From Selaginella moellendorffii (taxonomy: Eukaryota > Plantae > Lycopodiophyta): 64,000 nucleotides of DNA. The position numbers and the translations under genes are program-made. The stretch covers positions 3,902,443 through 3,966,442 of the forward strand of contig NW_003314265.1 in the NCBI RefSeq assembly GCF_000143415.4. Reading direction: 5' to 3'. Positions 1-64,000 of this stretch are shown piece by piece (position 1 is the first letter of the stretch; each line of letters opens with the position of its first letter). The notes beneath the pieces are model-generated. The model was not told the DNA's origin. It did not search any database and worked only from the letters and a program-made list of their open reading frames with translations.

Positions 1-2330
1 GCAGTCGATTGTGAAAAAGGTCCTGTCAAATCAAATGCCACCAACTTAAATGAATAGGAAATTACAATTGACTTCAGCCATCCTTCTGTAGCACAAAGGG
101 TAGTATTACGAGCTTGACACCAAACACAACTATGCACATACCGGATAACATCACATCGCATCTTCGGACAATTTAAAGATTTGTGCAGCTTTTCAGTCAC
201 ACAATAATGTCCAATATACCCACCTAAAATAGGAAAATCATGGTAAGCATGGAGAAAGTGTGGAATAAAGATTAAAAGCACCACTAACCATAAATGATTG
301 TCAAGATCTGTCCCCAGAAAATAAAAAAGACAGTCTTCAAGGTGATATTGAGAATGTAAATGCCAAAATGGCAAGTCATCAGCAAATGATGCAAGATTCT
401 CAAGCCCATCGCGAAGCTTTCGAATCCACAACTTAATTTTTTTAGCCTCACGAACCTCGTCAAGAGAAGGTAAATCTTACTCTGCACCTTGTGGACATTG
501 AATGTCAAGTATAGCAATTGCCGATGGCACAAAATCTTCATTCAAAAAATCACAAACGTTAGAACAACAGGTTCATAAAAAATATGAGAAAAGAACGAAG
601 ACGGAAGAGGAGCTCAAGAAAGGGCATCAACATCATCCATAGAACTCCTTGAGCAATGAACACTATCAAAATCATATATCTAAAGCTTCAAAGCCTACTA
701 AGCAGTATGACCAATTAAGTTCTTTTGTTTTAATAATGAAATAACTATAGCATAATCACCTTTTAATAATGTCCGAGAACCATATAGATATGCATGAAGT
801 TTCTCAAAACCTTAAACTGCTGCTAAACACTCTTTTTCTGTTGTGGAGTAGTTCACCTCTGTTGGTTATAATGTATGGTTGATATATGCAATGGGATGGT
901 GCTAATTAGGTATACTTGAGCTCTCTTGCATCAACACACTTTCAAGATTGATATTAAAAGTATTTATGTGCAAAATGAAAGGTCAAGTGTAATTAGGATA
1001 TGCCAAAATTGGAGGAGTAGTTAATAGCTCTTTGAGATTCATAAACGCCTGCTCACAATCTACAAACCAGATAAAAGATGACATTGACGACTTTAGCGAT
1101 TAAAAAAATGATCAACAAACAATTGAGATATTGCACCTTGCCTAAGAAGCAATGCCCATCATTCACACCCTTCAGAGTAGGGAACTTTAGAATGGCCACA
1201 AGTTTGTCAGGATCAACTTGTAAACCCTTATGAGAAATATAATACCAAAATGAGTCATGTCTTTAGATTCAAACATGCACTTCGATCGCTTCAACTTTAA
1301 ACAAACTTCCCATAGCCGATCCAACACCTTACGAATGTCATAGACGTGTTCCTCTCATGTCCTCTTTGAGTGGATCAAAATATTATCGATGAAGTCAGTA
1401 GTCACTTTTAGCATATCACAAAAAACCTCATCCATCATCCATTGGAAAGTTCATAGAGCATTGTTTAAATAAAATGGCATCACTAAAAACTTATACAAAT
1501 CAAATGGTGTATGAAAAATAGTTTTAGGAATATCTTCTTCAGCCATTAGTACTTGCCAGTATTTAGAAGCAAAATTTAATTTAGTGAACTAACAACTTCT
1601 CCCTAGATGATCCAAGAGATTAACAGCATGAGGAAAAGGGTATATATCTAAGATTGTTACTTTGTTTAATAAATGATAGTCGATGTAAAAATGAATATTC
1701 CCATCAGACTTTGTCACAAGATGAGGTTTATAAAGCTAAGGACTCCATGACTTTTAAATAACTTTCTTTTCCAACATGTCTTTGACGTTTGCATATAAAA
1801 TCTTGATTTCTTTGGGTGACCAATGAATAACATAAACTTGATTATACAAGCATCCTTAGTTGGAATAGGATGATATATTGCAATCTTAGTCCTAGATAAT
1901 ATATCAAATTCAAAGAAATTGGCATACTCCTTTATGAGTCAGTCAACTGCTACAACCCAAAGACCATCAGAGGGATCAAAAAAGGAAAGAAAGGAATAAA
2001 ACAAAAACTTAAAAGGAAGTAAGGAGGAGACAAAAGTGATGGAAGCAAAGGTAGAAGAAGGATGAAGAGGTATAGAAGTGAGAGGAATGGAAGAAATATT
2101 AAGAAGTATGAGACAAGGGGGAGAAATCTCAAAGTCACACTTGCCATGATTGTGCCACAATCAATTAATACCAAGGATGAGGTTTAAAGCTTAACTCGGC
2201 ACCACCCATAATGACTACAACTCAAGCTTAAGATCGTCTACAGACACAACCGTGGCAACAAGCCAAATAATAAAAGATAAACTCGAGTCTGTATCAACTA
2301 ATATAGAGAGAATAATAGGAGAGTGTAAGC
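1..2330 (-). mobile_element. Degenerate Ty3/Gypsy pol (protease, RT, RNase H region, integrase N-terminus); continues beyond the left edge
   Basis: Minus-strand translation gives an integrase HHCC-like segment (HAYHD...SCVWCQ, FKLVAFDLTGPF, ~1-260), RT motifs (YWQVLMAEEDIPKTIFHTPFDLYKFLVMPF, FIDN, ~1380-1580) and a protease-like ILVDTDSS (~2280-2305). Many stops and frameshifts. Confidence 0.9.
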
Positions 2331-2399
2331 GACTAATTTTTCCATTCTACTTTACTCACTTAACCGCACTTCCGACCACTTGGAGGAGTCTCATTCACA

Positions 2400-4042
2400 A
2401 CCTCCATAAATCCCATTCAGAACTTGGGGCTTGCTAGCCCCGCGAATGGCATCCACGCCACTCAACTTTTGCATTTGGTCCAAGTGCTCCACGTGTCCGA
2501 TCCCTTGACCGACACCCCAAGGCACCACCAACATACCAGCCCGTTACGCTAGGCCATGCCCAATCACCTTGGTCACATCGGTGGTCCAACACCACTTGCA
2601 TTGCAATCCCATCTCTCCAAGACTGGGCTATCCGTCCATGAGTGGTCATCCCAGATCCACTCCTTAGCATCCTTAGGATGCCCGCAGACATGGGAAATAG
2701 CCTTCCCCAATATCTCCTTTCTAGTCCCCACCAAGTCCCTTTCTGTCCATGGCCGTGTTCACCAACATTGCCACTGGATCAAGGCCCACAGGCCCAACCA
2801 CTAAGTCCAACTGTCCTCTAGGACTTCCTTACTGTGTGACTGTGTCCCTTGTCACCACACTAGAGGACTACTCCTCTTCCTTTCCACAGTCTGGGACTTT
2901 GGGGCAACATTTCGGAACACCGTGGCCCTACGCGGGCCTCGGGGGTACTCTCCTCGCCTTCTACCTTTGGGTGCTCTAGCCATGGGCTTAAAGCGAGGTT
3001 CCGTTGAGCCACACCAGGTATCCAAGTAGGTAGTGCCACCCACACTTGGACTGGGAGCATTGGCTAGTCGATCTTCTGGGGGAACTAGAGCTGGCTCTTG
3101 AACACTTCACCAAGCTACCCCGCTTGTCGGTCCGTGTTCACTCTAGTTTTGGACTTCCCAATGGGCAGCTCATCACCCAACACTGGGTCCGGCCTTCCTG
3201 GGCCAAACTGGCCTTTCCTGGCCAAACTGGCTCCACTGCAGTCCTCCCCCTTACTATACTTTTGGAGCTCACCAAACCCCCCAGGGTCTGGGAGACGAAC
3301 GCTTTGGGCTTTCACCCTCTCAGACTCGAACTCGGACTTGGACTTGGACTTGGACTCGGACTCGGATTCGGATTCGGACTTGGACTCGGACTCGGCCTCG
3401 GTCTCGGTCTCGGTCCCGATCTCGGTCTCGGTCTCGGTCCCGGTCTCGGTCTTGGTCCCGGTCTCGACTTCGGACTCCATTTCGGGTCCATCTCGGACTC
3501 CATCTCGGACTCCATCTCGGGTCCATCTCGGGTCCATCTCGGACTCCATCTCGGACTCCACCTCGGACTCCATCTCGGGTCCTTCTCGGACTCCATCTTG
3601 GACTCCATCTCGGGTCCATCTCGGGTCCCATCTCGGGTCCATCTCGGGTCCATCTCGGACTCCATCTCGGACTCCATCTTGGGTCCATCTCGAACTCCAT
3701 CTCGGACTCCATCTCGGGTCCATCTCGGGTCCACCTCGGACTCCACCTCGGACTCCATCTCGGGGTCCTTCTCGGACTCCACTTCGGACTCCAACTCGGG
3801 TCCATCTCGAACACTTCCACGTGTCATGCGTTGGTCCTTTTGGGTCCCTTTTTGGAGCCTCGCTTATTGCTCTCTTTGTGCTTGTTCCTCGAGCACTTTG
3901 TTGGGAGTTCCACTCCCACTCTCGACCTTTCAAGGCGGAGCTTTTAGTCCAAACGTGTTACGCTCGTTTGGCTTTCGCTTCGGCCACTACCACGTGGCAC
4001 CCCTCCGGCTCCACTTTGGGGCCTAGGGATTTTGTGTCTCAC
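2400..4042 (-). mobile_element. Nested insertion (probable retroelement/LTR-type fragment) carrying a 12-bp tandem array
   Basis: GC-richer block interrupting the Gypsy between gag and protease. Shares flanks (tactatacttttgga, gctttgggctttcaccc) with ~6300-7910 and ends in ...TCACA. Left boundary approximate. Confidence 0.55.
3320..3812. repeat. Tandem array of 6/12-bp units (ctcggactccat / ctcgggtccat / ctcggt)
   Basis: Directly visible. It explains the stop-free low-complexity ORFs on both strands. Confidence 0.95.
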
Positions 4043-4289
4043 AGAGAGCTCTTGTTATAAAAACAAGATTGGAAAGTAAACATTAGATGAACTGATGCCG
4101 AGTGAACCCCTTGATAATACTTCCGAAAGAAAGATAGAGGGGTCACTAACTTATTCACATAAAATCCTTCTATTACTCATGCGACTTGTTATTTCTTAGA
4201 TGCATCTTAGTGTCTAGCTTTTGAACTACAGCAGTGCCAACAGGACGTTGTTAATGCTAAGGTCTCCATCCAGAAAATGAAGGTAGCCA

Positions 4290-5075
4290 ATTCGGAAAAC
4301 ACCAACAATGCTGATAAGTGTGATGAGCTTCATCACATGCCTAACAATGGACATCACGGCCACATCCACGTCCTTGTCCTAGTCCTTGAACTCAGGCAAT
4401 AACAACATCAACCTCCATTGGAACAGGACCATTTCCCACATGAAATGGAGCTGAAAGATATGTAGCAAAAAGTGGAAGAAATGACATCTTATAACATTTT
4501 GCCAAGCGAAGGGCATCATCAAGGGTGGTTGGAACAAGTGCATGTACAAGTCCTACCATATCTTGACAAAGTGTTGGCCACAATATTCTCAACTTGATTT
4601 GCTCTGATATATTTGGCTCTACACGAAGCAAGAGGTTTTGAAAACTAATGCCAAGTTGCATTATACACTCAAATAGCCCTTGATGAAGACAATCCAATTA
4701 TTGGAAGGCATAATCATAATCGTTAGCATGTCTAAATGCGCGTTTGAAGACTTCTAGGAGAATGCTTCAATCTTCACAAGTGGCTGCGTTAAAACCATTG
4801 TACCATTGCAGTGTTGTCCCTTGGAGACATGTGGAAAATTCACGCAAACGCTGAGTATCGTCCCAAAAATGATATGTAGCAATCACCATGAAGTGAACAT
4901 ACCAATGGTACACATCATCCCCAAGGTTCCCATGGAAGAACTTTGGTCGGAGTCGAGGATTGGCAACAAAAGTAGAAGGAACTGTACCATGCACTGTGAA
5001 TGTTCCCATCAACTAAGTTTAATTCTTCAACTAAAACTACATAGCATTAATGAATTGCATCAATTGCTACTCTAG
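4290..5075 (-). mobile_element. Degenerate Gypsy gag
   Basis: FMVIATYHFWDDTQRLREFSTCLQGTTLQWY gag-like segment and a CCHC knuckle remnant C*ACDEAHHTYQHC at ~4305-4350. Confidence 0.8.
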
Positions 5076-5107
5076 AGTCAAAGAAGGAGGAGACTACTAT
5101 TCTACCA

Positions 5108-5365
5108 TGAAAATGAACAAAAAGGAAAAAAGTAAAAAAGAAGAAATTGAAAAAACTTTAAGGAAAGGGAGATCTAGATAATAGAAAAGCTAAATCTAAA
5201 GCCAAATCCCAAATCTAAACACTTCTCAAGGACAATCAAAGCTACCCCTCACCTCAACCAATGTGAGTGCATGGAATATGGAAATGGAATATAAAAATAT
5301 GTATATCAATTAGCCTAAAAACCCTAGTTTATATATAGGAACAAGTGGCTTGGATTAAAACCATT
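5108..5365 (-). repeat. LTR (5'-truncated) followed by PBS-like TGGTAGA
   Basis: Homologous to 8340-8613, 27053-27140 and 48765-49112. On the minus strand it ends in CA (5109-5108), immediately followed by TGGTAGAATAG. Confidence 0.65.
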
Positions 5366-7134
5366 CCATTTGCTAGACTCACTTTATTTGTCTTCCACAT
5401 CCTTTTTATCCCTTCCTCGAAGGAAAAAAAATTTTGAAACATTAATTTCATTTAGAGTCATTACACTTATCCTCACTCTGCCATCTATATTTAGCCTTAC
5501 TTCATTATCACATCTGTTCAACCTCATTATATTGAGGCTAAATGTTCTATTTGGATTTGCTATACTCATCCTTACTCTATCATCGGGGTTAGACTCTTGT
5601 CCATCCCCTCTACCCCCTCTTCCAAAGAATTTTTTTTTTAACATTGGGGTAAAAAGGAGAAAGTGAGAAAAACTAAGGAAAAATCATTATAAAAGAAGAA
5701 AAAATGCATAAAGAAGCATTAGAAAAGGAATTTTTAGTAGTTGTCAATATAGAAATAGGGAAATAAAAAGGACATGTGCTCAAAGTTTGAAAAACAAAAT
5801 ACTTCCTATCATAAAATACTTCAACCACCATAATATAAGTAAAAGATTCACACTATTCAACTTTTTTAACACACAACTCAACACTTGAGATGGGAAAATT
5901 AATAAAAATGTCCACACTCTCAAGGGCATATATATATATATTCCTCAGCAACAACGGTAAAGCAAAAGCTCTTAACAACACTAAGATATAACCTTAAATT
6001 TTGGCTAAAGTGACTCACCTTTGAAATATGAGAATACTGGATATAAGAATTGATTAAAGACTCTGCCAAGGAAACCAAAGTAAGATTCTCAACTTCATAC
6101 ACATACTCAATATCTAGATTAGTATAAGGAGGACATAAAACACTAAACTCAATATTGAATTGAAAATGAGAATCATAAGAGTTATAAATAATCGATGTGC
6201 TACGAGAAAAAAACCCTAAATAAAAAAGAAATTATAAGCCATAAATTTTCCTTTCCAATTTGCCAGTTTACTTCATCTATCTAACCATCATTATATTGGT
6301 CTTAATTAAGTTCCTTTGCCAAGGTTCTCACCTATGATATTAGCTCCTATTTGGTTCTACTTGGCTTTAGCTACTCACTACGCAAACAACATAGTGTTAG
6401 CCAACTATCCATGGATTCTCAAATTCTCTCATAATCTAGATTGAACTTAAGGTTCAGCTACATTCCCTACAGATATAAGTAGTTAAGTACACCAAGCTTC
6501 CAGATTCCTAACATCCCTTGGTACCACAAGACTTGATCATGGGACCCTCTAAATCCCAAGCCTTGGATGCATTTCCTATTTCAGAACCCTAAGGGAAAAT
6601 ATTGTAGCTTAACAGCCCATTATGGATACCTCTACTCCCCTACTTCCATCCTAAAAAAAAGGCCCAAGCCCCTAGGAAGGAGTGAGGACCAATGAGCCAC
6701 ATAGTACTCAAGTGGGGCACCACATCATATAAGATGGGAGCACTATAGTTGGTTTCCCTTTCGAGAGTGGGAATTTCTTTTGAACACTTCCTTAGGTGGC
6801 TTTTTTAGCATCACTTCCACCTGAGGCCCTTAACCCCTAGTCTCACCCCAAATCAAATTGGAAGCACCATTAGAGAATTCCTTCAAGACTAATTCTTGGA
6901 CCTCACTATCCCTACTATACTTTTGCTAGCACCACCCAACTCCATAGTCACTCCCACCTGAAGCCTCTAACCCTCAATCTTAACCTCAAGTCAGTTTAGA
7001 AGCATTACTAAAGAGTTTCTTCAAGACTGGTTCCTAAACCTCACTATCTCTACTATACTTTTGGAACCCTCTATAGCCCCCCCCCCCCCCTCCCCTGGGA
7101 GATGATTGCTTTGGGCTTTCACCCCACGACTATA

Positions 7135-7860
7135 TTAGTATTCAGACTCAGTTTTGGATTCGATCTCAAACTCGATTTCAGACTTGACCTTGGACTTTGT
7201 CTCAGACTTGATCGCGAACTTGACCTTGGACTTAGTCTTGGACTCAATCTCGGACTTGGTCTCAAACCTGATCTTGGACTCGGTCTCATCAGATGTTCTC
7301 TTTATCATTCCGGTCGTAGTTTCAGGATGCAAGTGCCTAAGGGGAACTCAATTTTGGACTCGATCTCGGATCAACCTCAGACTCAGTCTCGGACTCGATC
7401 TTGGACTCGATCTCAGACTCAATCTTGGACTCGATCTTAGATCTGACCTCGAACTCAATCTCGGACTTGATCTCAGACTTGGTTTTGGACTCGATCTCAA
7501 ATCTCGGACTTAGTCTCGAACTCGGTCTCGAACTCAGTCTTGGACTCGATTTCGGACTCGGTTTCGGACTTGATCTCAGACTTAGTCTCGAACTTGATTT
7601 CAAACTCAATCTCGGACTCGACCTCGGGCTCGACCTTGGACTCGATCTCAAACTTGATCTCAGACTCAATCTTGGATTGGACTCAATCTTTGACTTGGTT
7701 TTGGACCCGATCTCAGATCTCGGACTTGATCTTGAACTAGGTCTCAGAGTCAGTTCGGACTCAATCTCGGACTCGGTCTCAAACTTGGTCCCAAACTCAG
7801 TTTCAAACTTGGTCTCGGAGTCAGTCTCGGACTCAATTTCGGACTCAGTCTTATCCAATG
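7135..7860. repeat. Older copy of the 12-bp tandem array (gactcgatctcg-like) inside a second nested insertion (~6300-7910)
   Basis: Visible 12-bp periodicity and the same upstream flank as the 3320 array. Confidence 0.9.
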
Positions 7861-7949
7861 AACTCTTTATCATTTCAGTCGTGGTTTTAGGGATCCTTTA
7901 GCTTGTGACAGCTCGGGGAGTTGGTTCCTTACAAAAACACTAAGAACAT

Positions 7950-8613
7950 GAGAAGGTGGTTGAAACTTAGAAATAAGAAAATGTTGGGAAAGAGGTGTTT
8001 GAAGACATCTAAGAGAATGTTCAAATCCATATGAGTAATAACACTTAAACCATTGTATCATTGCAAAGAAACTTATGCAAACACTAAGCATCATCCCAAG
8101 AATGATATGTGGCAATTACTGTAAAGTGATCAAATCAATAATACACATCATTCCTAGGATTCCTACAAAAGAATTTCGGTTAAATATGAAGATTGGTAAC
8201 AAAAGCAAAAAAAGTTATACCACGTGCCATAAATACTATTATTAATTGAGTTTGATTATTCAATTATAACCACATAGCATTGAGCAATTGCACCAATTGT
8301 TGCTCTAGAGTCAAAGAAGGAAGAGGCTACTACTTTGAATGAAAAGGAAAAGGCAAAAGAGAAAAAATTGAAAAAGCTATATAGAAATTGAGATCTAGAT
8401 AGATGCAAAAGTTAGATCTAAGCTAAAATCATAAATTTAAACACTCCTTAGGGACAATCAAAATTGCATCTCAACTCCACTGATGTGAGTGCATGGAATA
8501 TAGAAATGGAATAGGGAGATATGCATATCAATTAACCCAAAAACCCTAATTTATATAAAGGAGCAATAGGTTTGAATTGAAACCAATTTGACAGCTATTA
8601 AAATCCCAATACA
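7950..8613 (-). mobile_element. Second copy of Gypsy LTR plus gag 5' remnant
   Basis: Aligns by eye with 4730-5365. The LTR starts TGTATTGGGATTTT at 8613 on the minus strand. Confidence 0.8.
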
Positions 8614-10007
8614 TTAATATTAGTGTATGACTGTTAATATTAATATACGGCATCATAACCATACACTTTGACCTCATAGTGCATATTACTTAATTATCTT
8701 ATTTATATAAATACGGTTTATCATAACATACAAATTATTATATTTTAATTATATGGGTTTTTTTATTACTAGGCTCTTTGATTTTAATATTACAAATGAA
8801 GTATGTTTTTCTAGATATGACTATAGAAGATATTTAAAAATATAGATGACTTTAAATGAATTTATTAAATAATATTTAAGAAAGAAAATAAAATCAAAAT
8901 TTTTTAAATATTATGTATCACAATATTTTAGAAAAATTAAAATTAAAATATTTTAGATGACTTATTTAGATTTTATATTATATATTTTAGTAGCTAAATA
9001 AACAATAACATTTTCCCAAAGATGCTAATTTTCAAGGGATATGCAAGCAAAATTTGCATATAAAATAAATTTCATAAATATAAGTGATGGTCAATTTTTA
9101 ATATATAAGTTTTCTATTAGTACTAACTTAGACTAAAAATACTAGTTTTAGTTATAATCATACTTTAGTGCATATATCTTTTAATTTTATTATAAGTAAT
9201 AAATTATTTTATTTTATAGAATAAGAATTTAATAAATTACTCATACAAACATAAAGATAAATAATGTATATAGAGTATTAAATATTATATTTTTAAGTTT
9301 AAAACTTTATTAGAAATTGTTCCAAGGACTACATGTGGAAAGTAATTTACTAGTATGAAAGTAGAAATGTCTATAGATACTTATACAAGCTTAAGGAATT
9401 GCTTTAGCATTAGTTTCAAATAGAAGTAAGTGCTAGTGAGTCAAATCAAATTTGCTAGCACTTGTTATGATTTGGTGCTAAATAGCAAAGATAAAGAGGC
9501 CTAACCTCACATAGACTATGTTATACTTGTGAGTTTCCTCACTATTCAACCATCCCTCAAAAATTTCATTGTGCCATCATTTCATTGTGAGCTGTTAAGG
9601 TAGGTTAAGTTCTTTATCCTAAGTTCTTATATACAATATATATCTCCAGACATCCTAAAAGTGCTATGCTTGGGTTTATTTTTTGCCTGCAGTTAAAACT
9701 AGCATCTAAAAATCCTGTTCCCCTCTTCAAGCTTTTAGCCTAAGTACAAGTTGTACCAATAATTACCTTTTCTATGGATCTCAATATGGGTATCTTAACT
9801 CTTCATCGTTGTCCCAAAGGGAAAGCCAAGTGCTTCATAGTACTCAAGTTCCACTTGAGTCGAAAGCAATTTCCTTTTCAGGAGTAGAAATTACTCTTGA
9901 GCATGTCCTTGAAGGGCCTTTTATGCACCCTTCAAACCCATGTTCATTCCCACCTAAAGTTATTAGAACCCACTTGTAGGTCCCCGAGATACAATCATTT
10001 AGGGTTT

Positions 10008-10145
10008 TCACTTAGTTCAGACTTAGTTTCGGACTCAATTTTAAATTGGGTTTCAGGTTTGATTTCAAACTTAGTCTTAGATTTAATTTCAAATTTAATT
10101 TTAGACCCAATCTCAAATCTTAGAAGATTGAGTCTTGAACTCATT
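10008..10145. repeat. Heavily AT-decayed third copy of the 12-bp array
   Basis: ttagtttcggactcaatttt/ttgatttcaaac units preceded by agggttttcact. Confidence 0.6.
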
Positions 10146-10494
10146 GTCATCTGACAAATTTTTTATAGTTCTGATCTTAATTTTGAGGGACCTTTAACTT
10201 AAAACATTCAAAGAGTTAATTTTTTACAACTCCACCACCCATAAAAGAAATTTAATACTCAATGACTTATTAATAGAGAAGATAAGATGAAGAGAATGTC
10301 AAGTTCTCAGAATGTTGGCAATACAATTTGACTTTCATTGGTGCAAAAGTGATTTGTTGTCTGGCAGTGGTGTAAAACCACTTGTTTTAAGAGTTTCTTT
10401 TAAAGAAAATCCTTTTGAATTACATGTTTTGGGACTACCTAGTAAAAGCGAGTCATTTTATGGATTGTGCTATACTGGAAGAATTGCTTTCGCG

Positions 10495-13400
10495 TTACTC
10501 TCGGATGCAGACGTAGGCTAGTGCGTCGGGTTGCAACTTGCTGGCGCGACCTTCGTGTATTAACAGCTCGTGCAGCTTCCGCTTCTGCACCACCGTGTGT
10601 TTTAAACAAACAAACAAAGAAAAGCAATGCTCACCTCGGAGAAGCTGCTCGTAAAAACCGAAGCATCCGGGGATAGCCTTGGAATGATCGTATTTCCCTG
10701 ACGAATGGTTGTGAGAGGCGGGAGATATTTAGAATCTTTTTCTCACCTGTGGAGCCCCGAAGAGATGATGTACGCTCATTTTCTTCTCGTCCTTCATTAA
10801 CATTACGTGCGTGAACATCGTTTCCAGCTCCGGAGATGCAAACGATCCCTGATAGAAAGTGTCAAAGGGGTTAGGAGAAATTGAAAGAAGCCGTGCCTAA
10901 CCTCGTTCAATGACTTTCGAGCAGTATCATCCTTCGCACTCTGCTCGTCAGCGTAGTCCCGTTTTGCTGCCGCTGTTTCATTCATCAATGGCGCCTTCTC
11001 GGCCACACTTGTCTCTGGAGCAGCGGCTACTGCTTCTTTGTATCTGAAAGAGTGAGTTTGTTTCTTCCTCTCCAATCCTCCGTTGTGATCTATCTCTTCC
11101 AGAGCAGTTCCTTCTGTCTGGATTCTCGCTTCAGAGTAACTGTCCCTTCCCGATTTGCCATATCTATATGATGGAAGTTTGGGTGGCGGCTTTGGAGAGA
11201 ACGGCCTTGTTGGGAGAGCGGAATTCCCACTTCTGGAATCCGGTGCCTCAGCAGAATATGGAACAGTAGAGCTAGCTGACTCTGGCCTCCAGTAATCCTC
11301 CTTGCAACTCATATCCACTTGCGTGTGAATCTCCGTGTAGCTCTGCTTGGTTAGACCTTCAACATACTCTACGTCGATGCTCCTGTCCGTGCTCAAACCT
11401 CCCGATGCGTCCACTGCGGAGCTTGTCTCATAGTTGAAGAGGCGGCTCTTGACGTTGTTATAGTTCGTCTACACAAAACGAAACATCAAGCACGTCAAAG
11501 CTGGAAGAGCTTGCTACCTTTTTCGAGGCCGCGTTTCGTGCAATCTCCTTGACTTTACTTCTGTATAGTTTCGTCTTGAGCTCTGGTTCCAACCTTGAGC
11601 TGACCATTGGCTTAACCTTTCAATATAAGTTGTCACAACCAGAAAATAAACAAGTGATAACAAAGAAAAAATACCTTAGACCAATCTAGCTTTTGTGGAG
11701 CCATTGCCATAGACTTCCGTCGTAGAAACGGTCTCTTGGGCTTTTCTTGGTCGGATTGTTCGACATCGCTCTCTACGGTTCTAATGCTGCTCTCGTATCC
11801 ATAGTCATCAGGCTCCTTGCTCCGCGTGACTAAATATTGTGACAGCCTCGAGGCAACGGCATTTTCGGTGTCAGCCTTTGGCACTGGAAGCTGAGAGTCC
11901 AAGTTCTTTTCCATGAAGTAATACCGAGCGTTCTTGCTCATCCCCGATCTTTCAACCTCTCGAGCTTTTCCTCGTTCCTCGTGAACGGGAGTGCCTTTCC
12001 TAGGAGCTTCTGAACAAGTTGCTGGCCTCTTCAAATGTTTAACTGTGTAGTCACTTTGAGGTACCTGGACCCGATGGTGGTTGTGCGTGTTCCCTGTGCC
12101 TTGCGAATCTTCTGGCGCTTTCTCGCCCGACTTGTTCACAGTAAAAAGTGAGCACCTAAGAGAAGGAACTCCAGTTTCGGTGTGCGAATTTCCTATAACA
12201 CGAATCTGAGCTTGTTCCCCCGACTTTTGAAGATGTGAAGTCGGAGATGTTGATCTAGAACCATAAATGACAAGAGGAGTCGCTGGACCACGTCGCAGTA
12301 GATATCGAGCAGCATCTCCAGGACCTGTTGCAATCGAATGGTAAGACCAGTATTCAAGATGAAGAATACTACCTTGCAGGGCAGTATGCAACTGTATGAT
12401 CTTCTGTTGCAGCTGTCCCGAAAGCTGAAGCACAAGCTCGGAAGAACCTGGCGCCATTTCCTGCAGCATGTCCTCCAAGAGGAACCTTATTTCCTGTAAT
12501 CCAGGAACATTCAGATTCTAGAAACGAGCACATCGATTTTTGAAACCTTTATCTCCTTGACGACGGCTTGTAACCTTCTCGTTTTCAATCGCCTCCTCAC
12601 TCTTGCGCCTTCAGTGCACGCATGCACGCGTTCCAAAATTCTTACAAACTTTCCTGGAAGTAGATGTAAGCACATTGATCGAAATCCCTACTCTGCGTGT
12701 GTACCGTATGATGGAGGATTCAAGTTTTTGGAGGCATGCCTCCGCTTGATTACATCGTAGAGCTCCTGAGAGTGCACAAAGTTTTCAGTACAACTATTTG
12801 TAAGATCGCTTCGTTCACCTTCAATGTAGTCGGGAGAATTTCCTTCGTCTTGGGCTTCAACAGTCTTTTCTTCCTAAAACACGCCCGCCAAGAACGCTGG
12901 ACAGTCCTTGCTGCTTCTTGAATCGTGGGAGGCCTCCGTTTGGATACTCTTGGTCGTCTTACATTCTGTGGCACGGAATGAGAAAGATCAAGAAGCAGAA
13001 AAGAATTGCTCATACATTAGGTGGCTTTGCAGGGCTTGGTTTCTGCGGAACCGGACTCCGTTTCTTCACCCTTGATTTTTGTCTTCGCAGAACCTTTTTA
13101 CGGTGTTCTCGCCAATGCCTTTGTATACAGGCTGCTGCATTCTGCTTTTTACGTTCCGTAATATCCTGCAAAATCACCGCAGTGGTTACCACAACAAGTG
13201 ATGAGCACTCGGGACGCACCGTAATCTTCTGTCTCTGCATTGCAATCCATTGCCGGTCGTCATCAACGATCTTTGCAATGTCGACTTTCTCGAAGCTACA
13301 ATCCAATGCCTTTTCTTGCACTTCTTGTGTTTTCTGAGGTGCTTTCTGGGGTGCTTTCTGGTTGACATCCTTTCCAAAACTAGCCCTTGGACGAGCCACT

Positions 13401-14251
13401 TCAGCTGAAGTTGGCAAGACCAGTTCCCCAACCGGTAAATTGAAAGTCTTACTTTCTATGCACAGTGCTGCTTTCTCGACTGTTTGCTCAGCATTTGGTA
13501 CTGAAGCCAGCTTAGGACTTGGAACAGGAGTAATCTGTTGGTCCTCGCACAAGGAAAATCCAGAGGATCTCAAGTTCTCCTGGAACAGGATATCAGAGAC
13601 AACGTAACAACGCAAATAAAGTACCTTCATTTGCGAAAGTCGAATCAACCTGATGATCTCCGCCTCCTCTTCCGATAGCCAGAGCAATCGTTGCGAGTTT
13701 GAGGTGTCAGCCGGAGGATTGTAAGGAAAAACGGCATCTTTCGGAGGAGGAACTGGAACCAGCTCGCGGGGCTGATCAAACTCCTGCTGGACTGGAAAGC
13801 TATAAGCTGCCGGGAGAGCGTGAGCATACTGCCGAATGCTGGGAGGAGTGGACGCTCTGTTTGGAAGATAATTGTAAGGACCCGTTAGAAGAGGCTGCTG
13901 CTCGTAAACAGGTATTCCCACCTCCGGCTCTGGAAACTCGTAGTCTTGAGCGAACGGATTGTATCCACGCCCAGCGGGAGTGCTGGGATAATTCACAAGG
14001 GGATCGCTGTAGCACACGGATGGAAACGCTGGCAGGCTCTGGGAGAGAGGATTGTATCGCGGCGGGTGTCCCTGATCGGCAGCAACGTAGCCTGTGGCGA
14101 AGGGATTGTAGGCAGGCGGATTGTATGCCGGATCCACTGGGGTTGCCGCTAGAGGAAGAAGATCGGCGTAGGAGTTGTAGCTACCATTAGCATTGGCGTA
14201 GTCGAAATCCTGGAAGGAATTTTGCAAGAACTGGGAATCCAGTGACCCCAT
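10495..14251 (-). CDS. Multi-exon uncharacterised protein: Pro/Tyr-rich N-terminus and IQ-like motifs
   Basis: Chain of minus-strand ORFs (14251-13010, 13013-12750, 12478-11633, 11414-10803) with GT-AG junctions. IQ-like AACIQRHWREHRKK and AARTVQRSWRAC. 3' end inferred by manual splicing. Confidence 0.7.
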
Positions 14252-14653
14252 ACTCGAATCGATGCCAATGAGACCCTTGCCAAGTTATCCGGTGCTGCCG
14301 CGGCGCGCATTCACCATCTCCGTGCGCATCCACTGGCACCAGCGCTCCCACGCCCGCGGTTCTTGAGAGCATTGCTCGATTGGACGCATCATGAGGGCGA
14401 GCAAAACGATCGATCGCTCACTGCGCTGCCCAAGGAAGACTGCCACTCCGGCGCTACTCACAAGCCCGATCGCCCCGGGAGAGATGCCGATCTACGCGCC
14501 CTAGCACTGGAAACCCTAGAAAATGAAAATGCCGGCAAGAAGGTTTCATCTTACCGAATATTCCGCCGTCACAGCACAAACTATATTTCCCCTTTTCTTT
14601 TCCCCCTTTTTAAGGAGCTCTCGTTTTTACTTGCGGGTTTTGTCTAGGGCTCT

Positions 14654-17453
14654 ATGGCCGATGGCTCTTCCAAGCGAGGGATCAACAAGGCGCAAGAACA
14701 GGCGCTCCACCAGCAAGCGCTCCACCAGCAGGCGCTCCATCATCAATCCCTCCAGCATCACGGCCTGATTTCTTCCTCGTCTTCGACTTCCAAGCAGCAG
14801 CAGTACAATCCAGGTGTGAAATCCGAGCCCCCCGAGCAGCACCATCAGGATTTTAGCAAGCAGATTTGCTGCGTGGAAGCCAAGGACGGCGCCGCCGCTG
14901 ACAACAGCGGCGATGAGAAAGTGGAGGAATCGGAGGAAGGGTCGATTGTTCGTGGCAGCAGTGGAGTGTTTGCCGATTTAAATGTGGAGCCTCCCACCAG
15001 CGACGGTGAGGAGGAAGGTGAAGCTCGGTAAGACTTTCGCAAGTAGACTATAGTTCCTCTAATCTAGAACCCGGTAGAAACCTTAGTGGCATAGAACGAA
15101 AACTTTGGAGAAGTTTTACAGCCCATACTGTTACCGTTTGGATAGAACTGTGAAGGACCGTTTTGTTTTCTATGTTTTCAGGCCAGAGGAGAAAAGACGA
15201 AGAAGACGAGTTTTGAAGGAAGACAGTCCAGCGGATGAGGAAGGGAAGAAATCGGGGAAGACTTTCAAGTCTCGATCAAAATCTAAGTGGTCCGAGTCCG
15301 GCGTGGATGGCGACTTGGAGTATCCTGGCAATGTACAGAACGTGAAGGAAGAAAAGATCAAGAGCTTAAAAGCTGTAAGCGTCCGGACGTTTCTTCTGAG
15401 ATTTTGGTTTCTTATCCTCTTGGTTTCCAGGGACTTGTGCACGTATCTCGAAAGCTACCAAAGAATGCACACGCGCATTTCGTCCTGGGACTGATGTACC
15501 AGCGTTCCGACCAACCACTAAAAGTGAGTTCTGCTTTTTTGCTCTTTCGATCGTAAAGGCGAGAAATGTTCATTCTAGGCAATTCCGGCCTTTGAGAGAG
15601 CACAAGAAATTCTAAAGCAAGCCGACGATGACCTTTGCCGCCAAGGTAGAGCTCAGTTGTTGGCCTTGGTACAAAACCATCACGCGCAGGTATGGTATGT
15701 TGTGTGGATTTGCCATCTCCAAGCTCATTGTTTTCGTTTTTTTTCTCTTCAGTGTCTTCTGCAGGGAAAGATCGGCGGGCAAATCTCGCCTGGAAAGGAC
15801 TTCTCCAAAGAAAATATGCGTTTGATTGGCTCAAAAGTGAAGGAAGCCGTTCCTGAGGACTCTGGCCAAGCTTCCATATGGAACACTTTGGGACTCCTTT
15901 TATTGCACACCGGCCGCATTCAAGTGAGAACGTTGGTGTCAATCCGTCAAGTCGTTGTTTGATTTTCTGGTAATCGCAGAGCGCAATCTCTGTTTTTACG
16001 AGCCTGTTGAGTATATTACCGGACTCTCTCGACGCTCTTGCGAACCTTGGAGTTGCATATTTCCAAAGGTACTCGAGCTTTTCTCTTCCTGTGTGATTTT
16101 CGCTTTTTGCTTACAGTGGCGAGCTGGACAATGCAGCCCGATGCTTGCAGTCGGTCTTGGAGAAAGATGTGTACCACCCTGGAGCACTTATTAACTATGG
16201 AGCAATACTTGTGCGACAACACGGTTCCTTTTTGCCTGGTAAGCAATCTACTGCGGTAACGAATAAGCTGTCTGAGGCAAGGGATTGCAGGAGCTGGAGC
16301 TGGAGCTAGTAAAGAAACCGGAGCTTATGCAACACAGCTAAAAGCCGCACACGCAGCTTGTTTATACTTGCAAACCAGCTTGAAAGAAGACCCGAAAGCT
16401 GGCTCGGCTTGGGTCAATCTTGCTGCTGCTTATGAAGTCCTGGGCGATTTTACCAACGCTAGCAAATGTTTGGAACAGGTAAGAAGTACGATGTTTTATT
16501 TCACCAAGCCAAAAACATTGTTTTTTGAGCACAGGCCTCCAGATTGGAGCCCCACAGACTAGCTACTCGTTATGCCGTGGCCGCTCACAGGATAAAAGAC
16601 GCCGAAAGATCAGACGATCCATCGGAACAAATGTCGTGGGCTGCAAACGAGATGGCCTCTATCCTGAGAGAAGGAGACCCAGGAACTTTCCATCCTCATC
16701 TTGCATGGGCTGGACTGGCGATGGTGAACCGGGCACAGCACGAATCCGCGGCGTCTTTCGATCGTGGCGTGATGGACTCGAAAGATGTCGAAGAACGAGC
16801 AGTTCATACGCTCCAGCAGGTAAGCTCTCAGCTAGTTCCTTCCAACTCTCTCCTTTTGTTTCTTCGTGACAAGAGCGATGATATATTCGCAGGCAATCGA
16901 GGAAGATCCAGAGGATGCTTTGAAATGGCATCAGCTCGGCTTGCACACTCTGTGTACCTTGCAGTTCGTCGCAGCGCAAAGCTATCTCAAATCGGCCATC
17001 GCTCGGCGAAGAACTTTCGCAATGGCTTGGTCGAATCTAGGTGCGTTCTCTCGACTTTTCATTGTTTTTCTTTCTTCCTTGACGAGCTTCGTTGTTTACA
17101 CAGGCATAGCTCTCCACTTGTCCGACGATCCCTCCCTCTCCGAGGCCGTGTACAAGCGAGCGCTGAGCCTCATGCCCGAGAACCAGTCCTACGGTCTCCA
17201 CTCCAACCTGGGAAACCTCTACAGGCAGCAGAAGAAATTTGCCGAGGCCCACGAATCCTTCGACAGGGCTCTGCGAATTTGCCCGAACTACGCCCCGGCT
17301 TGCAACAATCTGGGCCTGCTCTACGTCGCCGAGGGGAAGTGGGTGGAAGCGATCGAGATGTTCGATCAAGCATTCCTCTCGGATCCTTACTTGGATGTGG
17401 CGAAGTCCAACAAGATCAAAGCCACCGCCCTATACACTGACAAGCAATTTTGA
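14654..17453 (+). CDS. Plant tetratricopeptide repeat (TPR) protein, multi-exon
   Basis: TPR motifs (AHAHFVLGLMYQR, IWNTLGLLLLHTGR, AWSNLG, HSNLGNLYRQQKKF, ACNNLGLLY) in exons bounded by GT-AG. Confidence 0.9.
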
Positions 17454-17628
17454 AACGGACAGTCTCGTTAGTCAACTCTAGTCAGCTCTAGTCAACGCAT
17501 TATATATTTCACGAGCCCTAACAGTTAAATATAGAGTATAATCCTCCTTTAACTTCAGCCGTTCGATCTGGGGTTCTTGGCATTAGGGTTCTTCCAGCGG
17601 CGGAGCAGGGTTTTGGGAGGAGGAGGAG

Positions 17629-18906
17629 ATGGCGGCTGCGGCTCGACCGACTGTTTCCGTCCAGGTACTGGAAGCTGGCGATCCGACGAAGGCTGGGGTC
17701 ACCGCGGCACTCGCTGAAGTGTTCAAGTCCCCGATCCGGCCAGATGTGGTGCGGCAAGTCCACACTGGCATCGCCAAGAACAAGCGCCAGCCATACGCGG
17801 TGAGCAAGAAGGCAGGGCACCAGACGTCGGCCGAGTCATGGGGCACTGGCCGCGCTGTGTCGCGAATTCCTCGCGTGCCGGGTGGAGGAACTCACCGCGC
17901 CGGTCAGGGAGCTTTCGGCAACATGTGTCGCGGCGGGCGGATGTTTGCGCCCACCAAGACGTACCGCCGCTGGCACCGCAAGCTCAACATCAATCTCAAG
18001 CGCTACGCGGTGGTGTCGGCTCTGGCGGCGTCGGCGATCCCGTCGCTGCTCCTCGCGCGCGGCCACCGCATCGAGAAGGTGCCCGAGGTGCCGCTGGTGG
18101 TGAGCGACGCCCTCGAGTCGATCGAGAAGACCTCGGTGGCGGTGAAGGCTCTCAAGACGCTGGGCGCGTACGAGGACGTGGAGAAGGTGAAGAAGAGCCG
18201 GAACATCCGCTGCGGTAAGGGAAAGATGCGCAACCGGAGGTATGTTTCTCGCCGGGGTCCCTTGATCATCTACGGGACCGAGGGGGCCAAGCTCGTCAAG
18301 GCCTTCACCAACATCCCAGGTATCGAGGTTTGCAACGTGAATCGTCTTAATCTTTTGCAGCTCGCCCCCGGCGGCCACCTCGGTCGGTTCATCATCTGGA
18401 CCAAGTGTGCCTTTGAGAAACTGGACGAGATCTTCGGCAGCTTTGACACCCCGGCTGCGCTCAAGAAGAACTACCTGCTGCCGCGTCCCATCATGTCCAA
18501 CTCGGACCTGTCGCGGATCATCAACTCGGACGAGATCCAGAGCGTGGTGAGGCCCAAGATCACCGACGTGAAGAGGGCGCCGCTCAAGAGGAACCCGCTC
18601 AAGAACTTCAACGCGATGGTGAAGCTCAACCCGTACGCCAGCACCGCCCGGAAGATGATGGAGGAGCGGCGGAAGAACGCCAAGGAGGAGAAGCTCGCAG
18701 CCAAGCGCGCCCAGGTAAACAAAAAAGAAATTTTTTTCTCTCTTTTCCGGTCTGACTTAACTCTTTTGCGATCGATGTTTCTGCAGAACCCCGAAGAGAA
18801 GGCCGCGATCAGCAAGGCTGGAAATTTGTGGTACAAGACGATGATCTCGGACAGTGATTACTTGGACTTTGAGAACTTCTCCAAGTGGCTGGGAGTGTCA
18901 CAGTAG
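17629..18906 (+). CDS. RPL4: 60S ribosomal protein L4 (uL4); in-frame 72-nt intron at 18715-18786
   Basis: Signatures [22 protein letters not shown] and [17 protein letters not shown]. Confidence 0.98.
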
Positions 18907-19719
18907 AGAGAGCTCACCACGCAACTGATAAAAAAGATCTCGACAACTAGTTTCTAGCGAGTGATGTTTTCCTTTCTTCAAAGTTTTGGACTTGATATGT
19001 ACTCGAAGCATTCATCTAAACGTTCCATTCCAGCTCTTCTTATTTTTTTAGTTTCTTGTGTGTTCTTGAGGCGTACGAAAAGATGCCCGTTACGAGGGAT
19101 CGTATGATGGGATATGCCCCCGTATATGATATTCCAAGAACAAGGGAGGGAAGAAAAGCATGAGGCTTGGAAGAAAGCATCTGTGTTAGCTGGCAAACGT
19201 TTAGATTCTTGCTTGGTTGCTCATATTTTAGAAGCTTTGGCGACGCGATTGATCGAGAGCGCTGCTCGTTCTTCGTTTTGTTCTTGATTGATCTTCTCTT
19301 TGTTCTCCGCGCTTCGCGATTTGAGAGAGGGGGGAGAGAGATTGGAGGACGATTCAAGAGAAAAAGCAGAGGAAAGCGAGCGCTGCGCTTTTTGCTTTGG
19401 TCTTATTTTGTTTGTTTTTCAGTTGGGATCTGGCAGTGATTTGTGGTCCTTTCTCGCAGGAGCGCAGTGGTTGCTGCATTGCATTGATCATCTCCTGTGC
19501 TCTTTGCGCTGCGCTTTCTTTCTTTGCCTTTAATTTTTCTTTCTTGCTTCTTCCTTTCCTCGTTTCCCTGGCAACAACAACGCTCTGCTGCAAGAGCGTT
19601 CCTCTGCTCTCGCTGGTGTTGTTGGATCCATTGATGTGATACATTCGCTCCTCCCTCCTCTTAAAATCGAAAGAGGAGATAGAAACTGAGAGAAGGAAGA
19701 CGAGGAAGGTCTCAGATCG

Positions 19720-21642
19720 ATGAAGGATTTCTGCAAGAGGCTCGCGCTCGTCCTGCTGTTCGTGTTCGTGAGATCCTCGGCGGCGCTCAATCTTTCCAGC
19801 ATTGCCAATCCAGCGGCGGCGGCGGCGGTGGCAGCGGAGCATCATCACCAAAAATCCATCAGGTGTGTCCACATTGCCTCCTTCCTCTTCCCTGCTCTGT
19901 TTCTCACGGTTGATGCCACGCTCGAAAAATCATCCACAATTCAGCAACGATTCCAAGCCATTCTCTCAAACGCTTCCAAAAATCCACGACCCATGTCGCC
20001 CAAATCATCGCCCAGCTCTGAATTTCCCGGATTTCCGACTCCCCTGTTCTTCCTTTCCTTCATTCATGGCCGGTGCTCAAGCCACCGATCAACCAACCTT
20101 GCCTTGATTGATCCCGCCCTACTGCATTCATTCCATCCAACTCACTCGATCTCTTCAGCAGGAGTAATGACGACGATGACGCCGATCAAAGAAGAAGAAG
20201 AACCCTAATCCAAGACCAAGAACAAGAATGGGGGCGGCAAGAAGACGACCAACAGCAGCGCGATCGGAGCTGCCGATCCACCGGGAACCCCATCGACGAC
20301 TGCTGGCGCTGCGATCCCCACTGGCACTCCCACCGCAAGCGCCTGGCCGATTGCGCCATCGGCTTCGGCAAGAACACCATCGGCGGCCGCGACGGCGATT
20401 TCTACACGGTCACCGATTCCTCGGACGATCCTGTGAATCCGAGGCCCGGATCGCTGCGCTACGGCGCCATCCAGGACCGCCCACTGTGGATCATCTTCGC
20501 GCGCGACATGACCATCGTCCTCTCCCAAGAGCTCATCGTCAACAGCCACAAGACGATCGACGGCCGGGGGCACGCGGTACGGATTGCGTACGGCGGGTGC
20601 CTGACCGTGCAGTACGTCCGCAACGTCATCGTGCACGGAATCGGCATCCACAGCTGCCGCCGTACGGGGCCGGCCATGGTACGGAGCTCGCCCGGCCACG
20701 TCGGCTGGCGGACGGTGTCGGACGGCGACGGAATATCCATCTTCGGCTCCCGGGACGTGTGGATCGACCACTGCTTCCTGGCCGACTGCGCGGACGGCCT
20801 CATCGACGCGATCATGGGATCCACGGGGATCACGATCTCAAACAATTACTTTCGCGACCACAACAAGGTAAGCTTCCCATGGATTTTGGTGCTTGGATGC
20901 GTTTTGCTTGCGTTCTTCTGGTTTTCTGGCTTGTTGGATTGCTTGCTGGATTGCTTCGCCTGAAATTTCTGCCCAATTCCTGCAAGTAATCGAACGCAAG
21001 CTTACGAGATTCCTTGTGGCTCACTCCAGGTGATGTTGCTCGGCCACAGCGATAGCTACACCCTCGACAAGATGATGCAAGTCACCATCGCTTTCAATCA
21101 CTTCGGGGAGGGGCTTGTGCAGCGAATGCCCAGGTTCGTGATTCGTTTTTTCTTCAATTTCTCTCTTGTGTTCTTGATCGCGTGAGACATCCCAACAGGT
21201 GCCGGTATGGATACTTCCACATTGTCAACAATCACTACACGCACTGGAGAATGTACGCGATCGGCGGCAGCGCAAACCCCACGATCAATAGCCAGGGCAA
21301 CAGATTCGTGGCGCCAGCCGACGTTAACTCCAAGCAGGTACATCACCCAAAACAGAAACTTGCTTGCACTCCAGCACGATTGACAATGCTAACATTTAGG
21401 GTTCTTCCTCTCGTTGTCAGGTGACCAAGCGAGAGTTTGCGGGCGAGCGGAGCTGGATGAAGTGGAACTGGCGATCCGAGGGTGACAGTTACATCAACGG
21501 CGCGTATTTCAGGCCCTCGGGCGCGGGAAGCGCCGCGGTATATGCCAAGGCATCGAGTCTCCCCGCGAGGCCTGCGGCGTTGGTGCCGGCCATGACGGCC
21601 TTCGCGGGGCCCCTGAATTGCCGCCACCATGTATCTTGTTAA
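19720..21642 (+). CDS. Pectate lyase (PL1), 5 exons, signal peptide
   Basis: [71 protein letters not shown]. Confidence 0.96.
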
Positions 21643-21687
21643 CAGAAAAAAATTCAAATTTGAAAGAATATTCATAAGCTGATTCTT

Positions 21688-23685
21688 TTAGGGCTGGCTC
21701 ATATACTCCTGGAGCCAATTCCCAATTTGCAAGCGAATGAACGCGCGAGCTTTGTCTAGCATGTCGCATTCTTGAGGATCTGGTAGAAAAGTTATGGAGT
21801 TGGGGGAGAAAACGAAAAGAAGCTTACTTGTTATCACACACCCTGTCTTGAAATCCTGGACGTGGGAACAAGAGTGGCAGTCCAGCATAAACGATGGCTC
21901 TGCGAAATAGAAACAGTAACAATTGATCAAACGCTTCTGGCAAGAATATGTGTGTACCAGAAGAAGAAGACGTGATGTTTTGGATCGAAGCATGCCGCCA
22001 TGGGTCCTCCAATCCATTTAGAAACATGATCTTGGAGCCTACAAGAACAAACCATGAGAAAAGAAACACTCAAAAACATGGAAGTACCGGCAATCTTTGC
22101 TCCCCCAAACAACAGGTTTGTCGTTGCAACGTCCGGTTGGATTCCCTGACCAAACATTTGCGAGCACTGATCCAAGTAGTACCTGAGACATCGAGAGTTA
22201 TATTGTTCTTCGAAGGAATTGCTACGTTTGGTTGCTCTTACTGTGTGTTGATTTGGAGAGAAAACAAGCCATCTGGTCCGCTAGAGACTCGAAAGAGTCC
22301 CATTTCCGTGCAAACTTGATACTTCCAGGCCCATTGATCTCTTGCACTACTTTGGTTAGCTTGCACTGAAAGTCTCAGTAGTTCCACGTCGAAGAAGTCC
22401 ACAGGGCCGGTTGGGAAGGATGAAAATACGTCCTGTTTGAAACAGTTGGGTGATTGTACGTGGAAGACGAATTTAGTTACCAGAAGCTTTGTAGCATTGT
22501 TAGTAGCACTTGCGTTGAGTACTGAAGTACACAACTGATTAAACCGTCCGCTTTGGGCCTGGATTGTAGCAAAACGGAACAGATCAGAGAAAAGAACAAA
22601 AACATGGCGTTGGAGTTGTTTTCTTACTGCAACAGCTATTATCTCAGCCACATAAGCCAGAAAATCGACGTCTTGCAGCTGCAAAAGCAACACTACTTTC
22701 TTGAGTGACAGAAAAAACACTAAAAAACTTACCTTTACAGCGTTTGGATCAAAGAAAGATTTGATCGCGGTTCCGTTTTCTAGCAAAGCCTTCTCAACAA
22801 TGCTTGTGACATTCTGCAGCACTCGCTTGCATTCTGGGCCAGCAGTGATTCCCATCTGTCTGCGAGTCAGGGAGAAAAAACTTAATTAAGTTTTCATCAC
22901 CTGCCTGTCGTAAGCACTGTAGCTTAAGATCGGATGCACCACAGCAGAGCTGGCCCAGCTTCCAATCACCAAGTGCGGAAATTTCAGTCTGAACCAAGCA
23001 CTCAAAGCACCCGCATAGGAACCTCCGATCACGAGCCACGGGTTGTCTCCGTCCTTCTGGAACTTGGCATTGATTACCTTCTGAAGAATTGAAAGAAAAG
23101 AATCTTACGAGAGTTGAGAGCGTGACAAAAGAAGTTTCACCTGATAGAAAGCGATAAACTCCGCGTGATCCAGCAAAGATTGCTGGATCGTGAGATACTT
23201 GAGGTTGTCAACTGTGAGGTTGTGAAATGGTGAGCTTTCACCGTAGAATCTGTGCTCCAAGGTCACGACAGCGGCTCCAAACTCCTTCGCAACATCCTGA
23301 AGAAAAGTTTAAGACAGCGAGAAGAAGAAAAATGTTGTTGTCCAGCGTACCCCTACAGATGTGAGTTGAGCGTATCCTCCCGGGCATGAGGTCTCTCCAC
23401 ACATAACCAGGAACATCGGCCCTCGTTGAGGCTCAAAGTAGTCCAATAGCTCGAAGTATTTCTGAGGAAACGTCCTTGTATCCTAAAGAATAAACAATCC
23501 AAAGATAGTACGAGATTTGTTTCTCAAACCTCGGGTGTGAAGTGATCCAGTTTTTGTTGCTGGAAGTAAGCTCTTCGTTCTTCCAGTGGAACGTTCCATG
23601 CCGAGCTAGAGGAAGCACGCAAACCTGGGCTGAATGCAAGCGATGGTGTTGCAGCCACAAAGAAGACCAAAACAAGAGAAAGCAT
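21688..23685 (-). CDS. Serine carboxypeptidase family S28 (prolyl carboxypeptidase-like), multi-exon, secreted
   Basis: Signal peptide MLSLVLVFFVAA; QKLDHF, LEHRFYGES, GGSYAG (catalytic Ser), WKYQVCTEMG, NGLEDPW (Asp), CSHVQD (His). Confidence 0.93.
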
Positions 23686-24623
23686 CAGAGTCTCTTTGAG
23701 CATCGTAGAAATGTGGCCTTCTTGAGCTGATCAAGAAAGGGTACAACGCGACCTTTGGAAGGATCGCCAGCATCCTCCAAAATATTGGCAGCGTTGGAGA
23801 CTCCACTAGCAGGCGATTGACCATAAATGATAAACCCTAATGGATACTGCCACCAACATTTTAATGAAATAGTTGGCGCATGACTTCCTCCTAAGACACA
23901 GATATCCCTTTATACTGTTTTCCACCAAGTGTTCCCATCTTGATAGAAGAGCAGCCATAGTCACTTTGGATTGATCCCCCTTGAGCTCCTCTCACAGTAG
24001 ATATATATTTGGTGAATGGCTCAAGTTTCACTCACTCAAATTTTTATTCTCAGCTTTTGTCAAAGGCATACCATGTCCACCGCTCTGTTATCACTGTGCC
24101 ACCATTGAGTGAATTAACAACCCCAAAGATTGCCTCCCTTGCTTAAAGGCACTGAAGTTTCTAATTCTTCATGCTAAGTGTTCACTCGCTCATTCAAGTT
24201 CCTATCAATGTCCTTAATAATATACATGTTTTTGGGGTTTTTTAGTGCCCATCTATAAGACGAACTTAGAACAAGAGGGATCATCTCTACCTACACTCTC
24301 TTGTGCTTGAGCCACCTAAATCTCTTTTATTCTATGCAGGTAGATAGCCAAGTGGTGCAAAACAGCCTAGTTTTCCAGTAGAGTAGGGAGATCCCCCTTG
24401 GCCCAAAGGATCCCAGGGAAACGTCTCTTGATTTGAGGTATAGTTATGTCATCATGTTTGTCGTGGTAACATTATAACACAGTAAACTAGGGATAAACTT
24501 ATACAAAGTATATGGACAATAATTCTTCATATTTTCCACTTTGTCCACATGGAATTTTTATGTCATTTGCAAAGATCCACTCAATTTCCTTATTCTTAAT
24601 TTGTTAGTCCATGTATGGGGAGC

Positions 24624-24627
<4 letters not shown>

Positions 24628-24677
<50 letters not shown>
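24628..24677. repeat. (CT)n microsatellite
   Basis: About 25 CT units, directly visible. Confidence 0.97.
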
Positions 24678-24681
<4 letters not shown>

Positions 24682-25499
24682 ATATATGACCATATATAAC
24701 GCACATTCACTTTCAATAAAACTTAAAATAATAATTTGAAATATAATTAATTGTATTTTATTTTTAAATATTTTTTAAAAAATGCTAAATATGGAACTAA
24801 AAAATAAAGTAATAGTAATAATATTTTAAATAAACATTATCTAGACCTTCAATTAAACTATTATAAAAACTTTAAAATATTATCTATATAATTAAAAATT
24901 CCTTGATTCTTTTAAATATTATTTAAAATATTACTAATTGCATTTAATATTTATTTGTAACTAGTATCTAAATATGATCTATTATTGCAAATCCTTATGT
25001 TTAAAATGTACCTAGAATATTTATGTTTTCTAAGCTAAATGTTGATATTTTATTACTCTTAAAAGTTTATAATAATTTTTTACTTATCACTAATACAAAC
25101 TGTGTTTAAGGAAAATAACCTGATCAATGCTTTCCAATTAGAACCTAAGCATGATAATAACATTAAATAGATCCTTTGGTTTAGTCTCCATTTGAACATG
25201 AGTAAAGAATCCTACAATAAGCTACAAAGCTTCCATATTTCTTAGAAATTTAGCATACCTGTTACATTTCTAAAGTAAAGAATAAAATTCTTACATTTTG
25301 ACTGTAATTTTTAAAACTTCCAGGTATAGAGGTGTATGGAAGACACATCTATACTCATCACTAAGTACAAAAGAGCTCAATACTATCCTCTTTAGTAGTA
25401 GCTTCTACAATCTTTTTGGTAGCAAGTATATTCCTTTAAAACTCTACCACCACAACTTCAAGACTGTCATGAGTGATATAATTGGCCACTTGGGATCAA

Positions 25500-27140
25500 T
25501 AATATCCACCTCCTTTGAAGTTGATAAATTAAACTCAATTGACGGCAATATTAACAACATGTGTTGCAACTTCTATTACTCTTGCTACCAATTCTTATGC
25601 CCAATTGGATTTCCTTCATAGGAATCTTAGGGATGATATGTACAATTGGTTCAATCATTTAATAGTGATTGCCACTTATCATTCTTGGGATAATGTTCAG
25701 TGTTTTATATGAGTTTTCAACATGTCTCCAAGGAACATTGTTGCACTCGTGTAAATTAGAGCCTTTTTTTGGACGTCTTTAAGCACACATTTGGATATGT
25801 TGAAGATTGTGGCAATACTTTTAGTAATTGCATTATCTTCATTAGAAACCGTTTGGGTTAATTATTCAATTTGATGTTTGCTTCTAGAATCTCTTATTTC
25901 ATACGAAGCCAAATATGTTAAAGCCATAACACTCTCATTCTAGGGGGGCACTTGGGATATTGTCATGTGTCTAAGAAAATGTAAATCTTTTTATTAACTA
26001 AAGATGCAATGTGATGTATTTGGTATATGTATAGCTACATTTAATGTCAAGCTAGTAATATTCCCCTCATGTTGTAAAGCAAGGTTAGCGTTAATTAGAG
26101 TTTCCCATTTATTTAAACTAATGGCATTTGATTTAATGGGGGCTTTTTCATGGTTGATTGCTAGTAATAAGTACATCATTATTACTTTCGATTACTTGAT
26201 TTGTTATGTGTAAATCAGTGTTTTTGCTAGTGCATTTGTAATTGTTGTTAGCTACTTCCTCCTCAATTGAGTGGTAATACAATATTCTTGTCTAGAACAT
26301 ATTCTCTCAAATAATAGTTTCAGTTAAAGTATTTAATGTCTTAATATCTCAGTTGGGAATGCACCACACTTTCATAAATGATTATCATTTATAGATAAAA
26401 GTTTTGGTGGAAGGGCTTATTCAAACCTTCGAAGAAATTATCAGAAAGTATATGAACATTTAACATTCAAATTAGTATGGTTATTTACCATCTTTTTGAT
26501 ATGCATATGTTACAGGGGTATAGAGTTTTATTGGTGTTTCATCATATATACTTTTATATGATCATAATTCAATGTTGATATCAATATTTGATAAGCATTC
26601 TTTCACTAATTTAAGTAGAGTCTATTGAACATTTGGGCCATATACAAGTGAAACAATAGCAACACTATAACTTTTATCATTGTTCAATTATAGAGTACAA
26701 AATGGATGATCTAGAATTAGTTTATTATCCCAATCTTATAGTATATAATTTATCTAAATGGCTCTTTCCTCACTGAAAGGGACTATATCAAGTGTTGTGG
26801 TAAGATAGATAAAAAGTTTATAAAGTTTAGTACAATATTCAACATGCTAATCCTTTGGAAACTATATATGTACAACAAGTAAAGTATTTCATAAAAAGAG
26901 ATCAGAAATAAGTTCTATTGTTTACAAATTTACTAATGCTTTCTTTTGATATTCCTCCAGATCCTGACCCATCAATTAGAAAACTCTACTTTCATCACAC
27001 TAAAAAGAGGGAAGAATGTGAGGTTTAAGTGTACAATTATGATATTATATATTGTAGTGGGATTTTGATAGCTATTAAATTAGTTTCAATCTATATATAT
27101 ATAAGTTAAGGTTTTTAGGCTAATCAAATATACATATTTC
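25500..27140 (+). mobile_element. Fragmented Gypsy remnant (gag piece, integrase piece, LTR start at 27053)
   Basis: 25610-25860 resembles the gag at 4730-4940. FKLMAFDLMG integrase-like segment at ~26110. TGTAGTGGGATTTT LTR start at 27053. Confidence 0.65.
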
Positions 27141-27805
27141 AGCTTTTTTTAAAATAATTTTTCAAAAGCTATATAACATAGCTATATATGAGTAAAAATA
27201 TGGTTTTTTAAAAATTAATAATAGATTAATGGAATGAACAAAGTGCATGACTTTATTAACATTTTTTCCCTCTAATACCATTAATGTAATATGGGAATAA
27301 ATATATTAATTAGGGATTAGACCCTTACTTATATACAAAAATGGATCGATTAGATGAGATGTTATTTATCTATATATAAATATATATTTACAGACCTCAC
27401 AGAAGTATAATTTAATTTTTAAAGTTTTAATAAAAAATTATTTTAAAAAATATATAGAAAAGAAATACATAAAAGGTAAAAGAACATTTTATAGTATTAT
27501 ATTATAATATAACAGCTTTATGATATTAGTCTTTTTCTTATATAAAAAATAGATCCTATACAGCTCCTTTTTTAAACTTTTTTTAGAAAGTGCAAAATCT
27601 TGTAAAGAAAATCCAAAACTTAAAATACATGTGAACTTTCAAAAGTATCTACAACTCATAAGTGAGAAATTGTAAAGTATGTGAATTTCAACATATAAAA
27701 CAGAACTTATTAAAGAATATCTAAACTATAAAAATACTCTAGTTTATAATTCATAATTGTTTAATTTAACATAAATAATATAAAGCATAGATTTTCTTAA
27801 TCAAT

Positions 27806-28864
27806 ATGTTATACCACAGCATTGCAACTCTCTTGATGTTACTTCTGTTACAGGTTACTCGTGTTAAATCACCCCCACCTCACCCATACCAACTTCAGCC
27901 TTTTACAATCTTTCGTAGAAATCTCCATACATTATCATTGTCACAGTTTCGAACTAGTATGCGACAGCTTGTTGAGCATATTAATCGTGTATACAGTGGC
28001 AATCCTCATATTTCAGTAAGAGGGTCAATTTTAGATTTGTGGTTTGGTAACACCAGGGTGAGTTTCTATTTGTATGTGAATGCCCCTTTAGTTGTAAATA
28101 ATCAGTATATAATCTGTGTTACTGATCCCTTAATCCTGGTAAATTTTCATCCCACACACGTACAGAACTCATTCATTCGAATTGCTGCACGGATTTCTGT
28201 GGATGCCGCTATCGATACAACTAGATTGACATTTCATGGAGGCATACGCACTGAGTTTTTGAACTTTGCAATCAGCTATCAGGTTAATGTCTACAATAAT
28301 CGTAGTTTGTATGCCATGAATTCATCAGTGATAAATGGTAGCACTTCATATGCAAGAATTTCACCTATGATTGCTTATGTAAAAAATTCATCAGTGATTG
28401 ATGGTCGCAATGTATATGCAAAGGGCTCGTCAATGATTGTTACGCATAAAAGTGATAGTGATCAAGGGAGCTGCTGGAGCTTTGAAAACTCTCTTATATG
28501 TAGCCAAGTCAAGGAACCTGGATCTTACCTTCTACAAGGAAATGGTATCAGTTCATTGAATGGGCTTTACAGGTTGATTTTGCGTATGGACTGTAAATTA
28601 GCCTTAATGACAAAGAGGAAGTATCAGGAAATTTGGGTAAGCAAACATAATTATCATCCTTCTGATGGATGCTATGCTATACAACAACATGATGGAAACT
28701 TGGTTATTAAGGACATCGATGGGAATGTTTTTTGGGCAGCTGGAGTGTATTGTAAGCCCCAACCAAATTGCATTATGCCCACTAGTGTTGTTGTTAGAGG
28801 AGAGGGAAATGTTTTCATCTATAACTTGGATACTTGTGAGATCTGGTGGCAAGCACTAAGTTGA
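27806..28864 (+). CDS. Intronless secreted protein with a C-terminal bulb-type (GNA/B) lectin domain
   Basis: Hydrophobic N-terminus. SSLNGLYRLILRMDCKL...IW, QQHDGNLVIKD...VFW and GEGNVFIY...IWW resemble QxDxNxVxY-type repeats. Confidence 0.8.
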   Translation: MLYHSIATLLMLLLLQVTRVKSPPPHPYQLQPFTIFRRNLHTLSLSQFRTSMRQLVEHINRVYSGNPHISVRGSILDLWFGNTRVSFYLYVNAPLVVNNQYIICVTDPLILVNFHPTHVQNSFIRIAARISVDAAIDTTRLTFHGGIRTEFLNFAISYQVNVYNNRSLYAMNSSVINGSTSYARISPMIAYVKNSSVIDGRNVYAKGSSMIVTHKSDSDQGSCWSFENSLICSQVKEPGSYLLQGNGISSLNGLYRLILRMDCKLALMTKRKYQEIWVSKHNYHPSDGCYAIQQHDGNLVIKDIDGNVFWAAGVYCKPQPNCIMPTSVVVRGEGNVFIYNLDTCEIWWQALS

Positions 28865-30071
28865 ATTACAGTGAAGAGGCTAGGTATTGATGTTTAACTT
28901 TTGCCACCATATGTATAATAAGATTAATGCCTCTAAAGGTATTGCATTGTTTGAATAGGATGAGAGACTTGAACCTCATTATTAAACTTCCTTGCAACGA
29001 GGCTCAGGAGCTGCATCTTACTTCACAAGATCCCAAGTCAAGGGGAGTGATTAATCTTTCACCCAAGACTATCGCTTAAGATCAAGCCACAAACCAACTC
29101 GCTAAGTCTGTTTGAGCTTCCACAATGCGATTGGCAAAGCAAAGCCTGCGTACATTATATAGAGAGCGGTAGGGAAAAAGTAAGAAATATAAAACCTACA
29201 AAAATTCACAAACTATCTTTTTCCTATTTTTTATACAGGAAATCAACATCAAAAAATACTGATTTTAACTATTAATTTGAGATCAAATTAAAGCCAAAAC
29301 TCAAATTTGAATGAGGTGCAAATAGCCGCACTACAAAACCTAAACCCTTTTACAGCTGGCAAAGCTCACAAACTTCTCTAGCAAGCTCGCCCTGCTTTTG
29401 GTGTGAAACTTTGCTCCAGCTCTAGATCGCAAGTCCAGGATGATCCACCGTCTTGTGAGGCCGAATGCCCAGTACAACATAAGCCAGAATGGAGCCCAAA
29501 GTAGAATCCCTGATCACAAACACGCTCCCATTGATCTAGCGCAACAACATTTTTCAAATTACAAGACAGCTTTACGCCAATGCCATCACAGCCATTGAAT
29601 CTCCACCACCCTTGACTAGGGAAACCATGTTTAATTTACAAAATTCTGGAAAGTAAACTCAAGGCAACAGAAAGAGCGTAAGTCATGCGCCTTTCTTGCT
29701 AGCACCCAGATCCCAAATAAGACAGTCCACAACAACTCTCACAATCCGCTAGCGATTGGGCCGAGCGATGGGGACGATGGGGCTCCGTCCCAATCGCGAT
29801 TTGAGCGGCCACCAAGACAGAGTGGATCACTCGGTGACTGGAACAACTGTAGGGCGCTGGTTAACGTCAACTCAAGACAAAAGTTTGGCGACCTTGTGCG
29901 CAAGATTGTTTTTCCCTTTAGTTTACAATTGCTCAGGCCAGCAGCGTAGCTCCAATCTGATTAAACAGTCCTCTTTGGGCCTGGATAAAAACGATAAGAG
30001 AAAAGAAGAACAAAAACATGGCGTTTGGAGTTCTTTCTTGCTGCAACAGCCATTGCCCTCATACAACTAAT

Positions 30072-30080
30072 AAACCCTAA
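30072..30080 (+). promoter_or_regulatory. Telo-box (AAACCCTAA) upstream of a ribosomal protein gene
   Basis: Exact motif 16 bp upstream of the ATG. Telo-boxes are typical of plant translation-machinery genes. Confidence 0.6.
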
Positions 30081-30096
30081 TTCTTGGTAAGAGAGA

Positions 30097-30667
30097 ATGG
30101 GGGGCGGGCGAGCGGAATGGATGAAGCGCATAGCGTCAATGCCGGCGCCACAGATGCCCGTGGAGAAGCTCAAGCGATGGGGCGAGGAGCTCAAGAAGGG
30201 CGTGTGGGGCTACTGGGAGGATCACCGCTGGAAGCCGCTGCAGATCAGCGCTCGCCAGAGGGCCAAGATCAAGAGGGAAGTGCTGCTCGCGGGAGGGTAA
30301 GATTTTCCCACATTTCTCTACTCTTTCTCAGTAGTTCTTTTGTTCTTCGCCCTTCCTTTTCCCCATTGGAACTTTTGCTCGTGTAGAGACTGGCCTTACG
30401 ATAAACCACGCAAGGAGATGAGGAACGTGATGAAGGGTCACAAGGGCGACAGGATCTCTGCCGAGAGGTTTGCATCAAACTCTTCCAAATGCTTTGCTTG
30501 ATTCGCGATTTCAGGAGGAAGACCACTGCCGAGATTATGCAGAGAATGCCCCAGATGGTCGCAGACTGCAGGGTAAGCTCCGCTACAATGTCAAAATCTT
30601 CCAATCTTTCGCTTGCTTGCAGAAAAGAGCCAGAGAAAGAAGGCAAGCCTCAGCGAAGAACAAGTAA
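30097..30667 (+). CDS. Mitochondrial ribosomal protein mL59 (MRPL25)-like, 4 exons
   Basis: Spliced product WKPLQISARQRAKIKREVLLAG.DWPYDKPRKEMRNVMKGHKGDRISAERRKTTAEIMQRMPQMVAD. Confidence 0.8.
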
Positions 30668-30733
30668 CAAAAGGGATTAGAAAAGGTTTACTTCCTTATA
30701 AATTACAAAGCTCTATTGGGTAGAAACCTAACA

Positions 30734-31324
30734 ATGGGCAAGCCAACTCTGGTGCTGGATCTCGATGGAACGCTGATTTGCGCTCGTAGGCTGAAAAACT
30801 CCTCAGGTATGGGAGCTGACATGGTAGTTGAGGGCTATGCCGTCTACAAGCGTCCGGGCCTTGACAAATTCCTGCGAGACATGGCAAAGCTGTATGAGAT
30901 TGTCATCTTTTCCTACAACTACGAGCCTTATGTGAATGGCATAGCGGACAAGCTGGATCCCACGGGAACTTTGATCTCCCAGAGGCTTAGCAGGGAATCG
31001 TGCCCTACCAGGAGCAAAGATCTGAGCGCCCAAGCATTCGGACGCGATTTAGCGAGGGTGGTGTGGCTTGATGACACTGAGACGGCTTTTGACAAGCAGC
31101 CGGGGAATGGGCTGGTGGTTCCCAATTTCATGGTTGAGATGAGCAATGGAAAGGACAGCTTGTTTGAGGATTTGCGGCCACACTTGGACGCCATTGTTGC
31201 CAACTGTGGAGAGGTGGATGTTCCATCTGCGCTCCAGAAGATTGGGAGAATTCAAGTTAGGAGTGCAAGTGGGAAACCTTGGGTTGTTCGTGTCAATCAA
31301 CGCCCAGAGAGAATAAATATTTAA
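30734..31324 (+). CDS. Intronless NIF/FCP1-family HAD phosphatase (SCP/TIM50-like)
   Basis: LVLDLDGTL (DxDxT), KRPGLDKFL, YEIVIFS, KDLS...GRDLARVVWLDD. Confidence 0.9.
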   Translation: MGKPTLVLDLDGTLICARRLKNSSGMGADMVVEGYAVYKRPGLDKFLRDMAKLYEIVIFSYNYEPYVNGIADKLDPTGTLISQRLSRESCPTRSKDLSAQAFGRDLARVVWLDDTETAFDKQPGNGLVVPNFMVEMSNGKDSLFEDLRPHLDAIVANCGEVDVPSALQKIGRIQVRSASGKPWVVRVNQRPERINI

Positions 31325-31694
31325 TTTTATTACCACATTTACTTTTTATTCTCTTTATAGCTATAAAATTCTGATTGATCAATTCGATTAATAAATAATA
31401 CTAAAACTATTAAGCAAACTAAATGCAGACAACAAATTATTTAAATTTAATATTCCATAACCAGTTATCTTATTCAAACCTCTATAATTTATAAACACAA
31501 GATTAATCAGAAGTGTTTAAGAAAGTTTATATTATAAATAAAAAATACAAGATTAATCTAAAAGAATAACAACCATTAGATGGTAGAATAAGGGTAATAA
31601 AATAGCCCTTAAGCAAACGAAAAGGCTTTAACCCAAATAGTTGTCCAGAAATCTCTAGAATTATGAAACTAAGAGGTGTAATTTGCCAATCAAA

Positions 31695-32475
31695 ATGTTA
31701 TACTCTGATGTATCAACTATTTGGTGTTACTTTTATTGTGGGTTGCTTGTCAACCCCCTCATACCATCTTCAACCTCTTACCATCTTTCGCATAAATCCA
31801 GTAGGAAGGCCAGTTTTAAATTTAGAGTTTAACAACGGCTGAAGTTCATTTTGTCCGTGAATGCGCCTTTAGTTATAAGCAATCAGTTTCTAATCTGTGA
31901 TCCTGACCCCTCTATCCCCTTCAATTTTCATCCCACATACGTACGGGACTCACTCACTGAAATTGTTGGACGAATTTCCGTGGATGCTGCCAGCAATTCG
32001 AATAGATTGACATTTTGTGGAGGCATATGTACTGAGTACTTGAACTTTGGAATTAGTTATCAGCTTGTTGTCAACAATCATAGCAGATTCTATGCAAGGA
32101 ACTCATTAGTGACTAATGGTAGGACTATATATGCAAGGAATTTATCTGTGATTGACAATCAGCTATATTTTAGGAATTCTTCAGTGATTGATGGAGCTTG
32201 TCAGTAATTGTTACTTCTATTGAAGCTTTCTCTCGCGCTGTTGGATTAGTCTTCTTTCTTCTTCAGAAACGTCCGACGCACGAAAGTGATGGTGATCTAC
32301 ATTCTGGCTGGGGCTCACAATACACTCCAGCTGCATTCCTATTCCTTAATAACCAAGTTTCCATCTTTTTGTATAGTGTGGCATCCATCTGAACGATGAT
32401 AATTGTGTTTAATTGTGTTTGCTCACCCAGATTTCCTGATGCTTACTCTTTTTCGTTAAAGCCAAGTTTGCACCA
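31695..32475 (+). pseudogene. Pseudogene copy of the 27806 lectin gene with the lectin segment inverted
   Basis: 31695-32215 matches the N-terminal half, with frameshifts. The reverse complement of ~32300-32472 matches ~28593-28770. Confidence 0.85.
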
Positions 32476-32748
32476 GCTATGAAATATACGTGCTGACCAT
32501 CTGTGCCACCATCCCTTACAGTTAGTTATCTGCATAAATGATCGCATAGCTTTTTTCAAAGCATCTTTACTTGTTTGTGAAAGCTTCTATTCTATCACAC
32601 ATTTTTTGTTTATTCGACTAATTTTTCTAGATATATTTCATGTAAAAAGTTGTCACACAAACAAATTCTTATTATTATTCCAAGTCTGAGCATTTATTTA
32701 GAGCGATCAGTTCCCATCCATTTTCATGCTCTCCACAGTCTCTACGAT

Positions 32749-33168
32749 CTAGAACCATGCTCCACGGATGAAGTCGAGAACCTCTGGAAAACAAAAGCAA
32801 TGAAGACGAAATCAAGACCAAGAAAGTTTATAGCTGGCTTTACCTCGATCATCGTCGTCGTTGTAGTAGCGGCGGCGCTCCTGATCGTCATCGTCATCGC
32901 CTCGCTGCTGCTGCTGCTGCTGGCAGTGCTGGAGGAGGTCGGCTCCAATGTCGCGAGGGCGGCAACCTTTGCTCTCCACGTACTGGCGCGCCACACTGCA
33001 GCACTGGGGCGAGGGACTGTCACGCGAGCACTGCTGCAGCTGCCCGCGCAGTTGGCGGCACTCCCGCTCGCGGCGGCGGTCGCGAGGGGAATCGTTCCAG
33101 TCGCGCATGGCCGCCGCGGCCACCACCATGAGCATCAAGACAGCAGCCACGAACTTGATCGACGCCAT
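32749..33168 (-). CDS. Small secreted Cys-rich prolamin-superfamily (2S albumin-like) protein, one intron
   Basis: Signal peptide; C-X9-C-X8-CC-X11-C-X12-C; Arg/Gln/Asp-rich. A phase-1 intron near the 3' end gives the C-terminus EVLDFIRGAWF*. Confidence 0.75.
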
Positions 33169-33481
33169 TTGGAGGAGTTAGAGAATCGAAACCAAAGAGA
33201 AAACAACAGAGCGAATGAGATGAAACTCGTGAGCTTGATGGAGGCTGGAGCGAGCGCGGTGAATTTATAGTGGGTTAACCGGAAGTTTGCATGGTAAAGT
33301 TCTTGGCCACATAGCTTACATGCGGACTAGAGTTACTGCAAAGTAAATAATCGCATGAAAGAAAAAGAGAAAAGTATTTGAGAGGAAACAATGACAATTC
33401 TGGCGTTAATGGATAAAATCAAGCACAAAGTTTCTCCTTTCTACCATAACGAGTTCTTTCTTCCAATGGAATCTTGAGAGC

Positions 33482-35815
33482 CTAGAAGAGAGACTCCATG
33501 ATCTCCGACTGGACTGTGATGAGAGCCGGCTCTTTGGAGCGAGCATCTCTCGCGGGATAAACCACCTCTTGTATTTGCTGCTGCTGCTGCTGCCTGGGCT
33601 GCAAGCTCTCCACGTCCTTGAGCTGATCGAGCTGATGAACAACGTAAGACATCCGAGGCCTCATAGACGCGACGTGCTGCGTGCAGCTGTAGATGAGATC
33701 CACGAGCATCTGGATGTGTGCGGGGGCGGGAATCGACGTGAGCGACGGATCGATGATCTCCTGCAGCTGCTGCGACTGAACCAGTGGCGTCGCCCACTCG
33801 AAGATGGTCTGCCAGTCCACCACGTCCACTGGCATGGCCGGCTTGCGGCCGCTGATGAGCTCCAGCATGAGCACGCCGAAGCTGTAGACGTCGCTCTTGG
33901 TGGTGAGCTCGTTGCGGTAGACGAACTCCGGGGCGAGGTAGCCGTGCGTCCCTGCCACCACCGTGCGCTCGTAGGCGGCCTCCCACGGCACGACGCTGGC
34001 CAGGCCCACTCCCATGACGCGGCCGTGGAACTTGTCGTCGAGGAGAATGCTGCTCGCCTTGATGTCCCTGTGGATGACGTGAGGCTTCACTTGGTCGTGC
34101 AAGTATCTGCCAGAGCGAAGTTCTTAGTGCCACACGGGAGAAAAAGGAATGAAGTAACGCAAGCATATTAGTGAAACCAGCCGGAGTTTTCTAGATGCCA
34201 AGCATGGCACGCTCAGCGGTTTGTACTGAAAAAAGAAATGAACAAAGATCAATCACCGAATCGGAAAAACACTCAAACCAGATGCTATAATACTCAAGCA
34301 AACCAAAGAATGACATTGAATCGTCAAAGAACGAATGCATATGATCCTACATGCCACGCTTGAATCGTAAAAAGAACGAAGAAAACGAGAAACTAACCAG
34401 GTTACTACTTACGCTATGCCTTGAGCAGCGGTGACCGCAATTTGCATCCTCGTTCTCCAGTCCAGCGTTCCTCTCCTGACGGGGTCGTGCAGCCAGAGGT
34501 CGAGCGGCCCATTCGCGATGTACTCGTAGGCTATGTATCGCTCGCCGTGATCGTAGCAGCATCCAATGACCGCCACCAGACTTGGATGCCGCAGCCGCGC
34601 TATCCGGTTCATCTCCGCTAGAAACTCTTTCCGACTTTGGAAGCTCGATCGTTCCAGCTTCTTGACAGCCACCAAAACGCCATCGGAGAGAATCCCCTTG
34701 AAAGTGCTACCCCGGAGCCTGTTCTCCATCCCAAAATTGTTGGTGGCGATCCTAAGCTCGTCCAGAGTAAATAGTCTGAGCGAGGAGAGCGGCACCATGG
34801 AAGACGACGGCGCTCTTCTCGATCTCCTCCTCCTCCTCTTCCTTCTATAGACTAGAAGCCAGATGACAATCGCTAATGCCGTGACAAGTATCAAACAGCT
34901 TACGGCTATAAGTACGATGAGGTACGCTTTGCGGTTTGTAGCTCGTATACATTCGCCCTCTAAAGCCAAGTCAAGAGAAATAAGTTTAGAGACAAGGAAT
35001 CGATACAAACTTGCCGAGTTACCTTTCGTAGCAAGAACACAGACGAATCTATGCCTGTCTCCACAGTTCTCACGTACAAGCCCGCGCATGCTTGACACAG
35101 ACAAGCAATATTCTCCCAAGTTAACGCAACCCGAGCTGGAGCAATTGCTGGAAGCGAAGGAAAAATTCCAGCGTACGTGACAGTCGCTCCACCTCCACAA
35201 AACTCCCCGGCTGGTGTTGGATATCACAGCCCCGACCCAGCACGGATCAAAGACACCGGTACAGTGGCCTTTGACAAACGCGACCTCGGCATCGGAAGTT
35301 ATAGAGGCCAGGTGACCACTCCTGTTCCGGCAACTCGTCTCGGATTCCTCCCAAGTGCTGCTCGCGTTGACGAGCATAAAGCATCGATCAGCCGGTCCTC
35401 GTAGCCATCCATCCGGACAAGTTGCTACAAACGCTAACAAACAAGAGGAGAGCTTTCAGTAGAGTGTGACTTGAAACTCAAAACAAAAGAGCTGATGTTA
35501 CTCACAGTTTTGCTTCTCCTCGAGAAGAGAAAGCCTGCTGCCTTGTCCACTGCTACTGCGCTGGTGTCGTCTCTGTCCCGTGGCAGAGACTATAATGCCA
35601 AAGGCAATGAAGAGCAAAACGATGCCCGCCCCGGCAGACACCACCAATGAGAGAAATATCCTCCTCCACCTTGTTCCTCTTTGCACTTCGTCCATGATTC
35701 TCGGGTCGCCATGATGGTGCTTTACGCACCAAGCTCCATCGCCACCACCATCCCGCTCTACTTGATCTTCGTCATTACCAGCAGCTTCTAGCAGTAGAGC
35801 CAGACTTCCCAGCAT
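33482..35815 (-). CDS. C-type lectin receptor-like kinase (start at 35815 or 35695)
   Basis: CPDGW...C...TWEESETSC...GHLASI C-type lectin, TM segment, VAVKKL, HRDIKASSILLD, GTHGYLAPEF, KSDVYSFG. Confidence 0.92.
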
Positions 35816-37057
35816 AGCCGAGAGAGATCCCAGGAGAGTGTAGTAACGTCGCCGCAGATCTTGCCTCTCTGGAGAAGATGGTAGTAGCAGCAGCAGCAGC
35901 AGTAAAACTTGGTGGCCTTCTTCTTGCCATTCGTCCACAAAGGCCGCTACTCAATCCCATTGAATCTCGCGGTAGTACTGCAGCAAGGAACTAACAGCGG
36001 GAGTAGCTCTGGCTACATTCATAAAGCAAGCCCCCAAGAGAAAGAAAAAAAGGAGAAAAAAGAAGAGGAAAGAATCCTGTGAGCCCCTGCCCTGCCTTTT
36101 ATTCTACCAGATGCCTCCAGCGCAAGCAAGCCCTATCTCCCTGTTCTTAATTCTTTTTCCCACAACTGTCCGGTACCTGGAGGACGATTTACCAATCTAG
36201 CCCGGGCCCTTGTGAATCTAGAGAGCGAGAATCAATGCCCGCAACCACAGCTCTCGGCGTCGCGATTCGCGAATGGGAAGATTACCTTGAGAAATGCGGA
36301 GAAACATGAAGATTATCTGGCGCCGCTACTGCGAATCGTGGAACTGGCATCTGCTGAGGCGGAAGAATCGTTTGCTGCTGCCGCCGCTGCTAGATTCCTC
36401 GCATTTGGCACCGAATCAGCTGAAACACGCGACTAAAAACAAGCGCACAGATCTGATAAACCCTAAACCTTAGACACATTCCCGCCCGGGAATCGCGCAT
36501 TCCGTTGCGGAAATCCCTGCCCGTTTTTACCCCCGGGTAAGGTATAAAAAGGCAAAACGCTACCTCATTGGAGGGTTCCATCCATCCATCCATCCAGCCA
36601 TTGATCCGAGCTCTAGCTCGTTTTAAAAGTTGACAACTTGATGTGGTAATAATTCCAGCCTTGGCCATTCAATGCCACGCTTCGAGGGCCGTGCGGAGCG
36701 CATTCATGGAGCCTGTCTTTCACTCTCAGGTTTTTACGTGTTGTTTTTGTTGCTTCTTTGATGCGATGCAAGCGATGGATGGAGGAAGGATTTCGATTGA
36801 TCTCCTCCAAATTAATCGCCCATCGTGATTCGTGGCGTGAAAATCCTTTGCTTCGTTGTTTGCTTCTCCGTAAAATAAGTTTTTTTGCTCGTGTATCAGC
36901 CAACCAGCCACAACTTTTATCCTCCAAATCAAAACTTTGCGTTCCTCAAACTTCTCTCGTCACAGCGCAAATCGTGATTGTACAAGAATGTATTCCCTTT
37001 ATTCCCTCCTCGCGACGTCTAGATTTCTGCAGTGGGCGATCGTGAGAAGAATGAATT

Positions 37058-37992
37058 TTAAACTATATGAGCTCGGCCGGACCTTTCGATGTGGTGCAGG
37101 ATTAAAAGCCTTGGTCCCGGTGGAATCTTCACGTCCCTGAGTGCACTGAAAGGCATATAAGAGATATGAGAGATATGAGCACAGAAACAAGAAATAATAG
37201 GCAGAGTAGCGACGGACCTGTCCGTGAGCAAGGGAAGAGTTTCATCGGTAAGATAGCCCTTCTTAAAGTTCTTCTCGTACTTTTCCAGTCCGAGTACTCG
37301 TAGCATGTTCTTGGATCGCAGGTATTGAATGTCATCTCCCGGAGGTTGGTAAAACTTTTGCGTCACCTGGAAAGAGGAATGGATGACAAACTCCCAATCG
37401 GCAGAATTTACAGACCTTGAACATCGCTGCTTGAATAAGCCCGAAAGATAAGCCAGTAGTGACAGCAGACGCCACTGGATTCTCGCCTCCCATGCCGCTC
37501 GCGATCGAAAGACACGCACCAGATCCAAATCCCGCCACCATACTGCCAGGAGAACAGGGAAACATTCGTATCAAGCTTATACAAAGAATCATCTAAAAGC
37601 TTACCTGGTCTGAGCATCCTCAACACCACCACGCAAGCGTTTCATGACGCAAGTCAGCCCAGAATTCACTCCAGACATGACGGCAAAATTCCGAGCTTGA
37701 GCCCAAGGTCCGCCAGCAAAAGCCTGAAAATTCTCTCGAAAAGTTTCCCTTCCAAATTCGCGACAAGATTGCATACCATCATCTGTGGATTCGTCTGCGG
37801 CAGCTGGTTGCCCATCGGTGGAGCGCCGGCGGCAGCATCCGCGGTCAATCGCCCCATGAGCCCCCCAATTGCACCGCCCTGCGCAGCGCCACCGGCTGTG
37901 ACGATTGCCACCTCCACGGGCGCCGATTGCTGCCTCAACCATTGCTTGAATCCCGCGTCCAGCTTCCCCAGGCGCTCCTGGACTGCCTCCAT
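37058..37992 (-). CDS. Tim17/22/23-family protein with C-terminal SAM domain (HP30/Tric-like)
   Basis: PVEVAIVTAGGAAQGGAIGGLMG, QARNFAVMSGVNSGLTCVMKRLRG, LGLEKYEKNFKKGYLTDETLPLLTD..LRDVKIPPGPRLLILHHI. Confidence 0.9.
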
Positions 37993-38611
37993 AGCCTCTA
38001 AAGAACCCTAAAAATGCAAGGAGATGAAAAAAGAATATCCTCCGCCTTAAACCCTCAAAATGGGACAATCCCCGCCGTCCGTTTCAAATGGAGGTAGAAT
38101 ATGCCGATACGCCCACAACGCAATCTTGGGATATCCCCAATTGCTCGAGTGTACTCTACTAAACGAACCAATGCCTATAAAAGAAATCTGGAAGGGAGAA
38201 ATTTTCACACTCAGAGCTAAACCTAAAATGGAGATGTCCATGGGAGAGATGGCTATGGCGAAGATCCATTTCCAAATGGACAGGTTTGCGGTGTATTGTT
38301 CCAGGAGGATGAAGAGCACGGGCCACAAGATCAGCGGCTATGATGTAAGTAACCTGAAAACCCAACGGCCGCGATTTGCTTGCATGTGTGTCTCTCATAA
38401 CCCGTGAAACGCTGCCACCTCACAATCCAATATATAGCGATGACGAGATCGTCGATCGCGCCCGTGCCACCGTTGGATTTGATTACCCCAACGGCCAAGG
38501 TTTATAATGGATGTTCTTCAGTTTTGTCATTCATCAATGGGAGAAACAGGGAGGGCTGACATGCCGGGCTCGGGAATCTAGGGTTCTTCAGGTATTTCGC
38601 GGGCGCATGAC

Positions 38612-41858
<3,247 letters not shown>

Positions 41859-43439
41859 GGAAAGGATGGCGTTCTCGCCTCGTCCTCGATTAGAGGTGTG
41901 GTTTTGGGTTTCAAAGTCATCTTTGGCATACAAACGAATGATTTCGTTCGCAGATCCGAATCAGCCGCAACACTGCACTTAGCCGACGCATCGTTGAGAA
42001 CTCCGAGGTTTATCACACAATCTCGCGAGACATTGTACCAGTTCACCACTTCTTTTCTCGCAGCCGTGACTCGAGACCAATGGTGGCAAGCCACCGCATT
42101 GTGCCTCCGAGTAAAATAAGCAAACGTTTTTTTTGGGCTTAAGTTAACATCACCGAGATCTGGGGCAACGAAGGTGCGATGTTGCCTCGCTAATAAGCTC
42201 CCTTTCATCGATCCGTGAGCTCTCTCGAGTGGCAAGCTTTAAAAAAGCATAAGAACAGGACAGCGATCCAAGGATCATCCGAGGAAAGATAGCAATGGAA
42301 GTGGTCCGAGTTCCTTGAACTCTTCTGGAAATAACGGCTGACAAGCTCTAGAACAAGCGGCACAAAACAAATCTATGACGAAGCGGAATGAAAGTTCCTA
42401 CGAGCTAGTTTTATACGAGTACGAGTAGTATACTGTACACGCCGCTAGCCACCAGCGGACAGGATCGTATGAGATTTGGCCCGTGCTTTCTTTCGCCTGG
42501 GATTTAAACAAAAGAGAGCGTTGGATGGTTCTCTCGCGCTTTGGTGGCTTGCATGTGGCGTGGAATGGAAACGCACCCCCTTGTGCGTACCATGTATGTG
42601 TGTGTGATATCATCACACAAAATGCACAGATCAAAGTGAAAGAGACATTGATTTTATTAGAAAAAAGATTCCTTTATGGAAGCTAGCGCAATGTAAAACC
42701 ATAACAAATATCATAGTATATCAGTGCGAAGGAAACAAACAACGCTAGCTATGATCGAGAGATGGGAATGAATGGTTTTATATCTTGACAACCTTGGCCA
42801 GGGAATGATGACGGGTTCTCTTTGGCAATTGCGCTTTGGGCGCTTTGGCTTTGTTTTGTCTTTGGAGGCCAGGCGTATGAATGCCCCGTATAAAATACGG
42901 CGCATCTCCAATGGGAGCTCTACACGTAACGCGGCATGCGATGCAGGGACAAAACGAAACAGGAGACACGATCGCTGGGTTGACAAAAGGATTAGTTAAA
43001 AATTATTTGATTAGTGAGCTAAGCTGATGGAAACAACAGCGTCGGCAGGCCACATGAACACAACGTCACGCGGCCGTATGGGCCGAAATGCTGATACGGA
43101 AGAGGTGGGTTGTGGCCCACTTGACGGAATCGTTGGACGGAATATTTGGTCTCCTCTCTCCCTCTCCGACGGCTATGGATATAAAAGGAGGCCTCCGGCC
43201 CCGTTCTGTTGGTCCATCGCAATCTTGCAACTTGCAAAAAAGTAGTGCGCTACGGTTCTTCGCTCCTCGCCGACAGCTTGTTTGATTGGTTTGCTCGGCG
43301 AATTATTTCGCTTGGCTCCCCATTTTCTGTGATTTTGAGCGGGGCGAGGTTAGATTTGATTTGGGAAGTGCAGTGATCCATCCATTCGCTCGCTATATAT
43401 ACTTGTAGCTCACAAGCAATTCGATCGTCGATAGAGATC

Positions 43440-43613
43440 ATGGGTCAGTGCCTCAACAAGCCGGGCCATGCCGTGAGGCGACTGGGCGAGTCGCGCTCGT
43501 CGAGCGGCGGCGGCGGCGGCTTGAAATGCGGCCGACTCTACTCGCTCTTGAAGGAGCAAAGGTCGAGGTTCTACATCTTCCGCCGCTGCATCGTCATGCT
43601 CGTCAAATCCTGA
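43440..43613 (+). CDS. DEVIL/ROTUNDIFOLIA-like (DVL/RTFL) small peptide, 57 aa (below the ORF-track cutoff)
   Basis: MGQC...LLKEQRSRFYIFRRCIVMLVKS* matches the RTF domain. TATA-like sequence at ~43180. Confidence 0.88.
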   Translation: MGQCLNKPGHAVRRLGESRSSSGGGGGLKCGRLYSLLKEQRSRFYIFRRCIVMLVKS

Positions 43614-43985
43614 AGGTGGACCTCGATCGATTCATCCACCACAAGCTGGAATTTTTCCTTTGCTACTTTTTCTTTTGTACAAATTGTGCTTTGTGAGGGA
43701 GGAGCGGCACAGAGATCACTGCGAAAAGAAGCAAGAACAAATCCATCGCTGAGAAGGAAGTGAGATTTTTCCGACCGCATCGCTTGCTTTTCCCGGGTCC
43801 GTCCGCCAAAAAATGTACAGTCCCTTTTGAGTCAATTGATCAATCAATGAGGTCCAATCCATAGAAAATCTGTTTTGTCACTCGTTCGTTCTTATCCGGA
43901 TTTTTCCGCTAATCCAAACCGGATTGGATCTTTCGAAAAGACGCGATTTTTTCTTCTCTCGATGTTTTCGGCATCGTGAGGATTC

Positions 43986-45893
43986 ATGAGAGCGGCGCCT
44001 CTCCGATCAATTCCAGCAGCTCCACCGCCATCGCATTCCGCCCTCGTCTTCCTTCTCAGCTCGTGCGGCGCCGGTGATCTGCCCAAGCTCCGGAGCATCC
44101 ACGCCCAAATCCTCCACAGCGATTTCTCCCGCGATAAGCTCCTCAACGATCATCTCCTCCGCCTCTACGGCAAATGCGGCTGCCTGGACGAGGCATGCAG
44201 GGTCTTCGATGCCATCGCCCACAAGGACGTCTACACGTGGACGGCCATGGTTGGCGCTTACGCCCAGGCAGGCAGCATCGACGGCGCAAAATGCCTCTTC
44301 GACCAAATGCCCGAGAGGAACGCCGTGACATGGAACGCGATGATCACAGCATATGCCAAAGCAGGGCATCTGGAAGAAGCAAAGAATCTCTTCGATCGAA
44401 TGCCACAGTGGACGTTGATCTCGTGGAATATCATGTTGGTTGCTTACGCCACTGATCATGATCTAAAAGGTGTACTTGATCTGCTCGATTCGATGCAAGA
44501 GAGAAACGTATTTACTTGGAACATGGTGCTCACCGCATTTGCCCAAGAAGGGCAATTTGAGGCCGCAAAGTCAATATTCCAATCCATGCCGGATTGGAAT
44601 CTCGCTACCTGGACGACAATGCTGCAGGCCTATGCCCAAATGGGGCACCTCTCCGACGCTTGGGTGGTGTTCCGGTCCATGCCGGAGCATGACGTGATAA
44701 GCTGGATCGCAATTCTCCTTGCGAACTACCAAAACAGCGACCTCGCGAGCACGAAAGCTGTGTTTGATTCCATGCCGGACTGGAGTGCTGCTTCGTGCAC
44801 GGTGATGCTCCAGGCCCTTTCCGACCGTGGCCACATCACTGCTGCAAGGGACGTCTACGATTCGATTACGGACAAGAATGTGGTGGCGGGGACGGCCATG
44901 ATCACCGCGTATTCCCAGGCGGGAATGCCCACCCACGCCCAGGAGGTTTTCGATTCCATGGAAGAGAAAAACGTGCTGACGTGGAGCTCGCTCATGTCTG
45001 CATATGCCCAGGCCAGGCAGATGCCTCAGGCGGAGAATCTCTTTGAGCATATGCCAGAGCGGAACCTGGTGTCGTGGTCAACGATGATATCCGGGTTCGC
45101 GGAGAATGGCAACTTGGAGAATGCAAGATGCTGTTTTGATTCCATGCCGGAGCACACGCAGGCAGCGTGGAACGCAATGGCGGCAGCATATACCATTTGC
45201 GGGCATCTGGAAGACGCTAAGGAAACGTTCGACGACATGCCCGATCGAGACCAAATCTCCTACACGGCCATGGTCCAATCTTACGCGCAAAACGGAAACA
45301 TAGGCGAAGGGATATCGCTCGTCTACGCAATGCCGCACAGAGACGCCAAGACCTGGAATGCGATAATGGCAGCACTTGCCCAGAAGGGGTATCTGGATCG
45401 CGCGCGCCGGGTGTTCGACGCCATGCCAGAATCCAACGGAGTCTCGTGGAGCGCCATAGTCTCCTGCTACGCGCAGACGGGCCGCGGGGAGTCAGGTGTC
45501 CGGATGTTTGCGGCAATGGCGGCGGAGGGATTCCCCGCAGACCAGGTGGCTTGCCTGAGCGGGCTCGTTGCTCAAACCCACATCGGCAGGGTCCCGCAGT
45601 GCTGCGCCTTCTTCCGCTCCATGCAACAGGACTTCGGGGTGGCGCCGCTGGCGGAGCACTTCCTGTGCATGGTGGACTTGCTGGGAAAGGCCGGGCATCT
45701 GGAGCGAGCGGAGGAGCTGGTGGAGACCATGCCCTACGTACCGCACGTCAAGACGTGGGGCGCGCTGCTGGGCGCTTGCCGGCTCCATGCAGACGTCGGG
45801 CGGGCCAGCGACGCGGCCAGGAATCTCTTCGCCGTGGACACTCGAGATTCCGGATCTCACGTGTTGCTGTCCAACATGTGTGCTTATCCGTGA
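43986..45893 (+). CDS. PLS-class pentatricopeptide repeat protein with E-type C-terminus and no DYW domain
   Basis: Repeated (F/D)xMPERNxVxWNAMI units; HFLCMVDLLGKAGHLERAEELVETMPYVP...WGALLGACRLH. Confidence 0.95.
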   Translation: MRAAPLRSIPAAPPPSHSALVFLLSSCGAGDLPKLRSIHAQILHSDFSRDKLLNDHLLRLYGKCGCLDEACRVFDAIAHKDVYTWTAMVGAYAQAGSIDGAKCLFDQMPERNAVTWNAMITAYAKAGHLEEAKNLFDRMPQWTLISWNIMLVAYATDHDLKGVLDLLDSMQERNVFTWNMVLTAFAQEGQFEAAKSIFQSMPDWNLATWTTMLQAYAQMGHLSDAWVVFRSMPEHDVISWIAILLANYQNSDLASTKAVFDSMPDWSAASCTVMLQALSDRGHITAARDVYDSITDKNVVAGTAMITAYSQAGMPTHAQEVFDSMEEKNVLTWSSLMSAYAQARQMPQAENLFEHMPERNLVSWSTMISGFAENGNLENARCCFDSMPEHTQAAWNAMAAAYTICGHLEDAKETFDDMPDRDQISYTAMVQSYAQNGNIGEGISLVYAMPHRDAKTWNAIMAALAQKGYLDRARRVFDAMPESNGVSWSAIVSCYAQTGRGESGVRMFAAMAAEGFPADQVACLSGLVAQTHIGRVPQCCAFFRSMQQDFGVAPLAEHFLCMVDLLGKAGHLERAEELVETMPYVPHVKTWGALLGACRLHADVGRASDAARNLFAVDTRDSGSHVLLSNMCAYP

Positions 45894-45988
45894 ATCCGAT
45901 AATATAAAATGTGCGATTTTATTTAAATTAACCATAGGTATATTCGCGGAATCTTTCGGCCTTTATAAAGTAGAGCTGCGGAAAAAGG

Positions 45989-46415
45989 ATGTCTAGTTTT
46001 CTGCAAGGATCTCTCCCTTTTCGTCTTCCCAGAGCACTGCAAGAAGCTGAGAGGAGGAGGAACTGCAAGGCTGGGGTCACGCGCTGCTCCTTCTCCTCCT
46101 ACGCATGTGGCGCGACAGCAGATCTCTACGCGCTGCTGGGCGTGAGCTCTGGCACTGACTTTCCTAGGAATCATTGAGCGAGATGGAGTGCTTGGTCTGT
46201 ATCGCGGCTTTGTTCCCAATGCACTGAAGAACCTTGCCTCGGAGCATCTACCGCATCGCACCGATGTCTGCCTGACCAGTGACTGCGAGCAATGCTCGTG
46301 CGTCCAGGAGGCATACCAGCTGCTGTGTTACCCGGCTATTTGGGAGGCAAAGACGAGAACTTCATCTAGCAACTCAGCATGTCGTAGGACGATTTCTCTT
46401 CTTTTTCATTGTTAG
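45989..46415 (+). pseudogene. Chimeric fragment: J-domain-like pieces flanking a mitochondrial-carrier-family fragment
   Basis: DLYALLGVS ... GIIERDGVLGLYRGFVPNALKNL ... TDVC...VQEAYQLLCYP, with a frame break. Confidence 0.5.
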
Positions 46416-48764
46416 ATATTTAGAACCACATTGTCATTATCATGTTTTATTACACACATTAACTCTAAAGGATATAATAAGTCATAAATATGATTAGATT
46501 TTTTTAATTTTAATGAAAATCATCTGTACACAAATATTACATAAATGTCAAAGGTGACTACTTGCTGCTCACTTGTTCACCTGTAGAACTAGTGACCGTG
46601 CAAGAGATCTAGATTCGTCAACTTTGAAGAATAACTTGCACTGAATTGGAATAGAAATCTATTGCAAAAATCTTGTCTCTACATTGCTTTTTTAGCTCCT
46701 TGATTGCCACAATATCTATCTTGGTCATTGTGGCTATAGATCTTTCATAAAGACCTACACATTCGCAAGAAAAGAAAGCACAGTCACATGATGCATCTGG
46801 AATTACTCTACTTCGCAAAAACGTCTAGAACATAGAGTAGTCTCGGTTTTTGGGTTCAAGGTTTAGCACCTTTGGGTGAATGTATGATACAGCACAAAAT
46901 AATACTTCATAACTAAATTCTTTTGAACCAGTTTTTACAAATGTGAAAGTTATACAACTTTTTGAAATATATGGTTGGCAAGGCTTAATATAAGTTTACA
47001 GTAGTTCAAATCCTAGCTAGAATGCTTCCAAGCTCAGCTAGGTTAGGCAATTCCCCATACTCAGCTATTTGTCATGCTCTAGGTGCAGATCTCAGCATTA
47101 GCATCATATAAATATGCTAAAACAATGAAAAGAAAAAGTTGCCTCTCAGCATAGACATATTGCTCAGCATGATCGTTTGAAAGGAGTTCCTTATCCTTTG
47201 CAAATTTGAGGGGTGATTGATCAAAAGTGGTGACATTTCTGGCATCCATGAAGGAGCCAATTGCATTTAAATGAAGAACTTAGGCTAGAAGAATTCAAGA
47301 ATCATAATGTTGTAAAAATAAAACACAAGAAACTGCCAACCATTGACATCTCTACTCACTAGCTATCAACTACCATCATTACAAGATGTGTATGTATTTC
47401 TATTTTCCTAGCTTTGTACTTTGAAATTTTTAAACTAACTGGGTTGATCTAACACAATGAAAGAGCTGTCAAGCACATGGAAAACAAAAATGATCTTGCT
47501 TTGTATGTGCTCAACAACTCTTGGTGTAAAATTGAATCTCATGCCAAATATGATCCTAGGGTCATAAGGTACTGCTTTAGGATCTTGTAAAAGGAACAAA
47601 AAACAAGATCATCAATACCAAAGAATCAACTTGAGTTGGAAGCAGGAGCAATGTAATGTTTGGAAGAGCTAAAGGCATCAATAGGCAAGTGCTCATAATT
47701 TAGAATTGAGGATTCTAGCATTTGGATTTTCAATAAGCAATATAGGGAAATTTATACAAATGCTGTACAAAGGATGGAATAAACTCTTCCAGAATACAAG
47801 TTTCGCAAGCTGTGGTATACTTAGAAAGGAAAAGTTCAAGTGCAAATATTGTGGTCAAGTTGGATAAAACAAGTGCACTATACAAAAAGGAGTTTGCAAG
47901 TTTTGTGTAGGAGAAGTGGTTGTGGTTATCTAGGTGGATCATTTAAGTGGATGAGTCATGAAGAGCTCTCCATTGAGTTTGTACAAACCAAGCACAAAAT
48001 TTAACATGCAAAGTCTTTAAAATTGAAAAAATTAATATATATTGCAAACAATCACAAATTAGAAGAATGGCTAAAGATATAGTAAAAATTGCTACACATG
48101 AATATAAGTTTTTTATCATATTTTTCATTTTTCTCAATTACACATGTTACTTTTGCAATGAACAATACTTCAATTGACATGATTTATAATATTGCAAAAT
48201 TGAGACTTCTATATAAGTAATAAATAAAGACTCTAGACTCTTTTGAAGATGAGTTTGCACAGGATTAAGATAGCACAATCTAGCCTCCAGGAAGCAACTT
48301 TGAATAATTGTAAATGAATATTAATCTCTATTTCTACATAATTGTATTCCATTTATTTATTTTATTACATTTGAATCAGCTAAATGAGATCAATGCTAGA
48401 TTGGCTTTGGATATAACACTCACAGAAATCAAATTTACAGTCTAGTATTTATCAAAATAATATTATATATTTAATATTAATTTTTAAAACATTAGTGGTA
48501 AATTAGCTTCTAGAAGATGTTCATTTGGAAATAAATGGATTTGAAGTCTTGAGAAAAAAATCATAAGAAACAAAAATTCATTTAAAGAAGATTATAAAAT
48601 TTATAATATATACATAGAGTTTCCAAAAATAAAGACTTCATGAAGGATTTGTTAATGCAATTCTTAAGTTTTAAATTAATAGCTATACATATAATCTAAA
48701 TCCAAAATAAATTTTTTGCTATGAGGTCTAAGTGTACAGCTATGATGCCATATGTTAATATCAG

Positions 48765-51110
48765 TGTAGTGGGATTTTAGTCGCTATTAGATTGATTTCA
48801 ATTTGAACCACTAACTCTTATATATAAACTAGGGTCTTTGGGCTAATTGATACTAGCTACCAAGGGCTAAAGTGAGAACCTTCTACAATCGTGGCAGTAA
48901 AAAAAAGAATTAATATGTAACTTTTAATACCTGTAATCACATTTGTGACAGATAGGTCTCATACTTTCACATTAGTGGAGTTGAGGGATAACTTTGATTA
49001 TCCCTAAAGAGTGATTGGATTTGGGATTTTGGTTTAGATTTAACTTTTACATTGTTTAGATCCCTTTTCATATAGCTTTTCTCACCTTCTTCTCTTTGTT
49101 ATTTCCTTTTAATGGTAGAGTAGCAACCTCCTCCCCCTTTAACTCTGGAGCAACAATTAGTGCAATTGCTCAATGCTATGCAATTTGTCAAGAATCCTTT
49201 AATTCTTGCCACATTCCTAACTCTCTCCAGATTCATGACCTACAAACTACATTCTTGACTTTTGAGACACTTCCTTATTCCTGACTCTTTGATTTCTTGT
49301 ATGATTCTTGATTCCCGAACCACATTTCTGATGATGACATGGCGCCTCCTCGACCTTAGCTATATTTAGGCCGTCCTTGATCTAAGAGTGGTGGAGCTTC
49401 ATCAACTTATAGTATATATAGGTTAGCCTTATTCCATTTCTCCACAATCTGAATTAACGCCAATTTAAGGTTTTTTCTTCGTCTCCACTAGCTTTTCTCT
49501 TTGTCTTTTACATTCTCCAGTCCTGATCTTGTTGAGGGTCTTGACAGTTTGATTCAGATTGTGCTTTTTGTTTTTACTTTAGCTCGTTTTGATTATTTGA
49601 TTGCCTTTGCCTTTTTCCCCCTTTTCTTTCTTTTTTGCCGATGGAGTCTCCAAGCCATCCTGATTCCTTCGCTGAAGTCCTTATAGAAATCCAATTTGAG
49701 AATACCAAGTTGAAGGCGGCCCTTCTTCACAAAGAACTTCACTGGGAAACTCACATTCGGTTCAGGAACTTTGCTTGATCCTTGAGCCGAAAGTGAAGCA
49801 AGCTCCTGTTGCAAGGCAAGCATTTGGAGCTTCATGGATTCCTGAACTAGATGAAGTTGATCTTCATACTTCAACATTGGCAGTACCCCACTCCTGAGTC
49901 TCAAATCGGCACGATCAGGACGTTGCTTGAAGGTGTAGCTTTGTCATGGTTTTCTCCTCTCCTGGAGAAGAGCATGAAAGGGGTCATGGTTCTGGAGTTG
50001 ATGGATCTTTAGTTGTTCAAAGAGAAGCTCGAAGCATGTTTTGGCGAGACAAATCAAGTTTGGGCTGTTACCACAAAGATGAGACGTCTCTTTCAGGGGT
50101 CTCGTCTTGCCTCGATCTATGCTGTGGAGTTTCAACTCCTTGCCTTGGACACTCAGTGGGATGAGCGGGCCCTAATTGATCAATTTCGTTTCGGCCTCAA
50201 CACGATGTCAAGGATTTATTGCTTACCATGGAAGATCCTATGGACTTATCGAACGCAATCAACAAAGATGTTCAATGTGACAATTGTCTCTTTGAACATC
50301 GTCAGGAAAGTCGTTGCACCGCCATTTTTCCATCCTAGACTTAGGAATTCCAGTTTGAGTCTTCGGGGCATACTTCTGAATCTACTTCTTTGGTCCCGAT
50401 GGATATTTCTGGTACTCCCTAACTCATTAAAGGGAAGATAAGTCCTATTGAGAAGCAACGTCGAGTATCTCAGAATCTTTGCCTTTACTATGTTGATCCT
50501 AATCACAAAGCAGCTGTGTGTCCCAAGAAGCATCCCCGACTGCTCAAGTTCACTCTGCCTCAAGGTGCACCTTTGTTGCAGTCGGGAAACGACCCTATCC
50601 AAACAAAGTAGGAGCTATCTGTTTGAACTCCCCGAATAAAAATCCATTTTCTTCTTTATTAAGCTCCTCACCACCTTTCATCAAAGCCACCATTAATTCC
50701 CACAACTTCCGCATCCTATGTCTTCTTTCTTTCACCGGACAATCAAGACTCAAGGCTTTGGTGCTACTGGACTCGAGTGCAACTTCCTGCTTCATGGAAA
50801 CGAACTTTGCTACCTAACATCACGTTCCTCTTTCTCCTACCATACGGGATCTAAGGGTTGAAGGCACCGATGAGCATTTTGTGTCTCCATTTTTTGGACT
50901 TAGGGAAATGTTGCATGTTCGAGTACACATCGGGTCCACTGTCATCAATATCACCTTCAACATCATCAACAACAGGTCCTTCTTTGTGGTGCTCGGCCTT
51001 CCTTGGTTCCAACTGCACCAGCCTCAGATCTGTTGGAAGGAATTACAGTTCATCTCTCCCACATCTTCCCCTACTGCTCATCGAGTCTGAATCAGGAAAA
51101 GTTTCCTAAA
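48765..51110 (+). mobile_element. Gypsy LTR (48765-49112) and PBS-like site, followed by a degenerate Tf1/Tcn1-like gag-protease
   Basis: TGTAGTGGGATTTT start, TGGTAGAG at 49113; gag LEACFGE...LFQG...YAVEFQLLALDTQWDERALIDQFRFGL; CLYY..NH...CP knuckle remnant; LLDSSATSCF protease. Confidence 0.85.
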
Positions 51111-51767
51111 CTTAAATTGGGGTTCTGTTCCTGACTTTACGAAGTCTTCACCCTCTGTGCTCCCTATCCTTTAATCCTCTTTTCCCTTTCTTCCATCTTA
51201 CATTAGACAATATCTTTGTCCCATCATTTCATTCAGTCGTATGTCTCCTCCTATCTCCACAATCACTATGAAAGAACTCCTTCACAAAGAATCTATTTTC
51301 CTTTTTGCTTTGCATGTTTCTCCTGTTAGTCTTCATAAGCTCTATTTCGTTAAAGTGGGAATTGTCATTATCCCACTTGTAAAATAAGGTTTCCAAACCT
51401 TTATATAGTATATAAATATAACAAAATTCAACTGCATTGAGGCACATGCCATTTTATTTTAAACAAGGAAATGTCTACTCAATCACTTCTCACTGCTTCA
51501 CCTCTCTCTTCTCCTTGTCATCGTCGTCCAATTTCTTTCCATCCTTTTAATATTGGCTCAGTTGCTCCGAGTCTAGGTGGAGCCCAAGTCCCCATTCAAT
51601 CTTTACTTTCCCCTTATTAATAAAACAACTTCGTAGACTTCCAATAACATGCTGTAACACTTCTAGTATAATGCAAATCCTCTCAAAGAATTGTCTTTTA
51701 ATATTAATACAATGGCATGGAACCCCATGCCATAATAAGTTACATTTTTAAATAAATACATGCCATC

Positions 51768-54700
51768 TCAGACTGTTATTTTTTGCCTCCAACGCTTATA
51801 CAATAATCTTGGAATTTCATCACTCTCCACACTATCAGGATTTAAACCCAATAGTAATGCCATCTCTTCTCTAATACGTCCACGCTCATGTTCAGTGGTC
51901 GAAGAACCCATCCGGTTGAGCAGATTATGGAGATGCGGATAGTGCTTGGCTAGACAATATACATGCCATAAATGATGACTGGTGTCTGTCCGATCAAATG
52001 GCTTCTGATATACCGTTCCATCTGCCATTTGGTTGATTTCTGCAGCCACCTCCTGGACTGGCCGGTTCTCTATCACCATCGCTTCAAGCCGTTTTGCAAG
52101 GTCCCCCAGAACATATGGTTTCTTCTCCCTAGTTTCCATACTGCAAGAGATGGGGTGCACTGCATATGTGTGCGTGTTCGCTGCAGTTTTAATCGGCGAG
52201 TCATCGATGATGAGGATTTCACTTGACCTAGCAGTCCGGTTCATCACTACAGCCTCTGCCTTGACGAAGATGGGCTTGCTACCCCTCACATGGACCATAG
52301 TCAAGCAATCCTCCTGCGTTAGGAGAAAGTCAAATGGTAATATTACTCGCGTCTGATCGTGCATCATCTGTAGCAACGTTAATGCATTGTGGCGCATCAT
52401 GGATGTCCAAACTCCCAATTGCAAATTGAACCCGGCCCTCTGTTTTAAGTGTCGCATGGTCATTATTAGATCCCGCAGTTTCTCCCGTGTGATTAATGTG
52501 AATCTGTCTCTTTTGACCAACTTGCGACCGCAGGCTTTGGAGGGTGCAGTGACATTCGAGGACGAGCCACGCTCATGGGAGAAAAGGACACCGTTCAGAT
52601 CAAAAACGATACAGTACTTTCGCCGTGACTCTGAAATGAAATGCGTTAGCATAAAAAATGGTACAAGTCAATTTTACCATCTACAATATTAGCGAATGGT
52701 GCTCCCGATGGTCGTTTAGAGGGTTTTGGTCGAGGAAACGTGAAGGGCGGAAATACTCTCCTCTGCAATGTGGGGTCAATCGCATCCGATGGCGTGTGGG
52801 CACATGCCATTTCAGCTGTAGACTCTGGTACAACTGGCTCAACAGTGGCATGGGGTGGTTCCGATGGCGTGTGATCACACGCCATTTCAGCTGGTGCCTC
52901 CGTTGGCAAAGTGGACATGACCGAACAGGCAGCAGGGGCGGTGTAGGGAGGTTCCAACGGCGCGTAGTCAGACGATTGGGCACACGTTGGAAATGAGGAT
53001 ACGACCGGCTCGGCGGCTGGGGCGGCCTCATGCGGGTCCAATGGTGCCTGGTCACCGTCAGTTGGATACGTGGACAAGATTGACTCAGTGGTATGGGCAG
53101 CATCAAGTGGAGCGTGGTCAGCTTGCTTGGCGTTGATATGGATAGTAGCCTCCACCAGCTCTGATGACTTTTGCAGGCAAGTAGAGTCCACTGGCGGATC
53201 CATATGCATGTCCAAATATCTCCCTTCGATTGAGATGGTATCCTCCCGTGCTACTAAAAACAAACTCATTAGCACATTGAATCGACTATACTGTATTTAC
53301 CATCAACTGCTATTGAGGAACTAGGATCGATATCACTTGGGCGCACTGCTGATTCTGAAGGATTGGACATACGTTTCGACCCTTGCTTGGCACTATCCTT
53401 CCTCGACACTAAAGGCTAGAGTTTGTATCTTAATTCAACTGAATAATCTCTACTTACCATTTCTTCTGCGACCTACATGGACAATGTTAGAAATGGTAAA
53501 AGGTTAGGAATGAATGTACTATTATTTACCTGATGGTTTGTCTTGTATGACCTTCCTCCGCTGCTCTTTGGCCACCTCAGGCTGGCCATCATTGTCATCA
53601 TCGTCATCGTCGTTATTGTGATCGTCACCATTGTGAGGACCATCCAAGTCCTCTTCGTCCTCCTCTTCTTCGTCCTCCTCTTCTTTGTCCTCCTCTTCGT
53701 CCTTCTGCTCTTCCTGCTCATTATCTTTCTCTGGCTCCTCATCCCCCTCTTGCATTTCTTCCATAGGCTGCTCAGGTTGGATTGCTTGTTTTTCCAGGAC
53801 CATCTTGGAAAAATCATCTGGCCGAGTCTCCATCTCAAAATACAAGACATCCATAGCCTGTTTTAGTGCGTGACCTAGGACCGTATCCTCACCCGACTGT
53901 CTTAACATGGTTTCTGCACGTTCTTGCACCCTTCGAAGACGACGAGATGAGAAAAACGTGGCCCTGACTTGAAAAGCATCCCTCATCCATTGTACCTCTC
54001 CATTGAGATTGGGGAAGGGGAGTCCGCCATAGGAATCTGAGTCAGAAGGTGGTGACTGGCTCCTTTCACTCAGCCCTTGATCTGCAATGAATGGCATGAG
54101 CACACACGCCATAACCGCGAGGCATTACCTATCATCTTTTCGTTGCCCTTCTTCCTGTTCGAATCAAACGCCTCTGATCCCGACGACTGTCCAACGTGCT
54201 TTCGCTTTTTATGACCACTGTCAGTTTGAGCTTGGCTGGTGCTTGCCTGTTTTGCCTTTGAAGAAGTGTCTCCTGCAAGGAATGGCATGAGACCACATGC
54301 CATTGCAAATATAATTTGTACCTCCTTTTTTCCTATTGCTTGTCTGTTTGTCCTTCTTCGACGCGCCACCAGTGCGCTTTTCAGTCCTCGTGTCTGAATA
54401 TTCACAACGATCTATAATCAAAATGGCATGAGGCCTCACGTGACCTTACCTTGTGCAGGTTGTGACCTCGGCCTAACATCAGTAGCTGTTAACGCCGTTT
54501 CAGCATCTGGGGGTGGCCACGCTCCTGCATACAGAGCTTGTGAGATAACATTTAAACTTAAAGTGCGTACTCACCAGGTTCATAGAGAAGATACTGTTTT
54601 TCTTTGGCAACTGTAATTATATGCTCCATTGAAGTCACCTCTTCAATGGAGTTTGTCACCGCAACACACGGGACACCCTTGAGTAGTGCGGCTCGAAAGA

Positions 54701-57358
54701 ATAGTCCGCCGCAGTTGTACTCGACAACGCATTTGCCCTTGGAGTCACCCGCTATTGCGTTGAAGACCCAGGTGAGCATTTCCCATGCTGCACCTGGAGC
54801 TTTCTTTGGATTCGAAAGCTCCATAGCCGTCTTCAGTTCCTCAGGCACGGGTAAATTGACCTCCCTCAGATCAATTCGATCGGCTTTGTTGAACGAAGCT
54901 GGGAAGTCACTCCAGTCCCACTCTGCTGCAGGACCAATAACAAGGGCGACTGTGAAGATGCGGACATTCGTCGGTATCTTCTTCTTAGCCATTATCCCAT
55001 GGATCTCCCGCATCTCCTTGCCTTTCAACCGAGCCTTCACCTCGTTCAAGGCCTTCCAGAACTTGTGATAGGATTCGGAGTCGTAGATCATATAGTGGAC
55101 TGAAGATTCCACCTCCGCAAGTCCCACCATTAAGTCAATGATGGAGCTGACTTCGTCTGCATGAGTGATCTCCTCGTTTGTGAAGTCCATCACACAAAAG
55201 ATGTTCTTGACCTGCTCATCTCCGCGGGAAACGATACTCCTCCACCTTTGATCCTCATCCGAATTCACGTATACCCGGTAAGGTTCTCGATAGGCCTCTG
55301 CTACGGGGTCGAGCTGTTTCTGAAGCCGGCGGTCGACATCCCTCTTAATGAAATTTGGATACTGATCCAACTTCTCAGCTTTACTTTTCGTGGCATCCCG
55401 CAGCAGATCGATGAACTTGGGGGCCCCCTTCACGTACTCGTCGATGTCTTCATTTGACAAGTCCAGCTCTTCCATCATCTCTTGCGTGCTGTCGATGCTC
55501 ACCCTCGCCACGGCCACTTGCTCGAAGATCCAATCCTTCAATAGCGCACGAGCTCTCAGAGTCGTGCACAAGTCCTCGTATGTCACAATATGGCCGGGAG
55601 TCATTTTGGTCTTGTTGAAGACTACCTCACCACGTAGAAGAGCATTAGCCACTGTCAGAAGGTTGTCGTCGTCTAGAGACCGCGAGAAACGCAAGGCGTT
55701 GAGCTTCAAATCTTTGGGCTTCCGGCCGTCCTCCACACCCATTGAGTTTAGCAACTCCCCGTCATGGTACCTCCTCAGCACATCTACCCATTTGTCAAAA
55801 ACAACTTTTGTCGCGAGTAGAATGTTATGGATGCTGAGTGTGTCATTGACCCCCAGTGTTTTCGAGAGAAGACTCGAGAATTCCTGCAATGGAAATGGCG
55901 TGAGGCCACATGCTATGCCACATGCAACGAGGCTTACCTGCCAGGCGCTAGTTGCTAGTGCACGTCCTTGTCCTGGTTTTTGTGGCTTCTTCAGTTGAAC
56001 CCAGAGCTTCCGTGTTCGTGCCAATGTCTCGTGCAGACCCGATTTGTAGCACGTTTCTTGCTTGACATTCTGCGCGTGGGAGATGTATATGATAGATCGG
56101 AGGGGCGAGTTGCCTTTTATCAGGCGGACAACTCTTGTCTTGAAGACTTTCTTCACCTCCTCGCCCACCATAATATCCACAACTATCTGTTGCATCGCCA
56201 AGCTAGAATGCTGCCCGGAGACGGCATAGAACCGGATGTTCTGATCGTCCAACACCTTCCTATTGATCAAGTCTGGAAACCTTGTCTCGCCCTTCATTGT
56301 TCGGTAGTAGGGGATCACGTCTGCGATGTCGGGTGTTACTGGACTTGCCAGCATCTTCTGCTTCAGTTTCTCCACCCACTCATCAGATACTAGCCTGTGG
56401 TTGTATTTGCTTTGGATCTCGATACGGCTCACGTCGATTGTATATACTTTGTTGGAATAGTAACAAGTACTATTATCTGCGACGATTTTTGCTGCCTCTT
56501 CTTGCTCTTTCTGCTCTTTGTGGCTCTTCTTTTTGGTGGGTGTAGTGTTCGAACCCGAGGCAATGGCATCACCGAGTAGCTTCTTTTTTGGAGCAGCAGA
56601 GTCGGACGTCGGCTTGAGCTTGACCACCCTTTTCTGCTTCGGGGTAGTTTCCAGATCAACCCCCTTCCCCTTCGCTTCGCAAACTGGAGGCACTCTCAAC
56701 GGCTCAATGTTGGAATATAGTTTTTGAACATCGCCGTAGGTGAGGTCCGTGGATTCCATGTGATCTTCATAGACCCGCAACGTCTTTGAAATTGTGGGCC
56801 TTCTGGACAACCTCTCCCTAGCTCCCTCTAGGAATTCCTCATAGCCGCTGCCCCCCTCCGGGAAGCCGCTAGGATGTGCAAGGTGGATCTTGAAGGCGGA
56901 CGCTGTCTCTACCACAAGTGCCAGTCCATATTCTTGCATGGAACTGCATGGAGTGTCTGTCACTTGGATGAGGATCCCCATGCATTCTTTTCTCCCACCA
57001 TCTGTGTTGTACAGCATCAGATCCTCGCCTTCCATCCCGAAAGTCCAACTGGTGAGCTCCTCCCCCTTCTCTGCATCCACATTGACAGTGGCTGGAAGAA
57101 GAACGCAATTCCTCGCCTGTTCAAAAATGCACAACAATTAGAGCTGACAGATGAAAAGCTAGCAGCTGGAAATAACGTGAGGCCACACGCCATTCACCAC
57201 TGCATCAGATGTCTTGAGGCTGCATCCTAAGATGGCGTGAGGCTACACGCCATCTGTAACCGGACTGCACTCGAGAGCCCAATCGGTGCATGCCAATGTT
57301 GCTACTGAATGGCATGTGGCCTCATGCCATTTTCTACTTCGTCTAAAAGACTTACCAT
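51768..57358 (-). CDS. Predicted 11-exon ~1637-aa protein: ParB/Srx-like domain + degenerate DNA MTase-like fold + acidic/low-complexity linker + FCP1/NIF HAD domain
   Basis: Exons 57358-57356, 57116-55938, 55883-54575, 54524-54450, 54411-54322, 54272-54129, 54081-53530, 53472-53458, 53408-53301, 53253-52678, 52630-51768. All introns are GT-AG and phase-compatible (4914 nt total). Exon 1 (ATG only) is the least certain. Motifs: IDVSRI..NHRLVSDEWVEKL...FYAVSGQHS; KCVVEYNCGG..FRAALLKGVPCVAV; VFDLNGVL...VWTS...IIDDSPIK. Confidence 0.75.
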
Positions 57359-57559
57359 TTGAAGCCGAATGGAGGCCGTGACAATCGAGGCCGGACTCGC
57401 TGGCGAATGTGCACTGTGTGTGCAGCGGATCGTAGCAGCAAGGCTACTCTGCCACTTACAGTTGGAGAGTGGTGCTGAAATCTCCCGGGACGCCAAGTGG
57501 GCTGCGTGTGGGTGGTGGAGTGGGCGGCGGAGTTGGCGGCGAAGTTACAAACTGGGTGT

Positions 57560-57745
57560 GTCTTGAGGTGGACGCCGATGCACACGAGCGCGATGCGAGC
57601 GCGAGTGTGATGCAAGCGCGAGTGGACACCGATGCACACGAGAAACCTGTAGAGAAGTGAGCGTGATCGCGAGTGGGAGCGCGATGCGAGCGGGAGCGCG
57701 AGTGTGATGCGAGCGCGAGCGCGAGTGTGCGAGCGCGAGTACAAA
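57560..57745. repeat. CpG-rich low-complexity repeat (gatgcgagcgcgagtg)
   Basis: Directly visible upstream of the minus-strand gene. Confidence 0.8.
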
Positions 57746-58373
57746 GCAAAATGCAAAACCTAACCTCACACGCGCGAAATGTCACAACGGTTGGTAATCC
57801 CGCCACGTCATCATTCCTCGGACTTGGGCGCCACCATTAATTTCTGGATTGCCACGCGCATGCAAGCACGCAAAATCCAAAAGAAATCCGCAACGTCATC
57901 ATTCCTCGGACTGCATGCACGCGAAATCCAAAAGAAAGATCATGATTGGGATATCATTTAATACCCTCGCTATATTTATACCATGCATGATTGGATATTC
58001 CAAAGCATCTTGTATTTCCAAAAATGGCAGATGTTCAGCTAAATAAAGAAATTCTATCTGTTTCTATTTTTCTCTCAAATCAATATTATAGTGTGTGGGC
58101 TCATGCAATTTTGAACCAAAGAAACCCAAAAAACGTTGGACCCAAAATATTTTGAAAAAACCCAAAAAACCCTAAATATTTTAAACCCAAAAATCCAGGC
58201 GTCCTGTGGCGTTATTCCTTGAATGGCGTGTGGGCGCATGCCATTTTCAGGGCCAAATGCTGAATGGAGAAAAATTCCCTTTCAGTGCAAATGCTGCAAG
58301 AGGCAGATGCCGAGCACAAAGGACTGTAACTACCTCACATGACACAGATAAACTTTTCTCTATTTGGCAAAGA

Positions 58374-61259
58374 TAAACTTTATAGCGTGTGGGCTCATGC
58401 AATTTTGAACCCAAAAAATGCACCAAAAAATTCTCGGCGTCATCTGGCATTATCTCTTGAATGGCGTGGGGCCGCATGCCATTTTCAGGGGCACATAGGA
58501 GTATATTCCTAGGATATTCTGACACGCGCGAGATTTTTTTGAGTTTTCTGGAGATCCAACCGTTAGATCGCAACTAGATTTTACAGAATGGTATACAATG
58601 TCTTTCTTGATGACTCTGCAAAGAAGCATCTCGATCGGACACCACATGAGACCACACGAGCCTTACAATGTTTCAGGGGCATTTGCCATAGATCCGACCG
58701 TTATTTTGCTCCAAGATTTTACAGTTTGGTGTGCATTGACCTTTCCATCGACACTGCAAAGGGACATCACAATCAGATGCGGGATCACAAGAAACTAACT
58801 TCACTAACTCTGGTTTCACCAAGATCTACGTAAGGAGTTATGAAATGAAAGGACCCTCTCTATTAAAATGTGTTTATGGTCCTAGGGGCATTGTGACATA
58901 TCAAAGGATTTTGCATCAAGTTCTGTATTTGCATGTTTATCAAGCTACTGAATTGCTAAACCCTAAACCCTAAACCCTAAACCCTAAACATGTGGCAAAT
59001 GCTGCGTGAAGAAAGATGCCCTTTCTGGGCAAATGCTGTAAGAGGCAGATGCCGAGCAGATGTATCTCAGGCTAGCGAAGGGGACGAACGAAAGCTAGCT
59101 ATAAACATGACGGGATGCAAATAGATTACTAGGCTGGTCCTACGAAAATCAAAAACCATAATTGAAAACATTGAAAATGCAAAAAGAAAGGTTTATAATA
59201 TTTTTGAATTTTAGGCAACCAAAGGAATGTAAGTAGGGCATGTGTTTGTAAGTTTAAAAATGCCTCAACCACTTAAATTCCCAAGTAAATAAAGCTGTTT
59301 CTATTTTTGGTACAGGTAAACTTTATAGCGTGTGGGCTCATGCAATTTTGAACCCAAAAAATGCACCAAAAAATTCTCGGCGTCATCTGGCATTATCTCT
59401 TGAATGGCGTGGGGCCGCATGCCATTTTCAGGGGCACATAGGAGTATATTCCTAGGATATTCTGACACGCGCGAGATTTTTTTGAGTTTTCTGGAGATCC
59501 AACCGTTAGATCGCAACTAGATTTTACAGAATGGTATACAATGTCTTTCTTGATGACCCTGCAAAGAAGCATCTCAATCGGACACCACATGAGACCACAC
59601 GAGCCTTACAATGTTTCAGGGGCATTTGCCATAGATCCGACCGTTATTTTGCTCCAAGATTTCACAGTTTGGTGTGCATTGACCTTTCCATCGAAACTGC
59701 AAAGGGACATCACAATCAGATGCGGGATCACAAGAAACTAACTTCACTAACTCTGGTTTCACCAAGATCTACGTAAGGAGTTATGAAATGAAAGGACCCT
59801 CTCTATTGAAATGTGTTTATGGTCCTAGGGGCATTGTGACATATCAAAGGATTTTGCATCAAGTTCTGTATTTGCATGTTTATCAAGCTACTGAATTGCT
59901 AAACCCTAAACCCTAAACCCTAAACCCTAAACATGTGGCAAATGCTGCGTGAAGAAAGATGCCCTTTCTGGGCAAATGCTGTAAGAGGCAGATGCCGAGC
60001 AGATGTATCTCAGGCTAGCGAAGGGGACGAACGAAAGCTAGCTATAAACATGACGGGATGCAAATAGATTACTAGGCTGGTCCTACGAAAATCAAAAACC
60101 ATAATTGAAAACATTGAAAATGCAAAAAGAAAGGTTTATAATATTTTTGAATTTTAGGCAACCAAAGGAATGTAAGTAGGGCATGTGTTTGTAAGTTTAA
60201 AAATGCCTCAACCACTTAAATTCCCAAGTAAATAAAGCTGTTTCTATTTTTGGTACAGGTAAACTTTATAGCGTGTGGGCTCATGCAATTTTGAACCCAA
60301 AAAATGCACCAAAAAATTCTCGGCGTCATCTGGCATTATCTCTTGAATGGCGTGGGGCCGCATGCCATTTTCAGGGGCACATAGGAGTATATTCCTAGGA
60401 TATTCTGACACGCGCGAGATTGTTTTGAGTTTTCTGGAGATCCAACCGTTAGATCGCAACTAGATTTTACAGAATGGTATACAATGTCTTTCTTGATGAC
60501 CCTGCAAAGAAGCATCTCGATCGGACACCACATGAGACCACACGAGCCTTACAATGTTTCAGGGGCATTTGCCATAGATCCGACCGTTATTTTGCTCCAA
60601 GATTTTACAGTTTGGTGTGCATTGACCTTTCCATCGACACTGCAAAGGGACATCACAATCAGATGCGGGATCACAAGAAACTAACTTCACTAACTCTGGT
60701 TTCACCAAGATCTACGTAAGGAGTTATGAAATGAAAGGACCCTCTCTATTAAAATGTGTTTATGGTCCTAGGGGCATTGTGACATATCAAAGGATTTTGC
60801 ATCAAGTTCTGTATTTGCATGTTTATCAAGCTACTGAATTGCTAAACCCTAAACCCTAAACCCTAAACCCTAAACATGTGGCAAATGCTGCGTGAAGAAA
60901 GATGCCCTTTCTGGGCAAATGCTGTAAGAGGCAGATGCCGAGCAGATGTATCTCAGGCTAGCGAAGGGGACGAACGAAAGCTAGTTATAAACATGACGGG
61001 ATGCAAATAGATTACTAGGCTGGTCCTACGAAAATCAAAAACCATAATTGAAAACATTGAAAATGCAAAAAGAAAGGTTTATAATATTTTTGAATTTTAG
61101 GCAACCAAAGGAATGTAAGTAGGGCATGTGTTTGTAAGTTTAAAAATGCCTCAACCACTTAAATTCCCAAGTAAATAAAGCTGTTTCTATTTTTGGTACA
61201 GGTAAACTTTATAGCGTGTGGGCTCATGCAATTTTGAACCCAAAAATGCACCAAAAAAT
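58374..61259. repeat. Tandem array of near-identical 943-bp units (~3.05 copies), with a degenerate partial unit at ~58060-58330
   Basis: Unit starts at 58374, 59317, 60260 and 61203. Duplicated ORFs in the track are offset by exactly 943. Confidence 0.97.
58956..58989 (+). repeat. Interstitial plant telomere repeat (CCCTAAA)x4+, repeated at 59899-59932 and 60842-60875
   Basis: ctaaaccctaaaccctaaaccctaaaccctaaac in each unit. Confidence 0.95.
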
Positions 61260-61699
61260 GCTCGACTAGCATTATTCTTTGAATGGCGTGTGGCCTTATG
61301 TTGAGCATTATTCTTTGAATGGCGTGTGGCCTTATATTGCCATAAATGGACGTACACACACAGCGTAATTATTCCTTTACACGGCGAATAATCTTGGCGC
61401 GGATCGCTGACATGGCATGGCAAAGTTCGAATCACTGACATGGCACAGCTGGATCGAGGCAAGGACATGATGTGACAAAGTTCAACCTCCGACAGCAAAG
61501 TCTAGAAGCTACTCAGTTTGAAATTTGTCAGAGGAATCATAAGATCTGGTTTGTCAGAGGATTTGATGTGACGTTCAAGCGTGTGTTATTTTTGAATTCT
61601 CGAACTCATTCCTAGGTCTATCATTTTTGTGCGCCGTGTTCTTGGTTCCGCTGAGCGCAGTGAGCGCTGCTTGTGTAAGCGGCGTTGTGGGCTGTGGTT

Positions 61700-61845
61700 T
61701 ATGCGTCTACGAGCGGTTGCGGCATTGCGAGCGCCATTGCGAGCGGCAGTTTATGCGAGTGGCAGTTTGTGCGAGCGGCGCTACGAGCAGTTGCGGTGTT
61801 CCGAGCGGCGCTACGAGTAGTTGCGGTGTTGCGAGCGGCACTGTC
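61700..61845. repeat. CpG-rich low-complexity repeat (gcgagcggc...ttgc)
   Basis: Directly visible upstream of the transposase gene. Confidence 0.8.
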
Positions 61846-62205
61846 TTTGGTGTGGCTACCGCTTCCTCTTGATATTCGGCACTTGTGCTTCCTGGTATGT
61901 TCACCATGGAATGGCTTAGGACCACATTTCGAAATGGCATGAGGCCACATGCCATCTTGGGCCCTTGCAATTTCATGGCTAGCGTATTGTCATGTATGTT
62001 TTTACTTGCCTGCAGCTGTGTGTATATCAAGATGGCATGAGGGCTCATGCCAATTTTGTGAATGCGAAATTTCACGTGGGTGTCAATAGCATGTTTGAAT
62101 AATGGCATGTGGCCTCATGCTATTGAGGTTGTTTGGTATGTTATGATTTAGGCCATTCTCCAATCATTTTTTGTATGGTCTTAACTTCTTTTCTGCACTT
62201 TCAGA

Positions 62206-64000
62206 ATGGCCTTCAGGGTTGGGGAAAAGGTTTACATTTTGAATGGTGGGAAGAGAGTTGCAAAAGGGACCCTTGTGTCTATGGATCGGAACTTTGTTAT
62301 ACACTGTGAAAGGCTTGGGGAAGGCAATGCTGCTGTATCAGTAGAGACTGTCTTCGATGGGAATGTGGTCGCTATTGAACGAGGAGAGATGGTCGTCGGG
62401 GTAAATGTTGTTGTTGCCTTGAAAAATCTTCAGAAGAAAGCAGATGTTGGGGACAGCGCAAGTGCGACGCATGTTCCCTCCGTGGATCTTAAGAACCGTG
62501 CTACATGGATTCAGGCAAAAGTGTTTCTAAACAACCCCGAGGGGGAGGTGGTAGCTGAGGGCTTAGCCACAGTTGTCGATCCAAGAGATGCGGTTGCTAA
62601 TCAAGAATTGGGCTGGGATGATATTGGAGTTGCGATTTTAGAGGTTGTTGACACAGAAGAAAACAGTCTGACTATTGGAAGCATTGTGCGGTGGAAATTG
62701 AGGCACTTAGTGTTTGAGAATGTGAAGGATTCACAATCAAACACCACTACAACTGATGACAGAACATCTCTTCATGGGAAAAGAAAGTACACCTTCCTAA
62801 AGCGCAGCCAAAGGGATCTGAGCAACGAACCGAAAAGGCAGAAAATGGCGATGGAGGTTCGAATGGTCTCGACAGTTGCTTGTTGCAAGAGGAGGTGCTG
62901 TCAACATGCTGATTGGGATGCTATTGAAGAGGAGAGAGCAAGATACAAGACATTGTCCTGGAAGGCAGCTCGCAATTTTGTGTATGAGGCATTACGGTCA
63001 TCTGTTGATGCTTCAGAACATCAGGTGGGGGGCATGGTCTTCCAGAGGGGTTTGGTCTGCATGAAGGCATGGAGAATCATTTATGGAGTCCCTCGAAGCA
63101 CATTCTACAGAATCAAAACTGAGTTCGAGGAACAAAGGGTTCAACAGGCAGTCCATGGGAACGACGGTACGCACAAAACCAGGGGTCATGTTGTATATGG
63201 AGAGGCAATCTTCAAGAGGTTTGTCGAGACATGTAGCGAGCAGCAACCACATAAAACCCGCCTCTTGGAAGATGGAACACGAGACACCCAACGAGTTCTC
63301 CCTTCCATGTATACCAAGGGGGCCATATTGGAAGATGTGAATCGGGAACTCCAGAGTAATGGCTACAGGAAGCTGAGCCAATCTAGATTTAGTAGATTGT
63401 GGAGCAACAGGTTCAGGGATGTGAGTATAGGAAAGTACTCCAGCTTTTCAAAGTGTGACGAGTGCACTGCTATCAAAATGGCTTTGTCGAAGAATTCTTG
63501 CAGCGCTCAAGAGCGAGAGACGTTGGTTAGAAGGCGGCTCGACCACAACATCGAGCAGAGAAGCTGCAGGACTGCATATTATCATAACAGGATTCTCTCC
63601 ATGGAGAGACCTGACTCTTACCTCTGCATCATCCACGACAAAATGGACCAGAAAAAGACGTGCTTACCTCGACTCAATTCTGCCCCCAAGGCAATCTCTT
63701 CATCCATGCAGCTGCCTGTGTCTCTGTTTGGCATAATCGCTCATGGGCATGGTGCCCAGAACTATGGGAACTTCTTTGTACCTCTATGGGGTGGCGGGGG
63801 TGCAAACATGATGATTGCGTCCCTAGCAAAACACTTAAGGTCTCTGCAAAGTGCGCAGACTGAGCTGAACGGCCAACCCTTGCATAAGGCCCTTGTCGAT
63901 CGAACCCCATACAGGGTTCAGCTGGAGGAGGAGCAAAGGCTTGCAGTATCGCGTGGGGCCCCATGCCATCCCAGTGAATATGTTGGCCGTCAGATTGTAG
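62206..64000 (+). CDS. Sola-like (DDD/E) transposase, 3'-truncated by the window edge (>598 aa)
   Basis: Stop-free frame from ATG 62206 to the end of the window. CCKRRCC; CMKAWRIIYGVPRSTFYR (HTH-like); FSKCDEC...H (Zn-binding); IIHDKMDQKKTCLP (putative first catalytic Asp); GANMMI. The two N-terminal repeats resemble the En/Spm Tnp1-like domain. Confidence 0.8.
   Translation, partial: MAFRVGEKVYILNGGKRVAKGTLVSMDRNFVIHCERLGEGNAAVSVETVFDGNVVAIERGEMVVGVNVVVALKNLQKKADVGDSASATHVPSVDLKNRATWIQAKVFLNNPEGEVVAEGLATVVDPRDAVANQELGWDDIGVAILEVVDTEENSLTIGSIVRWKLRHLVFENVKDSQSNTTTTDDRTSLHGKRKYTFLKRSQRDLSNEPKRQKMAMEVRMVSTVACCKRRCCQHADWDAIEEERARYKTLSWKAARNFVYEALRSSVDASEHQVGGMVFQRGLVCMKAWRIIYGVPRSTFYRIKTEFEEQRVQQAVHGNDGTHKTRGHVVYGEAIFKRFVETCSEQQPHKTRLLEDGTRDTQRVLPSMYTKGAILEDVNRELQSNGYRKLSQSRFSRLWSNRFRDVSIGKYSSFSKCDECTAIKMALSKNSCSAQERETLVRRRLDHNIEQRSCRTAYYHNRILSMERPDSYLCIIHDKMDQKKTCLPRLNSAPKAISSSMQLPVSLFGIIAHGHGAQNYGNFFVPLWGGGGANMMIASLAKHLRSLQSAQTELNGQPLHKALVDRTPYRVQLEEEQRLAVSRGAPCHPSEYVGRQIV

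Follow-up and report, generated by a model that had tools for sequence, protein, structure and literature searches.

A gapped palindrome in the tiny introns and intergenic regions of a two-gene DNA-transposon-like element of Selaginella moellendorffii, a candidate site for a protein of the element

Layout of the element and distribution of its palindrome

The right-hand part of the window, the 64,000-nt stretch of Selaginella moellendorffii DNA analyzed here, holds an accessory gene, a transposase-like frame, and repeated copies of a 22-nt palindrome.

51335-64000, no strand: left portion of a repeated element that resembles a DNA transposon and has two genes; its right end lies past the window edge
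51431-51733, no strand: two palindromes between the accessory gene stop codon and the left end of the element
51768-57358, minus strand: accessory gene with 11 predicted exons, a single open frame once ten GT-AG introns are removed
52789-52885, no strand: two palindromes in exon 10, within a Pro/Ala-rich linker that is a 75-nt duplication
58088-61340, no strand: intergenic palindromes in a 943-bp tandem repeat, two copies per unit
61895-62204, plus strand: transposase gene leader, with candidate splice sites GT at 61895 and AG at 62204
62206-64000, plus strand: transposase-like frame of the DUF7869 family, still open where the window ends, with one palindrome at 63948

The left border of the element is marked by loose contig ends at 51334/51339, and the restriction of the palindrome to the element is another sign of it. 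Positions 51337-57600 were almost entirely assembled in a run with merely 2.84 Mb of contigs. The left end has no CACTA start.

A scan of the window for ATGGCRTG-N6-CAYGCCAT with up to 3 mismatches found 24 copies, all within 51431-63969, and none in positions 1-51400; when the window was Markov-shuffled ten times, 0.3 copies were found on average. Fourteen copies lie outside the coding genes, 7 in predicted introns, 2 in a coding exon, and 1 in the transposase frame, i.e., 21 of the 24 are non-coding. Within the minus-strand gene, where introns make up 12% of the length, 7 of 9 copies are intronic (P=1.1e-6 under uniform placement). Three copies are in the transposase leader (at 61934, 62032, and 62102), a duplication of 36 nt holds two half-sites (61283 and 61319), and the unit of the 943-bp tandem repeat also contains (CCCTAAA)x4.9.

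The spacer is N6 in 21 copies, while any other length from 0 to 14 is represented by at most 2 copies. Variable arm positions are paired in just 9 of 18 independent copies, without covariation between the arms (Fisher p=1.0), and the variable position is a CpG/TpG position. Because the spacer is fixed at 6 nt and the arms do not covary, the palindrome fits a site on DNA for a dimeric protein rather than an RNA hairpin. The initial annotation had taken the introns as slots for regularly spaced protein-binding sites. The notion of protein sites stands, in view of the fixed spacer, the lack of covariation, the confinement to the element, and the non-coding bias; the regularity does not, as the distances between copies range from 36 to 1846 nt.

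A further proposal, that the palindromes are RNA hairpins tuning splicing, is unsupported and in our opinion highly improbable. Structure prediction gives an 8-bp stem for introns 5 and 6, where it would bury the branch A, but not for introns 2 and 4; folding z scores of the four introns relative to shuffles range from -1.06 to +1.20. The halfway level of arm pairing speaks against it as well, as do the constant 6-nt loop, the many intergenic copies, and the absence of any Rfam match.

Alternatively, the palindrome may be a host transcription factor site, or else a neutral unit multiplied through duplication and conversion, which would be intronic only by way of a usable CTCAY branch point. 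Many copies do lie inside local duplications of 36, 75, and 943 nt, the arms are decayed in the palindromes of introns 2 and 4, and the eight 3' introns of the accessory gene are all in phase 1, which is consistent with exon duplication. However, the 51 kb of host DNA contains no copy, copies with unrelated flanks retain both arms and the length of the spacer, and related elements carry different palindromes (see below). We consider this explanation quite unlikely.

Predicted introns of the accessory gene and the branch point

Removal of the ten introns leaves a 1,637-aa frame. The product would be 1,625 to 1,637 aa depending on the splice sites chosen for intron 9 (53254-53300), which has in-frame alternatives for both donor and acceptor. 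All of the predicted introns are on the minus strand.

57117-57355, minus strand: intron 1, 239 nt, phase 0; palindromes at 57172, 57232, and 57309; a separate CTAAT at -22
55884-55937, minus strand: intron 2, 54 nt, phase 0; palindrome at 55895; CTCAC with its A at -18
54525-54574, minus strand: intron 3, 50 nt; motif-free; CTCAC at -17
54412-54449, minus strand: intron 4, 38 nt; at 54423, one arm matching 8/8 and the other 5/8; CTCAT at -18
54273-54321, minus strand: intron 5, 49 nt; palindrome at 54282; CTCAT at -16
54082-54128, minus strand: intron 6, 47 nt; palindrome at 54091; CTCAT at -16
53473-53529, 53409-53457, 53254-53300, and 52631-52677, minus strand: introns 7-10, predicted, motif-free

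The initial annotation correctly placed the motif in five of the ten introns (three copies in intron 1, one each in the 54-, 49-, and 47-nt introns, and a half copy in the 38-nt intron), and all five segments begin with GT and end with AG on the minus strand at these coordinates. Its estimate that the motif fills about half of each tiny intron also agrees with our values of 41%, 58%, 45%, and 47% for the 54-, 38-, 49-, and 47-nt introns, respectively (28% in intron 1). Motif-free introns are likewise tiny (47 to 57 nt), so any 22-mer would fill them to such an extent. There is no indication that the motif is the reason for which the introns are retained; five of the ten lack it.

From the open frame and the homologues, we infer that the ten segments are spliced as introns. 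For 9 of the 10, retention leads to a premature stop; the exception, intron 2, is in frame and stop-free. The 18 codons of intron 2 are missing from spliced homologues, its spliced form outscores the unspliced one in 7 of 8 gene models, and unspliced relatives break at its column. That the segments are not introns at all seems scarcely credible, despite the stop-free intron 2 and a possibly RNA-derived run (X20), which has a bridging contig with intron 1 in unspliced form and also includes intron sequence at two other introns. X20 also spans the upstream region and has a loose end identical to that of DNA runs and thus may be DNA. Moreover, the ParB-like and NIF domains are joined in one protein in liverwort (Riccia) homologues, and exonic insertions in another copy of the element measure 9, 12, and 15 nt.

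It had been suggested that insertion of the motif created the introns. Introner-like elements are recognized by novel intron positions and by similarity of whole introns between copies. Mobile palindrome introns could have given rise to introns 4 to 6 and perhaps others: these three lie in a linker, as do the remaining introns apart from intron 2, that is unalignable to the homologues; introns 2, 5, and 6 are alike downstream of the palindrome, with 9 to 11 nt to the AG; and introns 2 and 6 have 6 nt in common just past the donor. On the other hand, comparison of intron presence with homologues, as the initial annotation had recommended, was informative for intron 2, whose position is common to liverwort and Selaginella homologues that are about 25% identical. 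Because its position is shared at this distance, the palindrome did not create the 54-nt intron. For the others, creation by the motif is unsupported: outside the palindrome, intron pairs show no likeness (best p=0.02 of 28 tests; introns 2 versus 6, p=0.14), no precise intron-less form was found in DNA contigs among the joints listed, and the majority of copies lie outside introns. An introner-like origin is, in our estimation, very unlikely.

The palindrome has the same orientation in all four tiny motif-bearing introns, with its CTCAY at -16 to -18. A pentamer CT[ACG]AY with its A at -15 to -22 exists in 9 of the 10 introns, and each of the four tiny motif-bearing introns has a single such pentamer, which belongs to the palindrome, while motif-free introns have a branch-point-like pentamer at that same place. 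The joint chance of this coincidence is about 0.003, calculated after the pattern had been noticed. In a weak, heuristic host control, at most 7 of 63 unvalidated intron candidates had the pentamer at -15 to -24, so that support for a branch point comes from the introns of the element itself. Judged from these positions, one half of the palindrome is likely to double as a splicing branch point. Among copies of intron 1 (about 99% identical), none of 10 variable positions falls in the 66 motif bases of the 239, where about 2.8 would be expected, although 5 of the 10 come from one noisy run; a deletion at 57238, seen in that run only, does fall within a palindrome.

Products of the two genes and the candidate binding protein

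The predicted accessory protein consists, in order, of a ParB-like segment (SGQHS), a helical region, a decayed N6/N4-methylase-like domain, an acidic/Pro-rich linker, and an FCP1/NIF phosphatase domain (NIF match, E=5e-6). In the ParB-like segment GQH is invariant; its Atlas lead, ParB_N at 0.92 (row 30; PF02195 in 35% of members), is below threshold, and the segment has zero sequence matches in Pfam or the PDB. Likewise below threshold is the Atlas lead for the methylase-like domain (N6_N4_Mtase, 0.88), whose DPPY-type motif is decayed in the alignment; four of four Riccia homologues score 15 to 17 bits against PF01555 (cut-off, 26.7) and the window exon has no match. Sequence comparison with Pfam, Atlas, and the PDB recognized no sequence-specific DNA-binding domain in the accessory protein, PDB sequence searches returned no meaningful match, and the single-sequence fold of exon 3 has a pLDDT of 35.

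A HMMER protein search with the accessory frame gave 17 matches, of which P0010, P0013, and P0024 were dropped as repeat-driven; a word-based protein search had no match for residues 200-852 of the large frame. The Riccia proteins have the same domain order. One of them, R1sor_008595, is numbered beside the DUF7869 protein R1sor_008596, the same pairing as in the window; a DUF7869 neighbor exists for 1 of 5 Riccia accessory homologues among the records listed. Examination of 34 transposase loci, the closest of which are shorter than 5.7 kb, revealed no accessory homologue, and 0 of 66 candidate accessory-gene loci in metagenomes were confirmed.

Seven relatives of the transposase carry PF25273 (E 1.6e-71 to 6.5e-20), and there is also a 97% copy, which has no Pfam entry; the transposase frame has no Mutator match in Pfam, and its relatives are DUF7869 proteins. 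Complete relatives share three conserved Asp-bearing motifs (IIHDKMD, QLDN, and GHTHEDID) with a predicted strand/helix order like that of RNase H. Three motifs of this kind are presumably linked to Sola DDD transposases. A low-confidence fold (catalytic region pLDDT <50) matched nothing at E<=0.001, RNase H included. A viral scan for the transposase confirmed 0 of 56 candidates.

The palindrome of the window is absent from all 16 related loci scanned. In locus L003, whose transposase is 40% identical, a different palindrome matches 9 times, against a mean of 0.1 in shuffles, and L001, L002, L004, and L005 have a third one in common; no repeated palindrome was found in L006-L009, i.e., in 4 of the 9 closest loci. 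In the relatives that have them, palindromes cluster upstream of the transposase. TTCAA-N-TTGAA repeats in L012/L013 were dropped on account of their location in an AT-rich, telomere-like array.

Which protein would bind the palindrome can be weighed from these data. The DUF7869 transposase itself may do so, for transposition or self-activation, as TnpA and the AtMu1 transposase do in Spm/Mu. A relative has a confidently predicted winged-helix-like segment (residues 37-126, pLDDT about 75 to 85, best Z 7.1), which counts against the accessory protein and, on this point, makes the transposase an equally possible binder; a fold match at Z <8 is, however, a common arrangement. Weak N-terminal TNP1/EN/SPM matches (E=0.055 in the window transposase, 0.043 in L003) and the upstream clustering in relatives point the same way. 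Transposases and TnpA act via clustered motifs in a recent study (bioRxiv 10.64898/2026.08.24.746577), but TnpA sites are terminal there, whereas here copies are interior and intronic, with only two within 400 nt of the left end. Binding by the transposase is somewhat unlikely.

Tentatively, we prefer another explanation, which may be right: a dimeric protein encoded by the element, most probably by its ten-intron accessory gene, would recognize the palindrome as an element-wide site on double-stranded DNA. This protein would label the copies that belong to its own family and maintain their transcription, in the way that VANC acts on VANDAL. Palindromes would build up where coding constraint permits, that is, in intergenic DNA, tandem repeats, linkers, and pre-existing introns. 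In introns of 38 to 54 nt, the 22-mer likely fits one way only, with its CTCAY half as the branch point 16 to 18 nt before the 3' splice site.

More broadly, the element might represent an undescribed two-gene DNA transposon family of non-seed land plants, whose accessory protein binds a family-specific palindrome and frees its own copies from silencing, with sites in the branch points of its own tiny introns so that splicing guards them against loss. We regard this whole reading as rather unlikely. Within it, the ParB-like part would act as a clamp, the dead DNA methylase as the reader, and the FCP1-like phosphatase as the effector; the methylated palindrome may be the form bound, because the only free position swaps CpG for TpG. 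A literature search by titles and listings found no description of this element or of DUF7869.

If true, (i) known anti-silencing would have a counterpart in liverworts, and probably in a lycophyte, among elements with another family of transposase, implying that the strategy arose repeatedly; (ii) an unrelated multidomain accessory protein and its motif would form a defined pair; and (iii) the same sequence would function as a protein site in DNA and as a branch point in RNA, showing how binding sites fit minimal introns. If binding fails, a modest remainder is left, namely, a dispersed repeat and a cargo gene that had not been described.

Comparison with known systems

Replitrons are also high-copy DNA elements of non-seed plants with a hairpin near the end; they have HUQ/HUH motif II, GYxxK motif III, and a size of 2 to 4 kb (PMC10288648). 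We rejected this identity: GYxxK is absent from the longest frames of the five close relatives L001-L005, where the motif reads GHTH (H-T-H rather than HUQ), and our element exceeds 12 kb. Sola elements are DDD transposons (PMC10741241) with TIRs and a 4-bp TSD. The window element may be comparable to them as a DNA element of a non-seed plant whose complete relatives have the three Asp-bearing motifs; it is larger than most Sola elements, has a multi-intron accessory gene, and shows no RNase H fold match in a low-confidence model. With introner-like elements it shares one sequence common to several introns, and differs in that the introns have nothing but the palindrome in common, one of them occupies an old position, and the majority of copies are extra-intronic.

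ParB-type and N6/N4-methylase-type domains occur together in phage loci with eukaryotic derivatives, and inactive methylases occur in transposon proteins such as DIRS1 (PMC4738411); the clades named in the passages concerned are haptophyte, chlorophyte, and chytrid, with no Selaginella, and the window protein differs in its decayed DPPY-type motif and fused FCP1 domain. In Spm/TnpA and AtMu1, too, a protein of the element reads family-specific motifs that occur in clusters, and the window transposase has its weak TNP1/EN/SPM match; according to bioRxiv 10.64898/2026.08.24.746577, however, their motifs and hypomethylation are terminal, whereas the window motifs are mostly internal, in an element that does not begin with CACTA.

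By analogy, the closest known system is VANDAL/VANC anti-silencing. Sequence-specific anti-silencing that involves motif arrays in introns is already known from Arabidopsis VANDAL and Spm. The window element differs in its DUF7869 transposase and unrelated accessory architecture, in having a 22-nt gapped palindrome instead of a 9-nt motif arrayed in one orientation, and in its tiny introns, where the site overlaps the predicted branch point. VANC21 motifs lie in introns and in intergenic and terminal non-coding regions and were spread by tandem repeats (PMC5735166). In both systems, an accessory gene stands beside the transposase, and a short family-specific motif is dense in introns and in intergenic and terminal non-coding DNA, has tandem repeats as its means of spread, and is not the same from one related family to the next.

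Distribution of the palindrome and architecture of the element

A scan of the window allowing up to 3 mismatches found 24 copies of the 22-nt palindrome ATGGCRTG-N6-CAYGCCAT, all within 51431-63969, with the first 51.4 kb free of the motif (mean of 0.3 copies in 10 window shuffles). The sequences concerned, together with other features of the window, are as follows.

Features of the element and of its surroundings
57358-51768, minus strand: accessory gene, predicted 11 exons
57117-57355, minus strand: intron 1
55884-55937, minus strand: intron 2, 54 nt
54412-54449, minus strand: intron 4, 38 nt
54273-54321, minus strand: intron 5, 49 nt
54082-54128, minus strand: intron 6, 47 nt
62206-64000, plus strand: DUF7869-family transposase-like frame
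58355-61250: three-plus 943-bp tandem units (about 98% identity), with (CCCTAAA)x4.9 and the motif twice per unit
57496-57739: GC-rich repeats of the GAGCGC type, upstream of the accessory gene, with similar ones mirrored at 61738-61839 upstream of the transposase
51335-51400: hairpin near the left end of the element (z = -2.7; 3/200 shuffles)
49400-51334: broken LTR-retrotransposon fragment (Retrotrans_gag, E = 7.5e-4), stopping where the element starts
30668-31324: separate host frame with a NIF/HAD-like DLDGT motif, noted by eye
3319-3809 and 7154-7851: two related arrays of 12-mer tandem repeats, both strands of which have long open frames

The palindrome feature in the introns is real, and its first interpretation was right in part. 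The five segments that the initial annotation had called introns are GT-AG segments on the minus strand at exactly these positions, and the concentration of the motif in them is borne out: seven of nine copies in the accessory gene are intronic, with introns making up 12% of the gene (P = 1.1e-6). That these introns hold little else than the motif is mostly an effect of their size, because the motif-free introns of the gene are also only 47-57 nt long. The proposed regular spacing is contradicted by distances of 36 to 1846 nt between copies. Fourteen of the 24 copies lie outside coding genes, two in a duplicated linker exon of the accessory gene, and one inside the transposase frame.

The motif region belongs to a repeated element, whose contigs diverge at 51334-51339, inside the LTR-retrotransposon fragment, and in which two divergent genes flank the 943-bp tandem repeats. 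Short introns and CCCTAAA repeats are also features of the host, a land plant and presumably a lycophyte such as Selaginella. One run, whose contigs total only 2.84 Mb, contains nearly all of 51337-57600; T>C and A>G dominate the differences of the window copy from it (37 of 55 places), a bias that matches expectation if the window copy decayed by methylcytosine deamination. Contigs of three runs agree rightwards from 57423 and diverge leftwards, and the upstream region to the right of this point is common to another element or derivative.

With ten GT-AG introns removed, 57358 to 51768 reads as one open frame of 1,625-1,637 aa, and retention of any one of them, except intron 2, creates a premature stop. 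Another element copy has exonic insertions of 9, 12, and 15 nt. Splicing is predicted from sequence, because the X20 run (guessed to be RNA) bridges intron 1 unspliced, contains parts of introns 2 and 6, and may be DNA, and no RNA run is recorded. All eight 3' introns (52631-54574) are in phase 1, making the intervening exons symmetric, a pattern that may stem from exon duplication in the linker.

Homologous proteins of the liverwort Riccia have the identical domain order, namely, an SGQHS domain, a decayed N6/N4-methylase-like domain (matched in all four, E = 0.005-0.02, below the cut-off), and FCP1/NIF (three of four). One of them, R1sor_008595, is numbered adjacent to a DUF7869 gene, R1sor_008596, the one such pair among the five accessory homologues seen. 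The transposase frame has seven relatives with DUF7869 and is possibly of a DDD, Sola-like type, a lead for which the predicted fold is weak. Replitron identity, as defined in PMC10288648, was rejected because the complete relatives carry IIHDKMD, QLDN, and GHTHEDID and none has GYxxK.

The 34 related transposase loci yielded no accessory gene, and the window's motif was absent from all 16 loci scanned for it. In one locus (L003), another palindrome is matched nine times (shuffle mean, 0.1), with eight of these matches upstream of the transposase; four others (L001, L002, L004, and L005) have a third palindrome in common, often within 56-152-nt repeats, and no palindrome was found in L006-L009. 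A telomere-like array also lies about 5 kb upstream of the transposase match in L012.

Age and possible role of the motif-bearing introns

In all four tiny motif introns (2, 4, 5, and 6), 9-11 nt separate the motif from the end of the intron, and on the sense strand the motif provides a CTCAY with its A at -16 to -18; no other CT[ACG]AY lies in range. Of the six remaining introns, five contain a separate CT[ACG]AY at -15 to -22. The chance of such placement is about 0.003, a figure calculated post hoc; in a weak control, no more than 7 of 63 heuristic host intron candidates have such a pentamer. All four tiny introns retain an intact 3'-proximal arm, while the distal arm is decayed in introns 2 and 4. 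We infer that CTCAY may serve as the branch point.

The suggestion that RNA hairpins affect splicing found no support: none of the four tiny introns has a better fold than its shuffled versions, and the variable arm positions (CpG versus TpG/CpA) are paired in only half of the independent copies (9 of 18; Fisher p = 1.0). In 21 copies a 6-nt spacer separates the arms; each of the other lengths between 0 and 14 turns up at most twice. Because the spacer is fixed, half of the variable arms are unpaired, and the introns fold like shuffles, the palindrome is consistent with recognition of its two half-sites by a dimeric protein on double-stranded DNA.

Three observations bear on the age of intron 2. 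(i) Its spliced form scores above the unspliced form against seven of eight eukaryotic gene models, the eighth alignment ending before the junction. (ii) For Selaginella LOC9650508, the RefSeq and JGI gene models disagree by two residues precisely at this junction, which suggests an intron at the same place. (iii) Nine relatives end near intron 2, five of them recorded as coming from Logan, ENA, or JGI contigs; in eight of the nine, the match is lost after an aromatic residue, one further residue, and Val, and the ninth ends earlier; a phase-0 GT donor, if translated, reads as Val. Together these observations indicate that the intron 2 position is older than the divergence of proteins now about 25% identical, which contradicts, for this intron, the idea that motif insertion created the introns. 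Outside the motif, none of the 28 intron pairs compared showed significant similarity (best p = 0.02). LOC9650508 itself encodes a 449-aa homologue retaining only the helical and methylase-like parts and is possibly a domesticated host gene.

Proposed mechanism and comparison with known systems

It is probable that a protein encoded by the element, be it the accessory protein or the transposase, binds the palindrome. The leading reading, held tentatively, is that the accessory protein would bind the palindrome copies as a dimer and thereby keep its own element family active; sites would accumulate in any sequence that tolerates them and would come to supply the branch point where introns are minimal. 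Less likely, but the main rival, is binding by the transposase itself, with a winged-helix segment predicted in a relative of that protein. The literature searched, which covers few subscription papers, yielded no description of DUF7869 or of the accessory/DUF7869 gene pair. According to PMC5735166, VANC21, an anti-silencing protein of Arabidopsis VANDAL elements, is bound in introns, intergenic regions, and terminal noncoding regions, and its motif was spread by tandem repeats; TnpA and transposases act via clustered motifs, as described in bioRxiv 10.64898/2026.08.24.746577. Judged by its sequence, the element would work like these two systems.
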